A model generated the notes under the pieces. It did no database searches, had not been told where the DNA came from, and saw only the letters and a program-made list of their open reading frames with translations. Source: a virus (lineage: Duplodnaviria; Caudoviricetes). From it: a stretch of 31,134 nucleotides of DNA. Location: IMG/VR virus record IMGVR_UViG_3300020043_008363, positions 1 to 31,134 of that record; one strand, given 5' to 3'. Shown here one piece after another: positions 1-31,134 of this stretch. Each line of letters begins with the position of its first letter. Positions within the stretch are counted from its first letter, which is position 1. Both the position numbers and the translations under genes were made by a program.

Positions 1-121
1 CACTGGCGACAGAGTTAAGCGCCGTCGCTGCATTGTTGACTAGCCCAGCCTGGGTGATCTGCGACGTGAAGGTGGCCATGTCCATGCCCGAGAGCACGGC
101 GTTCTCCACCTCGCCCTGAAC
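1..121. repeat. Terminal direct repeat, left copy (assembly overlap indicating a circular/complete genome)
   Basis: Bases 1-121 are identical to 31014-31134. The repeat lies inside an ORF that reads through the junction in frame. Confidence 0.97.
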
Positions 122-2944
122 GCGGTTAGCGATCGTTTCAGATGCGACCTGGGTCAGAGCCGCGGACTTTGCGAACTGTTCCGTGGCCGCGGCAGCGAAC
201 TGCTCGGCGGTTCCGGTGACGGCGCCGCGCAGCACGGGCGATGCGGTGCGGACAGCGGACGTGCGCACGATCTCTTTTGCCACCTCGGCTTCCGTGAAGG
301 TGCGGACATCTTCAGCAGCGGCAGCGAGGATGGCTGCGTAGCGGGCCACGAAGGCGGCAAAGACAGCATCGCGCTCGCCTGCCTGCCAGCCGTCCTTAAG
401 TGCGTTAATAGTAGCTGCTCTATGTTCTTCTGCCACGGCCTCAATCTCGGGGCCAAGGGCTGCATCGACAGCGGCGCGGTCATCCGCCAGCGCAACGAAG
501 GCGACGACCTCTTCCTCGGGCCGCAGCGGGCGGTAGGTCAGAAACTCCTGCCCATCGCCGTCGACCACCAGCACGTCATTCTCTTCGCCGAGCTTCGCAG
601 CGCGCCGGATGGACCCCAGGGCAAAGTCGGTCACCAGCTTCTTCACCCACTGCATGCAGACATCGCCGCCGCGAAGGTTAAAGCCGTGCCATGATGGGCC
701 CTGCTCCTTGAACGATTTAGTCGTAGAGTGGCGGGGGTATTCGCTTGCAAAGTACTTAGCCAGGGCGAGGACGCGCGGCCATGCGAGACGCTTGCCTGCA
801 GCGAGGTCGCGGGCGATCATCATGGCGTTAGTGTCAGTGGTTTTGTTCTTGCCTGCCGCGCGGTGAAGTTCGATAGCGGCCTGGGCCAGCGCCTTCACTG
901 CTTCCGGTACCTGAACATCCGGGACATCAGCCAGCTCGGCCGCGGACAGGGCCGCACCATCGCGCTCTGAATCTAGAGCCGCTGTCTTTCTTTCCGCCCA
1001 TGCGCGGCCTGCATCGCCGCCCCACAGGTCCCATGCGATCCGGCCCGCAGAGGGGAAGCCTTCCTCGCCGCTATTGAAGCCAGTGGCTTTAGAGTCAGAC
1101 GCGTGCCGGTCAAAGTAGGCCTTCATGCGCCGCACCGTTTCAGCAGAAAGGCGCTTCTTCTGCGAGATGTCGCGTGCCCGGGCCACACCTACTGCGGTGC
1201 CGCCTCTCCCATGCTCACGCCGCCATGCAAGGGCTCGTTCGGCGATGGTCTTCATCTCATCCGTGGGATGGGTGTCGACATCGCTTTCAGCCAGGTCAAT
1301 GCCGCAGTCGCCGCCGCAGGCACATTCGCTGGCGGACACGGACGCGGGCGCAAACGCGGGCGACTCGCCGATGTTTGCGGGGACCTGAATGTTAGTGCCG
1401 ACGGTGACCGTGCCATCCGGCGACGGGGGCGCGGGCTCCACGGACGGGGGCGGTTCCGGCGGCGGTTCCGGGGGCGGCTCCACAGGCGCGGGCGCAATAG
1501 GCGCCGGCGCGGGGGCCGGTACCGCGGCAAGCTGCGCCTGCACCATGGCGCGGGCGTTCGCTTCACTAATGCCCGCGGACTGGAGCAGGATGACAGCGGC
1601 TTCGGGGGCGACAGGGGCCGGGCCACTCATCGACGTCAGAATCTGCTGCGCGATCTGCAGCGAGCCAACGAGCAGGGGCGCGGGCGTGTCCGCGGTGACC
1701 TCGGGCTGCTGCTCTTTTGGAAGCTCGGGTGCGCCAATGACGCGACGAGCCCACTCTTCATCGCCAGGGCCTTTAGTAATAAGACCGGCCTGCACACCCT
1801 GAACGTAGGCAGCGTAGCCGTCAAGGCCCGTCGTCATCTGCGCAGCCTGCACGCGGAGGATGGGCATGCGGCCTTCATATCCGACCGCGCGTGCGAGCCA
1901 GCTAAACATGCCGCGGCTGGCGCGTTCAAAGATACCATCGACCCAGGCTCGCGCCTTTCTTCCGGCAGCGTCGTCGATGGTCTGTGCCATGGCACGAGAT
2001 CCAAACTGCGAGATGCCGGAGAGGTTATCGTTAAGCATGCGCTGGATGACCGTGTCCCAGTAGGTCAGCTGCGCGATCACATCCGGCCCGGTGCCGGACG
2101 GATACTTCATCTCCACGTCGACCTCTTTAGGTCTAAGAAGATACTTTCGCACGCCGTCCTGGAACTGGCCCGCGATCTCGTTCATCGCATTGATGTCATC
2201 CGTGGAGACGGACGGCCCGTAGCTGATGTCAAGGAAGCCCCACGATTGCTGGTTATAGATACCGGCGTTAAGCGCGGTCTGCTTCCAAAGCTCATAGGGC
2301 TGCAGCAGCGAGCGCAGGATGGACCGGCCTTCCCACTCACCCGCGGTCGCCGTGCCGTGTACAACGTGAACAAGGTCACTGCCGTCGATGTTTGCGTAGC
2401 CGTTGCCCGTGGAGAACTGCACGCCAGCAAGGAAGTAGCCCTCGGGCCGCCACAGCATGACAGACTGGTGCGCCACTGGGTACCACTCCACGCCGCCGCT
2501 GGGCAGCAGGCGGGGAAGCATGAGGCCGAAACCCATGAAGGCGTCGTAGATGGGATACTGCCAAAGCGCGTTCGCGCCCTCCAGCGTGCCATCGAAGACG
2601 ACCGCCTCATCAATCGCGCAGCGCTGGCACAGGTCGATGAAGGCCTGCTCTTCCGCGGTGGGCGGGTTAGGGTGCGGCCAGCAAACTTCTTTAGGCAGCG
2701 ATGCAGCTTCCGTGATGGCCCAGTAGACGGCCGCGGAAATGCCGCCGTGGGTCTGCATCATCTCCTGGTACTTGCCCGAGAGCGAGCCACCGGTGCCGCG
2801 CCGCTGGTATGGCCCGAACGTTGGGTTGGGGTCGGCATTAGGCAGGCCCGCCCTGAAGTTCTGCACGCCCATGATGCTGACGCGCTCATCCGCTGCCGCG
2901 TAGCTGATTGGATTACCGCGGCTGTCAAGAAGGGGGCTTACCAT
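1..2944 (-). CDS. Portal - Pro-rich linker - 2x 'LWGGD' domain - MuF-like head morphogenesis fusion, 5' part (continues across the junction to 30769; ~1062 aa total)
   Basis: ATG at 2944 overlaps the terL end (ATGGTAA). Manual translation MVSPLLDSRGNPISY...WEGRSILRSLLQPYELWKQ...FGSRAMAQ... is open to the window edge and in frame with 30769..31122. Position after terL and the GRSILR and GSRA motifs resemble Mu gp29/DUF935 portals. It is absent from the ORF track, probably because it has no stop before the edge. Confidence 0.85.
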   Translation of the reverse strand, partial: MVSPLLDSRGNPISYAAADERVSIMGVQNFRAGLPNADPNPTFGPYQRRGTGGSLSGKYQEMMQTHGGISAAVYWAITEAASLPKEVCWPHPNPPTAEEQAFIDLCQRCAIDEAVVFDGTLEGANALWQYPIYDAFMGFGLMLPRLLPSGGVEWYPVAHQSVMLWRPEGYFLAGVQFSTGNGYANIDGSDLVHVVHGTATAGEWEGRSILRSLLQPYELWKQTALNAGIYNQQSWGFLDISYGPSVSTDDINAMNEIAGQFQDGVRKYLLRPKEVDVEMKYPSGTGPDVIAQLTYWDTVIQRMLNDNLSGISQFGSRAMAQTIDDAAGRKARAWVDGIFERASRGMFSWLARAVGYEGRMPILRVQAAQMTTGLDGYAAYVQGVQAGLITKGPGDEEWARRVIGAPELPKEQQPEVTADTPAPLLVGSLQIAQQILTSMSGPAPVAPEAAVILLQSAGISEANARAMVQAQLAAVPAPAPAPIAPAPVEPPPEPPPEPPPSVEPAPPSPDGTVTVGTNIQVPANIGESPAFAPASVSASECACGGDCGIDLAESDVDTHPTDEMKTIAERALAWRREHGRGGTAVGVARARDISQKKRLSAETVRRMKAYFDRHASDSKATGFNSGEEGFPSAGRIAWDLWGGDAGRAWAERKTAALDSERDGAALSAAELADVPDVQVPEAVKALAQAAIELHRAAGKNKTTDTNAMMIARDLAAGKRLAWPRVLALAKYFASEYPRHSTTKSFKEQGPSWHGFNLRGGDVCMQWVKKLVTDFALGSIRRAAKLGEENDVLVVDGDGQEFLTYRPLRPEEEVVAFVALADDRAAVDAALGPEIEAVAEEHRAATINALKDGWQAGERDAVFAAFVARYAAILAAAAEDVRTFTEAEVAKEIVRTSAVRTASPVLRGAVTGTAEQFAAAATEQFAKSAALTQVASETIANRVQGEVENAVLSGMDMATFTSQITQAGLVNNAATALNSVAS

Positions 2945-4191
2945 GTGGCGACCTTATGTGCTGTGTTAGTAGCAGGCGAAGTTATTATTCTGCGGCTGTC
3001 CGGCCTGATGCCAAGGTGCTCGGCGCCATGCCATGCGAGGGCGTGGGCACAGACGCAGTCATCGTGCGCACCTGATCCGCCGTTATAAAAGACTTTACCT
3101 GCTCTGACGGAATATTCAAAGGCCTCTAGTTCCGCTTGATGGGGTCCCACAAGAACGGATGTGCGTCCCTGCTGGATGGCCATTGCAAGTCCGACCATGA
3201 GCCCTTGTTTAGACGTATTAGTGAAAATGAAGGCTTCTGCTGCGATGCGGGCTTGCGTGAGCTGCTCGCCAACCGGGTCGCCGACACCCGTCGCATCGTA
3301 GTAGACCACCGCTTTACTTCCAGTTCCAACAATAGATCTAACATTTTCGACGATGTTTGAGTACGGAAGGCCATGCCACCTGTGGAATGCTGCGACCCGC
3401 CGATGCGAGTCTAGACCGATCAGGACGGTGTAATCGCGCTTTCTGGCGATGTCCAGGCCCCATACTCGCACGGGGTCCCCCGAGACGGGGGCGATGCAGT
3501 TTGCGATCGCGTCGATGCCGAAGGGGTTCCCGCCATCGTCCGATGGCTCGCAGTAGTATAGCTCCCTGAACACTGAATGAGGCAGTGAGCGGCGCGCCAT
3601 GTCCAGGTCGTTCTCATCCCAAAGGCCGGCCGCGATGGCGTCATCGGCCGTGATGCGGTGGTAGGCAAAGCCAGGCTCGCCGCTCTCGCCGCGGCGGCTC
3701 CACTGGTAGTGCCGGTTACTGCGGCCGCGCACGTTTCCGATCAGGCGCATGCGGCCGCGGGTCGCGGTGGTGGTACTGTACACAGCGTCCACGGCATCGT
3801 CCTTCATGCGGGATGCCTCATCTAGAACTACTGAATGGACGGCCGAGCCGTAGAGATTATCCGGTTTATCAGCAGAGCGGAAGCTCCAGCGCCGGTCCCC
3901 GGGCGCGAGGATGCTGCGGTCGGACAGCGACTGCTTAAAGCCAGCGTGTCCACGTACGAGCGACCACGCCAGCCTGAAGGCCATATCAGCCTGGGGGTAG
4001 ACGGGCGCGACCCACCAGTGCTCAGTCCCAGGCGAGGCCTTGAGTATCTCCCCTATTTGCCAAACCACGGAACCGATCGTCTTGCCGGCTTTAGTGGTAG
4101 ATTCGATGCAGCAGATGCGCGCCGGGTCGCACAGCGCGTCATACTGCTTTGCATAAAGCTTCGGCAGATTGAAGGTGACGCTATTCGTCAT
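2938..4191 (-). CDS. terL: Terminase large subunit
   Basis: Walker A-like STTKAGKT, Walker B VVLDEA, RNase H-like nuclease motifs GLDIARKRDYT, YDATGVG and HDDCVCAHALA. Confidence 0.95.
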   Translation of the reverse strand: MTNSVTFNLPKLYAKQYDALCDPARICCIESTTKAGKTIGSVVWQIGEILKASPGTEHWWVAPVYPQADMAFRLAWSLVRGHAGFKQSLSDRSILAPGDRRWSFRSADKPDNLYGSAVHSVVLDEASRMKDDAVDAVYSTTTATRGRMRLIGNVRGRSNRHYQWSRRGESGEPGFAYHRITADDAIAAGLWDENDLDMARRSLPHSVFRELYYCEPSDDGGNPFGIDAIANCIAPVSGDPVRVWGLDIARKRDYTVLIGLDSHRRVAAFHRWHGLPYSNIVENVRSIVGTGSKAVVYYDATGVGDPVGEQLTQARIAAEAFIFTNTSKQGLMVGLAMAIQQGRTSVLVGPHQAELEAFEYSVRAGKVFYNGGSGAHDDCVCAHALAWHGAEHLGIRPDSRRIITSPATNTAHKVATW

Positions 4192-4597
4192 CGCTGGCGA
4201 TCCGGTCCACGCGGGGGATTACCACATTAAAAGTAACGGGCTTGCCGTCGGATGTGACATCGACCGCGCTTCGCTGCACAGCGTCAAGACCTAGAAGCTT
4301 TGCCCGCCGCTCTTCGATGGAGAGCGCGACCGCGATCGCCTTCGCGTCCCCGGCCTCCACGCGGTCCCACAGGGCATCCATCATGCTGTCCAGGCGGTCC
4401 TGCGCGCCAGCCATGTGGGTCTCCACCGTCTCTTGAATCACTGCTTTGTTTTGCGCGTAGGCCGCGGTGATGAGCACGCCCACGTACGAGGTGGAGATGC
4501 CAAGCTCATCCGCGATCTGGACATATTTCTTTCCGCGCAGCCGCAGCTCCCAGGCCCGGCGCATGAAGTCCGCTCGCTCTTGCTTGCTATAGCCCAT
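4181..4597 (-). CDS. terS: Terminase small subunit (HTH)
   Basis: N-terminal HTH (YVQIADELGIS), C-terminal RRAKLLGLDA..DVTSDGKP. Overlaps the terL start. Confidence 0.85.
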   Translation of the reverse strand: MGYSKQERADFMRRAWELRLRGKKYVQIADELGISTSYVGVLITAAYAQNKAVIQETVETHMAGAQDRLDSMMDALWDRVEAGDAKAIAVALSIEERRAKLLGLDAVQRSAVDVTSDGKPVTFNVVIPRVDRIASDDE

Positions 4598-4603
4598 GGT
4601 TCC

Positions 4604-4774
4604 TCATTCTTCCTCGCGCGATTCCGGGTCAATCCCCTCAAAAAAGGCCCAAAGATCAGCACTAAGACGTTCACTTAGCGCCGCTAACTGCTCATGCAGC
4701 TCGGCCTTTCTGATGGGGTCCGGCTGCTGTGCGATGGCCGAAGAGATGTGCATCAGCGCGTTAACAATAGACAT
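4604..4774 (-). CDS. Small hypothetical protein upstream of terS
   Basis: GGAGG 5 nt before the ATG at 4774 (alternative ATG 4786). Ends 6 nt before terS. Confidence 0.6.
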   Translation of the reverse strand: MSIVNALMHISSAIAQQPDPIRKAELHEQLAALSERLSADLWAFFEGIDPESREEE

Positions 4775-4834
4775 GTCGACCTCCATCTCCTCGCACGCCT
4801 ACTGCGCATCCTGAACAAAAGCAAGAGAAGACCT

Positions 4835-4918
4835 GGGGGTCCCCACTACGCGTTCCGGGTCCGGGGGTCCCCACTACGCGTTCCGGGTCCGGGGGTCCCC
4901 ACTGCGCGCTCCGGCCCG
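4835..4918. repeat. 28-bp tandem repeat x3 (GGGGGTCCCCACTACGCGTTCCGGGTCC)
   Basis: Two exact copies (4835-4862, 4863-4890) and one degenerate copy (4891-4918), with no spacers. Confidence 0.93.
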
Positions 4919-4959
4919 CGGCCACCGGGCCCGGCCCTTGAACGCCAAGGGGGGTCCCC

Positions 4960-5340
4960 CAAGTTAGTGCCCCAAACTCCGGGGGCGGGTGCCCCAAAGA
5001 TTTAGTCCTTCCATTACAGGCACTTGGAACGAAAAACCCCCCAAAAACCCACTGCCCCAAAAACGCGCGAGATATACCCCTCTATAGACTCATTTCAGTA
5101 GTGTTCGTGTTTTACACTACTAATAGTACTTTAAGTGTTATACACGAACACACGAAAAACCACATCTCTACCTAGTATGTGCTACGCTAAAACATGGGGC
5201 ATCTGGGGCACTACTAGAATACTATAGATAATAAAAGAAAGAATATACTATATATACATACACTTACCTACTACCTACCCCCTCCCCATAGCCGCCCCAA
5301 GCCCTGGGGCATCACGGGGGCAGCACTGGGGCACTAAGGG
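4960..5340. other. Putative replication origin (oppositely oriented TGCCCCA iterons, AT-rich core, inverted repeat)
   Basis: TGCCCCA at 4968, 4990, 5053. TGGGGCA at 5195, 5204, 5305, 5327. Inverted repeat GTGTTCGTGT (5101) / ACACGAACAC (5142). AT-rich tract at ~5210-5270. Directly upstream of the primase-helicase. Confidence 0.6.
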
Positions 5341-5415
5341 GGGTTTGGAGGGCAAAAACGACCCCGCAGCCCTCCACGGCCACCCAGCCCGGAAACTTAA
5401 AGTATACCACTCCCC

Positions 5416-5445
5416 TTGACTCCACACCTAGATCATGTACATGTA
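5416..5445 (+). promoter_or_regulatory. Sigma70-like promoter with TACATGTA box
   Basis: TTGACT at 5416-5421 and palindrome TACATGTA at 5438-5445 over the -10 position. A second candidate TTGACG-N17-TACAGA lies at 5489-5517. Confidence 0.55.
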
Positions 5446-5576
5446 TACCTTCAGTGGTGTACTTTAAGGCCGAAAACGGCAGAAGTGCTTGACGTTAACG
5501 CCGCCCGTGGATACAGACCCTTCCCCTTCCAACCCGCAGCCCTCCCCGGGGCCGCACAGCAAAGAGAGAGTGAACC

Positions 5577-8225
5577 ATGATGTTAGAAGCAGCCCTAGAC
5601 TACGCCGCCCGTGGGTGGCACGTCTTCCCCGTCAACAGCGCTAAAGAGCCGCTAGTAGAGCGCGGCCTGAACGCAGCGACGACAGACGAAGCACAAATCC
5701 GCGCCTGGTGGACCGCCATGCCCAACGCAGCCATCGGTGTGCGGACGGGTGCGATATCCGGCATCGCGATCCTGGACCTGGACATGAAGGGGGAGGACAT
5801 CGCAACGATCATCGCGGACGTGGAAGCCATCGGCGGGCCCATCCCAAAGACGGCCGTCTCAATCACCGGCGGCGGTGGCAGGCATTACCTATTCAAGGTC
5901 GCACCCGGCACCACGATCAAAAACTCCACCGGTGCCATCAGAAAGCGCGTCGACGTCCGCGGAGAGGGCGGATACTTCGTCGCACCGCCTTCAATGCACG
6001 CCAGCGGCAAGCGCTATGAATGGCAGGCGGACATCGAACCAGCAGACGGCGCCTGGCTGGCTGCCCTCATTGAGAAGACGGCACCGCGCCGCCAGCGCGT
6101 GAAGAAGGCCACTGCGGAAGGCCTGGGGGATACCTCTTGGGTCCGGGAGGCGTTGACCTTCATCGACGCGGACTGCGGCTACGATAAATGGTTCCGCATC
6201 TGCAAGGCACTGACCCTGCTCGGCGACGCAGGCTGGCCACTGTTTCTAGAGTGGAGCGCATCCGCACCGCAGGTCTTCGATGAGAACGCATGCGGAAAGC
6301 AGTGGTCCGCGTGCGCGTCCTCACCGGCACCCGCAGACGGGGGCATCGGCCTGGGCACCATCGCAAAGGCAGCCCGTGATGGCGGATGGCGTGGCGACAC
6401 CGGAACAGCAGCGCCAGCCGCTTCCCCGTCCACGGACGCGCAGGGGGACACCCCATACATCGAAGATAATAACCGCCTGTACCGCGTTGACTCTAAAGGC
6501 AAACGATACCTGGTCTCCTCCCCGCCCTTTTACGTCATCGACCGCGTCATCGAAGTCGTCGACGGCACGGAAAGCCTGAAGGTGGCCTGGGAGTCAGACG
6601 GGCGCCGGAAGGAAGCAGTTCACGCACGGGACACGCTGCTTAATGCAAAAAACATTACCAGCCTTCTTAACACCGGCTTCCCTGTGTCCTCTACCACGGC
6701 CGCCGAGGCGGTCGCCTACATCCAGCATGAGGAGCTTTCCCTCATCGAAGAGTGCCGCCACAGCCGCACGGCGCGCGTCCTCGGGTACCATGGCAAGGGC
6801 TTCCTCTACGGAAACGAAAAGTTTGGCGATGCACCAGATTTTCAAGCCGCAGATGAAACCTCACGCGCGCTGGTGGCAAACATCCACACCCGCGGAAGCA
6901 TGGCCGCCTGGTCGCGCCACATTGCCCCATTCATGGTGGAGTACCCAATACTCCGCACCTGTCTAGCCGCAGCCGTCTCCTCCCCCCTTCTTCGCCACCT
7001 GGGGCCCACGGCACGGCCCTTCATCATCGACCTCGCGGGAGAGACGGGCGTCGGTAAGTCGCAGATGATGCAGATCGCCATGTCTGCCATCGGCGACCCG
7101 CTCCACATGAACACCACGTTTGAAGACACGGCCATTGCCCTTGGAACCTACACGGCCCTCTTCGCAGACCACACGGTCGCCATCGACGAGTCTAAGAAGT
7201 GGAAGGGCAAACGGGAGACCCTTGCCCCCCTCATCTATTCCCTCATGGGCGATCGCGGGCGCGGCCGCGGCCTCCCACAGGTTGGCCGCATGCAGAAGGC
7301 GGAACGCTACGCTTCCGTCCTCATCACCACGTCAGAATACCCCCTGAAGTCGGTGACGGGTGACGGCGGCCTGCGCAGCCGCTGCATGACCATCCACACT
7401 CACCCGTGGAAGGAACAGTCACCGGCAGCCGCATTAGCAGTAAACAGCTGCCTCTCCGGCGTGATGAAGAACTACGGCCACGCCTGCCGCCTCATCGTGG
7501 AGTCCATCATGGGCTGGGATGAAGCTGCCGCCGAGTCAGTGCGTGAGACCTGGGCCCTGTGGAAAGAGCACTACATGGACGCAGCAGCAGCCACAAACAG
7601 CAATCATAAAATCGCTCCCCGCCAGTCGGAGTATGCAGCCACGTTAGCACTAGCTGGCAGCATCCTCCACGGCCTGATGGTTCAGGCAGCCCCCGAGCTT
7701 GCGAACGATGCCGCCTTCATGGCCATCGAAACCGACATGCTGCCGGCATCCCTGTGGACCATGATGCTGGATGAGAGCGAGGACGCGGACAGACCAGAAT
7801 CAGCAATGAAGACCATCCTCTCTCTTACAGCGCAAGAGCCGGACCGCTTCACCACCTTCGGCGCCGCGGACAGTGGGCTGTCGCCCCACGGCGGCTTCTA
7901 CGGCGGCATCACCATCGAAGCATCAGAGATAAAGGAACTCGCCCTCTTCCCGCAGGCCATGAGGGACCTTCTGAAACGGTTCGGGTACGACGTGGACACC
8001 ATCATCACGGCCTGGGCGAAGCGCGGGTGGCTGAAGATGGACGGCAAGCGCGCCGACAGGAAGGTCACCATCGGAGGCAGACGCGTCCGCGCCTACTGCC
8101 TCGCACCGGAAGCCTTCGCCATCGCACAGACGGCCACCCTGCCTGGCGAGGAAGAAGAGGCGCCGCGCCCCTCCACACCAAAAGACACATGGAGAGGCAA
8201 CGGAATCTTTGGTGGGAGGGCTTGA
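5577..8225 (+). CDS. Primase-helicase: prim-pol (AEP) + PriCT-2 + DUF927/ATPase helicase
   Basis: ALDYAARGWHVFPV, LDLD, GRHYLF, DVRGEGGYFVAPPS (prim-pol). YDKWFRICKAL..WS (PriCT-2). Walker A GETGVGKS and Walker B VAIDE. Confidence 0.9.
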   Translation: MMLEAALDYAARGWHVFPVNSAKEPLVERGLNAATTDEAQIRAWWTAMPNAAIGVRTGAISGIAILDLDMKGEDIATIIADVEAIGGPIPKTAVSITGGGGRHYLFKVAPGTTIKNSTGAIRKRVDVRGEGGYFVAPPSMHASGKRYEWQADIEPADGAWLAALIEKTAPRRQRVKKATAEGLGDTSWVREALTFIDADCGYDKWFRICKALTLLGDAGWPLFLEWSASAPQVFDENACGKQWSACASSPAPADGGIGLGTIAKAARDGGWRGDTGTAAPAASPSTDAQGDTPYIEDNNRLYRVDSKGKRYLVSSPPFYVIDRVIEVVDGTESLKVAWESDGRRKEAVHARDTLLNAKNITSLLNTGFPVSSTTAAEAVAYIQHEELSLIEECRHSRTARVLGYHGKGFLYGNEKFGDAPDFQAADETSRALVANIHTRGSMAAWSRHIAPFMVEYPILRTCLAAAVSSPLLRHLGPTARPFIIDLAGETGVGKSQMMQIAMSAIGDPLHMNTTFEDTAIALGTYTALFADHTVAIDESKKWKGKRETLAPLIYSLMGDRGRGRGLPQVGRMQKAERYASVLITTSEYPLKSVTGDGGLRSRCMTIHTHPWKEQSPAAALAVNSCLSGVMKNYGHACRLIVESIMGWDEAAAESVRETWALWKEHYMDAAAATNSNHKIAPRQSEYAATLALAGSILHGLMVQAAPELANDAAFMAIETDMLPASLWTMMLDESEDADRPESAMKTILSLTAQEPDRFTTFGAADSGLSPHGGFYGGITIEASEIKELALFPQAMRDLLKRFGYDVDTIITAWAKRGWLKMDGKRADRKVTIGGRRVRAYCLAPEAFAIAQTATLPGEEEEAPRPSTPKDTWRGNGIFGGRA

Positions 8226-8250
8226 CTAGTATACCGTACATGTATATAGG
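8222..8250 (+). promoter_or_regulatory. Sigma70-like promoter with TACATGTA box
   Basis: TTGACT(8222)-N17-TATAGG(8245), with TACATGTA at 8237-8244 in the spacer. Confidence 0.6.
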
Positions 8251-8292
8251 ATGAATCACGCCGCAGTTTCGCGGCAAGCAAAGGAGAGAGTC

Positions 8293-9621
8293 ATGTTAGA
8301 TAGAAAGACCTTGAACAGCTACGCAGACGAAGTAACCGCGCTCACTGAAAAGATCGGTGGCACCTGGCGTGAAGTGGAGGCAGGCCCCCCGGGGCACGCG
8401 ATCGCCATGGCGCGCAAAGATGACGATGATGTGCAGACCACGATCGTCATGATGGATTTCAATAACTATAAGAGCCTTAGCGTGGAGCTTTCCTGCTTCC
8501 GTCGGCCGGACCAAAGCTCTGACACCTACTGGTCGTCTAAGAAGCGCCTGCCCATTGATGCCGATGCCGCCACGGTCAGCGCCACCATCGCCGAGCTGCG
8601 CACGGCCCTGAAGCCGGCACAGCCCACCATCCAGTACCCTAACGCAGACGCCAAGCGCCTGCCTGTCCTTCCCCACGGAAGCAAGGAATGGCAGCTCGCC
8701 CGCGCCCGCACGATCGGCGCGTCTGAAGTCGCATCCGTGATGGGCCGGTCTAAGTACCGCGGCCTCATCGGTGTCGTTCAAGGTAAGCGGGACCTGCTGG
8801 CAGGCATCGTGGAAGAGAACGACACGCAGGTGCTCTACGAAGGCCGCATGGCCGAGGAGTTTATCCTTAAGATGGCTGCCGCCCGCCTTGGCGTAACGAT
8901 CCACGCTGCGGAAGGCATCGTCGACGGCGCATGCTCGGCCACACCGGACGGCCTCATCCTTGACGGCATTAAGGCGGAAGCCACCGTGGAGGCTAAGCTT
9001 GAACGGTCCGGCGCTGACTGGACTGTAACAAACTTCTCTGAACTGCCCGCAGGCGATATCAGGGGGATGTATTACCTGCAGCTGCAGGCCCAGCTGGCCG
9101 TGTCTGGCTGTGCCTACGGCTACCTTGCCGTCTGGACCACCTACGAGCTTCACGTCATCCGCATCGAACGCGATGAGGAGGTCATCGCAGCGATCCGCCA
9201 GGCCTGCCAGGACGCCATCGACTGGGTGCTTCACCCCGAAGCAGCATGGCCGGAGCCGGCCGCAGCAGACTCACCCTTCAGCGTCGCCCGCACCATCGTG
9301 CCCGCCTCTGAAGAGGCGATGACCGTTGACGGCGAGGTCGCAGAAGCCATGGCCGAGTACATCCGCCTCGGAGAGGAGGCAGACACCATCGAAGCGCTGC
9401 GCTGCGAGGCAAAGAAGAAGGTCATCCGCGCTCACGCCATGTCGGCAAACCTGGTCACCACCGACGGCATTAAGAGTAAGTTCACTGGCCCCAGCAAGCG
9501 GTCGTCCATCGACAGCAAGATGCTGAAGGCCATGTACCCCGAGGTCGCTGCAGTCGTCACCAAGGAATCCACCACCGAGGGCACCTGCACGATCCGTAGA
9601 GGGAAGGGGAGTGCTAACTAG
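8293..9621 (+). CDS. YqaJ/lambda-exonuclease-family nuclease with N-terminal extension
   Basis: EWQLARARTIGASEVASVMG, ATPDG, EAK, YYLQLQAQL. AAGGAG RBS before ATG 8293. Confidence 0.88.
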   Translation: MLDRKTLNSYADEVTALTEKIGGTWREVEAGPPGHAIAMARKDDDDVQTTIVMMDFNNYKSLSVELSCFRRPDQSSDTYWSSKKRLPIDADAATVSATIAELRTALKPAQPTIQYPNADAKRLPVLPHGSKEWQLARARTIGASEVASVMGRSKYRGLIGVVQGKRDLLAGIVEENDTQVLYEGRMAEEFILKMAAARLGVTIHAAEGIVDGACSATPDGLILDGIKAEATVEAKLERSGADWTVTNFSELPAGDIRGMYYLQLQAQLAVSGCAYGYLAVWTTYELHVIRIERDEEVIAAIRQACQDAIDWVLHPEAAWPEPAAADSPFSVARTIVPASEEAMTVDGEVAEAMAEYIRLGEEADTIEALRCEAKKKVIRAHAMSANLVTTDGIKSKFTGPSKRSSIDSKMLKAMYPEVAAVVTKESTTEGTCTIRRGKGSAN

Positions 9622-9661
9622 CACCGGCCCCGAGCCCCGGTTCAATCCCGGGGGTCCCCCA
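9606..9661 (+). ncRNA. tRNA-like structured element (T-arm plus acceptor-like stem), not a full tRNA
   Basis: CCCGG-TTCAATC-CCGGG T-arm at 9636-9652, GGGGA/TCCCC closing stem, GTGCT/AGCAC hairpin. Confidence 0.35.
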
Positions 9662-9707
9662 TTAGTTCACACGCCGGAACGCACCGGCATTCACATGGAG
9701 AGAAAAA

Positions 9708-10016
9708 ATGGAAGATCAGTACGAAGTAGAGAGAGCTAAGTTCATCGCAGCGAAAGAGAAAGAGAGCGAGCTAGAGACCCTGCGTGGCATTCTCGTAGAG
9801 CGCGTGAACGAGCTGCAGGCGCTGCGTGTGGCCATCTTCAAGGGCGCCACGAAGAGCTACGATGACATGATCGACAGGGAAGCAAAGATCATGGACCTAA
9901 CCAAAGAGGAGGATGAGGCGATGGAAAAGTTAGCTGAAGTTAGTACCGCCCTCGTTGGCGTTCGCTGTGCCGCAGGCGATGCCCTGGGCAAGGCCGCAGC
10001 CCTGAAGGTGCGCTAA
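9708..10016 (+). CDS. Hypothetical coiled-coil protein
   Basis: GGAGA RBS, E/K-rich helical sequence, TAATG coupling to the next ORF. Confidence 0.8.
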   Translation: MEDQYEVERAKFIAAKEKESELETLRGILVERVNELQALRVAIFKGATKSYDDMIDREAKIMDLTKEEDEAMEKLAEVSTALVGVRCAAGDALGKAAALKVR

Positions 10017-10351
10017 TGGGCGGCCGTCTTCCCCCCTCGTATCCCACTGTGGAGCACGTCATCCATGCACGTGCGAAGCAGGTCTACGGATCACTCGCAG
10101 CGCTCGGCCGCACCTACGGCCTGTCCCGCGCCACCAGCCATAATCGGATGACCAGCGCCACCCGCTGGCATTTAACGCACCGCTGGTGGGCGATGGTCCT
10201 CTTCATCGACCCTAATGACATCCTGAACATCGGTGCTGCCTATAACACCCCCATTCCAGGGTCGGACCGCATCGAAGCGATGAAGGCAAAGCAGGCCGAG
10301 CACTGGAACACGGAAGTATTCCCGCGCCGGTGTGAGTGGAGGACGCTATGA
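10016..10351 (+). CDS. Hypothetical protein, possible HTH
   Basis: Coupled at both ends. SLAALGRTYGLSRATSH resembles a Cro-like HTH. Confidence 0.7.
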   Translation: MGGRLPPSYPTVEHVIHARAKQVYGSLAALGRTYGLSRATSHNRMTSATRWHLTHRWWAMVLFIDPNDILNIGAAYNTPIPGSDRIEAMKAKQAEHWNTEVFPRRCEWRTL

Positions 10352-10509
10352 TACCAGCGACCTTCTGCCAGAACATGCTTCTTCTCGCAGTCGGTCTGCG
10401 GGTCGCCATGCCGGATAAAGTGACGCAGGTCGACGTCGGCATCGCCATCTTCTGCGCTGCAGCGGAGGTCCTCCTCTACCTGTGGGAGCAGCGGAGGAAG
10501 CGCGCATGA
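10348..10509 (+). CDS. Small hydrophobic (membrane?) protein, 53 aa, below the ORF-track cutoff
   Basis: GGAGG RBS and ATGA overlaps on both sides. MIPATFCQNMLLLAVGLRVAMPDKVTQVDVGIAIFCAAAEVLLYLWEQRRKRA. Confidence 0.7.
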   Translation: MIPATFCQNMLLLAVGLRVAMPDKVTQVDVGIAIFCAAAEVLLYLWEQRRKRA

Positions 10510-10769
10510 GGATCGAAGATTACACTAAAATCATCAATGCGGACGTGGCCCACATCGCAGGCTTCGACCACTGCATCATCGGCATCACGGCGGAAGCCCC
10601 CTTCATCGCGGTCTACTCCACGCAGCGCGTAGTGAAGGAGATTGCGCGGCGCACGGGGCTATCGCTAGATGAAGCCGAGGACTTCTTTGAAGCCGAGATC
10701 CTCGGGCACGTGCCGGACATGGGCGTCCCTAAACCAATCTTTCTGGATGAGGTGTTCTTTGAGCCATGA
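10506..10769 (+). CDS. Conserved-looking phage hypothetical protein
   Basis: ATGA overlap start. The pattern GFDHCIIG..AVYS..EAEDFF..ILG..PIF resembles small proteins I recall from aquatic phages. Confidence 0.75.
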   Translation: MRIEDYTKIINADVAHIAGFDHCIIGITAEAPFIAVYSTQRVVKEIARRTGLSLDEAEDFFEAEILGHVPDMGVPKPIFLDEVFFEP

Positions 10770-11523
10770 TAAAACGCTGGATCCAGCCACCCGGAGCGCG
10801 CAGGGGGCATTCTATACCGCGGACGACGTCATCCTTAAGACGATCCAGCCGTTATTCTTAAATGCCCTGTACAGAAAGGCGGGGGAGGCTCCCCAGGAAG
10901 TTCTAGCCCTCCTGCCGGAGCTGACCTTCTTTGACCCCGCCTGCGGGTCCGGGAACTTCCTCATCAAAGTCATCGCCTGCCTGCAGGACCTTGAACGGAA
11001 GCTTGGCGGACCGCCGCGTGTCGGTATGCATCAGTGCTACGGCATTGAGATCGACCCTGTCGCAGCAGAACTTGCGCGCGCAGCGGGGGCAAACGTCATC
11101 ACGGGCGATGCGTTGGAGATGTCCTGGGACGCGGTGCTGCCGCGTGAGAAGTGCTCTTACATCATTGGCAACCCGCCCTTCATCTGCAGCAATGACACCA
11201 CGCAGAAGCAGAAGACGCAGGTCCGCAGCATCTGTGGCGCCGGCAATGTCGACTTCGTTAGCGCCTGGTTCGTAAAGAGCGCGGACTACATGCAGGGCGC
11301 GGCCGTGAAGGCCGCCTTCGTGGCCACTAACTCTATTACACAGGGCACGCAGGTCGCCCCGCTGTGGTCACAGATGTTCAAGCGGAAGATTGAGATCATC
11401 CACGCGCGCCGGTCCTTTGACTGGAAGGAGGCCGGCGTCCACGTGGTAATCCTATGCTTCTGCCATGAGGACCATGCCCCGCCCTCATCGCAGCGCCGCA
11501 TCGTCGACGGCGACGCGCCGTGA
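10759..11523 (+). CDS. MmeI-like N6-adenine DNA methyltransferase, catalytic part
   Basis: GAFYT, FFDPACGSGNFL (motif I), YGIEID, GDAL, IIGNPPF (motif IV), FVATNSITQG. Likely start is TTG 10759 after GAGGTG (or ATG 10747). Confidence 0.88.
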   Translation: MSHDKTLDPATRSAQGAFYTADDVILKTIQPLFLNALYRKAGEAPQEVLALLPELTFFDPACGSGNFLIKVIACLQDLERKLGGPPRVGMHQCYGIEIDPVAAELARAAGANVITGDALEMSWDAVLPREKCSYIIGNPPFICSNDTTQKQKTQVRSICGAGNVDFVSAWFVKSADYMQGAAVKAAFVATNSITQGTQVAPLWSQMFKRKIEIIHARRSFDWKEAGVHVVILCFCHEDHAPPSSQRRIVDGDAP

Positions 11524-12401
11524 TCTCCCCATACCTCATAGACGGAAGCCGCCTACCGGACCATCGGATGGTGGTGAAGAATGCAAGCCGCCCGATGAAC
11601 GGGCTTACCCAGGCATTCCTTGGCATTATTCCCATTACAGGGAAGCATTACTTTTTCACGCGCCAGCAGATGGCGGACTTCATCGCAGCCGAGCCGCTGT
11701 CGGAAAGCCTGTTCCGGCCGTTCATTGGTGCAGATGAGTTTCTGTACAGAAAGGAAAGGTTCATCCTCCACTTAGACGGTGTTGCACAGGACATGCTGGA
11801 GCAGATGCCATTAGTCCAAGAGAGGATGCATGCTGTCTCTAAACAGCGCAAAAACAGCAAAGCGCCTTCAATACAAAAGCTAAGTGCGCATCCGACTAAA
11901 TATGGACAGGGCCCAGTACCCACTACACCGTTCCTCGTTATACCTAAAACAAGTGGCGAGCACCGAGAATACCTGCCGATGGGCTTCTGCGCACCACCGA
12001 CCATGGCCAGCGATCTGGTCTTTATTGTGCCTAACGCCACAAAATCGCTTTTTGCCATACTCACATCTGCAATGCACATGGCCTGGATGCGACTCACTGC
12101 AGGGCGGCTGAAGAGCGATTACAGATACTCTATAAACAGCACCTACAACACCTTCCCCGTTCCGCCCCTCGCAGCTGGCGACCCCACGTTGGAAGAGCTT
12201 GGGCAGGCCGTTCTAGATGCGCGGGACGACAGGCCGCTGGCAAAGCAGTATGACCCACAGAAGATGACGCCCACCCTCCGCGCCGCGCACGCCGAGGTGG
12301 ACGCCTACGTGGACAGCCTTTACGTTCCGGAAGGCTTCACTTGCGAGGCGGACCGCGTCGTCCACCTGCTCACCAGATACTACGACATGGAGAAACGATG
12401 A
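11520..12401 (+). CDS. MmeI-like target-recognition and C-terminal domain
   Basis: ISPYL, RPFIGADEF, IPKTSGEHREYLPMGF, FAILTSAMHMAWMRLTAGRLKSDYRYS, YNTFPVP, LRAAH..D..VD..Y. GTG start overlaps the MTase TGA. Confidence 0.85.
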   Translation: MISPYLIDGSRLPDHRMVVKNASRPMNGLTQAFLGIIPITGKHYFFTRQQMADFIAAEPLSESLFRPFIGADEFLYRKERFILHLDGVAQDMLEQMPLVQERMHAVSKQRKNSKAPSIQKLSAHPTKYGQGPVPTTPFLVIPKTSGEHREYLPMGFCAPPTMASDLVFIVPNATKSLFAILTSAMHMAWMRLTAGRLKSDYRYSINSTYNTFPVPPLAAGDPTLEELGQAVLDARDDRPLAKQYDPQKMTPTLRAAHAEVDAYVDSLYVPEGFTCEADRVVHLLTRYYDMEKR

Positions 12402-12868
12402 CTTACATCGGTGTCGACCCCGGCAAGAATGGCGCGATCGCAGCTTTAGACCTGAGCGGGGACATCATAGGCATCGCCCGCTTTAGCGACGCCGAGACGG
12501 AAGGCCGCATCGCGATCATCATCGCGGACTTCATCGCCGGCCTGCCCGGGGGTCCCCTCTACGCGTCCCTGGAGAAGGTCAGTGCCGTGCAGGGCAGCGG
12601 GGCCACGGGCGCGTTCACCTTTGGCCGTGTCTACGGCGAGGCGCTGTCCGGCCTGCTGCTGTCCCCCGGCGTGCGCATGGTGACCGTGTCGCCGAAGGTG
12701 TGGCAGCACGACCTAGGTATGCCTAAACGGACCGACTACGCGGCACATAAGCGCGCCCTGAAGCAGGCGGCGGAAGCGCGGTTTAACAGGCGGTTCACGT
12801 TGGATGAATGCGACGCCGTGCTCATCGCCGAACATGCCCGCGTGCATGGCCCGTGGAAAAAAGTTTAG
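12398..12868 (+). CDS. RuvC-like Holliday junction resolvase
   Basis: YIGVDPGKNGAIA, LEKV, FTFG, PKVWQ, DECDAVLIA. ATGA overlap start. Confidence 0.88.
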   Translation: MTYIGVDPGKNGAIAALDLSGDIIGIARFSDAETEGRIAIIIADFIAGLPGGPLYASLEKVSAVQGSGATGAFTFGRVYGEALSGLLLSPGVRMVTVSPKVWQHDLGMPKRTDYAAHKRALKQAAEARFNRRFTLDECDAVLIAEHARVHGPWKKV

Positions 12869-12887
12869 CAAAAGAATACCGCCCCTC

Positions 12888-12919
12888 TTGCAATGCCTCT
12901 ATGATGTGCTATACATGTA
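12888..12919 (+). promoter_or_regulatory. Sigma70-like promoter with TACATGTA box
   Basis: TTGCAA at 12888, TATACA at 12910, TACATGTA at 12912-12919, followed by an AAGGAG RBS. Confidence 0.55.
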
Positions 12920-12941
12920 CACATCATCAAAGGAGTTGCAA

Positions 12942-13148
12942 ATGAAGAACGAAGAAGCCCCCCACCAAACACCGAGAGAGATAGCGTCTGATGAGGGGCA
13001 AGGTTCCCCGACCACGGACCATTCCCTATACACCTTAACGAACAATGTCAACATCATCGGCTACGCCTGCTATGTGTGGGCGGCCATGTTGATGACATTG
13101 CAGGTGATGCGCTTAACTACGTGGTGGAGGCAGCGCCATGAAACCTGA
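12942..13148 (+). CDS. Small single-TM hypothetical protein
   Basis: AAGGAG RBS. Hydrophobic IIGYACYVWAAMLMTLQVM followed by a basic tail. Confidence 0.65.
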   Translation: MKNEEAPHQTPREIASDEGQGSPTTDHSLYTLTNNVNIIGYACYVWAAMLMTLQVMRLTTWWRQRHET

Positions 13149-13494
13149 ACTTGAAGAGCTAGGCCGTCGCGCCGTGGCCTGCAAGCACTGGCACTGGATG
13201 CCTGGCATGCTTTACAACCATCCTAAAGACCGCCCCGATTCTGCATTGCGTCCAAGAGGCCCTAATGCGCCAATCATCAAATGCGGACCTGGCGGCGGTC
13301 TCCCAATCTTCTCCGACCCTGCAACGCTCGGGTGCCTTCTGGCGCTGGTGCGTGAAGCGTGGGGAAAGCCGCATGCTTATGTTGAGTTTTCAGATAAATG
13401 GAAGGTGGCGTTCTGCTGTGATGTTGGAACACACGCTTTTTCCAGCACTACAGAAGCCGGCGCCCTCGTCGCAGCACTGGAGGCAGCGCCATGA
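13138..13494 (+). CDS. Phage hypothetical protein
   Basis: GGAGG RBS, overlaps both neighbours. Motifs DPATLGCLLALVREAW and EAGALVAALEAA. Confidence 0.75.
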   Translation: MKPELEELGRRAVACKHWHWMPGMLYNHPKDRPDSALRPRGPNAPIIKCGPGGGLPIFSDPATLGCLLALVREAWGKPHAYVEFSDKWKVAFCCDVGTHAFSSTTEAGALVAALEAAP

Positions 13495-14150
13495 AGCCTA
13501 ACACTAAATGCATCGTCTGCGACATGCCGCTGTACAGGGAACCGGCGCACCTGGCTAAGATCCGCTACGCCACCTGCAGCAATGCCCACCGGCATGAGGC
13601 GGCACGCATCCTAGGACCCAGCCCGGCCACGATTGAAGCGTTCAAGAAGGGCCGCCAGAAGGGGCATAAGCGCCGCCTGGGGCATAAACACACAGAAGAG
13701 TCAAGAGCAAAGATGAAAGAGTCCCACGTTAAGATGTGGGCCACAAAGGCAGGCCGAGCGGAGAAGCAGGCGCGGGGAGAGGCGCATTACAAGTGGAAGG
13801 GCGGCGTCACCCCGCTCACCATCGCCATCCGCGTCTGCTCAAAGAGCATGAAGTGGTACCGCACCGTGAAGCAGGCCGCAGGGTATACCTGCCAGCTTTG
13901 CAACGTCCGCGGTGGCCGCCTTGAGACACACCACCTGCGCCCCTTCGCCTACCTTCTAGACTGGCACAGCATCACCACCCTAGAAGAGGCCCATGCGTGC
14001 GATGAGCTGTGGGACCTTAGTAACGGCATGTGCCTGTGCGCGCGCTGCCATGCCGGCATCCACGGAAAGAAGTATAAAGGGGCCCCTGTCGGCCTGTTCG
14101 TTTACCCAACCATGTTCCTCAAGGAGACTGATTATGAGTGGAATCCCTAG
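13491..14150 (+). CDS. HNH endonuclease with NUMOD3-like motif
   Basis: CIVC, GHKHTEESRAKM, HYKWKGG, CQLC..ETHHL..NGMCLCARCH. Confidence 0.85.
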   Translation: MKPNTKCIVCDMPLYREPAHLAKIRYATCSNAHRHEAARILGPSPATIEAFKKGRQKGHKRRLGHKHTEESRAKMKESHVKMWATKAGRAEKQARGEAHYKWKGGVTPLTIAIRVCSKSMKWYRTVKQAAGYTCQLCNVRGGRLETHHLRPFAYLLDWHSITTLEEAHACDELWDLSNGMCLCARCHAGIHGKKYKGAPVGLFVYPTMFLKETDYEWNP

Positions 14151-14598
14151 TAAGCAAGAAAGAGAAGCGCGTCCGCAGCCATATCGCGCGGAGGCCATCG
14201 CCATGCGGCGCATCGTCGTAGAGATGGGCTACTGGCTCTCGCCCTTCATGAAGAACACCCCGCTGCCGGTGCTGACGGAATGGGAGAAGACAGTGGACCT
14301 GGTCAAGCTCGCCGAGCAGCAAAGCATGGACACCCACGTCGCACCCCGCCATGCAGTGCTTGACAGGATCGACGTAGCGCCTAAGAAGGTGGAGGAGAAG
14401 AGGTCACACAAGGCGAAACCGAAGCCGCTGAAGACCCTTGAAGAGATACAAGAGGAAGAGCGGAAGGAAGGCAGGGAACGCTACGCTAAGAAGAAACTCC
14501 AGAAGAACATGACCCAGGCCGAGCTGCGGGCTGCCCTGAAGGGCGGCAAGAAGCGGAAGGTCGGTGAACAGTCCCGCATGAAGAACCCCCACAAATAA
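14134..14598 (+). CDS. Lys/Glu-rich hypothetical protein
   Basis: AAGGAG RBS before ATG 14134. Highly charged C-terminal half. Confidence 0.75.
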   Translation: MSGIPSKQEREARPQPYRAEAIAMRRIVVEMGYWLSPFMKNTPLPVLTEWEKTVDLVKLAEQQSMDTHVAPRHAVLDRIDVAPKKVEEKRSHKAKPKPLKTLEEIQEEERKEGRERYAKKKLQKNMTQAELRAALKGGKKRKVGEQSRMKNPHK

Positions 14599-14696
14599 AG
14601 GAGCACGATGACGAAGGCACGCCCGCCGCCCGCACGCGGCATGAGAGTAGAGCGAGACTTAGAGCAAACACACATAAACAAAGAGTGAGATTAACA

Positions 14697-15176
14697 ATGG
14701 GCATCTTTTCAGGCATCGAACAGGCATCTTTCTTCTCCCGCGGCAAGCACATCCCGAAGGGCACCCACGTGCTCACAGGCAAGAAGATTTCCGTCCAGAC
14801 CTCGCAGAAGAACCGCGCGGTCAGTAACTTCATCATGGAGTTCACGGTCATCTCCAGCGACAGCCCGGAGCTTGCTCCCGGCGACACCGTGTCCGTGGTC
14901 TATTCCTCGGCAAACCAGTCCTTCCTCGGCAACGTGAAGGCTGTCGTCGCAGCCTACATGCTGGCGTGCGAGCGCACGGAAGCACCCGCCATCACCATCC
15001 AGGACATCTGCAAGAAGATCAGCGAGGACTACATCGCCGCCATCACGGAAGGCGACGGCACCGCTTATGCAGGCTTTAACATCCGCTGCGTCGGCACGGA
15101 AACCACCATCAAGGGCGGCCCGAACGCTGGCCAGCCCTTCGTCCGGCACGACTGGTTCCAGGTCGACCCGGCATAA
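14697..15176 (+). CDS. Putative single-stranded DNA-binding (OB-fold-like) protein
   Basis: Beta-rich pattern, aromatic C-terminus (QPFVRHDWF), last gene of the replication arm. Function is inferred. Alternative GTG start at 14685. Confidence 0.5.
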   Translation: MGIFSGIEQASFFSRGKHIPKGTHVLTGKKISVQTSQKNRAVSNFIMEFTVISSDSPELAPGDTVSVVYSSANQSFLGNVKAVVAAYMLACERTEAPAITIQDICKKISEDYIAAITEGDGTAYAGFNIRCVGTETTIKGGPNAGQPFVRHDWFQVDPA

Positions 15177-15187
15177 GTAGATGGAGC

Positions 15188-15209
15188 GCCCCCCGCCATC
15201 GCGGGGGGC
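15188..15209. terminator. Hairpin between the convergent early and late arms
   Basis: GCCCCCCGC-CATC-GCGGGGGGC perfect 9-bp stem. No U-tract. Confidence 0.6.
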
Positions 15210-15215
15210 TGCCCC

Positions 15216-15500
15216 TCATTCTTCCCAGTGACTAAGCTGCTGCTCCATGCGATCGACGCGGCGGCTAAGATCCTGAACATCATCAGAGAGCTTCCGCAGC
15301 GTGTCGCCATCCGGCATCTCATCCAGGCGGTGCTTCACCTCCCGGACTTCCGCGCGCAGCTCAATCCACTCCGACTTCGCCATGTCAAAGGCGATGCCGA
15401 GAGCGACTAGCACGATGGTCGATGCCAGCGAGCCGATGATGGTGATGACGCGCCAAAGGGTTGGAAGGCCGACCTGGGCCTCTTCGATGCGGTTAGCCAT
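15216..15500 (-). CDS. Lysis-cassette membrane protein (1 TM + coiled coil; holin/antiholin or i-spanin-like)
   Basis: VITIIGSLASTIVLVALGIAF followed by a heptad-rich tail. Last gene of the lysis cassette. Confidence 0.6.
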   Translation of the reverse strand: MANRIEEAQVGLPTLWRVITIIGSLASTIVLVALGIAFDMAKSEWIELRAEVREVKHRLDEMPDGDTLRKLSDDVQDLSRRVDRMEQQLSHWEE

Positions 15501-15735
15501 GGGCCTTCTTCGCCTCGCGCTCCAGCATCCGCTCCACGGGCGTCTTTAGTTCAATATTGCCTGCTGCGAGCGTGCTAAGTGCGCCGCCAAGGGCAATCCA
15601 CATGGGCAGGCTCACGGCCCCAAACCCGGCCGTGGCAGCGACCGCTATGAGGGGCACGGCCGCGGCAATGATGCCGCCGAGAGCAAGCCCGCCGTTAAGG
15701 GGGCCACGAGAGTGTGTGAACTTCAATGGATTCAT
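15493..15735 (-). CDS. Putative holin (2 TM)
   Basis: Two hydrophobic segments and a charged C-terminus. Follows the endolysin. Confidence 0.6.
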   Translation of the reverse strand: MNPLKFTHSRGPLNGGLALGGIIAAAVPLIAVAATAGFGAVSLPMWIALGGALSTLAAGNIELKTPVERMLEREAKKAHG

Positions 15736-15743
15736 GGGGGCAC

Positions 15744-16271
15744 CTAGATGATGGGGTGGAACCAGCCAATGGTCCTAGAGGAAAGTCCGCAATCGCGCCA
15801 GAGATGTCTTTTCAGGTAGACACCGTCGCCTTCCCTTGAACCAGCCTCATTAGTGTTGCCTTCGATGGTATCGAAGCCCTCATCATCGACCGCTACGACG
15901 ATGCCGGTATGCCCGCGGGCCCATCTGCGCTTTCTGACGCCGGCCGCCGCCGAGGGGCTTTCCGCGCGGCACCAGATCCAGCCTGGCTGTACCGTCTCAA
16001 AGGCTACTTCCATGTCGTACTGCGGAAGGAAGCGCTGGAACTTCTCACTCTTAAACCACATGGTCGCCACCGACCCGCTGCACCAAAGTGGGCAGGTCTT
16101 CGTTCCGGCCGCTTCGCGCGCGCACCATGCAACGAAGGCCGCGCACCACGGGTCGCCGCGGAGGAGGAAGACGCTGCGCTGGTATTCTTCCACCCGGGGT
16201 CCATCATTCTTTCCAGTCTCTTCCCGAACGTGCCGGTCTAACTCTTTCTGGGCTACTTCTTGGATGGTCAT
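15744..16271 (-). CDS. CHAP-domain endolysin
   Basis: PWCAAFVAW (catalytic Cys), GHTGIV (His), TIEGNT. Confidence 0.9.
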   Translation of the reverse strand: MTIQEVAQKELDRHVREETGKNDGPRVEEYQRSVFLLRGDPWCAAFVAWCAREAAGTKTCPLWCSGSVATMWFKSEKFQRFLPQYDMEVAFETVQPGWIWCRAESPSAAAGVRKRRWARGHTGIVVAVDDEGFDTIEGNTNEAGSREGDGVYLKRHLWRDCGLSSRTIGWFHPII

Positions 16272-16588
16272 TTCTTCCTCCGCTTCTTAGTGGGCTGCTG
16301 GGTGGGGTAGGTGCCGAGGACGACATCCGGCGGCTTCGATGCTTCAAGGTCAAACTCTAGCTGGTCCTCATGGACCTGGGGGTCCCCTTTGGCGTCCGCG
16401 CCCGCGCCAGCGCCATCATCCAGAACACCGGCAATGCCGCGGAAGAGGTCAGCGAGAGAGGCCCGGTCCAAGCCCTTAAGGTCACAGGACACCGTGGCCT
16501 GGCCGCGGCGGAGGAAGAGGATGCCGTTGGCCTGGTAGGCCGTGGCGCCCTGGATGGTGGTCAGTACATTTCTCAGATTGACGATCAT
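16268..16588 (-). CDS. Hypothetical protein
   Basis: AAGGAG RBS, ATGA overlaps at both ends, basic C-terminus. Confidence 0.7.
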   Translation of the reverse strand: MIVNLRNVLTTIQGATAYQANGILFLRRGQATVSCDLKGLDRASLADLFRGIAGVLDDGAGAGADAKGDPQVHEDQLEFDLEASKPPDVVLGTYPTQQPTKKRRKK

Positions 16589-17046
16589 GGCAGCTCCTTT
16601 TCTACTAATGCAGTTTCAATGATGTAGACGCCTTCGATGTAAGAGTTAGCGACGCCGGTCTTCCGCACGCGCAGTGTGATCTGCTGGTCGGCCGCGCCTG
16701 GGCCCCATCCGGTGTTCCCGGCGATGACCGACTGCGCGCCGATCGTGCCTAGTGTAAATGTGACGCCTGCGATTACCTCAATCTCATACCCTGCCCCGCC
16801 AAAGACGACAATGTCGATGTTCCCGCTGAAGGTCGGAGACGTGCGAGTGGTGATGCGGAAGGGGTTAGTGAAGGCGATGTTTCCAAGCGCCCTATACCCG
16901 AAGCTGGCCAGGCAGCGCCTAGAAGTAGCGACGATGAAGCGGTCGCGCTGCAGGAGCCCTTCCATCGCGGAAGCGCGGATACTGTTAGGGAAGGAGATGT
17001 ACTGCGGGCTGCCGGGATCAGCGATCGGCACGGTGAATGATGACAT
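16585..17046 (-). CDS. Putative minor tail protein
   Basis: Beta-rich, TAATG-coupled to the upstream tail gene. Confidence 0.65.
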   Translation of the reverse strand: MSSFTVPIADPGSPQYISFPNSIRASAMEGLLQRDRFIVATSRRCLASFGYRALGNIAFTNPFRITTRTSPTFSGNIDIVVFGGAGYEIEVIAGVTFTLGTIGAQSVIAGNTGWGPGAADQQITLRVRKTGVANSYIEGVYIIETALVEKELP

Positions 17047-18422
17047 TAGGTCGGCCTCGTTACGTTGGCGTAGAAGTCGGTGATATAGATAGGGCAGGTG
17101 AAGGTCAATCGCAGCCTATACACTTGTGTGCCTGTGAGCAGCCGGAAGGGGATGCGGTTCATAGAGAAGGCGATGGCAGCCAGCCCTGCGACCTGGTTAA
17201 AGGGCATGGCATCCGCCAGCCCCCAGTCTTTCGCATCTGTCAAGATGCCGGACGTTGCAACGAAGGACCCATCGTACATGCGGCCCTGGCCCGAGAGGTA
17301 CACCACAGGAAGATTATCTCTAGTATAGGTGGCGATGAGGGCCGTGTCCTCATAAAGCTCGGCCGTCATGCTAAGCCGAACAAAGGGGGCCTTTGGAACG
17401 CGTGCGCACCGGAAGGATACGTTCAGGTTCCCATCCACGGCCGCCTCAAAAGAGAAGACAGACGTGTATACCTCGCTAGGTTCGATGACCGCCCCCAGCC
17501 TATTATCATCGGCGTAGGTGCGTGCCACGTCCGCCCTGAAGTCAAAGATGGCATTGCTCATCGACTGCTGGAACGAAGAGAGCGGCATGGCCGAGTTATG
17601 TGCCAGCTGCGGGTAGGCGCCACCGGAATAGGCCTCCTCCACATGGTAGGCGATGGAATAGGGCGTGAACGCACCTAGCTCATAGACCTGCCCAGAACCG
17701 ATCTTAGTGGCCGTGTAGAAGGGGGTCATTATCGGCGGGCTGTCATCAAGGAATGGCGCGATGGTAGCTAGACCATCCGCCTGGACATGCGCTGGGGTGT
17801 CGATGCGCGCGATCTGGTACTTCCGCAGCGCCGCAGGTGCGACAGTGTTAAGGGCGCTGTACCCGGTCAAGTCCAGCATCTCAAACTTCCGGCCATTGCT
17901 AATAGTATAGGCGCCGGCGCCGCTATGATGGTCCAAGTACACCTGGTTCTGCTCACCGCCCTGGACATCGACCGTGCCGAGGTCGTCAAGGATGGCGGAA
18001 ACGAAGCCGATCCAGAAGGTCTGCGAGCCGGAAAGCTCCGATGCGAACGGCATGTCGATCGTTACGAAGGCCGGGCTCGTGGAGGGGGTCAGTTCCGTCC
18101 AGATGAAGTAGTTAGTAGTAAGATGCCGGATTTCGATCCAGCCGCAGCGCCCTTTAGCGTCCACGTGGTTCGTTTCCGTGCGGTACCGGATATTGAAGCT
18201 GATGCTGCGCGCACGCGATCCGACGTTAACAGTAAACGCGGTACCGATGGGGAACCCGAAGGAGGCCCATGTGACGGGGTCAGTCTCGCTGAAGGAGATG
18301 CACCCGCCCTGGCGCAGTAGGTAGTTATAGTCATTGATGTTCCGGGTCAGCCCGTCCGCCAGGTAAGCAGAATAGGTGAAGTCCGGGACAGCCTGCGCAT
18401 CATCTATTTTTTTCCACGTCAT
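17046..18422 (-). CDS. Putative tail/receptor-binding protein
   Basis: 458 aa, beta-rich, coupled to the tail-tip gene. Call is positional. Confidence 0.65.
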   Translation of the reverse strand: MTWKKIDDAQAVPDFTYSAYLADGLTRNINDYNYLLRQGGCISFSETDPVTWASFGFPIGTAFTVNVGSRARSISFNIRYRTETNHVDAKGRCGWIEIRHLTTNYFIWTELTPSTSPAFVTIDMPFASELSGSQTFWIGFVSAILDDLGTVDVQGGEQNQVYLDHHSGAGAYTISNGRKFEMLDLTGYSALNTVAPAALRKYQIARIDTPAHVQADGLATIAPFLDDSPPIMTPFYTATKIGSGQVYELGAFTPYSIAYHVEEAYSGGAYPQLAHNSAMPLSSFQQSMSNAIFDFRADVARTYADDNRLGAVIEPSEVYTSVFSFEAAVDGNLNVSFRCARVPKAPFVRLSMTAELYEDTALIATYTRDNLPVVYLSGQGRMYDGSFVATSGILTDAKDWGLADAMPFNQVAGLAAIAFSMNRIPFRLLTGTQVYRLRLTFTCPIYITDFYANVTRPT

Positions 18423-20935
18423 TAGCGCACCCAGGGGTAAGCGTAGTCTAACTTGCCGTTAACATAACCACCGCTGTCCGCCTGGAAAGCGTCATAGCAA
18501 GAGTGCAGGTCCATCGCGCCCTGGTTCGTGGCAGGTGCCATGATGATGACGTCCCCGGCAATGGCCCCAGCGAAGCCGGTGCCGGTGAAGATCAGCGCGT
18601 TCCCGGATGCAGATATCAGCCGCTCATAGGCGATGGGGTATGGGGTACCAAACTCATCGCACAGCATGCAGTAGATGTAGGTGGAGCTGGACTGTGCCAG
18701 CGACTGCGCAAAGGCTTCAGTGTCCGTCGTTGGGGCGTTGCCGCGGCTCTCGGGGCGGGTGTAGATATTATCTTCGATGCGGATGTCGGTGGGGCTAGAG
18801 ACGGCAAGGACCCGCCCCGCGCACGCAACCATGGACACGCGCTCTACTGCGTTCAGGTAGTTAGCTAGAAAGATTGAGTACTTAGTGAAGCCCGCCATCC
18901 AGTTCCGGTCGGCCTTCAGCACCACGCCCGTCGCATTGCGCACGCCGATGGTACCGGCTGCGTTAGGGATGTACTGGCAGTCGATGGCGACGGCATCACC
19001 GACGTTAAGAGTATAGACGGTGTCAAGATATGAGATATCTAGGATGACCGCCGCCTGGCTGTACCGGGTGATGAGGTCAAAGCCCTGGGTCAGCGAGAAT
19101 GAGTCTAAGAGTCCCTGCTGGCCTTCCGCTGCCCCCTTCCGCATGGGTCCGATGGTGAGGCTCTTGCCGGCTCCGGTCTGCACATTATCAATGTTCGCGA
19201 TGGGGTTCTTCGTTACAGTCGCCTTCGCATCCGTGATCTCAATGGGGTACTCCACTGTGACCGTCTGCAAAGAGTTATTCCTGTCAAAGGAGATGACCGC
19301 GTCCGGGGACGCCAGGCCCGCATCGTCCACCTTCGTGGGCCAGGCCGGAACGGAAGCCCACCTGCCAAAGCGAAGCACGCCAGAGTCGTAGACCATGTAG
19401 GCGCCAAACTTCTTTAGTATCATTTCAAGGACGTCACCGACCGTCTTAACCTTCTCATGCTGGTATGGCAGCACCGCCTGGCCGTCGACGCTGGTCGTGG
19501 ACGTGTAAGAATCGTAGAGCTGAACGAAGGGGTAATCCGACCGGATGGTGGTGACATCGAACGTGTCTAAGAGGGACCCCACGTCCACGGAATCAAGCCC
19601 GGGGAAGGGCAGCCACGCGGCCATACCAGCCGCACGCATGCCCTGGCCCCCGCTACTGTCCGCGTTAACGGTGCCAACGATGAGGTCGTAGATGGCAAGG
19701 GCAGGGTGCCAAGAGTTAAAGCATATCTCGCCGACCCACTCCGATGAGATGCTGGACCTGAATCCTGCGATGTCCTGGTTCTCAAGCGCGCCCGCGTCCC
19801 GGGACTGGTTCCGCTGGTTGTACTGAAAGTCGATGTCTAGCCGGTCCGCCGCGTTAGGGTTCCGGTACATGCCATCATTGAAGATGAGCTGGAAGCCGCG
19901 CAGCTGGATGTCGTTATTGTTAGGGTCGACGATGCTGGAGGAGACAGTCAGCTCCCCTGTCGCCAGGTCCACATAGCGGATGTCCATGATGCCGCCATAT
20001 GGCCCCTTCCGCGCCTGGTACTTGCCGGCGTAGGTAGCGAACGGCGTGTGCTGCGCATCCCACAGCTCCCCAACAAGCGCTGGCGGCGGGGTGGACTTCA
20101 AGACGGCGCGCACCTCGGCATGGTAGTTAGTGTCAACGAACCAGCCATCGTCCAAGTAATCACCGCCGAGGTGGCCATCGAAGAGGAGAGTTCCAGGCGG
20201 GACGCTAAAGGGGGCCTTAAGCACCATGCCCATCATGGACTGGCAGTCGACGACGATGACATTATCGGCGCGCGCTGATGTGTTCAGGCTGACCCTTGAG
20301 ACAGTGCCCCTGAACAGGACCTGCTCTTGCGATGCTGTGGTGGCGCCGATGGGCGCAGATGAGATGGTGATCGCGCGCTGCTCCGCACCGCCACTGGGGT
20401 ACTCTACGCCGCCATTCCAAACCATGTACACGGGGATGCCCTGGAACTCACCGCCGACATTTTGCATGGCGATGGGTGCGGGGGTGCATCCGTAGGCGTA
20501 GGTGGCGGTGAAATCGCTCACACCCACGCTTGCGACCTCAAACACGCGGCCATTGATGCGCAGGAGGTCGCCGATGCCGATGAAGGTTGGGTCGGTGATC
20601 TGGATGGTGGGGTTAGGGTCCGCGGTGACATAGGCGGTCGTTAAGACGGTAGCCCCGTTCGCATCCGGAAGCGGCGAATTACCGCGTGAGAAGAGCTGCT
20701 TCAAGGTCGTTTCCGTGGACAGGATGCTAACCTGCGTAGACGGGTCCGACCCTAAGTTACCAAAAATAGAGATATCGGAGGACATGGTAGAGGACACGTC
20801 CGATACCACGCCCTGAATGGTATCTGCTGGCAAGTATGCCAGGGTCCCGCGGCTGGTGAGCGTGAGGGGGTTCCCTGGGTCGGTGACGGTTCCAAGGCCG
20901 AGGATGCGGACGATGATGACGCGGTCGCCTGGCAT
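18422..20935 (-). CDS. Putative tail tip/hub protein
   Basis: 837 aa, second gene after the tape measure. LFRGTV..VDCQSM and LNVGDAVAID patterns are typical of hub proteins. Confidence 0.7.
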   Translation of the reverse strand: MPGDRVIIVRILGLGTVTDPGNPLTLTSRGTLAYLPADTIQGVVSDVSSTMSSDISIFGNLGSDPSTQVSILSTETTLKQLFSRGNSPLPDANGATVLTTAYVTADPNPTIQITDPTFIGIGDLLRINGRVFEVASVGVSDFTATYAYGCTPAPIAMQNVGGEFQGIPVYMVWNGGVEYPSGGAEQRAITISSAPIGATTASQEQVLFRGTVSRVSLNTSARADNVIVVDCQSMMGMVLKAPFSVPPGTLLFDGHLGGDYLDDGWFVDTNYHAEVRAVLKSTPPPALVGELWDAQHTPFATYAGKYQARKGPYGGIMDIRYVDLATGELTVSSSIVDPNNNDIQLRGFQLIFNDGMYRNPNAADRLDIDFQYNQRNQSRDAGALENQDIAGFRSSISSEWVGEICFNSWHPALAIYDLIVGTVNADSSGGQGMRAAGMAAWLPFPGLDSVDVGSLLDTFDVTTIRSDYPFVQLYDSYTSTTSVDGQAVLPYQHEKVKTVGDVLEMILKKFGAYMVYDSGVLRFGRWASVPAWPTKVDDAGLASPDAVISFDRNNSLQTVTVEYPIEITDAKATVTKNPIANIDNVQTGAGKSLTIGPMRKGAAEGQQGLLDSFSLTQGFDLITRYSQAAVILDISYLDTVYTLNVGDAVAIDCQYIPNAAGTIGVRNATGVVLKADRNWMAGFTKYSIFLANYLNAVERVSMVACAGRVLAVSSPTDIRIEDNIYTRPESRGNAPTTDTEAFAQSLAQSSSTYIYCMLCDEFGTPYPIAYERLISASGNALIFTGTGFAGAIAGDVIIMAPATNQGAMDLHSCYDAFQADSGGYVNGKLDYAYPWVR

Positions 20936-20938
20936 GTG

Positions 20939-21823
20939 CTATTCTCCCCTAAAGATTAGCCCGTTCGTGCTCCAAAGGCGGGGCTGGTCGTCTGCCGTCA
21001 CATAGTCCGCCGCAGATGAGCGGTTAGCAATAAGCGGCATGCGCGCCACCTGGTACAGGGATGGCAGCGGCGCGCCGGTGTTAGCGGCGGGCTGCCTGTA
21101 CAACCTGAACGTAGCCCCACGCGCTGCGGCTGCAAGCAGCCCTTCCAAGGTATTGTTCGGGTCGTTCACGTTCCGGCCCGCGGCATCGGCGTAGATCTGG
21201 ATGGCAGCGAACCACTTCGTCAGATTACCGGCGGGGAAGATGGAAGACATCATCTCAAGGTCCGCCACCTCGCCCCAGTTAATGACGTCCGTCGACAGGC
21301 CGCTCATGTTAGAGGACGATGCGGCAGCGCGCTGCGTGGTGGACCGCCGCACATCACCCGTAACGCCACAGGGGACCCACACGCCGTCCGGGCTATAGAT
21401 AGCGGTTTTAGAAAGACTGACGCCAGTGTACACCAGGGTGGTGCTGGCAAACCCGTAGGCGGCTGCGGACTCGGGGGTGTAAAAGTCAACGACCACGCTG
21501 GTTGTGCCGACGGCTGTGAAGCCAGTGATGCTGACCGTCCCCGTCAGCGGGCCGGTGGACGGGTTAGTGTTATTCTGGATGGTGTAGAGGCCAGCAGCGC
21601 CTGTGGTATAGCCGGAGGCCCCCAGCGCGTTCACGACCCGGCCCAGAAGAGAGTTACTGCCAGGCAGTTTAACGCCGGCACTAATAAGCTCAAAGCCGTA
21701 GAAAGGGCTGGCTACGCTGTAAAGCTGCTCGCTGACGGGGTATGTGCCGCCACCGCCGCCAACGCGCCTAATCTCAAACGCGGGGGCGGTGACGTTCCAG
21801 GTGACTAAAGGGTAGTTTGCCAT
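20939..21823 (-). CDS. Putative distal tail protein
   Basis: 294 aa immediately after the tape measure. Call is positional. Confidence 0.6.
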   Translation of the reverse strand: MANYPLVTWNVTAPAFEIRRVGGGGGTYPVSEQLYSVASPFYGFELISAGVKLPGSNSLLGRVVNALGASGYTTGAAGLYTIQNNTNPSTGPLTGTVSITGFTAVGTTSVVVDFYTPESAAAYGFASTTLVYTGVSLSKTAIYSPDGVWVPCGVTGDVRRSTTQRAAASSSNMSGLSTDVINWGEVADLEMMSSIFPAGNLTKWFAAIQIYADAAGRNVNDPNNTLEGLLAAAARGATFRLYRQPAANTGAPLPSLYQVARMPLIANRSSAADYVTADDQPRLWSTNGLIFRGE

Positions 21824-21831
21824 GGTTAGAC

Positions 21832-24087
21832 CTAGTAGGCGTAAGAGGATACCGTGTTAGGGAGGAGACCCCTCCGCGCGGCGGCGTTCTGCATCTCGGC
21901 AAACCGTCTAGCGATGCTTTCGCCGTCTGCAAAGGTAGCATCCACACGCAGATTGAAGTAGGCGTTCCCGGGCTCGGCCGACCTTGAAGAAGCAGGGGTA
22001 GATACGACGGCCTTCTTTGCAGTAGAGCCAAGGTATGCTGCAGTAGCGTAGGCGGCCGTGCCTGCGGCAAACATCGCGATCGCCATGGGGTTGCCTGAGG
22101 CCGCCATGACAGCGCCCTTCGCCATGGCCTCATCGCCGATGTAAGAGATGATGTTACCCATCGCCTTCCGTGCCGTGGCCTCCATGATCTCTGATGCCGA
22201 CTTGCCGGCCACGATCTGGTCCGCGATTGAGTGGCCGTAGGCCTTCATGTACTCTTCGATGTTTGCTGTTTTTTTCTTAAGAGACTCCTCATCACGTGCA
22301 TCTAGAAGAGCATTGGTCTCCGCATCCCGGATCTCACGCCAGTCGTAGAACCGCCCCATGACGGCAGTCATTATCTGGGCCTGCCGCTTATACCTGTCGA
22401 TGGTGGGGTCGTCGTCCAGGGACATCTCCGATGGGAGTGGCGGAGCTTTAGTACTGAAGAGCTTTTGAAGCGCCTCTTTGGTGTTAGTCTCGTCAATAAT
22501 TTTTGCAGCTATTTTTGCACTCTCTGCCACTGTGCGCGCGAGTGATTCACCAGCAGCGTTTGCCATCATCTCATTCTGTGGCAGCCGGTTAAAAAATGCA
22601 GTTACACTTTCAGTAGCTTGCCAATATCCTCTAGCGGCAGCATCTATATAGGCCTCTCTTACTTTGGCTAAAAATTCGCGCGACTGTCTTACTATTTTAT
22701 CGCCAGGCGGGAACAGCTCCAAGAAGGAGACGTCTGCGGTAAGAGCTTTTTGAAGTGTGTCTTTAAGAGATTTTGCGTTTACAGATTTATATATATCTTC
22801 AAAGCCTGTCGGTATGCCTTTTATAAGATTTTCAAAAAACCCCGTTACGTCGTAGCCGACCTCATATGTCCTCATGCTGAACATATCTAACGCTGCATTA
22901 GATTGAGTCTCCCAGTCTAGAAGGGCTGAAATTCTTGCCTGGTAAGCCTCCTCTATAGCATCTAACTGCTTTCTGGTCTCCTCATCTATCTCTTTTTTCT
23001 TTTCCTCAGCAGGCGTCCTCCCTCCAGTAAACGTGCGCGTGCGCGTAGTCGACTTGGTCCCGGCCAGAACTTCCGCCTCTTTAGCGTCAAGTTTGGCTAG
23101 CTTTGCCTCTAAGTCGGCGATCGCTGCACCGCGCTCTCCAACCATCGCCAGGTTTCTATCTTTGACCTGCTGCACATAGAGCTTAACATTTTCGTCTATG
23201 TTCTTTTGAGCATACTTCTCTCTAGCTTCAGCATAAGTCTCGCCGGCTGCGGGTTTTATTATACCCGCTCTCTCCGCTGTAAGTGCCGCCTCTCTAGCCT
23301 GCCTCTCAATCTCAGGGTACTTTGATGCCAGCGCCGTCATCGCGATGATGGTGTTCTGGACAGCCGCAGCCGCCTTCACCTCCTCAATCTGCGTCTCTAT
23401 CTTCGCCCTGGCATTAGCAAACACGGCTCTAGTATTATCTTCCGTGGTGCCGGTAAGCTGCAGCATCATCGCGTCGATCTCGCCCATCGACTTTCTTAAA
23501 GCGTCGGAGTTAGCGTTAGACCTTTCCACGGCTGCATTGTAGGCATCCACACCTTCCGCGGCCTCTCTCGCGTCTTCAGACATACCGAAGAAAAGCTGCA
23601 CAATCTCTCTAAGAGGGGTCAGAGCGACCGTTGCCACCGTAGTAAGAGCATCAAGCACGCCAACCAGAAGGTCAGCGCTTTCCTTCGCGCTCATGCCGCC
23701 AGTCGCAGCCTGAAAGAGGGTCCCCTGCAAAGTATCGACGGCAGTGTTAACGCGGTTCATCGCGTCAGCGCCCTCTTTACCCTGCGTGGCGTAGAAAGAG
23801 TTCATGCTGGATGACAGGGCGCCAAGCGCCGCGCTCACCCCGGTGAAGGCAAGGCCGACGCCGCCGATGGCTTTGATGGCTGTGGTTCCGCCGATCTTAT
23901 TGACCATCTTTCCGGCAGCGACATCGGCCGAGTCACCGACCTCACGCAGCTGATCGGTGAGCTTCTTAGCCTCACTCTTCAGGTCGGTGGACTTCTTCGA
24001 AACCTGCTCAAAGGCGACACCGCTCTTCTTAAGGGCGTCGATGAGCTGGGTGGAATCGCCTTTAAGTGTAATAACGGTATCGCTCAT
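21832..24087 (-). CDS. Tail tape measure protein
   Basis: 751 aa, Ala-rich helical sequence, N-terminal ITLKGDSTQL. Follows the frameshifted chaperone. Confidence 0.88.
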   Translation of the reverse strand: MSDTVITLKGDSTQLIDALKKSGVAFEQVSKKSTDLKSEAKKLTDQLREVGDSADVAAGKMVNKIGGTTAIKAIGGVGLAFTGVSAALGALSSSMNSFYATQGKEGADAMNRVNTAVDTLQGTLFQAATGGMSAKESADLLVGVLDALTTVATVALTPLREIVQLFFGMSEDAREAAEGVDAYNAAVERSNANSDALRKSMGEIDAMMLQLTGTTEDNTRAVFANARAKIETQIEEVKAAAAVQNTIIAMTALASKYPEIERQAREAALTAERAGIIKPAAGETYAEAREKYAQKNIDENVKLYVQQVKDRNLAMVGERGAAIADLEAKLAKLDAKEAEVLAGTKSTTRTRTFTGGRTPAEEKKKEIDEETRKQLDAIEEAYQARISALLDWETQSNAALDMFSMRTYEVGYDVTGFFENLIKGIPTGFEDIYKSVNAKSLKDTLQKALTADVSFLELFPPGDKIVRQSREFLAKVREAYIDAAARGYWQATESVTAFFNRLPQNEMMANAAGESLARTVAESAKIAAKIIDETNTKEALQKLFSTKAPPLPSEMSLDDDPTIDRYKRQAQIMTAVMGRFYDWREIRDAETNALLDARDEESLKKKTANIEEYMKAYGHSIADQIVAGKSASEIMEATARKAMGNIISYIGDEAMAKGAVMAASGNPMAIAMFAAGTAAYATAAYLGSTAKKAVVSTPASSRSAEPGNAYFNLRVDATFADGESIARRFAEMQNAAARRGLLPNTVSSYAY

Positions 24088-24482
24088 TTCTTGCCCCTGC
24101 TGGCGACGGCTTCTGCCATCTGGTGCATGCGCTCCGCTGCTGCTTTCTTTCTGTCGTCGTAGTTCTTCTGCCCCTCTGAAATCTCAAACTGAACGAACTC
24201 TGCAAGCTCCAGCTGCGCGTGTGTGACGTCTGTAATGTTTATCGCGGGGGTCCCGCGCTCAATCCACTTAGATAGCCGCAAAGCTGCCATAAAGCCAGAA
24301 GGCTCTTGCACGATGACGGGGCAGGTGGTCTCCATCTGCTTCCGGTCCTCGTACCCGAGCCCCTGCCTGTACCCCATGGTGCAGCCGCGCTGATACCTAA
24401 CCTCATCTGGGCACTCCCAGCACCGCATGGTGTGGGTGGTCATCAGCCGAGCGTAGTCGCGCCACGCTACTCGGCTGAAGTT
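24084..24482 (-). CDS. Tail assembly chaperone, -1 frameshift extension (lambda gpT-equivalent)
   Basis: Reached through slippery C CCA AAA at 24488-24482. Its stop overlaps the tape measure ATG. Contains CWEC..GC..CP. Confidence 0.8.
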   Translation of the reverse strand, partial: NFSRVAWRDYARLMTTHTMRCWECPDEVRYQRGCTMGYRQGLGYEDRKQMETTCPVIVQEPSGFMAALRLSKWIERGTPAINITDVTHAQLELAEFVQFEISEGQKNYDDRKKAAAERMHQMAEAVASRGKK

Positions 24483-24820
24483 TTTGGGTAACCCACCGTC
24501 GCCACCTGGGATGCGATCTCCGAGATGTCCGTCCATGGAATGAGGCTAACCCAGGCAATCTTCTCCGCGTCCGATCCCGCGGACGGGAAGGCGGGTGCGA
24601 AGCTCTCCGACTGAAGCACGCACGCAGACAGAAGATTGATGTGGGCCTGAATGATCTCCACCAGAGAGTTCGCGTCCTCTTTCACATGGTCCCGCAGCCG
24701 CGTGATCTGTGCGAAGTAGCGCGCGCCCTCAAGGGCGTTGGGCTCCCGCACAAGGAGCCGTCCCGTTTGCCCGTGGACCTTGACCTCTACCCAGGTACTT
24801 TCGATGAACGTAATAGCCAT
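24467..24820 (-). CDS. Tail assembly chaperone (lambda gpG-equivalent)
   Basis: AAGGAG RBS, lies between tube and tape measure, slippery site four codons before the stop. Confidence 0.85.
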   Translation of the reverse strand: MAITFIESTWVEVKVHGQTGRLLVREPNALEGARYFAQITRLRDHVKEDANSLVEIIQAHINLLSACVLQSESFAPAFPSAGSDAEKIAWVSLIPWTDISEIASQVATVGYPKTSAE

Positions 24821-24851
24821 GTCGTTTCTCCTTTATGTTTACCGGTCCTAG

Positions 24852-25916
24852 TTAGGGGTCGGCCGTGAACGTGATGTAGGCATTGCTGTTGCCGCTGCTG
24901 ACGTGGATGAACTTCAGACCAAGGGCCCGGTATCCATCGCGGTCGGCAGGGACCGGGAGCATGACCTGCGAGTTAGGCAGCACGAAGTCAATCGACGCCG
25001 TTCCGCCAAAGTCAAGGCTGACCGCCGTGGGGCTGTACGACTGGTTCACGCCGAGGAGGGCTTCCTGCCAGTCATCCTGCACGCCCTGGGGAAGGTCAGC
25101 GACCTCAAGGTCGATGGTGGGAGCATTGGTGAGGGCCACCATCGCGATCGCCATGCCGTTAGCTGCGATAGAGTTACCGACGTCCGTGAGCGCGTAGCCG
25201 GGATCGAAGGCAAACTTAGTCACAGCGGTGACGGCATTGGTATAGGGCAGGGTGACCGCTGCGTTGACCATCACGCGGGGGTAGGTATCCGTGGCGTTCT
25301 CATTCCAGCTGGGGGCCAGGTCGGCCGACTGGCTGGGGTCCTGCCACAGGCCCTTGAACGTCCAGTCGATGAGCACGCGCTGGCCGTAGTCCGCGCTGAT
25401 CTTAAAGCTGCCGACGCAGCCAGTGGCCGCGTAGCGGTTGCCGCCCTGTTCCTCGTACACGATGGTGCAAGGCTGGATGGAGCAGTTAAGCGGGCCGGTG
25501 CGCGTGGCACTGCCCGTGATGAGGTAGATGGGCTGCATGTAGGCGTTCAGGGTATCCGTGGGGGTGACGGACACGCCGAGCGGCGTCGCAGCGAAGAGGG
25601 TCGCCAGGCGGCTGTTGGAAACGAACTGGTTAAGGAAGCCGTTGGCACCGCCGGAGGGGATGCCGACAGAAGCATCGAAGTAAAGTTCCGTCTGAAACGT
25701 GATGTCCCAGCCCAGCGAGCCGCGTGCCGATGCCTGCGCGCCGCCATAAGGGGACAGCACGTCCGTCCGCTGGATGAGCTGCGCGCCCCGCGGCGTGAAC
25801 TTGGGGGACCCCACTACGCGGATTGCGTCCGTGCCAGCGGGCGCTTCAAAGGTGCCGGGGGTGGTTTCCGCCTTTGCAAAGAGCGCGGAGATATTACTCG
25901 CAATAACGTATGCCAT
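24852..25916 (-). CDS. Major tail tube protein
   Basis: AKAETTPGT N-terminus, YAATGCVGSFKI..WTFKG. Directly upstream of the chaperone. No sheath gene seen. Confidence 0.8.
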   Translation of the reverse strand: MAYVIASNISALFAKAETTPGTFEAPAGTDAIRVVGSPKFTPRGAQLIQRTDVLSPYGGAQASARGSLGWDITFQTELYFDASVGIPSGGANGFLNQFVSNSRLATLFAATPLGVSVTPTDTLNAYMQPIYLITGSATRTGPLNCSIQPCTIVYEEQGGNRYAATGCVGSFKISADYGQRVLIDWTFKGLWQDPSQSADLAPSWNENATDTYPRVMVNAAVTLPYTNAVTAVTKFAFDPGYALTDVGNSIAANGMAIAMVALTNAPTIDLEVADLPQGVQDDWQEALLGVNQSYSPTAVSLDFGGTASIDFVLPNSQVMLPVPADRDGYRALGLKFIHVSSGNSNAYITFTADP

Positions 25917-25920
25917 TTCT

Positions 25921-26538
25921 TTACCTCGCTAAAGTGCGTCTTTGGTAGACCTGGATGGTGGCGCGGACAGTCTGCTGGGTCAAGGTGGTGCCGGTCTCAT
26001 CTTCACCGACGACGAACTCCTGGGCGGTGACGCCCTGGGCCGGAAGGCAGTTATAGATACCGGTGCTTCCACCGTTCATCGCGTCATAGTTAATGAGCCC
26101 TGGGCCGCTGCTGCAAAGCAGGATGACGGCTCCTTCGATGTAGGTGCGCAGGGCGACCTCATAGGCTTGAATGTCAAAGGGGATGGGCGGGTCCAGTGGG
26201 TCCGCTTTGATGAGCGGCTCCACGCCGTAGACGCCATCGTAATAGCCCCAGTCGGCCGTCACCGCAATCTCTAACTCATGGATCTGGTCCATGGCCCCGA
26301 GCCCGTCCGTGATGCGCGCATCGGTGCGCACGACAGTGATGCCGAAGGACGGCTGCGTCTCGGCATTGAAGAAGGCGCGCTGCGACGTGTAGATGTTCGC
26401 CGCCACAGGGGCGGGCAGGTTAGGCGCCCCCATGGCCTTGAGCCACGTCGCATCGCAGACCGTGGCCCAGTTAGCCACGATCAGGCTCTTTGCTGTAAGA
26501 GCGACTAGATTAGCGCCATTAGCTGTGCCTGCGATCAT
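25921..26538 (-). CDS. Putative tail terminator/completion protein
   Basis: Position immediately before the tail tube. PSFGITV pattern. Confidence 0.6.
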   Translation of the reverse strand: MIAGTANGANLVALTAKSLIVANWATVCDATWLKAMGAPNLPAPVAANIYTSQRAFFNAETQPSFGITVVRTDARITDGLGAMDQIHELEIAVTADWGYYDGVYGVEPLIKADPLDPPIPFDIQAYEVALRTYIEGAVILLCSSGPGLINYDAMNGGSTGIYNCLPAQGVTAQEFVVGEDETGTTLTQQTVRATIQVYQRRTLAR

Positions 26539-27194
26539 GGTACAAATCCATTCGGGTTCATGCCGAAGCGGGTGAGCACGTCGCCGGAGGTGAGGCCGAC
26601 CTTCCCGCCCTTAACCAGAGGGGTGCGAATCATCGCGTTTCTGACGTCATTAGAGAAAGTCTTAGAGAGCATCACCAGCTTTCGCTGAGGGGTGGGCACA
26701 GTGACGGTCTTCCGCTTCTTCTTTCCCCATCTGCGGGTCCACGAGCCGGTGCCGTTATTATGGTTAGCCGCATATGGCAGCGACGTGCCCATGGTCGCCG
26801 TGTCATTGTTGACCCGGTAAACATAGTATTTATTGCCAGTGCTGACCATGGACGGGTACAGCCGCTCCATGCCGTTAGGTGAGGTGTTGGAGGGGGTGCT
26901 GGTATAGCGCAGCAGGGCCACCTTTCTTTGCGACTTCTGGGGGAAGCCAAGCACCCACTTCTTAACCGGAACGTAGTACTTCCGTTCCAGCTTCGTGTAC
27001 CGTGGCCAGTTCGCGCCCGTGCTCCGACCTTCCGTCAGAAACATCACGCGCCGGGACTCGGCCCACGCGTTGGATACCACGCCGTTTTTATCCTGCCAGA
27101 ATGCCTGCCAGTTAGACACCCCACGGATGGCCACTTCGATGCCCTGAATCAGAGCGCCGGTGTTATCGAAGACTTCGATCTTAAGGGATGACAT
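26535..27194 (-). CDS. Virion morphogenesis protein (Mu gpG-like)
   Basis: Basic protein with GANWP and MGTSLPYAANHNNG..PQR motifs. Confidence 0.7.
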   Translation of the reverse strand: MSSLKIEVFDNTGALIQGIEVAIRGVSNWQAFWQDKNGVVSNAWAESRRVMFLTEGRSTGANWPRYTKLERKYYVPVKKWVLGFPQKSQRKVALLRYTSTPSNTSPNGMERLYPSMVSTGNKYYVYRVNNDTATMGTSLPYAANHNNGTGSWTRRWGKKKRKTVTVPTPQRKLVMLSKTFSNDVRNAMIRTPLVKGGKVGLTSGDVLTRFGMNPNGFVP

Positions 27195-27197
27195 GCG

Positions 27198-27680
27198 TCA
27201 CATCTTATCCGCGGCCGAGTTTATTGCAAGGCGTGAGCCGCTGTTAAGCTGGGCGGATGTCAAGGTCGACTGGTAGGTCGCATTGGAGTGGAGGATGTTA
27301 GGACTAAAGATGCCGACCGGGCGCTTCGCACCCATGTCCTGCGGCATCTTTCTGATCCGGTCAAAGAGCGCTGTCGCTTCCTCGTCCAGGCGGTCTGCCA
27401 TGGTGTTTGCGTTTTGGTTCCGCATCCGCATCACCTGCGCGGCGAAGCGCATGATGATGTAGCGCTGGCACTGCCGGTACATGGCCGCGTTCACGTCCAC
27501 GTCCAGGTTTGCCACGTCCACGCCCATTCCAGTCAAGAACGCGCAGATGTCTGCGGCGTGGTCCTGGATGATGGCGAGCGCCTCCACGTCCGTGGGCGCG
27601 GTCTCGGCGGTGAAAGCGATGCGGGGAAGGTACCGGCCGATGTCGGCGGGAACGACGCCAAATGTATAAACTTCAGCCAT
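27198..27680 (-). CDS. Putative head-tail adaptor
   Basis: Helical 160-aa protein directly after the capsid gene. AGGAG RBS. Confidence 0.7.
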   Translation of the reverse strand: MAEVYTFGVVPADIGRYLPRIAFTAETAPTDVEALAIIQDHAADICAFLTGMGVDVANLDVDVNAAMYRQCQRYIIMRFAAQVMRMRNQNANTMADRLDEEATALFDRIRKMPQDMGAKRPVGIFSPNILHSNATYQSTLTSAQLNSGSRLAINSAADKM

Positions 27681-27692
27681 GCTTTATCTCCT

Positions 27693-27769
27693 CGCTGTGG
27701 TGAGCCGCGGAAGCGAAGGAGGGGCACCCCCGCGGCTCGCCACAGCGCCCCAGGGTGGACCCCCGGGGC
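27693..27769 (-). promoter_or_regulatory. Double RNA hairpin between the capsid and adaptor genes
   Basis: 9-bp stem at ~27747-27769 and a 17/18-bp stem (27693-27710 with 27730-27747) abutting the RBS. Confidence 0.7.
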
Positions 27770-27777
27770 ACAGGACA

Positions 27778-28779
27778 TTAAGTGTTAATGTCGAAGATCT
27801 GGAAGCCGAACTTGTTCGCCGTGCCGCCAAGGACGGTGACGCCAAAGTCCGCTTCAAGGTGCATGCCCACGCCATAGGGGTTATTGACGGTGTAGGTCTG
27901 CACGACGCCGGTGGCCGCGGACGGGTCCGGGGTCATCGTCTGCAGGAAGCCGCTGTCGCCGTAGGCCTCGGCAACCTTGAACACCGAGAGGACGCCGTCG
28001 GCGATGACGGGCGCGCCGGTCGGATTCGTCGGAGTCGGAAGGTAGTGCGGGAAGACGACCAGTTCGATCGGGGCGATGAGCCGCGATGCGAAGAAGGTCC
28101 GCAGCTGAGAGAGGTCGGCGACGCCGGTCTTCGCGTAGCTGGTGCCGTCCGATGCCAGCGCGTAGCCCATGCCCTGCACCTGGAGGGCGCTAAGCAGGAT
28201 GTTCGCGGTGGAAAGGTTGCAGCAGGCGACCCAGCGGCCTTCCGTGATCGGCGAGCCGACCTGGGCAAGGCTGATGAGGCCGCTATTGATGGTGCCCTGA
28301 AGGTCCGCCGATGAGTTAGTGGCAACAGCGAGGGCGCCCGAGGAGATGTAGTTAGTGGCATCGCTGATGGCCGCCCCCGTGAGAGCGGCATGCAGCTGGA
28401 CGCCCTGCGTCTGCAGCTTCTGGCTGTAGGTCGCAAGGATGTCAGAGCCACGCGCCTCAAATTCGGCGATCTGCTTCATCGAGAAGTTCATCTGGCCAAG
28501 GCGGTAGATGCTCGCCTGGTAGGTGGACGACGTGATGCGCAGGCCGCCAGCCGAAGCAGGCGTGTCATAGCCAACGCCATTCTGGGGGTTGCCAGGGGCA
28601 CCGACCATAAGGGCATCGTTCTCGGCGAAGTAGTGGTAGAAGCCCTGCCGCGTGTCGACCTTGATGATGGGTGCGACCGACAGCGCCTCACGACCCGAGG
28701 AGCCGAAGCGAGGAAGGCTGATTTTCTGAAGTACACTGGGGCGAAGTGCCCCTGTATTAACGCCAATGGGAAGCGACAT
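27778..28779 (-). CDS. Major capsid protein
   Basis: 333 aa, GAGG RBS, follows protease/scaffold and decoration genes, followed by strong hairpins. Confidence 0.82.
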   Translation of the reverse strand: MSLPIGVNTGALRPSVLQKISLPRFGSSGREALSVAPIIKVDTRQGFYHYFAENDALMVGAPGNPQNGVGYDTPASAGGLRITSSTYQASIYRLGQMNFSMKQIAEFEARGSDILATYSQKLQTQGVQLHAALTGAAISDATNYISSGALAVATNSSADLQGTINSGLISLAQVGSPITEGRWVACCNLSTANILLSALQVQGMGYALASDGTSYAKTGVADLSQLRTFFASRLIAPIELVVFPHYLPTPTNPTGAPVIADGVLSVFKVAEAYGDSGFLQTMTPDPSAATGVVQTYTVNNPYGVGMHLEADFGVTVLGGTANKFGFQIFDINT

Positions 28780-28810
28780 GATTAACCTCGTTACTTAGTG
28801 TTAGGGTCTA

Positions 28811-29251
28811 TTAAGCGCCGCGGGTGGGCAGGAACATGATGGTGAACTGCTCGCCGGCATTGTTAGCAGGCGTGAGTGCGACACCGATGACCCAGTCACC
28901 CGAGGCAAGAGCGCCGGAAGCGGTCTGAAACCGGCCCGTGGCGTCGGCAGCGACGACCGTGCCAGCGGTGATCGCGGCACCGGAGAGAGCGCCGTCAAAG
29001 GCGCCCGCAAGGGTGTCGTAGATCTCGCAGTTAGTGGCCGTGCCGGGGTAGGTGCCGCTGTCGGAAGCAGCGCCAACGACGACAACGCCAACCGGAACAT
29101 CCTGGATGGAGTTAGCGACCTCAAGGACCGTCACGCCGTAGGTGGCCGTGTCCGCCGCGTTAATGGTAAGAATCTTACCTTCAAGGCCGGTGAGGTCGGT
29201 CTTGATGAGGTACTTCAGTGTGGACTTTGGATTAAGATCTGCAAGTGCCAT
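28811..29251 (-). CDS. Head decoration/cement protein (DUF2190-like)
   Basis: SGAAITAGTVVAADATGR..VIGVALTPANNAGE pattern. Lies between scaffold and capsid. Confidence 0.75.
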   Translation of the reverse strand: MALADLNPKSTLKYLIKTDLTGLEGKILTINAADTATYGVTVLEVANSIQDVPVGVVVVGAASDSGTYPGTATNCEIYDTLAGAFDGALSGAAITAGTVVAADATGRFQTASGALASGDWVIGVALTPANNAGEQFTIMFLPTRGA

Positions 29252-29286
29252 GTTATTACTCCGTCAATGTGCGCCGTGGCGCGGGT

Positions 29287-30441
29287 TTAGTGGGTGCCCT
29301 TGGTGGCGCGCTGCTCAAGTACCTCAGAGGGGATCTTTCCATCGCGGATCCAGCACCAGGCGGCGATCTGCGAGCAGCCTTCCTTCTCGGCAAGATTAGC
29401 AATAAGGCTGTACTGCTCATCGTCGGAAAGGGCGGCAAAGGCCTGAACCTTGCCCATCACCTCGCCGAGGTTAGCCGTGGTGGCCGCGGCGACGGGTGCG
29501 ACCGCGCGCGCGTTGACGACCGCAGCCGAAGCAGGGGCCAGGTCCTTCAGAAGCGCCGAGTAGCCAGCGCGGTCAGAGAGGTATGCGGCAGCCAGCGTGT
29601 TAAGCGCGGTGTCCGACACGCGGCGACCGGCAAGGTCAGCGCGGACGGCCTGGATCGCGTTCGCCGTGCGAAGGGTGGCGACCTCATCCTTAAGCGAGGC
29701 AAGCTCTTCGCCCCGCTTCATCGCGGCCTCATCCTCTTTCTTGGCCTCTACTTCGATGGCCATCTCCGTCGCAGGCGCGGCCTCGGCGGCAGCGGCTACA
29801 AGGCGAAGAAGCTCTTCCACCTTTGCGGGGTCAAGCCCCATGTCAGCACAGTACGCGGCAAGTTTCTCTTTCATCGTTACACCTTCTGAAAGTGATACCC
29901 CCCGCATCTCGGCGACGGGTACCTGTTGTGATTTAACCTGTGGAATGGTGACGAAGGACACCTCGCCGATGCCAAATAAGTATACTTCGTCTGAAGCTTC
30001 AGTGGTGGCTCCGGCGCGGATGTTAGGCGAGATATAGACCACCTCGCCGTCATCGAAGCGCTGGGCCCAGGTGGGCGACGTCACTTCAAGGCCAGCGTAG
30101 ACCATGCGGTCGCAGGGCTGGGCGATATCGTAGAGGGCGGCCTCATCGCGGGTCATCACGCGGATGCAGCGCATGTAGCCGGCTCCCATGCCGTTAGTCT
30201 CATGCTCAATCGCGATGGGAGGCGCATAAACAGTAAGCCATCTTTCCAGCGAGCTAACCCAGTCATCGAACTTGAACTGGAGCTTCTCCACGTCCGTGGT
30301 ATCGGCCGCCAGGTCCCACTTCGTTCCGCGCACGTGGATGGGTCCCTCGGGCAGCAGTGATACCCAGCGCAGCGTAGAGCCATCGCGCAGGTCGACGGTG
30401 GAGGCCTTCATGCGGGGCGAGATGGATGCTTTCTTTGCCAT
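29287..30441 (-). CDS. Prohead protease/scaffold (Mu gpI-like)
   Basis: WVSLLPEG, PIAIEHE, GAGY, GEVVYISP protease motifs and a coiled-coil C-terminal half. Possible internal start at 29874. Confidence 0.8.
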   Translation of the reverse strand: MAKKASISPRMKASTVDLRDGSTLRWVSLLPEGPIHVRGTKWDLAADTTDVEKLQFKFDDWVSSLERWLTVYAPPIAIEHETNGMGAGYMRCIRVMTRDEAALYDIAQPCDRMVYAGLEVTSPTWAQRFDDGEVVYISPNIRAGATTEASDEVYLFGIGEVSFVTIPQVKSQQVPVAEMRGVSLSEGVTMKEKLAAYCADMGLDPAKVEELLRLVAAAAEAAPATEMAIEVEAKKEDEAAMKRGEELASLKDEVATLRTANAIQAVRADLAGRRVSDTALNTLAAAYLSDRAGYSALLKDLAPASAAVVNARAVAPVAAATTANLGEVMGKVQAFAALSDDEQYSLIANLAEKEGCSQIAAWCWIRDGKIPSEVLEQRATKGTH

Positions 30442-30448
30442 GTGGTGC

Positions 30449-30477
30449 TTTATGTACAGGTGAAAGAGGGTTTGCAA
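30449..30477 (-). promoter_or_regulatory. Candidate promoter for the protease-capsid-tail operon
   Basis: Minus strand reads TTGCAAacCCTCT...TGTACATA, resembling the 12888 promoter (TTGCAAtgCCTCT...TACATGTA). Confidence 0.45.
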
Positions 30478-30539
30478 TATAGCTAAAAGCGGTTACATGC
30501 CTGCTACTGTCCGATTTCAGACACTAGTAGGAAGACTAA

Positions 30540-30776
30540 ATGACTAGGCGCCAGAAAGAGATATATTCCCTCCTCCTCTCCGCACACCACATGGGCATCG
30601 ACCTGTCCCCAGAAGCGATCGCAAAGCGGACGGCGGCCTGGGGCAAGCACGCGGTACGCAGCGAGCTATTCACCATGTTCAATGAGGGCATCGTCACAGG
30701 CGTGGTGAAGATCGGTGGTTCGCACCCGGACCGGTACCTTCTTGAAGGGTGCCCGTGCCCGTGGTGCGCTAAATAG
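30540..30776 (+). CDS. Small winged-HTH-like protein with C-terminal CxCxxC
   Basis: MTRRQKEIY..LSPEAIAK..GIV resembles the LexA N-terminal wHTH. Ends GCPCPWC. AGGA upstream. Fills an otherwise empty gap. Confidence 0.65.
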   Translation: MTRRQKEIYSLLLSAHHMGIDLSPEAIAKRTAAWGKHAVRSELFTMFNEGIVTGVVKIGGSHPDRYLLEGCPCPWCAK

Positions 30777-31134
30777 TACCAAACTCGGCGAACCATCCGC
30801 AGCGGCAGTTCCCGCGGCCCTGGCAGTTAGGGTCCGGCAGTTCGGGGATGACCAGCTGGCCCGCGTTAATCCAGTCTTTCACCATGATGATCTGCCCGTC
30901 GGCCTGCTCGCAGACATCGCATCTATTTTTATCCGGGATGCTGGAGCGGATGAGTTTGGTGGGCACCATGTTGGAGATGGTGGGCGCGGCCGCGTATGCG
31001 TTAGTGCGAGCGGCACTGGCGACAGAGTTAAGCGCCGTCGCTGCATTGTTGACTAGCCCAGCCTGGGTGATCTGCGACGTGAAGGTGGCCATGTCCATGC
31101 CCGAGAGCACGGCGTTCTCCACCTCGCCCTGAAC
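30769..31134 (-). CDS. C-terminal MuF/SPP1-gp7-like part of the portal fusion
   Basis: DKNRCDVC...DG...PDPNCQGRGNCRC resembles the MuF Cys motif. In frame with 1..2944 via the terminal overlap. Confidence 0.8.
   Translation of the reverse strand, partial: VQGEVENAVLSGMDMATFTSQITQAGLVNNAATALNSVASAARTNAYAAAPTISNMVPTKLIRSSIPDKNRCDVCEQADGQIIMVKDWINAGQLVIPELPDPNCQGRGNCRCGWFAEFGTI
31014..31134. repeat. Terminal direct repeat, right copy
   Basis: Identical to 1-121. Confidence 0.97.

Follow-up and report, generated by a model that had tools for sequence, protein, structure and literature searches.

The window, by which we mean the whole 31,134-nt stretch of DNA analysed, is a 31-kb tailed-phage genome of siphovirus type whose only portal and only MuF protein are probably made, judging from sequence, as one precursor that also carries two X domains and is predicted to be cut by a neighbouring protease. 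Fusion is in itself a known device; the interest lies in X, an unnamed domain family. Genes are arranged in the order small HTH gene, large terminase, polyprotein, probable protease-scaffold, cement protein, probable capsid protein, neck and tail-tube genes. The features referred to below are as follows.

1..121, identical to 31014-31134, no strand: terminal direct repeat of 121 bp, the circularisation overlap
2..2944, minus strand: portal-X1-X2-MuF polyprotein, residues 1-981, running on across the terminal repeat
30769..31134, minus strand: C-terminal end of the polyprotein, residues 942-1062 and stop, with the MuF core and its CxxC...CxC cysteines
1715..2944, minus strand: portal domain, aa 1-410, of G20c/P23-45 and Mu type, from profile and structure matches
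1523..1669, minus strand: small three-helix domain, aa ~426-474, behind the portal core, from the model of relative P0006
1400..1519, minus strand: Ala/Pro linker, of low confidence in the P0006 model, its EPPP repeats not conserved
1304..1324, minus strand: Cys cluster, aa 541-547, absent in the closest relative and not conserved at that position
1286..1294, minus strand: border motif L-A-E, aa 551-553, candidate protease site before X1
959..1282, minus strand: X1, aa 555-662, canonical copy of an unnamed helical domain of ~105 aa, part of phrog_2859; an optional cassette
926..934, minus strand: border motif L-A-D, aa 671-673, candidate protease site before X2
614..928, minus strand: X2, aa 673-777, diverged copy of X, without the RGGT loop and RH pair of the canonical form
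584..592, minus strand: border motif L-G-E, aa 785-787, candidate protease site at the X2/MuF border
122..577, minus strand: long helical region ahead of MuF, aa ~790-941, from the P0006 model
2938..4191, minus strand: terminase large subunit, directly upstream of the polyprotein ORF
29287..30477, minus strand: probable prohead protease and scaffold, from position, weak PHROG matches and motifs
28811..29251, minus strand: probable head decoration/cement protein (PF09956, E 0.003)
27778..28779, minus strand: probable major capsid protein, from position and conservation only, with no family match

A first, sequence-only reading of this DNA had proposed an ORF of about 1062 codons (3189 nt) that spans the junction of the contig ends. 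Closing the 121-bp repeat gave exactly this: a single minus-strand ORF from the ATG at 2944 to the stop at 30769-30771, 3189 nt and 1062 aa long. The same reading would have fallen with a stop or frameshift in the ORF; none was seen in 9 of 9 IMG/VR relatives, in which the entire ORF is contiguous inside the contig (one of them without the 5' end), nor in 120 protein clusters of 911-1090 aa. Because relatives carry the whole ORF within contigs, a junction artefact is excluded, and the intact ORF in relatives likewise rules out an assembly artefact or frameshift. The search with the portal region returned 127 proteins, 120 of them listed, and the 120 relatives used below are those exceeding set thresholds for both portal and MuF scores (911-1090 aa). 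Among them P0006 (1048 aa) is 96% identical to the window protein across the portal part. A search for short forms gave 13 matches, every one a fragment on a contig of 3.5 kb or less, and no clear stand-alone portal. Among sequencing runs two were found that share 5-7% of the window's words, which is no evidence of a habitat. No strong ribosome-binding site was found for an internal restart at MuF; as the main start of the polyprotein is likewise without one, such a restart is possible.

The N-terminal part has the fold of a portal over ~350-400 residues. All six PDB sequence matches of a profile built from 89 family members were portals of G20c/P23-45/P74-26 (E about 6e-4 to 9e-4). When the P0006 model (pLDDT 75.8, pTM 0.39) was run through Foldseek, 78 entries reached E<=0.001 (best 2.6e-9), and those listed were portal, neck or connector entries; structural alignment of its residues 20-412 to 6qjt reached Z 19.4 (358 residues aligned, rmsd 8.1). 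The portal part as a whole is matched best by G20c/P23-45. The assignment of a portal to this region, made earlier from the letters alone, therefore passed the fold check that had been asked of it. The window protein itself did not match Portal_Mu (PF06074); relatives with the same layout at 25-29% identity passed with E 1e-8 to 1e-10. The gene immediately follows the large terminase and encodes the sole portal of the genome, no second portal or second MuF being found elsewhere in the window.

Behind the portal (1-410) the modules follow one another as first read: the three-helix domain, which in the model is possibly a crown, the Ala/Pro linker, X1, X2, long helices and a MuF core at 942-1053. 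Two details given in that reading, a Cys cluster and an EPPP linker, are present in the window and are not conserved components of the system. Two of the 120 relatives have EPPP repeats. A C-x-C cluster precedes X in 5/120, follows X2 in 38/120 and is missing from 77/120; a conserved metal-binding Cys cluster was rejected on these counts. The C-terminus matched PF04233 with E 3e-6 at 28.4 bits, slightly below the cut-off of 29.6, and the CxxC...CxC motif was retained in 119 of 120 relatives, which supports the MuF-like end proposed from its cysteines. MuF is the last module in all 120 relatives, none with a variable toxin domain C-terminal to it. The placing of the cargo slot between portal and MuF, and not C-terminal to MuF, is thus upheld.

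X1 and X2 had been described as related domains. They share 25% identity (E 1e-5), and comparison of their profiles gave 97% probability (E 1.7e-11), which confirms their homology. X1 matched only part of phrog_2859, a family of unknown function. Pfam gave no credible match for 100 X sequences, and NCBIfam and PDB assignments gave none either. The model of X is helical and confident (pLDDT 96.5). No PDB relative was found by sequence, no Foldseek match reached E<=0.001, and the best hits of a wide structural search (Z 5.4) were generic helical bundles; the absence of a solved fold relative does not prove a new fold. In the ESM Atlas the neighbours of X were unnamed viral clusters at 0.96, with DUF6321 and DUF5824 at 0.85-0.86 as leads only. 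An invariant Arg, a His and Gly-rich loops (the Arg/His/Gly-Gly-Thr residues) are conserved, and net charge ranges from -6 to +12 across copies. Nearly all relatives retain X2, which, like diverged copies elsewhere, lacks the RGGT loop as well as the RH pair. With 4,982 clusters at 50% identity, the unnamed family is large and one of those often carried by phage head proteins. Our literature searches turned up neither X nor its pairing with Hva1 (see below), an unnamed domain being hard to find by words and subscription papers lying outside our coverage.

X1 is an optional cassette, present in 56 and missing in 64 of the 120 relatives. Mapped on the portal tree (121 rows), X1 switches between present and absent 24 times, against a shuffled mean of 39.7, and strong branches force 18 or more of these switches. 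In four sets, portals that are identical to one another come both with and without X1. Comparison of four pairs at the DNA level showed X1 to be a precise in-frame segment of about 320-340 nt whose ends overlap by 5 nt. Where present, X1 is the most conserved module (mean identity 77%, versus 72% for the portal). We considered whether X1 is a freely spreading mobile element, and rejected this: although pairwise distances of X1 and portal correlate weakly (rho 0.15), the X1 tree tracks portal subclades closely, with 7 changes where the minimum is 6 and the shuffled value 33.5. These sequences are better explained by repeated or long-standing loss of X1, or by swapping of alleles among close kin, than by free spread. 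The first reading had also asked whether the cargo varies among portal-X-MuF architectures; within the clade its kind is constant, the slot holding one or two X-family copies and no other cargo type.

In general, X is an accessory domain that can ride on any protein of the head interior. We scanned the domains of 90 cluster representatives, taken from the best 150 X proteins: 49 carried a domain of head assembly (a protease of S78 or Clp type, a portal of one of four families, a capsid domain or MuF), 31 had no match and 10 had other domains, and in 7 of the 90 X was fused with Hva1-Tudor. Such X fusions conform to the pattern of accessory domains fused to head proteins (polyvalent or head-fused effector proteins). 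Predicted viral structures added 62 matches, with further fusions labelled XkdF, Dps, HAD and ParB. X was also found in 28 phage records, among them S-CBS1, S-CBS3, S-CBS4, Roseobacter CRP phages, PaBG and HRTV-4, so that strongly conserved copies span phages of unrelated hosts and archaeal viruses. The contexts in PaBG, where a stand-alone X lies among replication genes outside the head cluster, and in Vibrio phage 150E35-1, where X lies among non-head genes, mean that X is not always a head protein. A 'DUF2945' label on the Vibrio phage gene was not reproduced by Pfam.

In bacteria X is a free-standing gene of about 110 aa, with Bosea, Henriciella and Novosphingobium among the carriers of X or of an Hva1-X pair. 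At 14 of 26 stand-alone loci, chosen out of 80 genome loci, it is adjacent to an Hva1-Tudor gene (13 above 100 bits, 12 Pfam-confirmed); seven of these 14 pairs, half, come from Bosea and its kin. The remaining neighbours are CsbD, PRC-barrel, BLUF, TspO, Cu/Zn SOD or MsrB genes, which we take to be general-stress genes. The bacterial copies are thus surrounded by stress and housekeeping genes and not by defence islands, with the exception of an MmeI gene beside the Bosea copies. No Hva1 is encoded in the window or in the loci of its clade. The other partner of Hva1 is DUF3140, to which X bears some likeness. We tried X as a member of DUF3140 (PF11338), and the identification failed: none of 100 X sequences matched, profile-profile comparison with 30 DUF3140 sequences gave 0.7-1.2% probability, and scores of X against the DUF3140 profile (15-17) lay within shuffled controls (maxima 18-19), so that homology was not shown. 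DUF3140 was searched for in 5, 121 and 5 other genomes and none was found, and weak Hva1 matches adjoin 5 of 30 DUF3140 genes.

The joints of the polyprotein share a short motif. [LM]-[AGS]-[ED] stands before X1 in 54 of the 56 proteins that have it, before X2 in 116 of 120 and after X2 at 74 of 75 locatable sites. Random windows have it in 6.2% of cases and linker windows in 11 of 960. All these figures refer to a motif defined post hoc on the same, mutually related sequences. It also occurs at conserved places that are not borders (portal aa ~321 in 119/121; aa 819-821, at the start of a helix). In the P0006 model the module borders bearing the motif are low-confidence loops. The next gene, 29287..30477, is judged from its sequence a probable prohead protease and scaffold: it has conserved His and Ser residues and PHROG matches at E 0.002-0.02, no Pfam or PDB match, and a profile whose probability against S78 proteases (1-6%) barely exceeds that of shuffles. 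The joint of its protease and scaffold halves reads L-[SA]-E in 16 of 17 copies, the 17th being truncated. The window's copy has five motifs in total, L-S-E at the joint and four in the scaffold half, as expected of a protease that would cut itself off and chop its scaffold. The occurrence of an x-x-E/D motif both at the module borders and at this joint is the pattern of a Glu-specific protease and its substrates. With border motifs at every joint and in the next gene, the cargo is likely to be cut free and not tethered. The initial proposal of a tethered cassette of about 12 cargo copies is thus retained as regards a cargo slot inside a portal-MuF protein, and disfavoured as regards a lasting tether, since the borders suggest release.

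Portals are dodecamers whose C-termini face the interior of the capsid. On our preferred reading the precursor would nucleate the prohead as a dodecamer and carry twelve X1-X2-MuF tails inside the head. The neighbouring head protease would cut at the Leu/Met-x-Glu/Asp borders, after which some twelve sets of X1, X2 and MuF would lie free in the head. The fusion would fix a higher dose of MuF than in SPP1, where, in the available text, only one or two gp7 are loaded per capsid and gp7 binds the portal there (PMC5576092). Were the polyprotein to stay whole instead, X1, X2 and MuF would be tethered to the portal ring and could organise or hold the DNA end beneath it. The weakness of the protease assignment, the retention of the fusion in 120 of 120 relatives and the portal binding of SPP1 gp7 are all consistent with such a tether, which we nonetheless consider unlikely: motifs stand at each joint and in the scaffold, and X is found, too, on proteins that usually undergo cleavage (proteases, scaffolds and protease-capsid precursors), so that an anchor on the portal is unnecessary.

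Two further alternatives concern what X does. One is that the phage injects X as an anti-defence or host-takeover effector, for instance a sponge for nucleotide signals, which would be freed within the head and leave it together with MuF and DNA. The slots it uses also carry 2H, PBECR, Nudix and ART effectors, according to the accessible parts of two studies (PMC5512222, PMC9503650), and a domain that is small, highly conserved, optional and repeatedly lost or regained, with an invariant Arg, a His and Gly-rich loops, would suit that role. Strong conservation across unrelated hosts, archaeal viruses included, is however unlike that of an arms-race protein, and the stress and housekeeping surroundings of the bacterial copies also speak against an effector, which makes this account improbable in our view. 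Still more doubtful is a near-neutral passenger, degraded or expelled with the scaffold or acting in the cytoplasm late in infection, for which head genes would simply be highly expressed and tolerant landing sites. The absence of X1 from more than half of the relatives, even among identical portals, the recurrence of diverged copies and the non-head contexts in PaBG and Vibrio phage 150E35-1 fit this, but no part of the protein is better conserved than X1, and X lands overwhelmingly on capsid-interior proteins.

Returning to X as a cargo released in the head, the stress-type neighbours in bacteria are our reason for considering a protective, stress-type role, in which X may bind DNA or nucleotide through its conserved Arg/His/Gly-Gly-Thr residues; of the roles considered we favour this one, tentatively, on present sequence comparisons. 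X2 would then be a relaxed structural copy. A wider synthesis, which we offer as speculative and rather doubtful, would make X a new family, and possibly a new fold, of bacterial general-stress proteins, partners of Hva1-Tudor; aquatic phages and archaeal viruses would, in their thousands, have fused it to precursors of portal, protease and capsid. Freed by the protease in the virion, X would shield the packaged DNA or prepare the next host. It would be a stress-protection kit loaded into the capsid and not a weapon, carried as an in-frame on/off cassette between protease sites. If X does protect DNA in the head, stress protection would join the reasons for which phages load proteins into capsids, and the border motif would tell where a divergent head protease cuts. 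X combines a confident model, no clear solved relative and free-standing bacterial genes, and its cultured carriers (S-CBS1, S-CBS3, S-CBS4, Roseobacter CRP phages, HRTV-4 and PaBG) make both cutting and function directly testable. S-CBS1 and Roseobacter CRP phages offer the arrangement X-protease-capsid.

The predicted processing has parallels in other phages. T4 gp21 has the consensus I/L-x-E, and the Mu portal undergoes C-terminal processing; we found no source for the latter in the literature. SPN3US gp245 cuts after A-x-E, with the portal among its substrates (PMC10052503), and T4 gp21 trims internal proteins, which remain in the head (PMC9958956), as far as the available text of both papers goes. 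In its predicted processing our case shares with these systems short x-x-Glu signals at propeptide borders, a portal as substrate and freed proteins kept in the head. It differs in that SPN3US and T4 are large myoviruses with measured cuts, whereas in the 31-kb siphovirus-type genome the cuts are predicted and lie C-terminal to the portal. The consulted portions of the HFTV1, JBD30, MSTV1 and ACA-phage papers and of reviews contain nothing on portal-MuF processing.

The bacterial arrangement recalls the pair formed by Hva1_TUDOR (PF11160) and DUF3140 (PF11338), with X in the position next to Hva1, and X occurs in this way in bacteria and, in addition, in phage head proteins.

The sequence-only reading would have given way had the architecture been described before, and as a kind it is not new: portal-MuF fusions and fused effectors are already published, to judge from the accessible text (PMC7302621, PMC5512222, PMC9503650), and HRTV-4 has the same order. 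In Microbacterium phages of clusters EA3/EA5/EA8 and EB, portal and MuF form one gene as in the window; they belong to another portal lineage, and no inserted cargo is described in the part of the source available (PMC7302621). PBECR, 2H, InPase, Nudix and ART domains have been reported fused to portal, MuF or protease, with packaging proposed (PMC5512222, PMC9503650, PMC3482391). These polyvalent or head-fused effectors resemble X in being accessory domains on portal, MuF and head protease; the cargoes named in the available text are enzymes, whereas X shows neither a known fold nor a catalytic signature. X could be among the 40 uncharacterised domains mentioned in one of these sources (PMC5512222, seen in part). 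The MuF polymorphic toxins are similar in that MuF adjoins the portal and bears extra domains; there, according to the accessible text, a variable toxin is C-terminal in a separate MuF gene, whereas the window's cargo is N-terminal to MuF, belongs to one family and has no immunity gene that we could see (PMC5576092). The closest likeness in layout is gp30 of the cultured halovirus HRTV-4 (AGM11123.1, 'Portal and Mu gpF-like protein'), which has a portal, X (aa 467-564, 70 bits) and a MuF-like end. It differs in having a single X copy, unnamed in the record, and an unrelated archaeal-virus portal. As the order portal-X-diverged X-MuF was also found on HK97-type portals, the portal-X-MuF layout arose on several portal lineages.

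The order portal, X, diverged X and MuF was also found in three proteins (P0007, P0036 and P0074) with HK97-type portals, a lineage unrelated to the portal of the window. In diverged X copies of several lineages, the RGGT and RH residues were lost and the GGD core was retained. One HK97-type portal-X-MuF protein (L078:722-4000) carries an intein within its MuF domain. Tandem arrangements of two or three X copies were observed in the large proteins P0195, P0197, P0199, P0273 and P0091, two of which additionally contain DUF5872.

Beside the portal-MuF gene of the window lies a small gene:

30540-30776, plus strand: putative small LexA-type DNA-binding gene (Pfam match in two relatives)

This gene was retained in all nine relative loci examined, and in two relatives it matched the Pfam family LexA_DNA_bind with E values of 4e-4 to 9e-4. 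It is encoded on the strand opposite to both flanking genes, portal-MuF and the probable prohead protease. The next gene after it at L014-L016 encodes a C5 DNA methyltransferase.

The window also encodes MmeI-like domains:

10669-12401, plus strand: MmeI-like methyltransferase and target-recognition domains, in two overlapping ORFs

No nuclease part was seen in these ORFs. In Bosea-like genomes (L141, L143, L144, L147 and L155) the X gene is convergent with an MmeI-family restriction-modification gene, near 5330; this probably reflects a lineage-specific insertion site.

A stand-alone X was found in phage PaBG, flanked by RNA 2'-phosphotransferase and topoisomerase genes:

L169:3893-4225: PaBG gene 148, annotated in the record as 'putative DNA-binding protein'

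Hva1 (PF11160), which adjoins stand-alone bacterial X genes at 14 of 26 loci, also gave weak profile matches (19-27 bits) adjoining DUF3140 genes at 5 of 30 actinobacterial loci (L173-L175, L178 and L179).
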